Assembly: GCF_001194135.2 (NCBI RefSeq)
Contig: NC_068997.1
Coordinates: 37,570,075 to 37,634,074 of the forward strand
Length of the DNA stretch: 64,000 bases
Source of the DNA: Octopus bimaculoides
Taxonomy: Eukaryota
Reading direction: 5' to 3'
Shown: piece by piece, positions 1 to 64,000 of the stretch
Layout: every line of letters starts with the position of its first letter
Numbering within the stretch: position 1 is the stretch's first letter
The notes under the pieces: model-generated
Told to the model about the DNA's origin: nothing
The model's database searches: none
The model's input: the letters and a program-made list of their open reading frames with translations, nothing else
Program-made: the position numbers and the translations under genes

Positions 1-1341
1 TCATAGATTCTGTTGTTATGTTTGGCTGAAGAATTTTGCTTTTGGCAAGAAATTAAGCCATTGTGATATGCACTTTTCCATATACAGAATGGTTATCATG
101 GAAATTATGGTTACAGAAATATAGTAATTTTAGTTGTCTGCTGTTCTTGAGTATTAAAGGGTGCTATGTTGCTATTTGTTTGGTTTATTAAGAAGTGATT
201 TTATTTTATGTATTGATAATTAATTAGCCCATTGATAAATATTTCTCTTGTAATTATTAATGGAAATGATATATATTGGATAGAAAATTTTACGTTGCAT
301 ATAGGTGAGGCATGTAGGCTGAAAGTGAATGATAAATGTGACTGATGCCATTTGTGTATGTATGGTGGTGAGGGTGGGGGTTAAAGATGAATGGCTGTTG
401 GTTGTTGAAAAAAAGAAAAGGTGTAGGATAGATAGATACATGTGTGTTGATAGACTGAATTTTGTTAAGGGATTTATCAACACACTGTGAAAGGTGAACT
501 GATAGGAACAAACAGTTTAGTGATGCATAGATCTCATGAAAGAAATGGATGAAAGCTTTACTGATACTCAGTGAAACTATGATTTTCATAATAGATCCAA
601 AGTCTGTGAGTTAATGGGTCTACACATTTCATTTTTTTAAATCTTAAAATAAACAAACTTTCCCCACCTAGGACTATGTATAGATATCAGATTAGCAGTT
701 TTGTACTACCTGAATAGCCATAACATAGATGCAATTAGAAAACAACTAATAAACATATTTAAAGAATAAATTCTAAAAATAACTATGAACACTAATTTTT
801 GAATCATGAAATTTTTAGACATTACATTAAGCTTGACTTCAGGTATAGTTAAGATATAGTTTACATAAACAATGACTCTAATCATCTTGTCATAGTTATT
901 AAAAACATAAAGATGCATTCAATCTATCCTCCAATAGGAATATATTCAGTTGAGCTGTACCCTTCTATAATGATGCATAAATAAGAAACAACTATAAAGA
1001 AAAAGAAAATGGAATATCTCACAAAACTGTAGAGCTAAGAAAAGTAGTGTGATGCAATTTATCCCTAGTCCTTAAACATAAGTGTAGGTTCTAATTTAGC
1101 ACTTACTTTCTTGTCCTTAATAAAAGACATCTTCCTGCTACACATAAATATAATAATCTTTTCAATAAACATATACATACATATAATTGTATATACACAT
1201 ATATAAACACACACATATATAAATATGTTCATGTACTTAAAACAAAAAAGAAAGTTGATTCTTTTCAAGCTGGTAATTCATTCAGTTGCTACTGAGAATT
1301 TATGGTTACCTGTGATGCTTCAGACAATAAAAATATGAATG

Positions 1342-1520
1342 GAAAAACTCGGTCATTTAATGTGGATGAAGCTAGCAGAAGAGGGAGACCCGGAAAGATA
1401 TGGTACAAAGTGGTGAAGGTTGATCTCAGGATGTTGAACCTCACAGAGGAATTGACAAGAGAATGGGATGAATAGAAATATATGGTTCTTGAGAAGGTCT
1501 GCCCAACTCACTGAAACTAA
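1342..1520 (+). mobile_element. RTE-clade LINE, 3' end fragment
   Basis: Reads SRRGRPGKIWYKVVKVDLRMLNLTEELTREWDE, the typical RTE ORF2 C-terminus (RGRPxKxW); a (GT)n tract follows shortly after. Confidence 0.65.
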
Positions 1521-1529
1521 GTTCTAAAA

Positions 1530-1579
<50 letters not shown>

Positions 1580-1599
1580 TATGCGTAACTAGGCCTTTG

Positions 1600-2490
1600 T
1601 TCAGTTTCCTCCTCAAGATACTTCCATCACCCTTCATCTCTATAACTTCAGCTTTTCCTGATAACACTAATGTTTCTTACTTCCCAGAATCATTTCACTT
1701 GATATCCATCTCTCATCCTTAATAATGTTCTATCCACCCATGTTTTGTATTAACTCCTACTGACTTCTCCACTTTACCTTCTCTACCCTCTCATGCTTTC
1801 CATGCACTATACTTGCTTCTCTCTTCCCTTCTCTCACAACCTTCCCAACTACTCATTACCCTTTCTCATCCTTCCCCTGTCTATTGTATTATCATTCCTA
1901 TTCAGTTTTATTCACTCCCGCTACTTATCCACCATTCACTACATCTACCCCACAATTATATTCAGTATCTATAATTGTCAGATACTCTTCCCTATTTACC
2001 ATCCACTCCACACTTTCATTCATTACATTAACCCCTCTCAAACTTCTTAGCTTTCATTTTACTATACACACTTGCAAACATCCACCCAAACTCCTGGTTC
2101 TTCTGCTTTCATTCATTTCAACTCACCTAATACATTGGGGATCCACACAGATATCTCATCACCTCTGTTATATCTCTCTTTTCAGCTCTAACCTGGTTGT
2201 AGCTCCTCAGCAGCAAGAAACCTGTTCTGTTCTGATCTCCTTTTCTCATACTTAAATCCCCCATTTCCTAGCATAAAGCCTCCTCTCTTGGAATTTGTAT
2301 TCTTGCAAGTTGCATGGAGACCTCACTAGTGCTGGTGGCACACACATAAAATCATCAAGGAAATTCTCTAAAGTGGTTGGCATTGGGAAAGTCAGCCAGC
2401 AATTTGAAAACATGCCAAAGTAGACATGATACAATTCTTTGACGTATAGAATCTAGTCAAACTGTCCAACCTATTACCAGCAGGGAACAT
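1600..2490 (+). mobile_element. Degraded composite repeat: CT-rich retroelement tail plus SINE-like 3' segment
   Basis: Same motif order as 24660-25770: agaaacctgttctg, then aaagtggttggcatt, then ctgtcaaactg/ctagtcaaactg, then gat-rich tail. Confidence 0.45.
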
Positions 2491-2906
2491 AGATATCAAA
2501 TGATCCTGATGGTGAAGATTCATGATGATGATAATGATAGTGGGGATGGTGGTGAAGATGATGATGATGATGATGATAATGATGATGATGATATATTTTT
2601 CTTAGACATTGCGAGACTAATAACCTGGTGTAGAACTCAATATAAGTATGCTTCAGAATGACGCATTAGTCAAATACAGAGTGCTAATAAGGAAATAAGA
2701 TAACAAAGGAATAAATGATTATCTTATGAACTTCATTAGCTTACAACGGTTTCTGCCCTAAGATGCAATGGACTCATAGTTGAGTATTATCCTGTAGCTT
2801 CATCGGAGCCTTGAATATCGAGTGCAGTTTATTAAATAAACTACACTTCATATTTGAAGCTCCAATGAAGCTGTGAGCAAATGGAGTGTGTATATAGATG
2901 TATGTG

Positions 2907-2982
<76 letters not shown>

Positions 2983-3023
2983 TATATGCATATATTACAC
3001 ACACACACACACACACATAACTA

Positions 3024-3185
3024 TGGGCATGAATGTGTGATAATAAATTTGCTCAGCTACATGGTTCTGGGTTCTGTCCCACTGCAAGGCATCTAGGGGA
3101 AGTATCTCATACTGTAGCCCTGAGCAAACCAAAATCTTGTAAGTGGATTTGGTAGATGAAAACTGAAAGAAGCCTGTCATATGTA
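3024..3185 (+). mobile_element. tRNA-derived SINE (dominant family), 5' part
   Basis: acatggttctgggttctgtcccactgc ... gtggatttggtagatgaaaactgaaagaagcctgtc; reverse complement of the copies at 9618 and 56228. Confidence 0.75.
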
Positions 3186-3494
3186 TGTGTGTGTGTATAT
3201 ATATGTATGTGTGCATGTATGAATGTGTGATTGTTTGTGTCTCCTTCTTTTGACATTGCATGATAGTTGTAAAATGCTATTCATACAAGCAATACTATTC
3301 ATTTCCAATATTCTGCAAGAACATGCCTTACCATGGGGAAATATTACCTTGTTTGGAAATAGGTGAGGGTTGGCAACAAGAAGGGTATCTGACTGTAGAA
3401 AGTCTGCCTTACTAAACTCAGTCCAACCTGTGAAAGAATGGAAAAGTGGACATTAAAATGACGATGATAATGATGATATACGCATATGTATATA

Positions 3495-3696
3495 TCTTTT
3501 ATCTTTTTTTTGTTTCAGTCATTAGAGTGTGACCATGCTGGGACACCACCTTGAAGAATTTTTAGCTCAATGAATCAGCCCCAGTATTTCTTTTAACAAT
3601 TGTACTTATTCTATTGGTTTCTTTTGCTGAAGCTTTAAGTTACAGGGATATAAACACACTGATATCGATTGTCAAGCAGTGGCAGGGGACAAAAAC

Positions 3697-3792
<96 letters not shown>

Positions 3793-3955
3793 GGTGGGCT
3801 TCTGTCAGTTTCTGTTTACCATATCCACTCAAAAGGCTTTCTTTGGTTGGCCCAAGGCTATAGTAGATGACACTCGCCCAAGGTGTTATGTAGTGGGACT
3901 GAACCCAGAACTATGTGGTTGAGAAGCAAACTTTTTACCACATAGCCATGCCTGT
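3495..3955 (-). mobile_element. tRNA-derived SINE (dominant family) with expanded internal (CA)n at about 3697-3788
   Basis: Collinear with the copies at 9618-10012, 56228-56648 and 60045-60475. Confidence 0.8.
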
Positions 3956-5099
3956 GAGATATATATATATATTTGTGTATATAAATTTGTTTGTGTGCAT
4001 GTGTGTGATGTATACATACATACATATATATATAATTCAAACACTTACATACACACACACACACCCTGAATGATCACACACACCAAAAAATACTGAGAAA
4101 TAATGCAGTGAATTTTCAGTTTCTTCCAAATGAGGACTCTGTGGTACATGTACAGAATACTCTTATTCTTGTTTGTGCATTCACAGTTTATATGTAATTG
4201 ATGTTTTGTTAAGACTGTGTAATCATCATAACAGCATGTGTAGACTATTATCATATGCTGTTTAGTTCATGTATATTTTATTCTGTTTCAATATGGGTAT
4301 GCTTATTTTTTTTCTTATCTTTTAGTCAGGAGGGAAAGCAGTGCTCATGATCAGTTACAGGGCCTCTGATACTGTTGGGAGGGAGGAAGTTATCCTTAGA
4401 CCAGAAACCTAATCCAGATGCTTCCTAAAGGCATCCAAGATATCAGGTAGTGGTGTTAAACCAGGTGATGGCTTAAATCTACTATGTAGAACATGGTTTG
4501 ATTTGAACTCAGAATGCAAGGCATCCAGTCTAATGTTTTTCTGCAGGATTTTAACTCAGAACTTCTAATGACTTTGCCAGTCCACTACTTATATGTTGCT
4601 AGATTGCAATTAGTTTAAACAGCTTGCACCACTTTCGAGTTAGTAGACTATATTTGTCTTTGAAAACAATTTGTATTTGTACCAGTATTATTTTATGGTA
4701 CTGTTTTAGCTGTAACTTTTCTTTTTGTGCATGAATAGCACCATTATTTTTATTTCTGCTTTAATCTCATAATATTCTGCATTTTTATACATCTTTCTAC
4801 CAGTTTTGATAGCTGTATGTTGGATTTTATTTTAAAATTATAGCTAAAGTGTGTATTCCTTCTTCATGACTTCAATATCAAAAAGCAAATTTAGCAATTC
4901 TATCAGATATTACTTGCAATCTGGCTCTTTTGAATCACAATTTATGTATTATCTTTACATATGAAATTAAGTAATGTCAACACTCATTGAGTAATGTACA
5001 TAAGCTTGAAAGTGTATAATTTCACCTTCATGGATTTTCTACAAATTTTCATAACAATGGTGTGAGGGATTTTTTTATAGAATATAGTATTACAAACAT

Positions 5100-6110
5100 A
5101 GCCAAGTTTAAACAGTGATTTATGTAAGCAGTGGGAGTGGTTCTTTCCCTAATGCTCAAAATATTCTTTATAGTTCCATACCATATAAGACAAATATGTT
5201 GTATCTTTCATTGTTATCTCTAAGTAAAGCCAAATCCTGTGTGTATCTTTCCTTGAAGGTATTTCCAGTCATTCCCAGTCATTCCCATGTAAGTTCTTGT
5301 GGTCCAATCCATGTCAGTGATATTGGCCTTATAAATCAGTTCTTTTACATGGCATGTATTGTTTAGAGGACATTTACCTGGGGATATAGTGTTACAAGAT
5401 CTGTGTGCATGTTCCTAGTGCTATGATTCTTATTGTAACTGAAGATGATTGTACCTATGTGGGGAAAGCAATTATAGCTAATTTTAACCATGTTTCTTTG
5501 TGGTTATTTATGAAGGCTACTTCATCAGAAGATATGTTGGAAATATACCTGCTTATGCTATTTATTGTTGATGGTGGATGGTTACAGCTGCTGTTGATAC
5601 ATGATGTATCCCTTGTTAGATTAGTGGAAAATCTATATTTTCCTGTGTCAAGGTTCATGTTAATATCTAGGAAATTAGCTTCTTTGAGATTAGTGCTAAC
5701 TGTAATTTTTAAATTGAGTTGATTAAATATCTTGCATAACTTCTATGTATCATAGCCATTCTTATTATGCCTTACTCCATCATCCCTACATAAATCTATG
5801 TTAGCATCTTTTACGACATTGTTAGGGATATGTAAGATGAAAAGGCCAACCAGACCCACTATCTATGCTCTATCAGGCATCCCTATAGCAACATCAAATA
5901 GTTCATTTCCATTCTTTTTCACCCAGTATGTATTATGAAAAAGCAATGATTTTCTTGCATTTATCATTATGGCTCCTTTGGTATTAGTAACAGTTGATAT
6001 GAGTGCCTGAACATGAGTGCCTGTAGGAAGAGGATTTTGGAGATTAGAGAGTGGGGTAAAAATCTGCAATGTTGAACTAGATGAATTTGCATTTGGGTTT
6101 ATCATTAATT
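5100..6110 (-). mobile_element. Penelope-like element, decayed RT and GIY-YIG endonuclease
   Basis: - strand frames give ARKSLLFHNTYWVKKNGNELFDVAIG (RT), NLDTGKYRF...SCNHPPS...ISNISSDEVAF (RT thumb) and GMTGNTFKERY (GIY-YIG); multiple stops and frameshifts. Confidence 0.8.
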
Positions 6111-6352
6111 TTTTTCAAAACATGCAATAGTTGCACTGCTACACATCCATTGGGTGATGTTTCAGGAAACTGTGATATGTCGTATAATATTATTCAATAT
6201 AGATTTGCTGATTATACCTATTTTACATTTTGTCAAATTTATCAGTCTTCACATAGGATATTGGGGGAAATTATCTTTATGATCTTTTATGGTTACAAAA
6301 GATTTTAACAGGATAAGTTGTTCTGCTCTACCTTCAAACCTCTCATATCCTG

Positions 6353-6439
<87 letters not shown>

Positions 6440-6804
6440 GAGAGAGAGGGAGAGAGAGAGAGGAGAGCATTTATGATATGGCTAGTAAAAACTAAAAGAA
6501 ATTACTCATATTAAGTTTGTAGAGTGTGAATATATATTAAATTTTGTATAGCTTATTACTCAGAGTTTCTTACTAGAAATACTCTTCAGGTAATCTTCTG
6601 CATCTGAAGATCACTCTGAGTGAGGGCTCAAAATAGTAGGTTACATATAGATAATAAAGTAATATGTTTAACTACACATGCATGCATGCATACATGCACA
6701 CATGCATATATACATATATATATACATACATACTGTTCATTTGCTCAAGCAGTAGCAATTAAAGCCCAGGATGTCAACATCCACATACATTCGCGTGCAT
6801 GCAC

Positions 6805-6844
<40 letters not shown>

Positions 6845-6915
6845 GATGATCTTCTACATCAATTTCTTCATGTCAGTTTCACTTACAAGGTATTATATAT
6901 ATATATATATATATA

Positions 6916-7853
6916 NNNNNNNNNNNNNNNNNNNNNNNNNNNNNNNNNNNNNNNNNNNNNNNNNNNNNNNNNNNNNNNNNNNNNNNNNNNNNNNNNNNNN
7001 NNNNNNNNNNNNNNNNNNNNNNNNNNNNNNNNNNNNNNNNNNNNNNNNNNNNNNNNNNNNNNNNNNNNNNNNNNNNNNNNNNNNNNNNNNNNNNNNNNNN
7101 NNNNNNNNNNNNNNNNNNNNNNNNNNNNNNNNNNNNNNNNNNNNNNNNNNNNNNNNNNNNNNNNNNNNNNNNNNNNNNNNNNNNNNNNNNNNNNNNNNNN
7201 NNNNNNNNNNNNNNNNNNNNNNNNNNNNNNNNNNNNNNNNNNNNNNNNNNNNNNNNNNNNNNNNNNNNNNNNNNNNNNNNNNNNNNNNNNNNNNNNNNNN
7301 NNNNNNNNNNNNNNNNNNNNNNNNNNNNNNNNNNNNNNNNNNNNNNNNNNNNNNNNNNNNNNNNNNNNNNNNNNNNNNNNNNNNNNNNNNNNNNNNNNNN
7401 NNNNNNNNNNNNNNNNNNNNNNNNNNNNNNNNNNNNNNNNNNNNNNNNNNNNNNNNNNNNNNNNNNNNNNNNNNNNNNNNNNNNNNNNNNNNNNNNNNNN
7501 NNNNNNNNNNNNNNNNNNNNNNNNNNNNNNNNNNNNNNNNNNNNNNNNNNNNNNNNNNNNNNNNNNNNNNNNNNNNNNNNNNNNNNNNNNNNNNNNNNNN
7601 NNNNNNNNNNNNNNNNNNNNNNNNNNNNNNNNNNNNNNNNNNNNNNNNNNNNNNNNNNNNNNNNNNNNNNNNNNNNNNNNNNNNNNNNNNNNNNNNNNNN
7701 NNNNNNNNNNNNNNNNNNNNNNNNNNNNNNNNNNNNNNNNNNNNNNNNNNNNNNNNNNNNNNNNNNNNNNNNNNNNNNNNNNNNNNNNNNNNNNNNNNNN
7801 NNNNNNNNNNNNNNNNNNNNNNNNNNNNNNNNNNNNNNNNNNNNNNNNNNNNN
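6916..7853. other. Assembly gap (N run)
   Basis: Ns. Other large gaps: 18824-19630, 37014-37877, 38246-39243. Small gaps near 11522, 22574, 32948, 41409, 49841 and 51324. Most abut microsatellites. Confidence 1.
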
Positions 7854-7869
7854 CTATTAAGCAATGAAA

Positions 7870-8490
7870 AAAATTAACAGATAAAAATTGAAAGATTAAA
7901 ATATCATAAAATTAAAAAATTAAAAGTTAAAAACTAAATTTATGCTATCCAACACTATTGACTGTTCCCTAATAAATTAGTAATTTACAATTAAAAAGAT
8001 TAAAAATCAAGAAACTGAACATTTCCTCACGGTGGTGCACCAGCATGACCGCAGCCACTTGGCTGAAACACATAAATAAATAAAAATTAAAAAAAAATTT
8101 AGATTAAATCAAAAATTCTTTAAGAAATAAAAAAAATAAATAATAAATAATTCTTAAAAATTTGAATTTTAAACCTCAAAAATCAAAAATTTTATCAAAA
8201 AGTCGTGTTTTAAAAATATGGAAATTCAAGAATTATTTTTATCTATGCAAAAATAAAAAAATTGATTTATGTATATAAAAAAAGCATTTAATGGTAAAAT
8301 ATGGAAAATAAGAAATATGACAGTAAATATAAGGGTCTTAAAATGGGAGAAAAAATTTAGGTGTGCTTATGCATGCGCATATACATATGTATAAATATAT
8401 GTATACACACATATGTATTATACATGTATATATGCATAAATAAATCATATTTTTATGTGTGTGCATATGCATACACACACACACACACAT

Positions 8491-8524
<34 letters not shown>

Positions 8525-9075
8525 GAATTTGTTTGTGCACATGTACATCTCATCTATTTTTTTCTCCAGTTTAAGATTGATATTTAAGGTCATATTTCTT
8601 CTATCTTTTACCTTTAAGTGCATTTTTATAGATATTAAACAATATTTTAATTTTTAATTTTTTGCATAGATAAAAATAGTTCCTAAATTCTTAAATTCAA
8701 AAACATCTTTTAACATTTTTTAACAAAAGTGAAAATTTTTAAAAAAATTGTTATTTACTTTTTCAAGAAAATTTTTGATTTAATTTGAATTTATTTTTAA
8801 TGTCTAATTTTTAATTTTTTTACTCTTTAATTTCAAGCTTTTAAAATTTTCAAATATTTAAATATCTAATTTTTAATTATTTAACATGTAAAAAAAATTT
8901 TCAATTTTGCTTTTTGCCACTATATATAATTTTAAACTTTTTTTATTCTCAATTTTAATTTCAATTTTAATTTTGTTTGCTTTTCCTTTCATAATTTTGA
9001 AAGTTTTCAATATCCTATTACTTTTAATTTAAACTTTCAAATTTTCAACTGCCAGTGTCAATTTTTCATATTTAA
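7870..9075. repeat. AT-rich imperfect inverted repeat (foldback-like) around a (CA)/(TA) spacer
   Basis: 8230-8365 (attatttttatctatgcaaaaataaaaaa...agaaatatgac...tcttaaaatgggagaaaaaa) matches the reverse complement of 8535-8680; A-rich left arm, T-rich right arm; outer limits uncertain. Confidence 0.6.
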
Positions 9076-9103
9076 AAAAGTTTTATAAGGTTTCCTGAAA
9101 AGG

Positions 9104-9181
<78 letters not shown>

Positions 9182-9571
9182 TATATATATGTTAGCTTCC
9201 AAGGTTTACAATACTATTTAAACCTCAATATCCCATCTTTTAATGTTTTATTCGTAAGAAGCTGTGTGATTTTTTTCATTCTTTTATATATTTATTCATT
9301 TACTTACTATATTCATTTCCTTTTATTTATCACTTTATAATTATTTCAACCAGCACATTGTGACTATTAAACAAAAAAATAGTTGTCTTTCTTGTAATGC
9401 CCAGAGGGGATTTTTCTTCCCACATGTGGTGTAGGGTTTTTTGTGATTTTAATCGATGGTGCTAAGGGCACTTAGCTTATGACAGCTGAAAAATTGCAGT
9501 GATGAGCATATAGTTGACATAGAAACTTGAAGTTCTATATGTGAGTCTCCATAATTGTATCTTTCTATATG

Positions 9572-9607
<36 letters not shown>

Positions 9608-9617
9608 TATACTCTCT

Positions 9618-10012
9618 TTTACTCTTTTACTTGTTTCAGTCATGTTTGACTGCAGCCATGCTGGAGCACCCCCTTTAGTCAAGAAAATCGACCCCAGGAC
9701 TTATTCTTTGTAAGCCAAGTACTTATTCAATTGGTCTCTTTTTGCCGAACCGCTAATGTACGGGGACGTAAACACACCAGCATCGGTTGTCAAGCGAAGG
9801 TGGGAGGACAAACACAGACACACAAACACACACATATATATATATATACATATATACGACGGGCTTCTTTCAGTTTCCGTCTACCAAATCCACTCACAAG
9901 GCTTTGGTCGGCCCAAGGCTATAGTAGAAGACACTTGCCCAATGTGCCACGCAGTGGGACTGGACCCAGAACCATGTGGTTGGTAAGCGAGCTACTTACC
10001 ACACAGTCACAT
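9618..10012 (-). mobile_element. Near full-length tRNA-derived SINE (dominant family)
   Basis: - strand head ctgtgtggtaagtagctcgcttaccaaccacatggttctgggtccagtcccactgcg, central (AC)/(AT) tract, tail gactgaaacaagtaaaagagt; CpGs retained. Confidence 0.85.
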
Positions 10013-10169
10013 ACATATGTACATACACGTATACATACATACATGAATACATACATACATACATACATACACACATACATACATATACATCTAATGCCTT
10101 GCAAGTGAATTTGATATATATCATCTTAACATGAACATCATCTTACTCATCTTTTAATGTCTGTCTTCT

Positions 10170-10700
10170 GTGCTGGAAATTGATGCCCTAGTCACTCCCG
10201 ACCGCCACCCCCAAAAACCTCAGTCACAATGACTTTCTGTGCTAGTTGCTGACTTTTGAACTTCTTAGTCCATGGAAACGTTGCGTGACACTATCAATGG
10301 ATTGAATCTTTGTTTCCGGATTGTAAAGATATGACCGCATTTCACCCCCTCTCATCAGATAGGAAAAAATGTTTTCTTTGGCTTCAAGCACTTCCAGGAG
10401 TTCAGAGCAGGCTTCTACCCTTCTTTTCTTCAAATGGGTTGCTCTCTCTGCACACACTCTCCAATATCCAAAGTTTACCACAATCTTTTCTTATGCACTG
10501 TTTAGTCATGTAGCAGGCTTACAGATTGTTACTCTTCTGTCTATGCAAATCAGTTTGTCCACTCATAATTCATGTCACTGTTTGCAGTTGATGAACCCAC
10601 AATATTGTTTGTATTCTATGCTGTTTTTCCCTTCATTAAACTTCTTTATCCATCTGTGTATGATACTCTTCTCATTGTTGTTATTTCTGCAAATAATCTG
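10170..10700 (-). mobile_element. Decayed mariner transposase fragment
   Basis: ORF 10242-10481 KKRRVEACSELLEVLEAKENIFSYLMRGGEMRSYLYNPETKIQS resembles the mariner segment between WVPRxL and TGDEtWiyxYdPEtKxQS. Confidence 0.65.
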
Positions 10701-10896
10701 TAATCTTCAGACAGCTTGCACCCCTCCTTCATTAAAACCTAAAGCAATATGTTGCTTTTGCCTGGAACCTTATTATTTGCTAGCAATGAAGGGAAACAGG
10801 AAAAAGAGTTACTATAGTTATTCTACCAATACTGCAATTTCAACAAGCTATGTTAGTTAATAATAAAGTTGTGTCTACTTTAGCATTACTTTTGGA

Positions 10897-10935
<39 letters not shown>

Positions 10936-11254
10936 ATTTCTATCTATCTATCTATCTATCTATCCATATATACATACACACACACATACATACATACACA
11001 CATGCACACACACATACATACATACACACGTTTTACTTGTTTCAGTCATTTCGCTGCTGCAATGCTTGAAGTCTTTTGTCAACAAATTGACTCCAGTACT
11101 TATTTTTATAAGCCTGGTACTTAATCTATCGGTCACTTTTGTCAAGCTGCTATGTTACAGGGATTTAAACAAAATAACAGCAGTTGTCAAATGGTGGTGG
11201 TGGACAAATGCAAACGCAATGACACATGCACAGATATATGTATATATATCATCG

Positions 11255-11475
11255 TCGTCATCGTCACCATCATCGTCATCGTTCAATGTCTGCTTTCCAT
11301 GCTGGCATGGGTTGAGCGATTTGACTGAGGACTAGTAAGCCAGATGGCTGCACCAGGCTCCAATCTGATCTGGCAGAGTTTCTACAGCTTGATGCTCTTC
11401 CTAACACCAACCACTCTGGGAGTGTAGTGGGTGCTTTTACGTGCCACCGGCACGAGGGCCAGTCAGACAGTACTG
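11255..11475 (-). mobile_element. SINE 3' half (family with gtggttggtgttaggaagagcatc core and (gat)n tail)
   Basis: Reverse-complement match to the 3' segments at about 2330-2490 and 25600-25770. Confidence 0.6.
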
Positions 11476-11487
11476 TATATATATATT

Positions 11488-11521
<34 letters not shown>

Positions 11522-11561
11522 NNNNNNNNNNNNNNNNNNNNNNNNNNNTATATGAGTGTAA

Positions 11562-11925
11562 ACGTGCATGGCTCAGTGGTTAAAGCGTCGAGCTTACCAT
11601 TGTGAGGTTGTGAGTTTGATTCCCGGACCGGCTGCATGTTGTGTTCTTGAGCAAGACACTTTATTTTACATTGCTCAGCTGTATAGAAATGAGTTGCAAC
11701 GTCACTGGTACCAACCTGTATCAGCCTCTTTGCCTTTCCCTCGGATAACATCAGTGGCGTGGAGAGGGGAAGGTTAGTATGCATGGGCTGCATGCTAGTC
11801 TTCCATAAAAACAACCCTAGGTTGTGTGTTCACCAGTGAGGAGACTTTTTGCCCAGACTTGTACCCCAGAGGAGAACCTCTTAGGTGCACCCATGGTCAT
11901 TTGTGACCAATGGAGTCGAGTTTGA
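11562..11925 (+). mobile_element. tRNA-derived SINE with Pol III A/B boxes
   Basis: Head tggctcagtggttaaagcg (A box) ... gagtttgattccc (B-box-like), followed by gttcttgagcaagacactt and a non-tRNA body. Confidence 0.75.
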
Positions 11926-12194
11926 GTTCATATATGAGTTAGTGCTCTGGTTGAAGTTGGCATTAAAGACACTTTTCTTCTTTTGGATGGATGGATAGTT
12001 TTGGAACAGGCTACCTTTCCAGTTCCATACCCATCTGCCAAATCCACTAACAATGATTTGGTTGGCCTGAGGCTAAGTAGAAGACACTTGCTCAAGAAGC
12101 CATGCAGTGGGACTGAACACAACCATGTGGTTGAGAAGTAAGCTTCTTACCACACACACACACACACACACACGAACACACACACACATATATA

Positions 12195-13120
12195 GTGTTT
12201 GGGTTAAACATTGACAGTTTGCATAGAAGGAAAACACAATAACCCACTCAAAAATGAAGATATTTAAAAAAAATCAAAAAAATATCAGCTACATTATGGT
12301 TTGGAGGTAACAGGTTACCCAAAGTAGCTGTCCTCAGCATTCAGCATAGCCTCAAGACAGCTCTGAAATCTGGCACATGTATTCCTTGTATCATTGAGAA
12401 GATCTTCAAACACTTCCTTACAATTGAGGGAATTAGGAGGCCAGAAATTGGGGTTTGTGAAGTCATAGAAATTCTCTGACAACCAGCTTCTGACTCTTCT
12501 GGCAAAGAGTTGAATTTTGCTGCCAATAATTCTCTCCAGCCAGGGTTTTACCAGTCTCTAGCAGCTTCACATAACCATCTGAATTGAGCCTAAGACCCTA
12601 TTCAAAGATGTGGGCAGCATGACATTACTGTTGCTGGTGATACACACAAAGACTCATGATTTGGGTGGACTTAGTTTCCATGATATGTGGGACATCACAT
12701 GGATTGTAAGCAAGCCAGCTGTTGTTCTGAATGTTGTGTGACTGGTCCTAGCAGAAGTTTTTTTCATCTGAGATGAATTAGATCATTCCTGGTTCAACAG
12801 GATACCTCAGGTTGTTCAGAAGCGCCTTTGATTTTATCAAGTGGTTTTTTTTTTCTTGGCTTTGGCTGTCAGATTTGTCTATTGCATCTTTTTTATGAGT
12901 GGTGGTGAATATTCTCATTCAGGGCCAGTTTGGTGGTGACTCTCACCAAAGCCCAGATTGCCTTGCTTGATCTTCTACCACTTTGTCCTGCAGTTATCGA
13001 CTGAATCCCAGCATATGGATGCAGTCAGAATGCCTGCTGTGTCCCTTTCTGCTGGCCATGGCTTCACAGTCTCCATTGTAACTGCTTATGTCATTTGATG
13101 GCATCTGCTCTCACACTCAA
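12195..13120 (-). mobile_element. Decayed Tc1/mariner-superfamily transposase (IS630-like DDD group)
   Basis: - strand across frameshifts: KALLNNLRYP...FISDEKNFC*DQSHNIQNNSWLAYNPCDVPHIMETK, then WQQNS, then LSENFYDFTNPNFWPPNS(L)NC, matching the SDEK / WQQDxA / WPPNSPDxN catalytic motifs. Confidence 0.75.
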
Positions 13121-14933
13121 TAATAATAATGACAACTTCAATAATGATAATATTTTCTTAGTCACAAGTGTTTAAATAGATGCAAAAATACAAAACTTTC
13201 ACTAAAGGTTACACAGAAAGAAAGGATAACGTAGAATCCCTCCCCATCCAAAAAATAAAACTGCATTTACAAATACAAGAGTACGAGTAAGAGGCATTAT
13301 ACGACATATGGAAGGTTGTATTAAAAAATTTGATAAGTGCACCCATCCATATACATACACACACACACATACACATTCATATACAGACATGCTCATACAA
13401 TTGCAGCATATGCAGCATATGTATCAACATGTTTACATGGAGATAATTTCTAAAATGTATGATAAAACACAATAATTAAAACTAAAAATAATTAAATGAA
13501 TAAATTATGAAAGATTACTGGTTAGATTGAGTTGGGGGCACTCTGTTCACTGAATCATTTCCCAGACTGTGTCTGAGTGCAACTGCATGCATCAGTAAGC
13601 TTCTTTTGAGAGATCTGATGCTGAACAATGCCAATGACTTGAGAGTATTCTTTCTTAAGTTCAAATAATGTCTTAGTTTTAATTTTATGAGCAATCCATC
13701 GTTTATATATTCAGAACTTAGTTGTTCATATATATCTTTACTACTTCTTTGGAGATTCCTTTGCACCACAGATGTATCATTTTGTCTGTTACTTGCTTGT
13801 TTACATATGGTGAATCTTGGTTCATCTTTATTTCCTGCATTTTCTTTATTTCCTTGAGAAGGGATTTCTTTGTCATTTAGAAGAAATTGTTATTCCTCAC
13901 CTGCTTTCATTGTATTGCTGTGCCTCCTTTTTTGTGCGATATTTCCGTTTTATTTATGTATTTTTCTCTTTAATTATTTCTTCCTCTTCACATGATAAAG
14001 GTGTGGTACTACAGATTGATACAATAAGGAGATAAGATGTTTGTTCATCTGTTTGCTATCCCTATATCTTTGGCTGGTGGTACTCTGGAAAAATGGTTCT
14101 TTTTTGTTCTTTTTGTTGATACTGTTGCTATTCATTATTTTTGTTTTCATTATTTTTACTTAGTTTCCCCAGTTTTTCAAGGCATGTTTTACTCCAGTCT
14201 AATGCCCTTTATTAGGCACAGTTCTGAGCAAGTTCATTTTAACATCCTCTGATGTGAAACTCGACTTGGCACAATTTCTTTTCTTATGCCTGCTTTGATT
14301 ACTGTACTATGAGACAAAAGTCTGTACTAGCCATGAGCGTACATTGTATCCAATGTTTTTTATTGAAATTCTTGTGTCTTTCAACCTTTGTATTAGGTTA
14401 CAAATGTATAGTCAGAGGTATATCAAACATTTCAGCCTGTATTTTGGCTGTTTTCAGTGTAAAGGTACAGTAAATAGTGCCAAGCTTATTCCAATTTTTT
14501 ATATAATTTTTTTCTGATATACCCTGAAGAATTTCTTGAACAACTTGATGTGAGAGGAAATTGAAGCTGCTTTTATCTCTTCATAAAAATATATATCTTT
14601 TTCTTTGCCTTCTCTTGGATAATCTCTTGTATTGGTTTTTACAGAATTCTGACATCTTTTTTTTTTCTTGCAACTGTGATCAATCCAAAAATTCTGTCTG
14701 TTCATTTAACAAGGAAAGGTTGGTCTTCACTAGCTGCTCTATGAATAGGAGATAGTATGTGCAATTAAGACTTGCCTCAACATGGAGGATCCCTTTGTTT
14801 ACCAAAATCATGCATTTCAAGTCATGTCAAGAAACTTGGACCTGGTTTTGTGGTGGGCAGAAAGCACATGACACCATCAGGTAGTGATCTGTTACAAACC
14901 AACAAAATTAAGGGAAATATGAACTCACAGAAA

Positions 14934-15057
<124 letters not shown>

Positions 15058-15288
15058 GTATATATCCATCTCTCTCATACATTTATACATATACACATAT
15101 ATTTAGATAAGGATAGTTATGGCTGGTCTATGGATATGTATTAGTGACAAGCAGTATTAATACCAAATAGTAATCTTTATATCCAACTTAACATGGCTGT
15201 CTTGTTAGAGTACTGAATACTATGTTATTAGCCTTGAGAAACCCTCTCATATAAGTGTTTGGTGCATAAAAGCACACCCATAGATTAA

Positions 15289-15321
<33 letters not shown>

Positions 15322-15326
15322 TGTAT

Positions 15327-15374
<48 letters not shown>

Positions 15375-15629
15375 TCAGTAAACCATAAATACAAAAGAGA
15401 AGCATACTCTAAGTTATAGAAACAATAGAGTAATTAGATAAAGATAGTTATGGCCAGTCTATGGAGTTACCCTGGGTTTTATGTCCATAAAGTGATTAGC
15501 TTTACAACGTTTCTTCAGACCCTAATGACCAGTGGCCTATAACCTCTCTTCAAAGAGGAGGGAGAAAAGACTTCATAGCTACTTGTTGAACATACAGACA
15601 AAAGAGAAGGGTTAAGTGCAAAGGATTAT

Positions 15630-15688
<59 letters not shown>

Positions 15689-15759
15689 GTCAAACAAATC
15701 TTTAAGTTGACTCTAGTATTTATTTTAATGTCTGACACATATGCTATCAGTCTCTTATG

Positions 15760-16195
15760 CTGAACCACTAGGTTACAGGGATGTAAGTAAACCAACACCA
15801 GTTCTCAACAAACACAAAAGCACACTCACATAAACACACACACACACACACGATAGACACATATATACACGATAAACTTCTTCCAGTCTCTGTCTACCAA
15901 ATCCACTCACAAGCCTTTGGTTGGCCTGAGGTTATAAAAGAAAACATTTTGCCCAAGGTGTCATATAGTTGGGCGAACAAGCTTCTTACCCTCACAATTA
16001 TGCCTACACACATACACATAAACATATTTACAACATATTTCTTTTAGGTTCCATCTACTGGATCCATTCACGAGGCTTTGGTCAGTTTGCAGCTATAATA
16101 GAAGACACTTACCCAAGGTGTCACACAGTCAGACTGAACCCTGAACCATGTGGTTGGGAAGCATGCTTCTTATCACACAGCCATGCCTGCACCTA
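15760..16195 (-). mobile_element. tRNA-derived SINE (dominant family), diverged or composite copy
   Basis: Core tctaccaaatccactcacaagcctttgg and head ...cttatcacacagccatgcctgcacct; head region partly duplicated. Confidence 0.65.
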
Positions 16196-16199
16196 TATA

Positions 16200-17836
16200 T
16201 TGGGTCATCCCATAAATAATGTGTATTTTTTATACTTTTTTTATTTTTCAAAATTAAGATAAACAAAGTTCTTTTTTCATCTAAAATATACTCTCCTTCA
16301 TTTTCTACAATGCTATTCCATCTATCTGGTAGTCTTGTAAAATTCCCTTGTCCATGATGGAAAATACTCCTCCAGTACAGAATTCATATTTTTTTTCGTC
16401 CAAATGATTTTGAAGACTATGGAATAAATAATAATCAGATGAAGCAATGTCTAGCCAATATGGTGGGTGGAGCATCGTTTCCCATTCAAACTGCTCCAAC
16501 CTTTGGAATGTCATCCTTGCTGTATGTGGCTGAGCATTATCCTGATGGAAAAACACCTTTCATCTCAAAACCAAAGACGCTCGTTTTTCTTCTAGCACAG
16601 ACTTAAGCCGCTCAAACTGCTTCCAGTAGATTTCCTTTGTTATCATTGACTTGGTGAAGGCGGAGGTATTGTTTTCAGTCACGTTTGTTTGTTTGCTTGT
16701 TTGTCTGTTTGTTTGTCCGTAGACAAGATGTCTCAAGAACCATTGGATGGATTCGGATGAAACTTTCAGGGATGTTTGGCCGCGTGACTGGAACAAACTG
16801 ATTAGATTCTGGGATCGATCCAGTAACAGACAAGGATTCTGGATATTTTCCCATTTGTTTTACTTAATTTTTGAGAGCAGTTGAATTCATTTTTAGTATT
16901 CTCGTTTGTGAGAGCAGTCGAGTTTATTTCAGATATTCTCATTTCAAAAATCATCTCTGACTAATCGTTGAGAGGACGTTGGTGTTGCCTTGGTAGAGAT
17001 TTGTGCTCTCTGAAAGCTCTTGTTATTGTTTGGTTTGGGTTTACAAGTTCAAAGTGAACTAAACCTTTCATATCCCACCAAACAGATAACATCTTATGTG
17101 GGTGAAAACCTTCTTTAACCTAGGGTGCTGGTGTTTCTCCTTTCCCTACCCACTGTCTTTGGTGCTTGAAATTTTTATAGAGAACCCCTTTCTCATCACC
17201 AGTCATTCTTTGGTCCAAAAAGGTTCATTCCTGAGATGTGACAGCAAAGAAGAACACATATTCACTTTCTGCACACAATTAGACTTGGAAAGTTTGTGAG
17301 GAACCCATTGAACCAATTTGCTGACTTTTCCGATGGCATGCAGGTGTTGATGAATGGTTGAATGACCAAGTCCAAACTTCTCTACTAGTTTCTCAACAAT
17401 CATCATGGGATTTGGTTCCACCAGGGTTTGCAGGACATCCTCGTTGAACTCTACTGATCTTCCAGGACAAGGCTCATCTTTTAGGCTGCAGTTTCTGGCT
17501 TGGAATTTCTAGAACCACCGTTGACACTGGCTTACACTTATTGTCCAATCCCTATGTACTGCATTAATATTCCTCGCACTTTCCATTGTGTTGTTGCCTT
17601 TATTGAACTCATAAAGCAAAATATGCCAAATATGCTCCTTTGTCATTTCCATTATAGCTTTGAAAAAATAACTGTTAAGATCAAAACTGCACTCTTCAAA
17701 ACTTGCATTAAGAATAAGTACAAGGTAAAATTGGTACCTGCTTTTATAGCAAGTTGATGCAGGTAGTTTATCCCATCCCCCTCTGACATTTAGTTCATGC
17801 AATTGAAAAAGCCACATTATTCATGGGATGACCCAA
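16200..17836 (-). mobile_element. Full-length but inactivated mariner element with TIRs and TA flanks
   Basis: TIR ttgggtcatcccataaataatg at 16200 and cattattcatgggatgacccaa ending 17836, TA on both sides. Transposase pieces KEHIWHILLYEFNKG, WVPHKLS, FHQDNAQPHTA, HPPYWLDIASSDYYLF. About 1.25 kb without the nested insertion. Confidence 0.92.
16642..17024 (+). mobile_element. Helentron-associated / DINE-1-like non-autonomous element nested in the mariner transposase
   Basis: Removing it restores the mariner frame KPNQTITKEIYWKQ. It has 5' ...aaggcggaggtattgttttc, a (TTTG/TCTG)n tract, and 3' ccttggtagagatttgtgctctctgaaagctcttgtt, a layout typical of HINE/DINE-1 elements. Confidence 0.6.
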
Positions 17837-17878
17837 TATATATACATTTATATATATAACTTACATAACTTAATAGCA

Positions 17879-17910
<32 letters not shown>

Positions 17911-17936
17911 CTAACCTTGAAGCCGGTCTTCAGGTG

Positions 17937-18044
17937 GCATTCAGGCTAGCTGAATGTAGGCATTCAGGCTAGCTGAATGTAGGCATTCAGGCTAGCTGAA
18001 TGTAGGCGTTCAGGCTAGCTGAATGTAGGCGTTCAGGCTAGCTG
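17937..18044. repeat. 23-bp minisatellite, about 4.7 copies
   Basis: Unit gc(a/g)ttcaggctagctgaatgtag starting at 17937, 17960, 17983, 18006 and 18029; head-to-tail with no spacers. Confidence 0.95.
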
Positions 18045-18579
18045 GAAATTCTGTAGGGTATTCACGTAGAAAAAACTCTAGAACTCTGGAGTTGCAGGCC
18101 AATATGTAACCAGAACAGGAAGATTAGTTTTCCACCTAGACATAAGTTTCATAAACTACAAAATATAATATCCACACTACCACATGTGAAACATACCTGT
18201 TATAACTCTTTATCTTGATTTGAATGAACGTGAAGGTATTTAGAATGCGCAAACTTATTTCTGCAAATGTGCTAAGAACTGATGCTGATCATAGTTTAAT
18301 CAATAAGTGTAGGAATGAGGTAAATATATATATACATATCATTGCTAAATCATAAATCTGAAAGAGAAGCACACTCTAAGATATAGAGCAGTAGAGTAAT
18401 TAAATATAGTTATGGCCAGTCTATGGGGTTATCCAGGGTTACAAGTCCACAAAGCTTTATGGAGTTTCTTCAGACCCTAGTGGCCAGTGACCAATGGCTA
18501 TAAAACTCCAAAGACCAGCCATAACTATCTTTAACATATATATATATATATAGATAGGAAGATAGATAGATAGATAGAC

Positions 18580-18612
<33 letters not shown>

Positions 18613-19717
18613 TAGATAGATAGATAGATAGATATATAGATAGATAGATAGATGTGTGTATTTTTCCCTTGTTAACAATTAACACGGTAAAAATAGATAA
18701 ACCAGGGCAGTAAAAAATCACACAAGTAAAAAGGGTGTAACTCCTTGTTTTTAAAGGTAGAAACTCTGGGTTTACATGAAATATTTTGTATAATATATAT
18801 AAATAAATAAATGGAGTTAAACGNNNNNNNNNNNNNNNNNNNNNNNNNNNNNNNNNNNNNNNNNNNNNNNNNNNNNNNNNNNNNNNNNNNNNNNNNNNNN
18901 NNNNNNNNNNNNNNNNNNNNNNNNNNNNNNNNNNNNNNNNNNNNNNNNNNNNNNNNNNNNNNNNNNNNNNNNNNNNNNNNNNNNNNNNNNNNNNNNNNNN
19001 NNNNNNNNNNNNNNNNNNNNNNNNNNNNNNNNNNNNNNNNNNNNNNNNNNNNNNNNNNNNNNNNNNNNNNNNNNNNNNNNNNNNNNNNNNNNNNNNNNNN
19101 NNNNNNNNNNNNNNNNNNNNNNNNNNNNNNNNNNNNNNNNNNNNNNNNNNNNNNNNNNNNNNNNNNNNNNNNNNNNNNNNNNNNNNNNNNNNNNNNNNNN
19201 NNNNNNNNNNNNNNNNNNNNNNNNNNNNNNNNNNNNNNNNNNNNNNNNNNNNNNNNNNNNNNNNNNNNNNNNNNNNNNNNNNNNNNNNNNNNNNNNNNNN
19301 NNNNNNNNNNNNNNNNNNNNNNNNNNNNNNNNNNNNNNNNNNNNNNNNNNNNNNNNNNNNNNNNNNNNNNNNNNNNNNNNNNNNNNNNNNNNNNNNNNNN
19401 NNNNNNNNNNNNNNNNNNNNNNNNNNNNNNNNNNNNNNNNNNNNNNNNNNNNNNNNNNNNNNNNNNNNNNNNNNNNNNNNNNNNNNNNNNNNNNNNNNNN
19501 NNNNNNNNNNNNNNNNNNNNNNNNNNNNNNNNNNNNNNNNNNNNNNNNNNNNNNNNNNNNNNNNNNNNNNNNNNNNNNNNNNNNNNNNNNNNNNNNNNNN
19601 NNNNNNNNNNNNNNNNNNNNNNNNNNNNNNAAAAAAAATAACGTCGACCACTAACGTGGACAATTAATGCGCTAGAAATAGATCACATCTTGTGTCTATT
19701 AAGACCTAAATTGTTCT

Positions 19718-19756
<39 letters not shown>

Positions 19757-20221
19757 CATACATACACATATACTTCTAGTATAAGTATATGTCTTTATAC
19801 ATCTTCATGTATATATATGTATATATCTTTATCCTAATTAAACACAATTGAAAGAACATTAAATGAAAATTGCCATGTCTGTGTCATGCTAAATTTATGA
19901 ATACACATATATGCTACCATTCACCCACTCACACACACACGCACATTCATGCACATGTCCCTATATTTGATGGGGAAATTTTATATCTGTGTGCTCATGT
20001 TGTGGGTCCATGTAATTTCTATATTTGTTTACTTTTTTGATCTAAATGTATGACTCGTATCTGTTGTAATGATGCATTGTGTTAAGTGAGTATGTAGACA
20101 TCAGCAGGATGTGTATATGCAACACCAAAAAATGGGTGATATGAGTGTGTATGTATGCAGTACAAAAACTAAGGAACAAGAAAGCTTCTGTGAGTGTGTG
20201 CACACATAAACATGCAGTCAT

Positions 20222-20263
<42 letters not shown>

Positions 20264-21026
20264 ATATGTGCACGCACACACACATGTGCATGCACACACA
20301 CACACACACAGAGTGTCTAATTACAAAGGCAATAACCATTAAAATATCAAACACTAGTAATTCACACATTCACCAACTGCCCCGCACATGCACTTCCTAC
20401 CAATCAAATACACACTCTCACTCATACACTTTCCAAATAGTAGAAATCCCCTAATAAAAGTTTGGAGTCCAGCAACTCAAACCTGGAGTAATGAGAGTGT
20501 GTTAATTGATTAGGTCACATATGACAAAGACTGACAAATCAGGTGACAAACTGACTGGTCAAATAATTAACCAAACAGTCAATTAGTTAATTCATTTATT
20601 GTTTTACTAGTTGACTGATGATAACAAAAATGTAAAAGAGCTGGTGCTTGTTTCATAATGGCAAAATGACCTGCCTAAGATCTCTCCAGATATTTTGTAG
20701 CTATTTAAACAATGTGTTCAGAGATGGTTAATGAATTGGATATGGTGCTGAAGAGGTAGTAAGAACTGAAATATGCATATTCACACATTAACTATTTTCC
20801 TATCTTTGATCACATTGTTTACATAGATGTATTCATATAAAAAAACATTACAAATCAGTGTTGGCTTTCATTTCTACAGAATAAATGTTAAGATACTTTA
20901 AAAAGAGATTTATAGTACTTCTACCATAGGTTGGGTGCAGTATTGACTTATAATATTTACGCAACCATAATACACTAGTGTATTATGGTTGCATAATGGA
21001 ATTCACTGCTCCTACCAGCAATTAAT

Positions 21027-21062
<36 letters not shown>

Positions 21063-21245
21063 ATATTGCAACAAAGACTAAAGAGACCAATAATCTGAAT
21101 AGATTTTAATGTATATGTATAGACACATACACAAACATGTGCATGCGTTTGTTTGTATGTATATCTATATATTTATATAGATATATATATCTTCATATAC
21201 ACGAACATGTATAAAAATGCACATACCGTATATACTCAGTTGCAG

Positions 21246-21297
21246 GATGTCATGTGAAGTGGTGTTTGCTGTTGTTCACCAATTGTGCTGTCTGTGA
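21246..21297 (+). CDS. Candidate additional PCBP alternative terminal exon, (R)MSCEVVFAVVHQLCCL*
   Basis: tgcag|G ATG TCA TGT GAA GTG gives phase 2 like the other terminal exons. RMSCEV resembles RITTEV/RLTSEV. AATAAA at 21411-21416. The polypyrimidine tract is poor. Confidence 0.3.
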
Positions 21298-22541
21298 AAC
21301 ACGTTTCTCACCGTGTAAAAAGACAAGCATATGACATATGTGTTTATTGTATTTGGAGATGATGAAAATATAAAGGGCACATGAGAGAGAACATTGAAAA
21401 TGATGAATGAAATAAACATGAAATGAAAAAACCGTATAAAAAGCTCGTAAAAAAACTATCAGCATTCTTTGGACTGAACTCTCAGAAATGCCAAAATGAA
21501 CAACTGGTTTTGTTTGTTAATTTCCATAAAAATTTTAAATTTATTTTTCTTTTGTTTAAAAATGAAATAGAGGAGAAAGTGAAAGATGTATGTATGTGTA
21601 TATGAAATGGACGTGTGTGTTTGTGTGTGAGGAGTGTGCCACTTAGACATCACTCTCTCTGTGTCTCTCTCTCTCACATACACACACACGCACACATTCA
21701 TACCAAAAGATGTATGCATATGCATTTATATATGTACATATACATGACAACACACCCCTTCACTCACTCTCTCTCTCAGACACACACACACATACATAAA
21801 TGTATACAAATGTACATACAAAAACATGTGTGCTTGTGTGACTGACTATAAATACATTGAGCTGAACATGGTGTGCAAAAAGTAAATAAAGAAAAAAAAT
21901 TTATGGAAATTAATGAAGTGTGCAAGTTGAAGTAAAAGAATGCCAAACTATCTTGTAACGAATATTTAAATTAGTGAACCTGAGATATGAATTTAAATAC
22001 AGATACACAAATCTTATTAAGATGAAACAGTATGAGAAGAAATAATGAAGAAATAATTTGGTACATTTAAATCAAGTATTTAAACTAAGATATAGATATA
22101 AAGCACGTATGAAAGACGATCACATTTGTGTATTTGGTACTTACTTTGATGATAGATTAATTCTTTTCCAATGGATTTAGTAACTTTAATTCATATGTGG
22201 TAGGAAATATTTTAAAATAGGTTGTAATTGCTAAAAGATAATTATACTTTTGTATATATATTTAATGTTTTAAGGTAGCTAACTGTGCATGGAAATTGAA
22301 TTAGTCACTTAAAACGAAATATGCCTCTGATCCATGCCTTCAATTTCGTTTTTTCATCTGAAATTTACATTTTCATTTTCTAAAGGAAAGTATTAAAATA
22401 TACAAATATTTGAAGAAAGATTATTAAAATATATTTTGTTTGCTTTTGTGTTATTTTCCTTTAAGCATATTTGTTGCATTAAGCAACAAATATTTAGATA
22501 TAGAAATATACATGCAAACATAAATATGTACATATACAAAT

Positions 22542-22573
<32 letters not shown>

Positions 22574-22749
22574 NNNNNNNNNNNNNNNNNNNNNNNNNNN
22601 NNNNNNNNNNNNNNNNNNNNNNNNNNNNNNNNNNNNNNNNNNNNNNNNNNNNCACTCACACACACACACACACACACACATTAGTGTTATTGTTCATCAA
22701 TAAATGACCTAATGATCTGCAACATGAACTTCAAGAATGAGCCAGTCAC

Positions 22750-24665
22750 TTGATTACCTATTGATCTGGTGAGCACAAAAGCCAAATCAACTTCATTCTC
22801 CCCGGAAAATGAGATAGATAGAAAGTTGTAAAGGCAAAGTTCTTCCATGTTGAAGAATGTGCAATCCTATGAAGGTTAGTGGTCAGTGACTTAGAACTAG
22901 AAGGATTCAAAGACACAAACAAGTCAGGAGAGGAAGATATAGAAGCTTAAATATATATTGGATAATTGGAGATTCAGAAGAGTTCTAACTGAAACAATTT
23001 GCTAGGAGGTAAGTTGAGATGTATAACATAAATTACAACTGGAAGTAGAACAGGACAACTCATGGAGAATGACAGACCAAACCTGTGGTTCCTGCCAAAC
23101 CAAGGATGATATATAGGTGGTAGAACAGTGAAGAGACAGGCTTGGAAAAATTGGAAGAATGGGGGTAGCAGGAAATTATACTAGATAGCTGGAAGAGAAG
23201 CTAGGCGATAGTGTTATTTAGCAAAGGAACGAGCAGAAAGGAGATTTATCAAAGTTATACAAGTTATACAGTGTAAAAACCAGAAGCATGAGGTGTTCTG
23301 GATTGCAAGACAGTGTACCAGAGAGAACTGAGATGTGGGACAGAAGTGTATACAGATAATAGTACATTTGCTCTTAGTGATTCTGAAAAGAAAGAGACAT
23401 GAAATTGCTTCTATGAAAGGTTATTAAATGTGAAGAATGTATTGAAGGAAGGTCTTTCCAACGTGGATCCAGCTGAGAAACCAGTCATTCTTGTTGACAG
23501 CAGGGTGATAGATAAAACAATTGAGGTTAAAATGCAGAAATAACCCCTTTACCATCAGTAATTACAGCCAAATGCTTAGAATATTTGGTGGTGTCGGATA
23601 CAGTCTAATTACCCATCTTGTCAATCAGGTTGTGCAGGAAAATGTTTTAACCAATGACTTACATTATAGCTAACTGTTACAAGAATAAATGATATGCCTT
23701 AGAGAAAGGTACTTACAATAGCATCAAATTGCTGGACCAGGTTATGAAAGATATCGAGAAGTCATACCTCAATTAATTAGAGAAAGAGTTACACGAGGGG
23801 AATGTACTACTGATGCCTTTTCCTGGTAAAGCAACTGCAGGAAAAGTACTTGGCTAAAGTAAGCTGCTGTACTACTCATCTTGGAGCAAACCTTTGATAG
23901 AATCCCTTACTGTATAATCTAGTGTTATTGAGAATGCTAGGGGATAGATGAATGGCTTGTTTGTGCCATGCTGTCAATAAGATAAATGTCAACAAGTATA
24001 GCCATGAACATAATATGCAGGTAGTCTAAGCTCAGTTCTCTGTCTCCTATTCATCATAATCCTCCAGGCTATAACACAAAGTTTACTTTTAAGCTTTATG
24101 GTCGATGCACAGAAGCAATAAACATTAAGAATGCACAGGAAATAGATTTTCTTGAATAACCAAGAGAATCCCAAGAGGTAGTAGATAGCTTTTGTTACCT
24201 TGGTGACCTAATTAGCTTTGGAGGAAGTTTTAAAAAAATAGTTGCTAGGATAAGAACAGGCTGGAGGAAGTTCAGAGAAATGTTTCCTGGATTTTCTTTC
24301 TCAGTGTGAAAATCTCAAGGATTTTCTTTCTCAGAGTGAAAGGCAGATTGTATGATGCATGTGTATGAAGAGCAATGCTACAAGGTACTGCAACATGGGC
24401 TATGAAAACAGAGGATATATGATTGTGGACTGCATTGATATGGTCCTGCAATGCATATGAATGAGAACAGTTGTATAAAGAAGTGCTGATTGCTAAATAT
24501 TGATGGAACTTGTGGAAGAGGAAGACCCAGAGAGACAGACAAAGGAAGAAGTAGTGAGGGCTGATCTAAGGAATTTGGCTCTCATGAAGGAGATAGCAAA
24601 AGATCAGGATGTTTGGCAATGTGTCACTCTAGAAGACACCCATCTTGCTGAAGCTGAGGTTCTGC
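22750..24665 (+). mobile_element. Decayed RTE-clade LINE ORF2 (5'-truncated)
   Basis: KRQAWKNWKNGGS, IKLLDQVMK, LEQTFDRIP, EVVDSFCYLGDLISFGGS, IVARIRTGWRKFRE; many stops. Confidence 0.8.
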
Positions 24666-25770
24666 AAGCATTGTCTCTATATATTTACAAATGGGCCTCT
24701 CACCCAATTTTCTCATTAAATCTTTCCTCTACATCCTTATTCTCTATTACTGATCTCTCCATCACCTGCCAACTGTAGTGTTTCATTTCCATGATCAAAT
24801 GAAGGCAGAACTACATATCTTATCATTTCTTTCTGTAATATCAGTTATCTATCTCACCACCTGGGACCGTTTCAATGGACTTTCATCCTTCATTCTTACT
24901 TTGTCCCTCTTTATTCACTTTTTACATTGATCACTCCAATCTTATATGCTACTTATCCTCTCTCTCCCTCTCTACTGAATCATTTCCTGTTAATTTACCT
25001 TTATCATTACATTTCTCACTCTACCCATGCACTATGTCTTTCTCTCTATTCACATACTTGCAACCAACCCATTCATATATCATTTATTTCTCTCTACCCT
25101 GCTGCTCTTCACTCTCCTGTACTGCTAATCTGCACTTACTCCCCAACTCATATGCATCATTGATTACTCCTCCAACATTCACTACATCCACCCCAATACA
25201 TTTTTCAATCTCTAGTCATCATTTACTTTTCCCTATCTTCCCTTCAGCTCATAGAAATTCCCCCACCTTGTCCTTTGTTCATCATTCAGTATATTCACAC
25301 CCTCCTCCATTTCTCACCATCCTTTTCTTCCTCACTTTTTCTCTACACTTTTGCTACTTCTGTCCAGCCTCCATCCCTTTTCTCCCCATTGGTACCACCA
25401 TTTATATTTCTCTTTCCTGTTCCAAATCAATCACTGCCACTCACTATTATGTCAGCATGTCAGCCATGTACTTCTTCTGCAGCGAGAAACCTGTTCTGGT
25501 GCTTTGCTTCATACTTTAACCTTCCATCACCTACTATAAAGCTACCTCCCTTTCCACTGTTATCCCACTTAATTGATGCAGATCATAGTCTTGTGAGCAT
25601 TAAGGTGGCTTCACTAATACTGGTGTCACAAGAAAAAGCATCAAGTATACTTTGTAAAGTGGTTGGCATTAGGTTGAGCATAGAAACTATACCAGAGTAG
25701 ACAGTGAAGTATGATACCTTCTTCTGATTCACTGGATCCTGTCAAACTGCCCAACCATACCAGCATGGTT
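24660..25770 (+). mobile_element. Second copy of the CT-rich tail plus SINE-like composite repeat
   Basis: Same motif order as 1600-2490. Confidence 0.45.
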
Positions 25771-26039
25771 TGGACAGTATGATGATATGATCACCATTGT
25801 CATTTAACATCCACTTTTCCGTGCATGCATGGGTTAAACAGAATTTGTTCTGGCAGATTTCATATGACCAGATGACATTTCTGTTGCCAATCCTCACCTG
25901 TTTTCAACTAGGTATTGTTTCCTTTAGCCAGTCTTCCACGGAAGACTGGAAATGAAAACATTGTTTTTATGACGATGATGAGGCTCATTTACATCTATCA
26001 TGTAATGCCATGACAAGGGTACACACCAACAAACACATA

Positions 26040-26083
<44 letters not shown>

Positions 26084-26090
26084 TCATCTG

Positions 26091-26168
<78 letters not shown>

Positions 26169-28542
26169 TGTGTGTGTGTGTATAGATAGTTACTGTCTAC
26201 CAAATCCACTCTCTGTGCTTTAGTCAGCCCAGGCCTTTAGTAGAAAACACTTGTTCAAGGTGCCATGCAATTGAACTGAATCCTAGATTATAAGGCTGGG
26301 AAGCAAATTTGACTCAACTCCACAAGACTTAATGTTCCATAGGCATTTAGGAGATGTACAACTCAGATGTTTGAAACCTTACGTACATATATCTGTTGAT
26401 ATATGTATGTATGCATGTGTGTGTATGTGTGTGTGTTTGTATATATATACAGCATTGTCATCATCATAATCATTTAATGTCTGCTTTCAACCTGGCATGG
26501 GTTGGATGGTTTGACAAGAGCTAGCAAGCCCAGAGGGTTATGCCAAGTTATATTGTCTGTTTTGGCATGGTTTCTATGACTGGATGCCTTTCCTAATATA
26601 CATATAAATTTAAAATGCATATATTTATGTTTAAAATTCTAAAAATATTGTACAGTTTTTGTGTAATTTTATTTTATGTACTCAAGTATTACTGCTCACA
26701 TAAAAGAAGCATTTGAATTGTCCTGTTTATTTCTCACTTGTTCTACTGTCTGTGTTCATATCCCATCAAAGTCAACTTTGCCTACCACCTTTCCAGGTTT
26801 GCTAAATTAAAGTGCCACTGATTTGATTTACTCCAGTGTACATTGTCTCCTAGTGTTTTTCATGCATGTGACGTCCAATGTGATGTTTGAGCAAATATTT
26901 TACATGGCCACAGCATTTGTGAGAGGAGGAGCTACTCCCAGCTATTATTAACTTTGAAACACAGAATGACAGAATAATGCCACTCCAATCCTATAAAGAA
27001 ATATATTGTGCATTTGTGTGTACAAGTGCAAATTTTTAATCAATAGAAAGTGAAGAAAAATAATTGCCCATTGCGTAGGTGTATGCACCATCAAGCTATG
27101 CTTCCTGGTGTTTGGTGAGTCTCCAAACATTTGTCCTGTGCTATAGCACTTATTCCAGAGTGGCATAGAAGAAGTTTTGCTTGTGACTATTGGGCAGTGA
27201 TGACTCCTTGGTGATACTGAGGCTACAGTAAATGTTTATTATGTTAATAGGAATTTATGAAATATACTTTTACTTCATTTATCAGTTAAGCTTTACAATA
27301 ATTACATTACTTAAAATAAGTTTTTACGCTAAAAACAAAAACGAATTGAAATATTTTTGTTGTTCTAAAAGATACATGTGTGTGTGTGTGTGTGTGTATC
27401 AAACTATAAATCATTTGATAAAGTATATTTTTATTAATTTGAAAAATTTTGTTAACAGTTGTTATAGTATTTTTTGACAAGCTGGATCTCATTGACAGTT
27501 ATGTGCTTTTTCAAACTTTGCTTTATTTTCAAAGAAGCAAAATATAGGCAATTATTAATTCTTTATTTTAAATTCCCTTCAGAAAAAGCATGGAGAATTA
27601 TTTTAATGAATCATCTTTCAAATTAAAACAAAATCAATACTTACACTTAAAAATTATAACCAAATCAGTCTTCTAATTTTTAAAAATGTTTATTCTCTCT
27701 AGAATACATTACCTAGTAGTATACTTGTCACAAATATCTATCTATATAAGATACAAATTATAAGAAATAAAATTCTGTAAAAAAACGGATGACTATTTAG
27801 TTCATTTGGCTATACTTTTTTGGAAAAAACTATTTTATATCACTATTTTCATCCTCTTCAATACTATTAAAATTTTGAATGAACTAAAATATAAGCAGAA
27901 GGAGGGCAAATGACTTTTAAAGCTGAGAGACTATCAAAAGGTGTTGCTTTTGGCAGCAAAATTGACTTTTTCCTAGATTTGGCCTAGAGCATGGTATAGT
28001 AGGTACTCTAACATTGCTTTCATGGCTCTTTGAGAGAGTTGGCCAAAGACAGGGCTACTTGTATATCAATTAAAATCATCTTAATAAAAGAAGCAGGAAG
28101 GTAGTTGAATGCATGTGGCCCTCTCTAGATGGCTGGCTATCTGTTAAATGGCTATTAACCCTAACCATACCTTAGATTATGCAACCTTTTCATTTCACAT
28201 CTATTCATTCCAGGTCACTGTGTTTCATATATTTATGGTTACACCTTGCAAAACTTAAAATTTTTTTGTGGAAAGTAATTTAAATAAATTCATTGATTTT
28301 ACATTCATTTACATATATTTGAACCATAATGAAATTAAGATAACTGATCAAAGAGTAAATTGACTTCACATCTCACTATTCTACTGTAATGACTATAAAA
28401 ATTCATTTAGTACTTACATTTAATATTTTAGATATTATTTGTTAAAATCTTGACTTCAGCTAAATTACTGTTCTTCAGTTTATTTTTATACATTGTTTGT
28501 ACTTCCCACAAGAAGCTTTTAAGTTTTGTTTGACTTTCCAAG

Positions 28543-28588
28543 CTTCAGCACGGATGGTATTCCCGTTCCAAGTGCTAAATTGATTTAA
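28543..28588 (+). CDS. Candidate short PCBP alternative terminal exon, (S)FSTDGIPVPSAKLI*
   Basis: tttgactttccaag|C TTC AGC ACG GAT...TAA, phase 2; a second in-frame CAG acceptor 6 nt downstream; locally GC/CpG-rich island; no homology support. Confidence 0.25.
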
Positions 28589-28912
28589 TTTCTTACTAAA
28601 TTCTTATGTTGCTTTTGTTTTTGTTCTATCCTCCTATCAACATGTTTTTAAATACTTTCTTGATGTGAACACCACTGGCCATTATTTTTCATAGAACATC
28701 TTATTTTATTTCAACTTTAATTTACTTGTGCTTATCTTTTAAACCCCACTTGATCATGTTGCATCATATTCTGTACTGCTGCTGCTGACCAATCATCTGG
28801 TGTCTATTGCAGATGTATGTTTCTTATGTAGTTACTAACATTTGTGTCCTGTGTAGTTGCACTTCGTTTTGTCTTTGTCTAATACTGATCTCCCTCTCCC
28901 ATTTTTCTACAG

Positions 28913-29165
28913 CATGGAAATGCATAAGAATTTGACCCTTGACCCGGCCTCAACCCCAACAACCACGTCCTTGACCTCTGTTCAGTCCCATCATCCCTTG
29001 GCCATCCCGCTGAATCAGTTGGTGAAACCAATGCCGTATTTAAATGTCCCAGGTGTATTCGACCTGAATAATGATCGCAAACATTTTACGGCCAAAATGC
29101 GGGTTGGGGTGACGGCTAATAGTGCATTGAAGAAAGTGGAACGAGCAAAATTTGCACCTTACTAA
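28913..29165 (+). CDS. PCBP: Poly(rC)-binding protein (PCBP/mub-like), long C-terminal alternative last exon (PCBP4-type tail)
   Basis: Strong acceptor: ctaat branch at 28879, ctccctctcccatttttctacag|. Phase 2 gives (S)MEMHKNLTLD...PLAIPLNQLVKPMPYL...KKVERAKFAPY*. The end matches my recollection of the vertebrate PCBP4 C-terminus KKAERQKFSPY. AATAAA at 29607, 29956 and 30061. Confidence 0.82.
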
Positions 29166-29675
29166 TGTTGAAATACCACATCTACTTCTACTAAGACTTT
29201 CTAGTTCACTTGAAATGGAGTCATCCAAGATTTTCCTATGTGTGAAGACAACTATATTTATTGACAGACATTATAGAAGAAAAATGGAAAAGATTACAGT
29301 AATTGAAGAGGATGTTATTTGTCTAATATCCACAAATTTACTAGCTGAGGTCTATATTTTGTAGAAAGATATGTGCAAGATGCCAAAAATTTTTTTCTGT
29401 AAATGTGTAAAAAGTGAAATAATGATGGAATGAAGTGATAATAATAAGATATCATGTTTTGGTTTACCTACAATGGACATTTTAACAATGTAGGCCCATC
29501 TCCAACATTCCAATTATGTTGTCAGTCAGAGTACTTTTCCTTACCAACCTTTATACCAATGCATTTTCAATATTCATTTATTTACTTCCATTATGTTTAA
29601 TCACCTAATAAATTTGATTATTATGCTTTTTAGTTTATCATTTTGATTGATATTGTTACCACAGCTATCATTTTT

Positions 29676-29679
29676 GTTA

Positions 29680-29731
<52 letters not shown>

Positions 29732-29826
29732 TATTGTTGCTGTTGTTGTTGTTGTTATTGTTGTTGTTATTATTATCATCATCATCATCATCATCATTAT
29801 CATCATCATCATCATCATCGCCATTG

Positions 29827-29905
<79 letters not shown>

Positions 29906-29912
29906 CATCATT
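29676..29912. repeat. Compound trinucleotide repeat (TTA)n(TTG)n(TCA)n(TTA)n
   Basis: Seen directly; it produces the poly-I/L/N/D/Y ORFs in the ORF track. Confidence 0.95.
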
Positions 29913-30335
29913 ATTCACTATTTTTATTTCTTAGCTTTTGTAACAGTGATATTTCAATAAAAGAAATGAATATTGAAATATATTATATTAGCCTGTAGTT
30001 TGCACATTTTAAACTGGTGAATTTGTCTAGTACTTACTCAGTTGGCATGAGTTTTTAAAAAATAAATTACATTTTTACAGTATATAATCAACATACAAGA
30101 CTTATTTAAATTAGAGTTATCTCCATTTTAACAAAATCTATGGATCATTTTAATATCTCATATGTATTTTAAACTGACTGAACAACAAATTTGTGGAGAT
30201 ACCCTGGTATTTATTTTCCTTGTTGATGTCCATTTTTCTTTTACTTTTTACTTTTATGTCACTTATGATTCTATTCCAAAGAAATTCTCTCTGCAGTTGC
30301 CCTGCAGCCTGAAGCGTGATTTTGTGTCTTTGTAG

Positions 30336-30372
30336 GATAACAACAGAAGTTTGTGGAATGGGAATTCGCTAG
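30336..30372 (+). CDS. PCBP: PCBP short alternative last exon (PCBP1/2/3-type tail), (R)ITTEVCGMGIR*
   Basis: ttttgtgtctttgtag|G ATA ACA ACA GAA GTT TGT GGA ATG GGA ATT CGC TAG; same phase 2 as 28913. Matches recalled PCBP3 end RLTSEVTGMGTL and PCBP2 RLSSETGGMGSS. AATAAA at 30909 and 30917. Confidence 0.78.
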
Positions 30373-31641
30373 GTAGATGACGTTTGGACCATTTAAATAT
30401 CGAGATCACGAAAAGCCACTACAGCAATCTGATCTACTGTTATTCATAATGTTTATGTCTTATTTCATACATTTTCACGTGCTTGATCATGTGTACATTT
30501 AGTTAATCATTGTGTTTACCTACAACTATTTTCCACTGTGTTCTGTGTGAGCTACTGCGTTTGAGCACTAACCAAAATTTGTGGTGATGTTGGAATGTTT
30601 ACCCTATCAAGTAGAAGTTTAGTTGCACCTATTTCTTAAAATATCCTGCAGTTAGAGTGGAGAGCTCAACCTTAATGTTGGCCAATATTTCACTCATTTA
30701 TCTAAATACTTAAGTCTCTGTGTGCTAGTGTGTGTGTATGTGATTTGCATGTTTGCATACTTATCAACTTACCTTTCTAACCTTTTAGATAATATATCAA
30801 TTCATATAGTAACTGAGTAGTTATTAAAACTGATGAACTTATCTGAATACATGATACATGTACATTCATGCAGATGTATCCATGTATATACCTTTAGGTA
30901 ATGATATAAATAAAGTAATAAATTTTCAATTAAATTTGCTATTGTAAAAAATAAGTCTCCAATACTTTATATATTATCTTTATTTTCTGAGGTACTACTT
31001 TGATAATTTTATATAAAAAATATCTGTGGTGTTTATTATGAAAAAATCAAATTGCCTAATGAACAGAACTAGAATTTAAAATGTTCCTATATTAATAATC
31101 TAAATCCCATTTTTGTTACTAGTTACTTGGAGAAATCTTATACAATTATAAGTAGCAAATGAGGTGTATTATGATGACAAGTGTTCATAAATATTGATAC
31201 CTACTTAAATACATAGATATATATTGTGTACAAACATATATACACCACTCACACACACATTATCTATAAAATTAACCTCTACATATGTGCATTTTCTTAT
31301 GTGTAAACACAGACCAGAGTTTGCCTTGCTTGCTATTTTATAGTATCAAATATTTTAGAAAATTTACATCATGTAATAATACATGTTGTAATAGAAGTAG
31401 TTTATTATAGTAAAAAATGTTTGCTTCTAAAACATACATTATTTTTATTGCAAGATTAATATCAGAAATCAAAGCATCTTATCTCATAGTTCATCACATA
31501 TGTTCTAAATATAAGTATATAGAAATTAGTTTATCTATATGTTGCTCTATAGTTGTTCGTAAATACTTTATTTACATACACATATTTGCATACATATGAA
31601 TACATACGTGCACACACACACACAGAGCAGACGTGTGTATA

Positions 31642-31682
<41 letters not shown>

Positions 31683-31684
31683 AT

Positions 31685-31782
<98 letters not shown>

Positions 31783-31937
31783 ATGTATGTATTTGTGTGT
31801 GTGTGTATATATATATGTATAGTCAGTCAATTCAAGGATATCTTATCCTCATTAGAGATTAATAAATCCAAAATTTCACTGGTTTAACCTCCATCACATT
31901 AGAAGACACTTTCTACATTGTGCTATGGATTATGATA

Positions 31938-32880
31938 GGTAAAATTAATAAAATAAGAAAATGAAGAGTTAAAGATGTATATTTAATTTATTTGCAACAT
32001 AGTTTGTTTTTAAGATATAAATATATATATATTTTTAAGATATAAATATAGATAAATTTTTAAAAAACACAATAGAAGACTCACAAACCTACTTATGTTC
32101 TGATTGTAGCCCCTTGGTAATGCATAATTCAAAACATTTAGGTTAAATCCAGTGTTAAGAATTTCAGTTGTAAGGGGTAGAATCCCTTCAGGGATCTTGT
32201 TTTAATGATAACGAGGGTTATGTCTTACTTGTAGGAATTCAAATTCATAACTAAAAAGTTTCATATATATATATATATAGTGTGTATGTATTTGATAAGG
32301 AAATATATCCATTATGTAAAAAATATATAAAATAAAGTAAAATACAATACACTTATTTAAAAATATACATTTCAATAATATGAATATTTAGAATATTGTT
32401 ATATCTTTATGGGAAAATAATTATTTTCTCATAAAGATATAGCAATATTTTAAATATTCATATTATTCAAATGTATATTTTTAAATAAGTTTATTGTATT
32501 TTGCTTTGCTTTAAATTTATTTTTACATAATTGATATATTTCCTTACCAAATACATACTATATATATGAAATAACATTTCAAACTTCTTTAGTTATGAAT
32601 TTGAATTCCTACAACTAAGATGTAATTTTTGCCATTATTAAAACTAAATCCCTGAAGAGATTCTATCCCTTACAACTTAAATTCTTAACATTGGATTTAA
32701 CTCAAATGTTTTGAATTATGCATTACCAAGGGGCAGGAATCGAAATATAAGTAGGTTTCTGAGTCTTCTAGTCTGTTTTTTAAAATTTTATTTGTATTTA
32801 TATCTTAAAAACAAACTATGATGCAAATAAATTAAATATACATCTTTAACTCTCCATTTTCTTATGTTATTAATTTTACT
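31938..32880. repeat. About 940-bp spacer-less imperfect palindrome (foldback element)
   Basis: Centre aaaataa|ttatttt at 32420/32421. Arms match over their length, e.g. ccccttggtaatgcataattcaaaacattt versus aaatgttttgaattatgcattaccaagggg. Confidence 0.9.
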
Positions 32881-32899
32881 TATATATATTTGCGAGTGT

Positions 32900-32947
<48 letters not shown>

Positions 32948-33011
32948 NNNNNNNNNNNNNNNNNNNNNNNNNNNNNNNNNNNNNNNNNNNNNNNNNNNNN
33001 NNNNNNNNNNN

Positions 33012-33042
<31 letters not shown>

Positions 33043-36000
33043 TCTTGACAATTTTATATAAATAATGTAGACACATAAATATATAGGTAGATTTGTTCAT
33101 GCTACCCAGTTATTTTATTATTGGAAAATAGTCTAGATTTACAAGTTCAAACAAAATAGCTCTAAACTAATAAATTGCTCTTATGACTATTTTAATTTGG
33201 CTAAAAGTGTGTGCCATTCTATGATGAAATATGCTTAAACATATCGCTCATAATTCATGCATACAATTAAAATGGTGATCTCATTTAACCATTTGTACAA
33301 ATATACATACAACGAAATGTCTCTTGGACTTTAGTTTTCCTTAAACTATCACCGTTGTCAGGTGAAGTGAGACAGTACATTGATAGTGTATATAAATGAT
33401 TGCAATTTTATTCTATTTCTGTTAGAGACAATTTATATTTATATATTACTTCATGTGTGTAAATGTTTATCTCTTCTGATGTACACACACACATCATACC
33501 AAATCTCTCACACTCATGTGTTGTATATATCAGGGTTTATTTCTTGGGGTTTCTTGATTCATTAATGAAATGTTTTCCAACAGCTGAGTCCATTTTAAAT
33601 GGAAAAAAATCTAAAACTTCTTACATCTATTTAAAAACGTAAATGGCTTATTTTCTATTATTCTTTTCTATGATCAAGCTGTGCCAGATTTAAATCAGAT
33701 TGCTGTTGAAATGTAAGCGACCAAAGAGACTAAAAAAAAAAAATTATTTAAAACTTTCTACAATTTGGTATTGTGTTGATAGATGATTTCTTTGTCAGCT
33801 CTTTATTTCTTGTGGCTGGGGTATGTTAATTAAAGTTATTTGCGAAGAAAGAAAAAAAACAGCAAACAAACAAACAAACAAAAAAAGAACAAAGATCATT
33901 TACTTTTCTTTGAGGATATCACTTATAGAAAATATCTAATAGTTAAAATTGAATCTATTTGATGAATAACTGTAAACTAAAATTGAATTTATGATACTGA
34001 TAAATACAGTATTATTTTTATATTATAATTTGATGGGAGGAGCAAATTTTGTACTATTTCTTTAATTTTTGTAGTTTTTGCAAAATTAATTTGATAGTAC
34101 TAGATGATATTTTCAGATTTAGTAGTATGAAATAAAATAAATTCAAAATGGTCAACATACCATTTCATTCCTTGTTGTAAATAAAGGGATGTAAATTAAC
34201 TGTCAATAATATTTTGTTTTTTGTCTTCTCAAAAAGCATTCCTGTAAAGCACTTGTAACTACACCTTGATATCAATCACCATTTCATAATATTGTGAATG
34301 TAAACAAAACCTTTATCTTTTCTAACATAAAATAATATTTCAGCTCAAAATATGTTTAGTTTGAAAATTAATTAATTATTGGAGTCATGGGCCAATACTC
34401 ATCTTTAAAAAATATTGATTATAAATATTTCTATTGTTAAAACTATTAGTTATCTGTGTAAATTTGACAACTTACGTTTGATAAAGCATGGTGCACCACA
34501 GTCCCTTTGATCTCTTAGAAGAAGCTACATGTGAACAATCAAAACTGAGGTATTTCTTTTGAATTCTATAATCTTCAAGGAATATATTATTTAAAAAATT
34601 AGGTTTATATCCATTTGAACTATCTGCACTGTAGTTGCCTAATGGTTGTGTGGTTTGTAAATTTCTAGTTGGTTCTTCTTGGTAAAGAATGATTAAAATA
34701 AATTCTTTTACTCTTCAAAAGTCTTCTTATTTATCTGATAGTAGTAGTTTAAAATTTGAACATTTGCTCAACTTATTTTTCCATTCTGTCTTCCTTAAAA
34801 ATGTATAAATTCTTTCTTGTAAAAATTTGTTTCAAAAATAAATTATCAGTATGGTTGTTAAGAATGGATGTTATAAAACAAGAAAGATTATAAATAAAAT
34901 ATTGAGAAGATTATTTTTTTATCTTTGTGCCAAATATGGGATGTATTTGTTATTTTGATGTATGAATTTTGCAAATAATTTATCCCAAGTAGATCATATT
35001 GACTATTTTATACATTTTAGAATTTCTATAATAATTATCAACTTAAAATTTGATATCGCACACTTGAAATGTGTTGATTCATGTAAGCAATAAATCTATT
35101 CAATCTAACGGTAGCAAGGAAAAAAAATTAAGACTTCTGAGTTTTTAAAAGTTTTATCACTTTTATTTTGTCTTATTGCTTTCTAATTGTGATACCTTTG
35201 TGTGATATCTTTGTGATATTTTGTTATGTCAAGTGTTGTCTGTTGCATTTCTTGTCTGCATTGTTAAATTTAGTTAATATTGTTTGTACTATATGCAAAA
35301 ATCCATGTAGTAGCTATAGAAGTAGTAAATATTCAGTTTGACAAAATTACCATTATGAATGGGCTCAGCTCTCATTAATACTTAACAAAAATGTGTGCTC
35401 AGCAACAATTGCATTATTTTTTAAATTGCAGTCTATCAACATTTTTATTCTCTTTCCCATTAAATTACAGTTCATATATTTTGTTGTATGTTCTCCTTTT
35501 TAGTGTTGTCCATTTACTTCATGATTTACATTTCAGAATAGTATGTAATATTACTATTCTGAGAGTATTCAGTTTTATTTTAAATTTATTGTTGTTAATA
35601 ACATTATTTTTGCACTGTCTTATGAGAGTGATCTTTGGTTATTTATTGGCTCCATTTGGCAGAGAAATACAGAGTTAAAGTATTAATTAAAGAAATTGTT
35701 ATTGCTGGAAATAAAACTACAAGTAACGTGATGGACAGAAATATCAATTTTCAATGACAGATTATGTTAAGATATGTTTTGTTTTCCCAGAACAGAAAAT
35801 ATCACTTTACAAAAACAAAAAAAAACAAAAAAAACAAGTAAACCAATAAATAAATACAGAAAAAAAAAGAAGAAAAAAAAAGAAAAGAGCAACAAAAAAC
35901 AAAAAAAAGCTGTCAAAATAAAAAAAAACAAAAGCAAAACTATAAATATTATATTCTTCAAGTTGGGATAAATAGTCTATTCAAATGTTTATCAGGTTGA

Positions 36001-37877
36001 TGATAGTAATGATGCTGATGGTTGTGGTAGTAGTCTTGATGTTGGTGAAGAGGATGATTACAATGATAATTATGTTGAAGACTAATAAAAAAAAAATAGA
36101 TATCAATACTAACTACATATATTTACATTATATTTTTTGCCTGTAAGTTTTTTTTTAGTCTTTCATCATTAAAATTCTATAAAGATCCCTCACTAATGGA
36201 AACAAAATTTGGCTTTGAAAGACTATCAAAATGTTTTCTCTCCATTTAAATGATCACATAATGCTTAATAAACATAAAACAAAAACTAAATGTGAGTTGT
36301 AAATCACCACAAATGTACAGCTATCAATGTAAATTGTGCAAAACACTGTTCCTGAATATCTTTTTTGTGTCTTCTGAAATAGATTCTTCTATCGAAATCT
36401 CAGAAAATAATTTTATTGGTTAACTTTTCATTATGTACTTTTATTATTTATATTAAGGAATGAAATAGGTATTCACTTTCAAATTTTCACATTTTTCTCT
36501 AATTATAATTTTTGTAATTGTATTTTACATAAAATGTATTTTGATATTTTATACTTATTTATGGAAATTGAAACATGAAATATTCTCTGCTTGTGTATTC
36601 AAGAAATTCAATTGGTTAAATGAGATCCTGTGATAATTCATGAGCCAATGAAAATCTATGCATTGCACTTCGCCTTAGAAGCACCAGCTCTTTTACAATT
36701 TTTTTTTCTTCTTAAGCTAGTTTGCTGCATTATGCCTTATGATGAGGGAGTAAAGTCATACCAAGGAGTCAAAATAGAATAGAACTAGGCATTCTCACCA
36801 TATATTAGATAAATTTAAATTAAGTACTTACGAATTTGACTATATTAGATATATAAACCTCTAAGTGTAAGTTTGTACTGTTGTAAGTGTATGTACATAT
36901 ATATATGTGTGTGTGTATGTATATATATATATACATATATGTATGTGTGTATGTATATATACATACATGCATGTATCTGTGTGTGTATGCATATATATAT
37001 ATATATATATATANNNNNNNNNNNNNNNNNNNNNNNNNNNNNNNNNNNNNNNNNNNNNNNNNNNNNNNNNNNNNNNNNNNNNNNNNNNNNNNNNNNNNNN
37101 NNNNNNNNNNNNNNNNNNNNNNNNNNNNNNNNNNNNNNNNNNNNNNNNNNNNNNNNNNNNNNNNNNNNNNNNNNNNNNNNNNNNNNNNNNNNNNNNNNNN
37201 NNNNNNNNNNNNNNNNNNNNNNNNNNNNNNNNNNNNNNNNNNNNNNNNNNNNNNNNNNNNNNNNNNNNNNNNNNNNNNNNNNNNNNNNNNNNNNNNNNNN
37301 NNNNNNNNNNNNNNNNNNNNNNNNNNNNNNNNNNNNNNNNNNNNNNNNNNNNNNNNNNNNNNNNNNNNNNNNNNNNNNNNNNNNNNNNNNNNNNNNNNNN
37401 NNNNNNNNNNNNNNNNNNNNNNNNNNNNNNNNNNNNNNNNNNNNNNNNNNNNNNNNNNNNNNNNNNNNNNNNNNNNNNNNNNNNNNNNNNNNNNNNNNNN
37501 NNNNNNNNNNNNNNNNNNNNNNNNNNNNNNNNNNNNNNNNNNNNNNNNNNNNNNNNNNNNNNNNNNNNNNNNNNNNNNNNNNNNNNNNNNNNNNNNNNNN
37601 NNNNNNNNNNNNNNNNNNNNNNNNNNNNNNNNNNNNNNNNNNNNNNNNNNNNNNNNNNNNNNNNNNNNNNNNNNNNNNNNNNNNNNNNNNNNNNNNNNNN
37701 NNNNNNNNNNNNNNNNNNNNNNNNNNNNNNNNNNNNNNNNNNNNNNNNNNNNNNNNNNNNNNNNNNNNNNNNNNNNNNNNNNNNNNNNNNNNNNNNNNNN
37801 NNNNNNNNNNNNNNNNNNNNNNNNNNNNNNNNNNNNNNNNNNNNNNNNNNNNNNNNNNNNNNNNNNNNNNNNNNNNN

Positions 37878-37945
<68 letters not shown>

Positions 37946-40900
37946 CAATGGTCCTTCGCACAATTTCCATCAAGCAAATTTTAACCAGGAGCTATTGGTC
38001 AAGTAGAGGCTATGGCTATAGCAGTGAAATTGAATTCCAAACCATGTTATCCATGTCTCTATTCACGTATATGTGTGTGTGTGTGTGTGTGTATGTATAT
38101 ATATGTATATATGTGTGTGTGTGTGTATGTATATGTGTGCATGTGGATATATATGCATACACACACATACATATATATATATAATGAGAAAGGGGACAAA
38201 GAAAGAATGAGAGAGCGAGAATATATATACATATATATATATATANNNNNNNNNNNNNNNNNNNNNNNNNNNNNNNNNNNNNNNNNNNNNNNNNNNNNNN
38301 NNNNNNNNNNNNNNNNNNNNNNNNNNNNNNNNNNNNNNNNNNNNNNNNNNNNNNNNNNNNNNNNNNNNNNNNNNNNNNNNNNNNNNNNNNNNNNNNNNNN
38401 NNNNNNNNNNNNNNNNNNNNNNNNNNNNNNNNNNNNNNNNNNNNNNNNNNNNNNNNNNNNNNNNNNNNNNNNNNNNNNNNNNNNNNNNNNNNNNNNNNNN
38501 NNNNNNNNNNNNNNNNNNNNNNNNNNNNNNNNNNNNNNNNNNNNNNNNNNNNNNNNNNNNNNNNNNNNNNNNNNNNNNNNNNNNNNNNNNNNNNNNNNNN
38601 NNNNNNNNNNNNNNNNNNNNNNNNNNNNNNNNNNNNNNNNNNNNNNNNNNNNNNNNNNNNNNNNNNNNNNNNNNNNNNNNNNNNNNNNNNNNNNNNNNNN
38701 NNNNNNNNNNNNNNNNNNNNNNNNNNNNNNNNNNNNNNNNNNNNNNNNNNNNNNNNNNNNNNNNNNNNNNNNNNNNNNNNNNNNNNNNNNNNNNNNNNNN
38801 NNNNNNNNNNNNNNNNNNNNNNNNNNNNNNNNNNNNNNNNNNNNNNNNNNNNNNNNNNNNNNNNNNNNNNNNNNNNNNNNNNNNNNNNNNNNNNNNNNNN
38901 NNNNNNNNNNNNNNNNNNNNNNNNNNNNNNNNNNNNNNNNNNNNNNNNNNNNNNNNNNNNNNNNNNNNNNNNNNNNNNNNNNNNNNNNNNNNNNNNNNNN
39001 NNNNNNNNNNNNNNNNNNNNNNNNNNNNNNNNNNNNNNNNNNNNNNNNNNNNNNNNNNNNNNNNNNNNNNNNNNNNNNNNNNNNNNNNNNNNNNNNNNNN
39101 NNNNNNNNNNNNNNNNNNNNNNNNNNNNNNNNNNNNNNNNNNNNNNNNNNNNNNNNNNNNNNNNNNNNNNNNNNNNNNNNNNNNNNNNNNNNNNNNNNNN
39201 NNNNNNNNNNNNNNNNNNNNNNNNNNNNNNNNNNNNNNNNNNNTATATATATATATATATATGAACATAAATTCTATCATCTTTTAAAATATCATTTTTT
39301 CTTTTCTTTAATAGGTTATGGCTTTGATCTTGTGCAATTATGACAAATTGTTAAATAATGGGGGTTGTGAACATTTCAGCTTGTTCTTTCCTTCTAAGGA
39401 CTAACATCAGCTGATGTACATCTTTTGAACCAAGTTTGTGCCTTTTTGCAATGCATTCCCTTTTCTAGTAGATTGATTGTCAATTGACGACAGCACTGCA
39501 TGTGCAATAAAGACACAAGCCCTATCAAAGCAAACATACCTTTACAAATATAACTTATTTTTATAAAACAATTTGAAATCAAGAATAGAGTTAAAATTAT
39601 AATGGATTTCTATTAGAAACATTGATCTCTTGAAGAATGTTGAAGATTTTTCATTTTGAAAACCACTGACAATCCAGAGAAAATTTCATTAAAATTTTCT
39701 GAAATGGACAGTGCTCATCTTGCTGTCAACTAGTATAGAAACTGGTATTCAGACTGCTATTAAACATATGAATTATTTAATATTTATTAAAGTTCAGAAA
39801 AATGTTCAGTTTTGTTAATACTATATTTTGTCTTCAGAAATCATTATTAAATAATCATATTAGTAAAAAGAAAAGAAAAAAAAAGAAAGCAAAATGTGTA
39901 AAAGGAAAGCAATAGAGAGCCTAAATGTTGTTCAAGTCATGATTACTCTACATTGATTCAAATACTAAAATTAACTTAGTGATGTTTCTAAGCAAAGAAG
40001 TTAACTGAAGTTTCATAAATGAAAGCAAAAGTCATTAAGAAGTCTTATTCATTTTTACTAGTTTGCAATGTCTTGCTTTTTAAGATATTTATATTTTAAA
40101 GTTTGGGACTTGAAAATTATTTAGCAATCTTTAATTTGAATTTAATTTTTAATACCTATTTTCAATAGTTTAGAAATTGACTTTCCTTCTGTACCTCTTC
40201 TAAAGAGAACTAGTAAAATTTAAAATAAGGATGCCACTGTTTCAATAACTGTGGCCTTTACAAATGTTGTGTGTTCCTACTTTACACTTCTAGACATCAT
40301 GAATGCTTGTGACCATCAGTTTTTATTTGTATCCTGCACTAACTTTTATTTTAACTTTTGGTCCTAATAATTTACTTTCTTCAAACAATAATATTTAAAT
40401 CATAATCTGTTGTTATTCCATTTCATATAATTTTTAAAAACCTATTTTAATTGTTATCATTTATATTTCTGGTCTGCACAGTTATTTTCATTATTTTTTA
40501 TTGCATTGTTGCATGTGGAATTTGACTATTAGGTTGGAGCTATGCCACTCTCAATCTGCCTTGTCTTGCTGTTGTGCATGTGATCAAGCACATTGTCATG
40601 CCACATGCAGACACATTTTTTTGTTAAAAGAGCTACATTTAACTGGTCATTTCACAAAATACATTTTAATACAAATTCTTACATAAGCATATAACTGTAA
40701 AGCCATATGAAAACAAAAGAATTTAAAAAAAACATGTAAAGTCTTTTTAAAATTAAATTAATATTTCATCTTTTTTTTAATATATATCCTTTTGAGTAGA
40801 GGTATATTTAATTATCTAAAACATTCTATAGCAGTATTTAAAAAATGACAAATATAAATGATCTCAGCAAAATTTCATTTGACTTTCTACACCTTAAAAT

Positions 40901-42124
40901 GAAAAATTGCACTAAATATATTTCTAATTAATATTAATAGCTATGATATTATAACCCATTATAGTTAATTAAATTTAATGCTGTATATGACAATAATATC
41001 ATAGTAAGATTTTATTTCATAATTTTAAATCCAATTATATGAACAGCTGTACATTAAGATTTTCTAAAATAAAATTGATATTTTAATTTAAATTTTGCAA
41101 TTAATTGCATTACAAATGATTATACAATCCAAAATATATTGTATAATATCCAGATATTTAAATAACTGGAGTTAGATGCTACAAGATTATTGCTCCCATA
41201 TAAAAGAAAACTATTATTTTAAAATCTTTATTCATACACATGATATGTATTAAAATTTTTATAATGATTATATTATTGATTTTAAAGTAGATAAAGTTTT
41301 TTCTTTTTGTATGGGATTTATAATTCATAAGTATTTTATTTTAAGGAAAAATAATTTTTGTCTCAAAATAATTTTTTCCAAAAGTGTTTTACCAAATTTT
41401 TTTTTTTTNNNNNNNNNNAAATTTATTTTTTTTTTCATGTAATGTCAAATATTTTTGTTCATTTTAATGAAATGTATTATTTCTTTTCCTTAAACTATAA
41501 ACATTTTCTGAAATGCTTTAGTAGATTGATGATAAATAACGTACAAAATGTTTATATAGCTCAAGTATGTTATATTAGTTAAAAGTAAATTTTGGTTTTA
41601 AATATTTAGATTAAAATTATTCACCAAAATACCAGTATTATTATGTAAAAGATTATTATTTTATTTTTTCTTATTCTAAGTTAATGTTCAGGTATTTTTT
41701 ATAGATAAATATGAATTTGTTAGTTTTTTTCTGAAAAGCAAAGCTAGAATAATTATTGTGATTTCTCTGTATTATTATTTTGAATGAATTAAATTTAATG
41801 AAGAGTGCAAATTCATATAGTATTTATTTAAACATTCTGGATATAAATACACAGGAATATAATTATGTTTATGCACACTATTATAAATAAATATATAATG
41901 GAAATGATGCAATATGTGTGTGTGTGTGTGTGTGTGTGTATTATTGAGATAAAATACTATTGGTTATGATATATAACTATCCAGAATGTTACCATCAGTT
42001 TTGTGTTCAATACTGATGACTATTCCAACGTTCTGGCTGGAAGTGCATAGTCTCAGTAGGCTAGTGCTTATATACGCCTGGCCAACCTGTCTTTAGAGTT
42101 GCTAATATTGTCTTGTGGTAAGGT

Positions 42125-42335
42125 AGTGAGTGAGCCAGCAGAATTGTTACTGTGCTGGACAAAATGCTTAGCAGCATTTCTTCCAACCTTGTGTTCTGAG
42201 GTGGACTTTGCCTTTCTTCCTTTCAGGGTTAACATAAGTATCAATTGAACACTGGGGTTTATGTAATCTACTTAGCCCCACTCCTGTAATTGCTGGCTCT
42301 GTGTGAAAATTTGAAACAATATTTGGTGTGAAACT
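42125..42335 (+). mobile_element. tRNA-derived SINE, second family (diverged)
   Basis: gagccagcagaattgtta ... aaaatgcttagc ... gactttgcctttc ... aaaatttgaaacaa; other copies at 47680-47885 (+), 48115-48295 (+) and 59210-59415 (-). Confidence 0.7.
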
Positions 42336-42563
42336 GATGACAACATTCAGATCAATAATATCCCATAGCCAGTAATAAATATATTGTTTGATGATATAAA
42401 AATATATCTGTCCTATAATGTTGAATGTGCTTTTATTTCTGACATATGGACTAACTGGTAATACATAGACACTTACATATATACATACTACATATGTACA
42501 TGCATACATACATGCATGCATACATACATGCATACATACATACATATATACATACATACATAT

Positions 42564-42600
<37 letters not shown>

Positions 42601-43703
42601 CACATATGTATGTATGTATACATACAAACACAGACACATTTATGTATGTGTGTGTATATGTATATATGTATATATCATATATACACACACATATAGTGCT
42701 GTGCCATGCAAACATTCTAATACTATAACTGAATAATGGTGGTATGAAAAATTGTTTTCTATTTAGCAACGTAAAGTGTTTCTATTTCGTATGTTTTTGT
42801 TTAGAATTTTAGTTTTATATGTTTTATTATTTCCTGTCTCTGAGAAGTGATTCAGAGGTGATTCAGAATATATGTGTGTATGTGTGTTGTTGGGCAATGA
42901 TCCAGAGAAGGAGTATTCAGTATAAATGAGGAATGCAATAGATTAAGCTAATCAAGTGGCCTGTTACACTGGTGTTCCCGTGGCATGCCACTGCTTCATC
43001 AGAACTGTTCCCACTGTAGAAACTCCAGAGCAAGAAACCATTAGATCAGCTTAAATCAACAAAAAACACTACAGACGTTTGTGTGTATGTGTGTGTGAGT
43101 GTGTGTATGTATGTATGTATGTATGTGTGTGTGTGTGTGTGTGTCTATGTATATATATATATATATATATATACTAGCTGAGTATCCCATTGTTTCCAGG
43201 CAATTTTCATTATAAAATGCCTTGGCAGACTTTGGGATTTTACAATAGTGCACTCACGTATGTATGTAGTCTATAATTTTTGCATGCATGATTTATCTTT
43301 GTATGTTCTCAAGTTGCATTAAAATTCTTTTCTTGATGCTGTTGACACTGTTGGATGATGTGGTGTTGCTTCTGATGTTGAAACCACGAAGATCCCCGAA
43401 CAAGCAGCTGAAGATAGTGTATTCTATTTTTATATAGTGTCTGCTTTTTTTTTTTTTTTTCACATTGTTGTCTCTATTCTTTGTCACTGTTGGTAGTTCC
43501 ACTACTAATTTCAGAGATTTTGTTGTTTCATCTAACAGGTTGTTAGAATACTGTCAAGATGCTATTTGTGATGGATAATAGATTTTTGTAAGGATAGTTT
43601 TGTTTGGGTCTTTTCTTGTTTATAACAGATGCGAAGTATATACATATGTATGTATGTATGTATGTATATATATATTTTGAAAACAGTTTTTTATATTCCC
43701 ACT

Positions 43704-43734
<31 letters not shown>

Positions 43735-44652
43735 TTTGTATGCATATTTATGAGGTTAAATGCAAATGAGCTAAGTGAAATAATCCTAATTGTTTTGTGG
43801 CATGGATATAAACTGCAAAAGCAAATAAGGATAGAAATACTGAAATACTATACAAATGAGATTCTTGATTCATTGAAATTATTTTCTCTTAGAGAGAAGA
43901 ATAAGCAAATGTCTTTTTGCTAGCCATGACTAATTGTAAATGGAATGGGAAAAATAATCTAAAGATTCAAGAATCCTTCAAAATTGATATGCCATTAAGG
44001 AGAGGACACTGGTTGTCTAGAGGAAATATGTAGGCACTGTTACAGGTGTCATGATGACAGTAGTCATCAAATCCAGCAGATGAAATACTTAGACAAATAC
44101 AAAAAGAACAGAAAGCATTTATGGCTTATGTTAATATGCATGATGCAAGTGAAATGTGCTAAGAGAAATAACTCAGAGTGGCATGGATATATACAATAAA
44201 GACAAAAAGAGTTATATATAGATACATGAATATATTTTCAAATAAGTAGTAAAAATTAGGTTCATTCTTTCATTACCCATATATTGATGCATATTTCCAG
44301 TTTTTTAAACATTTAACAAACAAAAGACAAGTTTCTCTCTGTGCATTTGATACTTGTTTATTACAGGTAATTTTTTTCCCTTTAATTTCTCTCTGTGAGA
44401 AGTGATTCAGAATTGAATATGTTACTCAGAGTCTCACTAGAATATGTTCAGCTTATATCACTTAAATAACAACAGATGAGCTGGCAATCAGATAATTTAT
44501 CCACTGGTCATTTTGCTAATACAAAGAGAAACAATTAAAAAATGCATTACTTTAATAAAAATGTTATTTAGATTGCAAAACAAAATTTTCATATTCTCAT
44601 GTTTGAAAAATATATCAGTTTATATATATACATGCACACACATATATATCAC

Positions 44653-44718
<66 letters not shown>

Positions 44719-45699
44719 AGTGTGTATTTGTGTGTGTATTTTCAAACTACCTCATTTGTTATTTTGTTATGAAGAAAGCACTTCTTTAATCTTAGTTTTA
44801 TTATTTATTGGCTATATATGGCAATCCATAAAATCCTAATAACCCTTTAATTTTTCATTGTGGTATGTGCAATATCAAAACATTATCTTCTCTGCTTTTC
44901 TATAGATTACATTCTGATAAAAGTCATCCTATTTTCATTAATATATATTTTTTATTATGGTAAGTTTTTTATAATACAGTAACTTGGAGAAATAAATCTG
45001 TGATCCAGTTTTGTTTCCCACTTGAAATTTCTTTAATTATGTTATTAATGCCTCTCAGAGAGGCATTAACATCAGAACTTCCCATATTCCACTTTTTTTT
45101 TTAATTATTTTCAAAAATCTATATTAAGTGTAAATTGTACTTTACATTTAGTTCTATGACCTGAGATTGCTAGTTCTGAAATGAAAATGTGTCTGCTTGG
45201 CAAATTACTGGAAGTTGATTGAATCATGATGTATTTGTTACAAGGAGAGTTATTTTGATTGTTTCCATTTATTCTGAATATTTCTATTACTGGTCCTGGA
45301 GCACTGCAAAGATAACAATTAAGTGTAAATCAGACAGCTATATGAATGTACTGCCAAAGATGGAATAAATTTTGATTATTTATCAACAATATTTTATTTT
45401 TTGAAATTTATTTTAAAACTTTATGTTCAATTCATTGAGAAAATTTCACTCTTCAAAAAAGTGCAAAAAGGTCTAATGTGCCACCTGTTTTAAAACTATC
45501 AGCCCAGCATTGAAGATAACATGATTTGACATGCTCATTCTGACTGTATTTTTCCTTGTGTAGTGTTACTGTTAGTCAGAAGATATAAGTGGAAAAGACT
45601 TCATAGTGGATACCAAAGGCCAGAGAGGACCAGGATGCAGCTACATTGGTAATGCCTTAATAAACTGCTCTATTAACTGATAGCCATGCATTCTTCTTT

Positions 45700-46560
45700 T
45701 CCTTCAGAAAGCACAAAATTTCAAGATACTCACTGAAACCAACAACTTCTTATAGACATCAAAGTGGCAGTTTCCAATGACTCCTGATTTGTAGTTTCAT
45801 TTACCTCTTTAATAAAAATTACATAAATAAGAAAGTGCTGCAACTTTGGAATTAAAAGAAATCTTCTTGATAATTCTCCCTCCCCTATACTAACTATATG
45901 TTTTACAGGGATTCTTTGGGAAACCCCCATAGTGTGTCCTCTCATCAAAAAGGCAACTTCTGATCCTGTTATTGCATCTATTATCAGCAAGACCTTCAGT
46001 CATGTCTGGTCTTGGGATCTTCTAAATTGCCTGTGCATGGTCCTTATCCCTCTCTTATTTCTTCTTATCATTGTATGCATTGTGTGCTGATTGGTTCATC
46101 TTTGATGCCCACAATTATTTGTGGTTTATCTCAAGGTTTAGTGATTTCTTGCACACTCTACATTCTGTTCGCTAATGACTTAATCGTTGTCTCTTCTAAC
46201 AATGCACACCATTTATCCCTCCTTAACTCTCCTCACACACAGCATCATTGTCATGCAACTTAAACACCTCACACCAGACATGTATATATCTTCTCTGAGC
46301 AATGCATTTGAGAACATTCTTTAATAGAGACATGATAATCTACTCTCATTTAACACAGTCACTACATATAAGGCAACCTTTTTCTCATTAGCTATTAAGA
46401 TTGCACAACTTAAACCTTTAAATAACTACAAATGTGAATTTTTGTGACTTTTATTGAACTGCAATGCCTCTGTTCTGTACTAGATAGGGGTCTATTCTTT
46501 CCACTCAGGGCCACCCAACCTGTTGGGTTTTTTTAACTCACTTCCTCAGCCTTGCTTGAG
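45700..46560 (+). mobile_element. Highly decayed CR1/L2-type LINE RT fragment
   Basis: WETPIVCPLIKK ... SIISKTF and ICGLSQGLVISCTLYILFANDL resemble RT motifs WKxAxVxPixKK and GVPQGSxLGPxLFxxxxNDL. Confidence 0.5.
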
Positions 46561-47379
46561 ACACTTCATACTTTCCTTCTTTCAAATAACTGAAATCCTA
46601 TGAAATTCTCTCTGTCTACACTTTCCCTGCGAACATGTACCTGCAAGCTGAACATGTTAAGCTTATCAGTTTGACAGATCCTGCAAAGGTCATAGAAATT
46701 GTGTCACTGTCTTTGATTAATTTATTAAAAAGAAACACTATAAAATATTATGGTAACCTGCAAATAATTCTTAGAGATAAACAGAATTTAATGCTTTATA
46801 AAATTATTTAGTTCTTAGATTTAAGTATAAGGGAAAGATTCTCAAATTTCACAAGTTTTAAAGAAAGCAAAATAAACTTTTCTAAATTTTGAAAAAGAAG
46901 GATTAACGTGGAGGTAGAATGAGACTTTTAACTGGTTTCAATTAAAAAGAATGTTTAATAAAGGAAAACACACCAGAGAAGAGATACAGTTCAACAAACT
47001 GGGCTACAGATATAAAGATGCTTATCAAACATGTGGCTCTTTTTATAATGCAGCGTGATATTCATTTTTAAATACACTATCAATTCTATGGTAAATAAAA
47101 GAAAATTGAGAAAATATTTTCCAAATATGAAGATTCTTGCTGAAGAAGAAATCTTTGAATGTCTTTTGCATGAGGATGTGTTTCAGATGTAAATTTGTGT
47201 TTGTGCAAAATGAACATTTTAGGACACAAGAATCCTATGGAATAGAGGTAAGTCAAGATATACCATTCAGATATATTTCTTCATTGGAACCAACCGCTTT
47301 ACACTGAAAGGTAGGAATACCACATTTCTTGTAGAATCTTTGTCTTTGTGTGAAGTGATTTGATAAGTTATTTTTAACA

Positions 47380-47645
47380 TGGAAACTACTTGGGTGCAAG
47401 CATGACTGTGTAGTAAGAAACATGTGTGTGTGTGTATTAGTGTCTTTGTGATTGTCCCACACCATCACTTGACAACCAGTATTGTTTATGTTCAGTTAAT
47501 TTAGCAGTCCAGCCAAAGAAACCAATAGAAAATAAAGGCCAGGCTTTAAAAATTTAAGTACTGGTGTCGATTTGTTTGACTAAAACCTTTAAGGCAGTGC
47601 CTCAGCATAGCCGCTCCTCAATGACTGAAACAAATGCAAAATAAA
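47380..47645 (+). mobile_element. tRNA-derived SINE (dominant family), internally deleted
   Basis: gcatgactgtgtagtaagaaac head joined to the 3' half ...cagcatagccgc...atgactgaaacaaat. Confidence 0.65.
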
Positions 47646-49616
47646 AGATAGAAATATTTTTATCGTGAACAAAGCAGGGAGCTGGTAGAATTGTTATCAT
47701 GCTGGGTAAGATGCTTAGCACCATTTCATCCGTCTTTACGTTCTAAGTTCAAATCTGCAGAGGTTGACTTTGTCTTCATCCTCTAAGGTTCAATAAAATA
47801 AGAACCAGTTGAGTACTGTGGTCGATGTCATTTACTTACCCTTACCCAAATGTTGCTGTCCTTGTGCCAAAATTTGAAATCAATATTTATACAGTGAAGA
47901 AAGAAGGCAATACAATGATTAGTATTCTTGTAATTTGTTTCACTATTATTCTCTTATCATGAAAGAATCATAGTGCACATCATACTTGCTCAAGTAGTGA
48001 TGAATAGGTCATTCACAAGATTGCACATTAAGTGCCATATGAAAATATAACAATGCAGAGACCATCAGTATGAAAAGAAAACTCTTGTTAATATAGTTAA
48101 TACATAAATCATTTATGCCAGGCAAAATGCTTAGTGATATTTTATCTATCTTTACATTCTGAGTTCAAATTCTGTCCTTTCGGGGTCGATAAAATAAGTA
48201 CCAGTTGATCAATGGGACAATGGGACTGATGTAATCAACTTACCCCTTCCCCTGAAATTACTGGCTTTGGGTCAAAATTTGAAACCAATATGTGAAGCTT
48301 TTAAAAGTTAACTAAAGTACAGGTAAAAAAAAAAGACAGCATAAAAAATTATAGCTTTTAGAAATATGAAATATTAGTGCAATATAGTCTTATAGAGTGG
48401 CATAAGTCAAAAAGTAAAAAAGTGTTATCTTTTATTCAGTATAACTTCTGAGCTAAAGATTCTTTGAATCATGTTTCAAGTCATTCCGAAAGTATTTCAC
48501 TCCAAAATAATGTGTGTGTGTGTGTGTGTATGTACATCATTATCATTTAAACGTTCACTAAGCCATGCTTACCTGGGTTAGAGGTCATTGAGGGAGATCT
48601 ACAGCTGGATGCCTGTTCTGTCACTAACTTTCTCCTGTTTCCAAGTAAGGTAATATTCTCCCATGACCTGATATGTTTTTGAAATGAATGACATCACTTA
48701 CATGACAGTAATAGTCATTTAGAACTATCGCATGACTACACAACAAGGGGACACAACATTACACACATGCATTCATATATATGATTAATGATCAAAAAGA
48801 AGAAAATCTAGAAAAAACACAAGAAGGGAAAAGTTTTCACAAAGGTGTTATTAGTTTCACACTAAATAGAAAATAGAAAACGGTCTTTGACATTTTGGGT
48901 ATTAGAGTCAATTATCAGAAAAAGAATGGCAGAAGCATAGTGGAAAGAAGGAAAGAAAACAGGGTTGGGGCCAGGTGGGAATGTGATTCTAGAGGGTGAG
49001 TTAAGAAGAAAAGAAGAGAAGTAGGTGAGTTGTTGTGTTCATATATATGAGTATGTGTGTAAAGAGATGGTCATAGGGGGAGACTTGTGAACAGTTTGGG
49101 ATGCAGGTGGTTGAATGAGGGTGAGTGTAGTTGATGGGGATGTGATGAATGTGGTCAAGGTGAGAGGAAGGGATGGAAGAAGAAAAAATGGAGGGAGATT
49201 GAAGAAAATGGTGTAGAAGGTGAGAAAAAATAAATCAGGTATGAGTTCAGAGTTAATAAAAGTGGGGAAAAGGTTAGGTATAATATCTGGAAAAAAAGAA
49301 AGAAAAAAAAATAACTGTTGAGCATGAAAGAGTATGTAAAAAGGCAGAGAAGTTAGGAACAGAATAATTAAGAAATATATATAAAGCACGTGGAATAGTT
49401 TTTGCAAAATGCAGAGATAATTATAAAAAGGATACAAAAAGGAAAGTAAAAAGTATTGTAGGGAGTTAAGTTATTTTACATAAAACAAGTTCAAGTTCAG
49501 AGGAAAAGTTACAAGTCAATAAAAAGTGGAAAAAAATAGTTGAGCAAAAAAAAAGTATGTAAAAAAGAGAGGAGTTGAACAAAAGGCTTAATACACACAC
49601 ATGCACCTCCCATATA

Positions 49617-49836
49617 TTATTCAGGGGTTAACCAGACTACAATTGGTTTCATGTTGAGAGAGTTATCTCTCAACAATTATTCAAGTCTGTCACATGGGAC
49701 ATTGGTGTTCAACACTATCTTGTGTTTTTGACAAAGATGGAGATGAACACCAATGTCCCATGTGGCAGACTTGAATAATTGTTAAGATATCTCTTTCAAC
49801 ATGAAACTAATGGTAGTCTGATTAACCTATGAATAA
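49617..49836. repeat. About 220-bp hairpin (MITE-like), about 95-bp arms and about 32-bp loop
   Basis: acaattattcaagtctgtcacatgggacattggtgttca versus tgaacaccaatgtcccatgtggcagacttgaataattgt. Confidence 0.85.
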
Positions 49837-49850
49837 AGAANNNNNNNNNN

Positions 49851-51206
49851 CAATTTAAATAAGAGCTAAAATGCGACCCATTGTAAAAACTTTTTAATGA
49901 TCTATGATCATTTCGATGCAATATCCCGACTCACTCATGTATGTTATAAAATATGGAATACTGTATCTCCTCAGGGTCAGATTTGATTAATTCATAGCAG
50001 ACAGTAAAAAACAGACAACATTAATAGTTGTCCTTAAATTACATGTGTATAAACAGGTTGAAATGACATGAAACATATTGACACTGCATACAATATCGGT
50101 TATGAAAGCCATTACAAAGTAAAGTAAGTAAGTAGTGCTGTTAAGTTAGGATATTAACCTAGGATGTTAAGTAGTGAACAAGTAAGGGATGCTGTAAATT
50201 TCAATAAAAACCGTTGGACTTTTGAAAGTAAATAAAATGAAGAAAGAAAATAAACTGCTATATATTATAAAAATATTTTTACAAGTTAATGGTCAAAGAG
50301 AGGTAAATCTAGTAAATAATGCTTATGTATAATATAATTTACTCAAATGTACATAATCTTATCAAATAATTATATTTCATTTAAAGTTTAGAACAGTAAT
50401 GAGACTTTTTATGGTTATGTAAACCAGATAAATTAGAGAATATAAATTGTAAATAATGAAAAATAATAAATAAAATAAATTAGGTTACATTAGATCGCAG
50501 CTATCAAAATTGTAAATAATGAATAATAATAAGTGAAATAAATTAGGTTACATTCAGATTGCAGCTAACAAAGTTTAAGAAAGATTATAATAAATTAATT
50601 TAGTAATGGGGTTCAAATACAATATTAAAAATAATATCAAAAGAAGGAACGGATTTAATTGATAGCGTAAAAAGTAAACAAATATTACGATATAATCGTT
50701 ACTATCTCACATATAAGTATAATTAAGTAATTTTTATGATGTAAAGTAATTAGCTGAAAACGACACCATTCTATCAAATAATTCAATAGATACTTGAGAA
50801 CAAAAATCTAACTCACTTTAAAAAATTTTTTATCTGTAATATATTATGATAAAAAAATAAATTTAAAGTTAAACATAAAAGACTTTTTTCCATGGTCAAA
50901 GAGAGGTAAATCTAGCAAAATAATATATATTTTTTTAGAATCTAAATAAATCAGTCAATGTTATTGATCCTATCAAATTGTTATATTGATTTTTTATATA
51001 TTTTTATATATTTTTTATATATTTTTTATATATTTTTTAATATATTTTTTTACTGTCTGGTATGAATTAATCAAATCTGACCCTGAGGTGATACAACATT
51101 CCATATTTTATAACATACATGAGTGAGTCGGGATATTGCATCGAAATGATCATAGATCATTAAAAAGTTTTTACAATGGATCGCAGTTTAGCTCTTATTT
51201 AAATTG
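49851..51206. mobile_element. Non-autonomous element with about 160-bp near-identical TIRs and an AT-rich noncoding interior
   Basis: 49851-50010 is the reverse complement of about 51047-51206 with few mismatches; the true left end is hidden by the N gap; internal duplications such as ggtcaaagagaggtaaatctag twice. Confidence 0.75.
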
Positions 51207-51333
51207 ATATGCATACAAAATTGTATGATTAACAACCTTTCATATGAGAATTTTGCTACGTTGATAACAGGTACAATATTTTTACCAAATTTTGGTAGAG
51301 ATCTATAAACACAAGTTATATATNNNNNNNNNN

Positions 51334-51504
51334 GGGCACTGCCTTGAAAGGTTTAAGTTGAGCCAACTGTCCCAGGTCATTTTTTAAAGCCTGGTGCTTA
51401 TTCTGTCAGTGCCTTTTGCCGAACCATTAAGCTATGGGGATGTAAACACACCAACACTGGTTGTCGAGCAGCAGTGGGGGACAAACACTGACAAGCACAC
51501 ATAG

Positions 51505-51544
<40 letters not shown>

Positions 51545-51695
51545 CAGCCTTCTTTCAGTTTCCATCTACCAAATTCATTCACAAGGCTTTAGTTGGCCTG
51601 TGGTTATTGTAGAATACACTTGCCATGCAGTGGGTTTGAACCCGGAACCATGTGGCTGAGAAGCAAGTTTCTTGTGATGCAGCCACTCATGCACC
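51334..51695 (-). mobile_element. tRNA-derived SINE (dominant family)
   Basis: Collinear with 9618-10012. Confidence 0.75.
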
Positions 51696-51879
51696 TACCG
51701 GTAGGATCATCAAAAGGAAAAGAAAGTACTCCATCCTGTGAGAGATAACTATTTTCAAACATACACAATTGCAAAAGAGCTACTAATAGTTTCATGCTTT
51801 AAGATACATTAAATTGGCAGATATGTAACATGCTGTGTTTCTCTTTCAGGATCAGTTCATAATGTTAGATGTATTTAAA

Positions 51880-52360
51880 CAGTTAAAAATAAGGCCACTA
51901 ACTTGGCTACACATGTTTGGTCTGAAGATCAAATGCACATCATATACAATCAAATAGAGAATTGTGGAAATTTTTACACATATGTAAATGGGTCAAAGAA
52001 ATGTCAGTTATGTGTAGTAGAAAGATGGCACATTCTTTTTAGGTCCAAGAATTCTACCATATTACTTAATTCCAGATCCAGAATTTTTAGCAAATGCAAG
52101 AACATGGGCTGGTTTCTTTCATTGAACTGGTGGACAGCACAGACTCTGACCTCCTTTCTGTTATATTATTCTGCACCAGCTACATTAATTATAGTTTCTA
52201 TTACCAAGGATATTGGTTTTCTTCCTTCTTGTTTCACTTTCTGCATCAACCTTCTTTGTGTTTTTTCTCATGTTTTCTCATAGTCCAGTGTTCTGTTTTA
52301 TAAAAATACAACCAATGTCATGAACTAAGCCTGAAAGATTGCATGGAGATGCATGGTATG
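51880..52360 (+). mobile_element. Penelope-like element, 3' end
   Basis: YVNGSKKCQLCVVERWHIL...LLNSRSRIFSKCKN matches the Cys-containing tail that follows the GIY-YIG domain in PLEs. Confidence 0.7.
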
Positions 52361-52879
52361 TTTATACATCTGTCAATTTAATGTATCTTAATGCTTGAAA
52401 CTAATAGTATCTCTTTTGTAACTGTGTGTGTGTGTAGATATATATTGTGACAGAAAATTTTTGAAAGGATTATTACAAAAGAGATTTGAAGAAGTATCCT
52501 ATTAAAAAGGGATGTGTACAAAAACTACTGAGAGAAAAGCTATTTTCTCTCAGATAGAAAGTGTTGATGAGGTGCAATAGAGATAGTAAAGTTCCCAGTT
52601 ATGTTAGAAAGTGAAAACGAATGCAATCCAAAGTTGCAAGAAATACAGGAATGGTTACCAATTGGGAGGTTCGCAAGAAGAAATTGAGTAAAGTAATTCA
52701 ATTAGTATGTATTGTATACCAGAAGCAAAACCACATGTAGGTTGGTGCAAGAAGATATTGTAACAGGAATTTTGGAGAGAGAGAGAGAGAGAGAGAGAGA
52801 GCAACAGAAGTAGGAGAGCGAAGCAAGGGAAGATACTATACAGTTCATTAGCATGTGATAAATGTATGTGTGTGTGTGA

Positions 52880-54190
52880 GAAAGCATGAAGTATGGTCAG
52901 AAGTCAGGCAAAAAGAGAGCAGTGGGTGGTTGGAGGGTGAGTATGGGTGAAAGTAGGTGGGCGATTGTGGCTGCGCATTCCAGTGTAGGTGTGTAAATAA
53001 TAGAGCGTATAGTGTAAGGGGTGGAGTGTAGGTGTGGGTATATGTGTGGGGTGTGATGTAAGGCGAGGATGCTGGAGTAGTGGTGTGAGTATATATATAT
53101 GTGTGTATGAGAGTTTGGGGAAGGAGGAATGTTGGGAAGTATGTGCGTGTAAGGGGTTATGTGTGTTATGAGAGAGGTAAGAGGTGTGAGTGGGGATGTG
53201 TACTGATGTATATGGGGGAAATTAAGGGGAAGAAAGCTGGAGAGGAAGGGGGTGCATGTGAAGTGGGCAGTGAGAGGTGGTATATGTGGGGGAGAAGGAG
53301 GGTTGGTGGGGTGTAGGAAGGATGTGAAAGTGCAGTAGAGGGCAGAGAAGTGTGATTGGGAGAAGTGTGGGAAAGGTGAGTGGGGGTACGCGAGTGTGAG
53401 GCGTGATGACAGAGCAGCAGGTGGCAAGGAAGCGAAAAGCAAAGGAGCTGGAAGAAGATAAAAAAGTTAAGAGAAATTGGGATGGAGCTGAGGACTACAA
53501 GTTTGATGAGAAAAAATAATGAGCTTCTGATCCTCCTGGCGGAAGAGCTAGGGATGATGGCCAAGTTAAGTACTGTGAGAGATCGAGTGGAGTGGCTGTC
53601 GTAGCGGAGATATCTATGCAGGCGATCTGCTGCCCAGTCTGGTATCTTTGAAATGCTCCACAAATCTATCAGACTGACGTAGGCCCGTTTGCCTAATGTA
53701 GAAGAGGTCAGGGTGAATAATGGGGGTGCGAAGACGATATTGGTGGAGGTACAACCGCAGGAGCGTGGAAGGTGATGTTGTTGGGTCCGGTAGGATATGA
53801 TGTGGAAGATGTAGTTGTTGGTAAGGAAGATGGTAAGGAGTTGTTAAGGAAGATGGTATAAGAAATGAAAGGGCAGGTGTGACAGCGGGAGCTGAGACGA
53901 GAAGGTGGAACCCGGGATTGGGGTGGTAGAAAGAGAAAAAGAATAGTGGGCGAGAAGTTACAGGGACATCTGAAGGAGGGGATGGGTGTGAGGGTGAAGA
54001 AACAGGAAGTGGCAGGGTCAAATTGAAGGCGGTGGAAAAGATGGGCAGAGTGGTGGGTAGTAGGTGAGGGGAAAGGGAATGTAATATGTGGAGCGTCGGG
54101 ACGCGAGGTGTAAGGGATGAAGTGTGATCAACATTACGGGCGCTGGAAAGAGTGCATAAGGACGGGAGGGTAACAACGACGTGCGTAGCA
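52880..54190 (-). mobile_element. Penelope-like element, GIY-YIG region plus long CT-rich 3' tail
   Basis: FTCTSTNIV, LFYIRQTG..SDRFVEHFKDTRLG, HSTRSLTVL..RRIR..FLIKL. Related purine-rich tracts at about 48930-49450 and 59540-59940. Confidence 0.72.
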
Positions 54191-54227
54191 ATTTATGCGG
54201 ATTTGGAGGAGACTACATTATGTACAT

Positions 54228-57200
54228 TAGGATTATGAATTTTTCACAGCCTAAGAACCCTATACTGTAATTTGATGAATAATTTCAGGAAACTATCATT
54301 TGTTTTGCTTTATTTGAAAAGAAAAAACGTGAACCCCAACTCAAGAAATCGATCACCACTTTTGACCCAAATCATACAAAATTGTAGTGGGGTTCATAAT
54401 GCTTGTTCAAGTATATCAGAAATTTCAGATTTCTAGTTTGAAGTAGTTTCGGAGTTATTGGCTTTAAAATTATAATCACAAGGTTGCACTAGATTCACAC
54501 TTCAGTATACGCTAAATCCTTGTAAATTTGCCTAAATCCTTGTAAACGCAAGAGAGATGTGGAATAAAAGTGTATTTATACATTTTTAAGATTACTGAAT
54601 TGAAATTTTTGTGTGCAAAGATTCAAACCTCGGTTATTTTAAGACATAAAATTAAAAGCAATACATATTTTAACTGTATAGGTTTAATTCCAATTTTAAA
54701 TAACTAGATAAGAAAAAGAGTGCTGAATGTTAGCAATTTTTAAAACATAACAAAGAATTAATGTTTTGTTAGATAAAATAAATCGAAGCTGAAGTTTCTC
54801 CTTCTCTTTACAAACATCATTAAAATCTTGAAGGCACTTGATTGCCCGTTCTGCACTCTGATTTGTTTTGGGAATTTCTAGTTTTGATGGTTCTCAACTC
54901 CAAAGGCTTTTTTACATAGTTCAATGCTAATTTTATGAACTTGCAGGCTACCACGTAACTTCTGATAATCATGTGCATTGAACATTTGGTCAGTAAACCA
55001 AAAATCGGCCCAGCTGTAAGAGATGAATCGACAAACATTGAGAAGCAAAACTCTTTTCTCTAGTAGAAGAATAAATGCCATAGGAGCTAGTATTGCTTGA
55101 GAATTCCATCTTGCATTACTTGAGTTGGGTATTTTTTGAAACTTTATAGAAGAGAATTTTCCGGTTTTTTCAAAGAAACGAAAAGGTTTGGTCGAATGAA
55201 ATAGAAATTTCATGTCATCTCGCCATCCTGCTGATTCAGTAATTATTTCTTCACCATTGTTGAAAAATAGCCTGGAGTTTCTCGTAATTACTTAGAAGCT
55301 CTGGGATGAATGTATGTTCAATATTGGGAGTTGACTTTTTTCTCCAAGTTCATTATCCATTACAACACGAAGAACTGTATGATACTGACAACCAATAAAT
55401 TACGGTTCTTTCAAACCCTTTTGAGCAAACAGTCTTTGCAACTGAATGACAATGCCATTTCTTTTCCCAATGTTCACACTCGTTTTATCAGCGACAATCA
55501 TCTTTACACAGTTCCATAAATTGTATTCCTCTAAAACAGCTGTTATTCCTTTCACAACAGTATCGGCTTTTCCCTTTGGTAATTGGAGTGCTTCTAACTT
55601 AACTACTCTCTGTTCATTCTTTAAAGCTAGCGCTTGGTGTTCTTGGTCATCAATACGTTTACCATCAAAATGCAATGACCTGTTTTCTAAATATAGTGTT
55701 TTCTTCATTGTCTCTTTTAGTTTAATAGCTTCTTTGATAGTCGTTCTGTAAATACCAGATTAGGAAGGAGTCTCAACATTGATTCTATCTTGAGATAATT
55801 GTCGTCAAACTGTTGCTGCTTTTTGGGTTGATAGCTTAGAAGATATTACTAAACTGGTTGCAGTTCCTGTTTTAGTATACTTCCTCCTTGTTTGTGTGGA
55901 TCCTTCTTCTGATTTTTCGGACTCTTGATATTCACTTTCAGTCTCTGCTTCAGACGTTGACGATGATACTGGAGTTGCTCTGGTTGAAGTTGGCATTAAG
56001 GACACTTTTCTTCTTTTGGATGGATGGATAGTTTTGGAACAGGCTGCCTTTCCAGTTCCATACCCAACCTGTCCCCTGCTTTCAATTTGAAGATAATATA
56101 ACCTTCTATCCTCACAACACAGCCATTCAGCGTTTTCTTTTGTGATGTCAAAAATTCCTTTCAATGAATCGTATTTTCCCCAATTTACACATTTTCTGCT
56201 TTACACTTTTTCTACTTTTGCTTAATCCTTTACTCCTTTACTTGTTTCAGTCATTTGACTGCGGCCATGCTGGAGCATCACATTTAGTCGAGCAAATCGA
56301 CCTCAGAGCTTATTCTTTGTAAGCCTAGTACTTATTCTATCGGTATCTCATACCAAACCGCTAAGTTACGGGGACGTAAACACAGCAGCATCGGTTGTCA
56401 AGCGATGCTGGGGGACAAACACAGATACGTAAACATATACACACGCACACAAACACACACACACACACACACGCACACATATATATACATATACGACGGA
56501 CTTCTTCCAGTTTCCATCTACCGAATCCACTTACAGGGCTTTGGTAGGCCCGAGGCTATAGTAGAAGACACTCGCCCAAAGTGCCACGCAGTGGGACTGA
56601 ACCCAGGACATGTGGTTGGGAAGCAAGCTACTTAACACACAGTCACGGGAAATTTAATTTCTTTTGCCATTAAAAAGTTACTTCTTTCGAAATTTCCTTT
56701 GTTCTTTCTTTCTTTCCTTTGATGGTACCTTCAAGGAACATGTAGCGACCGACAATTCGAAGTTTCATTGGTATCCTACAGTTGTTTTCCAAAAATGCTC
56801 TTCTAGAGGAACAAGTCTTCTTTTCCTATGTGAGTCTTGAAATTGCACGAGATTCTTCGTCCAGATTTTTTTTGTTTCTTTGAGTGACACAAGCACTTCT
56901 CTTTTGAGACATTATTTTAGATACTCTAGTTGGATAAGCCTGCTATTCTAAAAAACAGTTAATATAGTCAGAGGTTTTAGCGTCACAAAAATAAAAATGA
57001 GAGGAAAAGGATATTTCCTAAAGTAGGGCCTAAGTGGTAACAAATTAAAAACTCTATAACTCCTAAACTACTTAATTTCAGATATACTGCTTCTGCATTG
57101 CATTAAGTTAGCACACCAAGTTTGGTAAAAACTTGAGTAGGCGTTATGAACCCCACTAGAATTTTGCATGATTTGGGTCATAAGTTGTATTAGATTTCTT

Positions 57201-57308
57201 CAGTTGGGGTGACGTTTTTTTTTTTAAAGCTTAAAATAAAGGTTATTTTCCCTACTTTAGATAGGGGAAATTGTTTACTTCCAAACAAATCAATAAGTCA
57301 TAAGCCTA
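54228..57308 (-). mobile_element. hAT-superfamily (hATm-like) DNA transposon, complete but with a disrupted transposase
   Basis: Termini TAGG...CCTA; 8-bp TSD atgtacat (54220-54227) / atatacat (57309-57316), 7/8 identical; long imperfect subterminal inverted repeats. Transposase about 54820-56850 with SLHFDGK, IVADKTSVNIGKRNG and IGCQYH; several stops. Confidence 0.82.
56228..56648 (-). mobile_element. Young full-length SINE inserted in the hAT transposase ORF
   Basis: Complete head-to-tail copy with many CpGs, interrupting the transposase 5' region. Confidence 0.88.
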
Positions 57309-57379
57309 ATATACATATATTACCGAACTAGGTCCAGAGCCTGCATATGTTGTTGTATGTAAATGTGTGTTTGTGTGTG

Positions 57380-57428
<49 letters not shown>

Positions 57429-57433
<5 letters not shown>

Positions 57434-58714
57434 AAGGGAAGTCAAAATTATCTACAATTTCCTTAAGACTTTCTTTACGTTGGCTGCCTTCAGCGCTTGC
57501 ATGCTAAAAGGTGGTATTCTTGTGGCTATATAACCGAGGTTTGACCTTCATCGCTGCAGTTTTCTTTTTGTGTGACAGAGTAAACATGGCCGCTTCGCTG
57601 GCAGTGTGCACTAGAGATGAACAGAGATCAGTAATCTGATTTCTCTCGCATGAAGCTGTGTCAGGCGCTGAAATTCATCGCAGGCTTTCACTACAATACA
57701 GAGACAGCACTGTACTGTGTATAAGTCAGTATGAGAGAAGTTTAAAAATGACCGAACAAGTGTGAAACACGAAAAGGGGAGAGGAGGGCCCATCAACCTA
57801 TACTACAGACGAAGATTCAAGAAGCTCGCGAGATGGTTCTGGCGAATAGACGAATGACTATCGATGAGGTAGCATATTCTCTGCAAATTAATCATACGAA
57901 ATCATCCATGACAAGCTTCGCTTCCATAAAGTCTGTGCGAGATGGGTTCCAAGAGAGCTTACCGAAGCGCATAAGCACAATCGTGTGGAGATCTGGCAAC
58001 GTTTACCCAACTGCTACAATGATGAGGTTGAAGTTTCTATGGAGAGAATTGTCACAGGAGATGAGACTAAGGTCCATCGCTTTGAGCCATAATCCAAGAG
58101 GAAGAGTATAGAGTGAAAACACCTGGAGTCACCAGTGAAAAAGAAATTCAAGACTGAACCTTCTGCAGAAAAAGTGGCGTTAACAGATTTGGGGAACACA
58201 AAGGGGCTTAATCTGGAACATTATCTGGAAAAGAGGATAAAATCACCAGTGAAATGGCTTTAGTGGAATTCTGGCCAACAAAATGAAACCGGAAATTTTC
58301 ACCAAACGCTGAGGTCTGTTGTCAAAGCAAGTGTTATTTTTGCGCAAAAATGCACACTTGCATACGGCCGTTCACACCGTTGATACCATTTAAAAATTGG
58401 ATTTTGAGTTGCTGGAACACTCCACATACAGTCCAGATCTTGCCCCTTCTGACTATCACATCATTGGCCCGCTCAAACATCCTTTACGAGATCGTCGATT
58501 TGCTACGGACGAAGAAACGTAAGAAGCGGTGCATAAATGGCTGCTCGATCAACCGAAAATCTTTTCTGATGGAAAAAGCAAGCTTGTGGACCACTGGAAG
58601 AAGTGAATGGAAAAGCAAGGAGACTATGCCCGAAAATGATTCAATTGTTCAACCCCTGCTTTTGTTTTAATAAATTACAGATACAAAAGTGCGTACAATT
58701 TTTGACTTACCTTC

Positions 58715-58716
<2 letters not shown>
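57429..58716 (+). mobile_element. Full-length inactivated mariner element
   Basis: Imperfect TIRs (agggaagtcaaaattat / acaatttttgacttaccttcgta) embedded in (TG)/(TA) tracts. MAASLAVCTRDEQRSVI, IVTGDETKVH, HTPYSPDL-type segment SPDLAPSDYH; frameshifts and stops. Confidence 0.9.
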
Positions 58717-58769
<53 letters not shown>

Positions 58770-58971
58770 AAACGTTTTTATATGTGTACATATATGTATA
58801 TATATACATATACGTATGTATGTGTGCGAATGTGTATTTGTATGTGTGAGGATGTTTATATGTGAGTGTCTACGTTTACACATCTACACACACACACGTA
58901 CATAAGACGGTAGATAAACACAAGTAATCTTGAATATATTTACAAGGAGCACCAATAAACAAAAAAATTCG

Positions 58972-59042
58972 ATTGTTATATTTCGGGATGGTCATGGTTC
59001 TTTTTTTTTTGTTTTTGTTTGACCATCCCGAAATATAACAAT
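58972..59042. repeat. Perfect 23-bp inverted repeat with a 25-nt T-rich loop
   Basis: attgttatatttcgggatggtca (58972-58994) / tgaccatcccgaaatataacaat (59020-59042). Confidence 0.9.
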
Positions 59043-59209
59043 ATCTATTTCGACATACGAATCCACATTAGGAATCTTGCAAAACAAATACATAAACGTA
59101 AAAAGAATTCTGTAATAGTCTTATCTTAACAGCTGTTTCTAGTGAACCATGGTTTATACCATAATCACAGCTATTACATAATAAAGATCTATATAATATT
59201 CTTTTTTAC

Positions 59210-59415
59210 TCTAGGTACAAGGCCTGAAATTTTGAGGGAGGGGGCCAGTCGATTAGATCAACCCCATTGCATTACTAGTACTTATTTAATCGACCCCGAA
59301 AGGTTGAAAGGCAAAATCGACCTCGGCAGAATTTGAACTCTGAACGTAAAGACAGACGAAATACCGATAAGCAATTCTCCCGGCGTGCTAACGTTTCTGC
59401 CAGCTCGCAGCCTTA
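59210..59415 (-). mobile_element. Young tRNA-derived SINE, second family
   Basis: - strand gagctggcagaaacgttagcacgccggg...gttcagagttcaaattctgccgaggtcg with a B-box-like gagttcaaattc. Confidence 0.82.
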
Positions 59416-60044
59416 AAGATCCATAATATTGTAAGTGTATGGACTAAGTGTGTTCTTATAGATTCGTGTAGCAAAGTCGTGTTCGGCACCGACATTCAGA
59501 AGATTCCGGATGAAAGCATATTTCATAGCAGTTTACAAATATACAGGTTCAATGGGTGATATTGCATGAGGGTAGAAAGGTGGGATGGGAGTGAGAAAAA
59601 ACTTATAGGGAAGGGGGAGAGGTGTTAACTAAAGTGAAAGTAGTGGTATGGAGACATCAGTCGGCGGCAACGAGGAGAAAGAAAAAAAATAGTTATAAGG
59701 GTAGGGAGGTGACCAAAACAATTAGAGGTCTGTCAACTTGCAAACAATAAATGTTTGGCGGTTGGTAGTAAATAAACGTCAGTAGCATAAATGAGTAGAG
59801 ACTTAAGAAGAAAATATGAAACAATGGGGTGCAGATCAGTAAAATATAAGGGATGTAGGGCACGCTGGTAAGAAAGGGAGAAGAGTTAGAAGAGTAGTGC
59901 AGTTGTTAAGGGGCAAGAATTAAAAATAAAGAGTAGAAGGAAATTAGTGCGCGCGCGCGCGTGTGCATGTAAGTGTATGCAGATGTTTGGAGGCGAAACT
60001 CTACATGTGTACTTATACAGTTCTATATTTAGAAAGTTTATATG

Positions 60045-60475
60045 TATCTATTATCATTTATCCTTTATTTGTTTCAGTTGTTCGACTACGGCCATGCTGG
60101 GGCACCACCTTGAAGAATTTTTACTCGAATGTATCGACCCCAGAATTTATTTTCTTGAAGCCTGGTACTTATTCTATGGGTTTCTTAGGCCGAACCGCTA
60201 AGTTAAGGGGGCGTAAACACACCAGCACCGGTTGTCGAGCGGTGGGAGGGGACAAACACAGACTCAATGACGCATAAATACAGACACAGTGATGCACGCA
60301 CACACACAAGTATACGACGGGCTTCTTTCAGTTTCCGTCTACCAAATAATTTCGCAAGGCTTTGGTCGGCCTGGAGCTATAGTAGAAGACACTCAAGGTG
60401 TCACACTGTGGGACTGAACCCCGAACCATGTGGTTGGGAAGCAAGCTTCTTATCGCACAGCTACGCCTGCGCCTT
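60045..60475 (-). mobile_element. tRNA-derived SINE (dominant family)
   Basis: Collinear with 56228-56648. Confidence 0.85.
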
Positions 60476-60559
60476 TGGATGTGTAAATTTGCACGCATAT
60501 ATTCTTGTATATCCAAGACACATGAATATGCATCATACGGGATATAACCTATATAGACA

Positions 60560-60962
60560 TGTAGGATATAGGGCCACCATTATTGGGTAACCCTATCCCG
60601 TACAAATCAATTCTCTCCAATAAAAAGCGAACACGCTGGATAAATTGAATAACAGCATAACAAATATTTATTATGAGGTGTTCAGCCTACATCTCAGGTA
60701 ACGGAATTGCCAGGTCGCCCTTTATGGTTGGGGTGAAGACGGTGTCGATGTTGGTTGACTAAGTCATTCTTCAGCCTCCGAAGAAGTTTGCTTGACTCAA
60801 AGGTAGAGTTGCGGAGCGGCTCTTAGTGGTCCGGTGTCTTCGAACATCCAGCGCTAAGAGGTCCAGAAAAGGCGGGAACGCTTTGATATAGGTTGAAAAC
60901 GCATGCGCATGAGGGACTTCCTGCATGCCTTCCGGAAGACATGTCCCTGCGACTGGTATTAG
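60560..60962 (-). mobile_element. Probable 3' LTR of the Gypsy element
   Basis: On the - strand it follows a polypurine tract gagggggag (60964-60972), contains a TATA-like cctatatca (about 60888) and AATAAA (60667-60672), and ends ...cctACA at 60560. The expected TG start is not clean and no second LTR is present to confirm it. Confidence 0.5.
60884..60938 (-). promoter_or_regulatory. Motif cluster in the putative LTR U3: NRF1-like, two ETS-type sites and a TATA-like box
   Basis: cgcatgcgca at 60900-60909, caggaagtc (- strand) at 60915-60923, palindromic cttccggaag at 60929-60938, upstream of the TATA-like box in the - direction; motif matches only. Confidence 0.35.
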
Positions 60963-61420
60963 GCTCCCCCTCGAGTGCGGAAGCACGAAAATAGAAAAAA
61001 TTAGAGTGGCGCCCGAGGCAAGATGGCTACCGAAAACACCCTCAAGATTTGGCAAAAAGATACACAAAGCCAAAAAATGACTGTACATGCACGCAAAGGA
61101 AAAATGTACGTATGCACTGGAATACTATACTCAATATGCAATTTAAAAGAAATGTGTTACACAGAACACGAAAAAAAACCCCAACAAAATTGCAACGCAA
61201 TGCACAGGAAAGCAATATTCCAGTGGCAGAAGTCAAGTTCAGCTTGGTAATTGTTGTTGGCTGTAAAAAAATTGCTTACATCACTGCATTTCCTTTATTA
61301 CTTGTGATTGGTGCAGTGACGCAAGAAATTTCCATGAGTGTTCAGCAGTAATAGGGAAAAACACAATTTGAGCCTTTTTTTACAAAAGGAATGCTGAAAA
61401 TGCAATAAAATACAATGCAG

Positions 61421-62378
61421 TCAAATATAAATTGTCTTGGAGAGTTTCTTTGGCCAGTGCACTGTGCGGCCAGACCTAGTGACATAGGGTTCACTTGAGT
61501 TAGTTCGCCACGACGAAGGTGGAGTTGTCACAGGTGTATGTGTTGATGGTGTTGACAAAGGTGTGAGCGTTGGTGATGGTGTTGACGAAGGTGTATGCAA
61601 AGGTTGAAAGGCGGGCATGCCAGAATTTCTAACGAAAGATGTAGTTTTACCAAAATATGCTTTTTTCAGACGGTCGACAGACACAGTCTCGTACGACCAT
61701 TAGCGTCTGTTTTTAAAACAATTTGGGTGTGCGAGAGAGCACACGAAAGGGTCTTTTATAAGGAGTAACAAGGGGTCCTCTGACAGAATCATCCCTAACA
61801 AACACATGTGACCAAGAATCAATGTCTGATGGCACTTTAGAAGGTGGAGATTGTTGCCGGGGACCCATAGTAGGAAGGTTAGAAAAATAATCGCGTAATC
61901 GAGAAAAATAGGACGCTGGATTTGGAGGCTGTGATTTGTCTGGTACCAACATCATACCAGGCAATGTCAGTGTGGTACCATACAATAGTTCCGCTGAAGA
62001 AAAACCAAGGTCTGCTTTAACCGCAGTCCGGCATCCAAGTAGGACAACAGGAAGAGATTCAGTCCATGACTGCGGATTGGGCAAGGCGCGCAATGCGGCC
62101 TTTAGTTGCCTATGAAAACGCTCCACCATCCCATTAGAAGCGGGATGGTAGCTGGTGGTGCGTATACGATGCACCCCCTGGATTCGTGATAATTCACGAA
62201 ATAACGCAGCTTCAAATTGTCGACCACGATCTGTGGTCAAACTGGATGGTACACCGAACCTAGAAATCCAGCCGGACACGAAAGCTTGTGAAACAGTCTA
62301 AGAAGAAATATCTGCTATAGGAATGGCTTCTGGCCAGCGGGAGAAACGATCAACACAAATTAAGAGATATGTAACACG
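61421..62378 (-). mobile_element. Ty3/Gypsy integrase (5'-truncated, frameshifted)
   Basis: YLLICVDRFSRWPEAIP (D), LTTDRGRQFE (D), TSYHPASNGMVERFHRQLK (E), GPF-type PYKRPFRVL and C-terminal TRSGR. Confidence 0.92.
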
Positions 62379-62379
62379 A

Positions 62380-63931
62380 AGACAAACGTAACATTTGCAA
62401 CAAAACGAAGTAAACAACAAACCCAGACTGTAGGGATGTATAATAATGTGCAAAAAGCACCAATCCAGAACACCACAGACAAACAAAATGAGAAGGAAGG
62501 CGAAACAAATCAAAAACCAGGAAACAGTGAAGGGGAACCTAACGATTATGATACTATAAAAATGAGAATAATCAAAGAACTGAAAACCACAGATCTCAGA
62601 ATGGACCGCCGATTAAACCCCCCAAAAATCAAAATAGACAATAAAACAACATCAATAATAAATAGCATAAACCTGGCCATCACGGAACTAATAGCCACAG
62701 AAACAAATGGCAATATCACTGAGCTAAATGACATAATATATGCGGCAGCCACTGCAGCCACAAAAGAAGCAGGATACTCCCTCAAACCCATTCAAACACT
62801 TTAGCCGTCCCAATTATAAGTTACAGCTACAATATCCTTAACTGGACACTAAATGAACTAACCAAAGTAGACAGGAAAACAAGAAAAATAATGACAGGAT
62901 CTAGGATGCACCATCCAAAATCTAACATAGAAAGGCTATATATATACAACGTACAGAAGGTGGTAGAGGCCTTATTCAGCTGGAAACTATTAAGACTGCA
63001 AAAATACCTACTTCAGAAGCAAGGAAAACTAATATAACACAAATGAAATCCAAACTAAAACTAGAACAGCAATGGACCATGATAAAACGATGGCAAGAAA
63101 AGCCTCTTTATGGCAAATACTGGGTTAAACTAAATGCAAAAGAAATAGACAGAGAAAAATCCCAGCGATGGCTGAGAAGCTCAGCTCTCAAAGCAGAGAC
63201 TGAAGGATTTTTAATTGCTGCACAAGACCAAAGCCTCTCCACCAGAAATTACCAAAGACATATAATAAAAATAAACATAAGTAATTGCAGAAATGTGGCG
63301 ATGGACAAGAAACAATAAACCATATTATCTCTGGCTGCCCAGTCCTGGCTAAGAAGGAATATATTCACAGACACGATAGAGCTGGGACCTACATATACTG
63401 GAAGCTATGCCAACACTATGGAATAACAACTGAAAAAGATGGTATAGGCACACGCCAGAAAAGGTCACAGAAAACGAGAAAGCAACCATACTCTGGGATA
63501 TGCCAATACACACAGAGAAATTAAGGCCAATAGACCAGATATAGTTGTCAGAGATCATGAAGTAAAAACAATGCTTTATAATTGATGTATCAATACCAGC
63601 AGATGACAACGTTTCTCTAAAAGAAATGGAGAAACTTTCAAAATACAAAGACCTGGAAATAGAGGTAACTCGAACGTGAAATATAAAAACAGAAACAATT
63701 CCTATCATAGTAGGCAACATTAGGTATGATAAAAAAATACTCAGAAAAATACATAACAAAAACACCAGGACTTACAAGTATATATAACATACAGAAAATT
63801 GCACTACTGGGCAATGCAAAACACTTTCAATGCAGAAACCATAAGAGCATCACAGCAACTACAGCACATACCCAGGGCACACAGAGCTGCGCTCGGTAGT
63901 GAAGTGAAAGCATGCTATAAAAATAAAACTA

Positions 63932-63934
<3 letters not shown>
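62380..63934 (+). mobile_element. R4/Dong-clade non-LTR retrotransposon with an internal deletion of the RT core
   Basis: N-terminal ELNDIIYAAA segment joined at about 62805 to AVPIISYS...DRKTRKIMT...HHPKSNIERLY...GGRGL. Then KAETEGFLIAAQDQ, CCHC knuckle CRKCG...ETINHIISGC, RHD, RPDIV, IDV and KLSKY (restriction-like endonuclease). Confidence 0.85.

Positions 63935-64000
<66 letters not shown>
63935..64000 (+). repeat. (AAT)n tract, the 3' tail or target of the R4/Dong element
   Basis: Directly abuts the element 3' UTR and runs to the window edge. Confidence 0.9.

What the first reader, a model, noticed from the sequence alone, without database searches (positions are those of the whole stretch)
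28913..30372. One invertebrate PCBP gene encodes both vertebrate paralogue tails through alternative last exons
Seen: two strong acceptors 1.4 kb apart in the same phase (upstream exon ending AG), giving S-MEMHKNL...KKVERAKFAPY* and R-ITTEVCGMGIR*, each with downstream AATAAA sites. Recalled knowledge: PCBP4 ends KKAERQKFSPY, whereas PCBP1/2/3 end RL(S/T)SE..GMG... RAKFAPY fits the transportin-1 PY-NLS consensus (basic patch plus R-x2-5-PY). Inference: the two C-termini predate the protostome/deuterostome split as splice isoforms, were partitioned among vertebrate paralogues after duplication, and here act as a nuclear/cytoplasmic localisation switch. With the extra candidates (21246, 28543, 30297, 30308) the locus could be a cassette of 2-6 interchangeable tails after KH3.
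Basis: partly seen in the sequence, partly recalled or inferred. Interest (0 to 1): 0.8.

Follow-up and report, generated by a model that had tools for sequence, protein, structure and literature searches.

The report
Two alternative tails of octopus PCBP
The window holds the 3' end of an octopus poly(C)-binding protein gene with two alternative final coding exons, one matching the long tail of vertebrate PCBP4 and one the short tail of PCBP1/2/3, so a choice made by splicing in molluscs looks to have been divided between separate genes in vertebrates.

Summary
At 28913 and 30336 two acceptors in the same phase open S-MEMHKNL...KKVERAKFAPY* (tail A) and R-ITTEVCGMGIR* (tail B). Tail A is 84/84 identical to the C-terminus of RefSeq XP_014773357.1, Octopus bimaculoides PCBP3-like isoform X8, where it follows KH3 (...AQYLINT|S). 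The KH exons themselves are not in the window.

Two other lophotrochozoan-like loci (L001, L008) show the same layout: a KH3 exon ending AG|gt, then tail A, then tail B. Tail B is under strong purifying selection (5 synonymous, 0 replacement differences against L008).

Tail A is homologous to the vertebrate PCBP4 tail, with the same position, same phase and an invariant K-F-[AST]-P-Y end. Tail B matches the PCBP1/2/3 tail, and a sponge PCBP has a tail-B-like end. In the vertebrate loci sampled, PCBP3 carries only tail B and PCBP4 only tail A.

Splice forms being divided between paralogues is therefore well supported, but it is a new example of a known process.

The nuclear-import (PY-NLS) idea is untested. 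The loose consensus, predicted disorder and basic charge fit. A stricter published pattern does not, and mammalian PCBP4 is reported as cytoplasmic.

The proposed extra tails (21246, 28543, 30297, 30308) have no support. I found no transcript evidence for tail B in molluscs.

The parts
28890..28912 (+). 3' splice site of tail A: pyrimidine tract plus cag
   Evidence: Sequence ctccctctcccatttttctacag. The last 11 intron bases align with L001. The same acceptor is seen in L001 (ttcttctgcag|CATGGAAATG) and L008.
28913..29165 (+). Tail A coding part: base 28913 completes a split codon (AG|C = Ser), then 83 codons MEMHKNL...RAKFAPY and TAA. This is the PCBP4-type C-terminus.
   Evidence: 84/84 identical to the C-terminus of XP_014773357.1 (P0178). 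89% identical to P0150. Homologues occur in spliced KH3+tail products P0012/L004, P0007 and P0016, and in vertebrate PCBP4. pN<pS.
29166..29612 (+). Putative 3' UTR of the tail A isoform, up to the first AATAAA (29607-29612)
   Evidence: Hexamer scan. There is no GTRAGT donor between the tail A stop and the tail B acceptor. The related mRNA contig L004 runs at least 400 nt past the tail A stop with no tail B sequence. Use of this poly(A) site is inferred.
30316..30335 (+). 3' splice site of tail B
   Evidence: gtgattttgtgtctttgtag. The equivalent tag|GATAAC acceptor is present in L001 and L008.
30336..30372 (+). Tail B coding part: base 30336 completes AG|G = Arg, then ITTEVCGMGIR and TAG. This is the PCBP1/2/3-type C-terminus.
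   Evidence: The peptide is identical in L008 (5 synonymous, 0 replacement differences) and reads ITSEMCGLGIR in L001. It resembles vertebrate R-LTSEVTGMGAL and R-LSSETGGMGSS (P0065, P0069, P0076).
30373..30922 (+). Putative 3' UTR of the tail B isoform, with AATAAA at 30909 and 30917
   Evidence: Hexamer scan. Use is inferred.

Best explanation
This is the 3' end of the Octopus bimaculoides 'poly(rC)-binding protein 3-like' gene. It is the single PCBP/alphaCP-type gene of this lineage, as far as seen here.

The last KH3 exon lies upstream of the window or in an assembly gap, and ends with the two bases AG. It can splice to either of two terminal coding exons.

Splicing to 28913 gives an 84-residue extension (tail A). 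Its first residues continue the last KH3 helix and the rest is predicted to be disordered. It is basic and ends in an invariant K-F-A-P-Y-COOH. Transcripts using it most likely end at a poly(A) site about 0.45 kb downstream.

Skipping tail A and splicing to 30336 gives a 12-residue end, R-ITTEVCGMGIR (tail B), with its own 3' UTR. The two ends are mutually exclusive, because each exon carries a stop codon.

Both exon types are old. Tail B-like ends occur in a sponge PCBP. Tail A occurs in molluscs, spiders and other arthropod-like sequences, and in vertebrate PCBP4. After the vertebrate duplications, PCBP4 kept only tail A and PCBP2/3 (and the retrogene PCBP1) kept only tail B.

What is shown: the exons, phase, conservation, homology, the KH3-to-A junction, and one tail per paralogue in the loci sampled.

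What is inferred: the KH3-to-B junction in octopus, poly(A) site use, and coexistence of both tails in the bilaterian ancestor.

What is only hypothesised: that K-F-[AST]-P-Y with its basic flank is a transportin-type PY-NLS or another C-terminal docking motif that gives the A isoform a distinct localisation or partner. I put about 0.3 on transportin-dependent import.
For: - Sequence and phase.
- Tail A is identical to RefSeq isoform X8, which reads ...TIGLAQYLINT-SMEMHK....
- The mRNA contig L004 has KH3a, KH3b and tail A joined, and is colinear with the L001 exons.
- The KH domain of P0012 best matches PCBP2 and PCBP1 KH3 structures (2p2r E 1.5e-26, 1wvn).
- Same gene layout in L001 (KH3b 552-676, A 3146-3524, B 5477-5513) and L008 (KH3b 7634-7756, A from 10111, B 11218-11254).
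- Purifying selection on both exons.
- Homology of tail A to PCBP4: tblastn E 0.006 against a PCBP4 sequence recalled from memory, whose tail was later confirmed by database sequences P0019, P0027 and P0038. Profile hits include proteins named PCBP4 from Homo sapiens and Varanus, and vertebrate genomic ORFs show one exon in the same phase.
- Vertebrate loci: Phrynosoma PCBP3 has tail B 1.4 kb after KH3b and no tail A. The PCBP4 loci L010 and L011 have tail A and then a neighbouring 7tm_1 gene within about 2 kb, with no tail B.
- Sponge Dysidea avara PCBP3-like ends R-IHSEVNGIVSLGL.
- K-F-[AST]-P-Y is invariant in 37 unique tails, 62/62 fit [RKH]x2-5PY at the C-terminus, and net charge of the last 30 residues is +2 to +7.
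- AlphaFold2 gives pLDDT 40-61 and no secondary structure for the tail beyond the helix extension.
Against: - No KH exon is in the window, so the shared donor is not seen here.
- No mollusc transcript or annotated protein with KH3 joined to tail B was recovered. The third protein search returned only 124 candidates, and exact look-ups of guessed isoforms failed.
- Poly(A) site use is only a hexamer match.
- For the ancestral-isoform inference, no non-vertebrate deuterostome or cnidarian locus was examined, and PCBP2 was not examined.
- Arthropod-like loci have tail A but no tail B within 4.9-5.7 kb. One has a different third tail.
- Fish PCBP3-like proteins have yet another tail, so tail turnover is not a simple two-way split.
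- For the import hypothesis, PCBP4 is reported as cytoplasmic (PMC9701828), and the strict basic PY-NLS pattern fails in 56 of 58 tails.
Confidence: 0.72

Rival explanations
1. Tail A is an internal cassette exon, not a terminal one. When included, its stop codon ends translation, and the mRNA still continues by splicing to the tail B exon, which then serves as 3' UTR.
For: Not directly excluded. No octopus transcript ends were available. Weak non-consensus donors cannot be ruled out in 29166-30335.
Against: - There is no GTRAGT or AGGTRAG donor between the tail A stop and the tail B acceptor, and three AATAAA hexamers lie there.
- The related mRNA contig L004 continues at least 400 nt past the stop without any tail B sequence.
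- In vertebrate PCBP4 the homologous exon is followed by the next gene, with no further PCBP exon found.
Confidence: 0.1
2. The conserved K-F-[AST]-P-Y end of tail A is not a nuclear import signal. It is a C-terminal docking motif for some other partner, or a stability signal, acting in the cytoplasm. The A/B choice would then change partners or turnover rather than compartment.
For: - Mammalian PCBP4, which carries only tail A, is described as restricted to the cytoplasm and as lacking the two mapped PCBP NLSs (PMC9701828).
- The strict basic PY-NLS pattern is matched by 2 of 58 unique tails and not by the window.
- In PMC2408616 only 11 of 20 predicted basic PY fragments bound Kap104p, so pattern matches are often false.
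- Invariance extends to K and F at positions -5 and -4, which the PY-NLS consensus does not require.
Against: - All 62 tails that end in PY fit R/K/H-x2-5-PY at a free, disordered, basic C-terminus, like the known C-terminal PY-NLSs of FUS-type proteins (my own knowledge).
- Steady-state cytoplasmic proteins can still carry a working but masked PY-NLS (dTIS11/TTP, PMC3739726).
Confidence: 0.45
3. The two tails were never isoforms of one ancestral gene. Either the resemblance of the 12-residue tail B to the PCBP1/2/3 tail is convergent, or the bilaterian ancestor already had two genes and the lophotrochozoan arrangement is secondary.
For: - Tail B is only 11-12 residues, so its homology rests on a short motif (R-[IL]-[TSH]-[ST]-E-[VMT]-x-G-[ML]-G).
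- No non-vertebrate deuterostome or cnidarian locus was examined.
- Arthropod-like loci lack tail B where examined.
Against: - The insertion point (after ...AQYLIN-x), the split codon (2+1) and the motif are the same in sponge, mollusc-like and vertebrate sequences.
- The same holds for tail A.
- Moving an exon from one gene into another in the right phase is less parsimonious than loss of one exon per paralogue.
- The vertebrate loci sampled each lack the other exon.
Confidence: 0.1
4. Tail B is a decaying relic in octopus, and only tail A-type (or other) ends are produced.
For: Only a tail A isoform (X8) was recovered from databases. No tail B product from any mollusc was seen.
Against: - The acceptor, reading frame and stop are intact in three loci.
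- There are 5 synonymous and 0 replacement differences between the window and L008, although their tail A peptides are only about 35% identical.
- The label X8 implies further isoforms that were not retrievable with these tools.
Confidence: 0.05

Closest known systems
Vertebrate PCBP4 (alphaCP-4, MCG10) C-terminal extension
   Same: - It starts at the same place after KH3 (AQYLIT-A|C-LETAK... against AQYLINT|S-MEMHK...).
- It has the same split-codon phase and is a single exon (P0017, P0031, P0037).
- It has the same conserved blocks (P.AI.L, KP.P.L, T.K, KK.ER.KF.PY-COOH).
   Different: In vertebrates it is the only end of a dedicated paralogue. In octopus it is one of two ends of a single gene. 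The middle of the tail has diverged freely.
PCBP1/2/3 short C-terminus (R-L-S/T-S-E-..-G-M-G-..)
   Same: Tail B, R-ITTEVCGMGIR, has the same length, position, phase and motif. A separate short terminal exon lies 1.4 kb after KH3b in lizard PCBP3.
   Different: In the three lophotrochozoan-like loci the exon lies downstream of tail A and must compete with it.
Division of splice forms between paralogues after gene duplication (for example PMC4417111, PMC4494069)
   Same: A pre-duplication gene makes two alternative ends, and each post-duplication paralogue keeps one.
   Different: PCBP is not mentioned in the main text of either paper, and I found no paper describing this case. Here the alternative parts are unrelated terminal exons, not homologous mutually exclusive exons.
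Transportin/Kap-beta2 PY-NLS (basic class)
   Same: A disordered, basic C-terminal segment ending in R/K/H-x2-5-P-Y. The consensus is taken from PMC2408616.
   Different: The basic residues are too widely spaced for the published basic PY-NLS search pattern. No binding or import data exist. The mammalian homologue is reported as cytoplasmic.

Membership tests
PCBP/alphaCP gene (triple-KH poly(C)-binding protein) | Three type I KH domains encoded upstream of the tails | tested here: inconclusive
   No KH exon is in the 64 kb window. However, tail A is 84/84 identical to the end of XP_014773357.1, which contains KH2 and KH3. Orthologous loci show KH2/KH3 upstream, and the KH3 of P0012 matches PCBP2 KH3 structure 2p2r at E 1.5e-26.
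PCBP/alphaCP gene (triple-KH poly(C)-binding protein) | C-terminal peptides homologous to known PCBP C-termini | tested here: met
   Tail A against PCBP4. Tail B against the PCBP2/3 ends in P0065, P0069 and P0076.
Alternative last exons | Two acceptors compatible with one upstream donor, in the same phase | tested here: met
   Both need AG from the upstream exon. The KH3b exon ends AG|gt in L001, L002 and L008. The donor itself is not in the window.
Alternative last exons | Each exon has its own stop codon and poly(A) signal | tested here: met
   Stops are at 29163 and 30370. AATAAA lies at 29607 and at 30909/30917. These are hexamer matches only.
Alternative last exons | Transcripts exist for both junctions | tested here: inconclusive
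   KH3 to A: RefSeq isoform X8, P0150 and the L004 mRNA contig. KH3 to B: none recovered for molluscs. This junction is supported only by conservation.
PY-NLS (Kap-beta2/transportin signal) | C-terminal R/K/H-x2-5-P-Y | tested here: met
   All 62 homologous tails that end in PY fit it, and K-F-[AST]-P-Y is invariant.
PY-NLS (Kap-beta2/transportin signal) | Structural disorder over about 30 residues and overall basic character | tested here: met
   AlphaFold2 pLDDT is 40-61 with no secondary structure across the tail. Net charge of the last 30 residues is +2 to +7. This is prediction only.
PY-NLS (Kap-beta2/transportin signal) | N-terminal basic-enriched (or hydrophobic) motif at the proper spacing | tested here: not met
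   The pattern K/R-x0-6-K/R-x0-6-K/R-x0-6-K/R-x2-5-R/K/H-x1-5-PY from PMC2408616 matches 2 of 58 unique tails and not the window. A V-G-V-T/A segment at hydrophobic-class spacing was noted by eye but not tested.
PY-NLS (Kap-beta2/transportin signal) | RanGTP-sensitive transportin binding and PY-dependent nuclear import | not testable with these tools
   This needs binding and localisation experiments. The published statement that PCBP4 is cytoplasmic (PMC9701828) argues against a simple import role.
Division of splice forms between paralogues after duplication | An unduplicated lineage has both forms in one gene, and each paralogue keeps one | tested here: met
   Both forms in one gene: the window, L001 and L008. 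One form only: L009 (PCBP3, B only) and L010, L011 (PCBP4, A only). PCBP2 and basal deuterostomes were not examined.

The most novel reading that the evidence does not exclude
The invariant K-F-[AST]-P-Y-COOH end of tail A, together with its basic flank, is a regulated or masked transportin-type signal (or another C-terminal localisation signal) conserved at least across Bilateria. Under this reading, invertebrates switch one PCBP between compartments by choosing the last exon, and vertebrates fixed the two states in PCBP4 against PCBP1/2/3. The reported cytoplasmic localisation of PCBP4 would then reflect masking, export, or C-terminal tagging of the constructs.
Probability: 0.25. Interest if true: 0.6.

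Novelty: new member of a known kind. Interest (0 to 1): 0.35.

Why it matters
PCBP4 is the least understood PCBP, and its long C-terminal tail has no assigned function.

Three results give a concrete, testable handle on what distinguishes PCBP4 from PCBP1-3:
- The tail is an ancient exon shared by molluscs, arthropods and vertebrates.
- In molluscs it alternates with the PCBP1/2/3-type end.
- Its last five residues have stayed K-F-x-P-Y in every tail examined.

It is also a clean, easily explained example of splice forms being divided among paralogues. It does not reveal a new kind of mechanism, and the octopus tail A isoform is already in RefSeq.

Tried and rejected
None were found. They may lie upstream of base 1 or in the N runs at 6916-7853, 18824-19630 or 22574-22652.
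- Tested the four extra acceptors (21246, 28543, 30297, 30308). Their peptides (RMSCEVVFAVVHQLCCL, SFSTDGIPVPSAKLI, SCPAA, SLKRDFVSL) have only chance-level matches in related loci. Rejected.
- Searched for KH3+tail B products with a chimeric query. Only 124 candidates came back and none was a mollusc tail B product. Exact look-ups of guessed tail B isoforms of octopus, Littorina, Gigantopelta and Elysia proteins found nothing.
A degenerate DNA pattern scan of metagenome contigs gave 4 loci, none with tail B.
- L006/L007 have tail A but no KH3 or tail B within 10 kb, so they are uninformative.
- Look-ups for Nucella, Varanus and Perca proteins found no record.
- The original papers PMC262676 and PMC1370249 are not held, so PCBP4 localisation is cited second-hand from a review.
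- Pfam has no family for tail A.
Full report
**What is in the sequence**

The window is AT-rich, repeat-laden eukaryotic DNA with ten runs of N.

At 28912/28913 a pyrimidine-rich tract ends in cag. If the preceding exon supplies AG, the reading frame opens as S-MEMHKNLTLDPASTPTTTSLTSVQSHHPLAIPLNQLVKPMPYLNVPGVFDLNNDRKHFTAKMRVGVTANSALKKVERAKFAPY and stops at TAA 29163-29165. I call this tail A.

At 30335/30336 a second acceptor (ttgtag|G), in the same phase, opens R-ITTEVCGMGIR and stops at TAG 30370-30372. I call this tail B.

AATAAA hexamers follow each exon: 29607, 29956 and 30061 after A, and 30909 and 30917 after B. No consensus donor (GTRAGT) lies between the tail A stop and the tail B acceptor.

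**What is not in the sequence**

The KH3 exon, and with it the 'upstream exon ending AG', is not in the window. The upstream intron is therefore longer than 28.9 kb, or the exon sits in one of the assembly gaps.

**Whose gene it is**

A profile search of 1.84 billion representative proteins, followed by a cluster look-up, returned P0178. This is XP_014773357.1, 'PREDICTED: poly(rC)-binding protein 3-like isoform X8 [Octopus bimaculoides]'. Its last 84 residues are identical to tail A, and they follow ...DRKVTITGTPDTIGLAQYLINT.

The window is thus O. bimaculoides or a near-identical genome. The junction from KH3 to tail A is already part of a RefSeq model.

A close relative, P0150, is 89% identical over the tail and shows the same junction. 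A 1093-nt Logan contig (L004) is a spliced mRNA from a mollusc-like species. In it KH3a, KH3b and tail A are joined (...ATT AAC ACC AG|C ATG GAA ATG...), and at least 400 nt of AT-rich 3' UTR follow the stop with no tail B sequence.

The KH domain of that product matches the solved KH3 domains of PCBP2 (2p2r, E 1.5e-26) and PCBP1 (1wvn) best.

**Both exons behind one donor in other species**

Two genomic contigs from metagenome assemblies carry the whole arrangement.

- L001: KH3a 137-214; KH3b 552-676, ending ACA AG|gtgtgt; tail A from 3146 with the same acceptor (ctgcag|CATGGAAATGCATAAG); tail B at 5477-5513, tag|GATAACG..., reading R-ITSEMCGLGIR.
- L008: KH2 end 250-375; KH3a 6947-7024; KH3b 7634-7756, ending GCC AG|gtaaga; tail A from 10111; tail B at 11218-11254, reading R-ITTEVCGMGIR.

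Between the window and L001, blastn aligns nothing except these two exons.

Tail B differs from L008 at five positions, all synonymous (pS 0.63, pN 0). From L001 it differs by 6 synonymous and 4 conservative replacement changes. Tail A has pN below pS in every pair. Both are therefore coding exons under purifying selection. The order KH3, A, B and the AG|N split codon are conserved.

**Homology to the vertebrate tails**

Tail A searches recovered 64 proteins, and later 47 cluster representatives. They include:

- spliced arthropod-like products (P0007, P0016);
- spider, gastropod and sea-slug PCBP models (Trichonephila, Littorina isoform X7, Gigantopelta, Elysia);
- vertebrate PCBP4 (P0019, P0027; P0038 named Homo sapiens PCBP4; P0049 named Varanus PCBP4).

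Vertebrate genomic ORFs (P0017, P0031, P0037) show that C|LETAK...KKAERQKFSPY is one exon entered in the same phase.

The alignment shares four blocks: an N-terminal block, P.AI.L, KP.P.L, T.K..., and an invariant K-F-[AST]-P-Y-COOH.

Tail B resembles R-LTSEVTGMGAL (PCBP3-type, P0065, P0076) and R-LSSETGGMGSS (PCBP2-type, P0069). A sponge protein, Dysidea avara XP_065920681.1, ends ...AQYLINS-R-IHSEVNGIVSLGL. The B-type end therefore seems older than Bilateria.

**Partition in vertebrates**

- In the Phrynosoma PCBP3 locus (L009), KH3b (11971-12141) is followed 1.4 kb later by tail B (13542-13583). No tail A-like sequence lies in the intron or in the 10 kb downstream.
- In two PCBP4 loci (L010, bird- or reptile-like by its tail sequence; L011, mammal), KH3b is followed by tail A. 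A 7tm_1 gene on the other strand begins within about 2 kb, and no tail B-like exon is found.

This fits one tail per paralogue. PCBP2 and early-branching deuterostomes were not examined.

The picture is not strictly two-way. An arthropod-like locus (L002) has tail A and, 1.8 kb further on, a different terminal exon, S-IQNAQLPMLWKSIPTSPLK*. That exon is used in the spliced products P0072/P0073. Fish PCBP3-like proteins end R-FRDVAAMWNDPSSMTTS. So the general idea that several ends can follow KH3 has some truth across animals. The four extra acceptors proposed in this window, however, give short unconserved peptides.

**How it most likely works**

The two exons are mutually exclusive ends. The choice is between using the first acceptor, with cleavage and polyadenylation soon after, and skipping to the second acceptor.

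Three points favour terminal-exon use of tail A: the lack of a donor after it, the presence of poly(A) hexamers, and the long unspliced 3' UTR in L004. None of these proves it.

**What tail A does**

In favour:
- All 62 tails that end in PY fit R/K/H-x2-5-PY.
- The last 30 residues carry net +2 to +7.
- AlphaFold2 on an alignment places the first residues (SMEMHKN) in the last KH3 helix, and gives the remainder pLDDT 40-61 with no secondary structure. This matches the disorder and basicity rules summarised in PMC2408616.

Against:
- The stricter basic-class search pattern of that paper is met by only 2 of 58 unique tails, and not by the octopus tail.
- In that study only 11 of 20 pattern-matching fragments bound the yeast receptor.
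- A review citing Chkheidze and Liebhaber 2003 states that PCBP3 and PCBP4 lack the mapped NLSs and are restricted to the cytoplasm (PMC9701828).

A masked PY-NLS in a mainly cytoplasmic RNA-binding protein has precedent (PMC3739726), so the idea is not excluded. I rate transportin-dependent import at about 0.3. I rate a different C-terminal docking function somewhat higher. The invariance of K and F at -5 and -4 goes beyond what the PY-NLS consensus needs.

**Novelty**

The tail A isoform is already annotated. Division of splice forms between paralogues after duplication is a described process (PMC4417111, PMC4494069). PCBP does not appear in the main text of either paper. Searches combining PCBP4 with PY-NLS, transportin, mub or alternative last exon found no paper making this connection.

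I therefore class it as a new member of a known kind. It is of moderate interest, mainly because it offers a testable lead on the function of the PCBP4 tail.

Noticed in passing
window 29680-29915: A long compound trinucleotide microsatellite, (ATT)n(GTT)n(ATC)n(ATT)n, lies between the first poly(A) hexamer of tail A and the tail B acceptor.
   Followed up: no
window 17512-17820 (-), also 16308-16559 (-) and 17206-17508 (-): A mariner/Mos1-type transposase remnant. HTH_48 matches at E 1.6e-13 for 17512-17820. The neighbouring ORFs look like the rest of the transposase but gave no Pfam hit.
   Followed up: partly
window 61716-62297 (-): A 194-residue ORF with a weak integrase core match (rve_3, E 0.002, below the Pfam cut-off). 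It is probably a retroelement fragment, and the 3' quarter of the window looks like transposon debris.
   Followed up: partly
window 6916-7853, 18824-19630, 22574-22652, 37014-37877, 38246-39243 and five shorter runs: Assembly gaps totalling 3807 N. The three gaps upstream of tail A could hide the missing KH3 exons.
   Followed up: no
L001 330-550: The intron before KH3b contains about three tandem copies of a ~65-nt unit. Each unit repeats the KH3b acceptor and the first ~25 nt of the exon (tttatagACAAATRTCTGGTGCTATTGTCGC...). These are possible decoy or duplicated 3' splice sites.
   Followed up: no
L002 4786-4848: The arthropod-like PCBP locus has a third terminal exon, S-IQNAQLPMLWKSIPTSPLK*, 1.8 kb after tail A. 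It is used in the spliced products P0072/P0073. No tail B was found there.
   Followed up: partly
P0068, P0070, P0106 (fish PCBP3-like, including Danio XP_021333022.1): These proteins carry another alternative end after KH3, R-FRDVAAMWNDPSSMTTS. It faintly resembles the start of tail A (..DP.S..TTS). Its genomic context could not be fetched.
   Followed up: partly
P0186 (Dysidea avara XP_065920681.1); P0087, P0088, P0198: The sponge PCBP, and unnamed relatives of unknown origin, end R-IHSEVN...G.., which is tail-B-like. This suggests the short end predates Bilateria.
   Followed up: partly
P0038 (Homo sapiens PCBP4 isoform CRA_e, partial): This human PCBP4 variant diverges after ...KKAERQ and so lacks the terminal KFSPY. 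It would be a natural test case for the function of the motif.
   Followed up: no
P0012 model: AlphaFold2 continues the last KH3 helix through the first residues of tail A (SMEMHKN). The conserved start of the tail may therefore cap or extend KH3 rather than act as a free linear motif.
   Followed up: no
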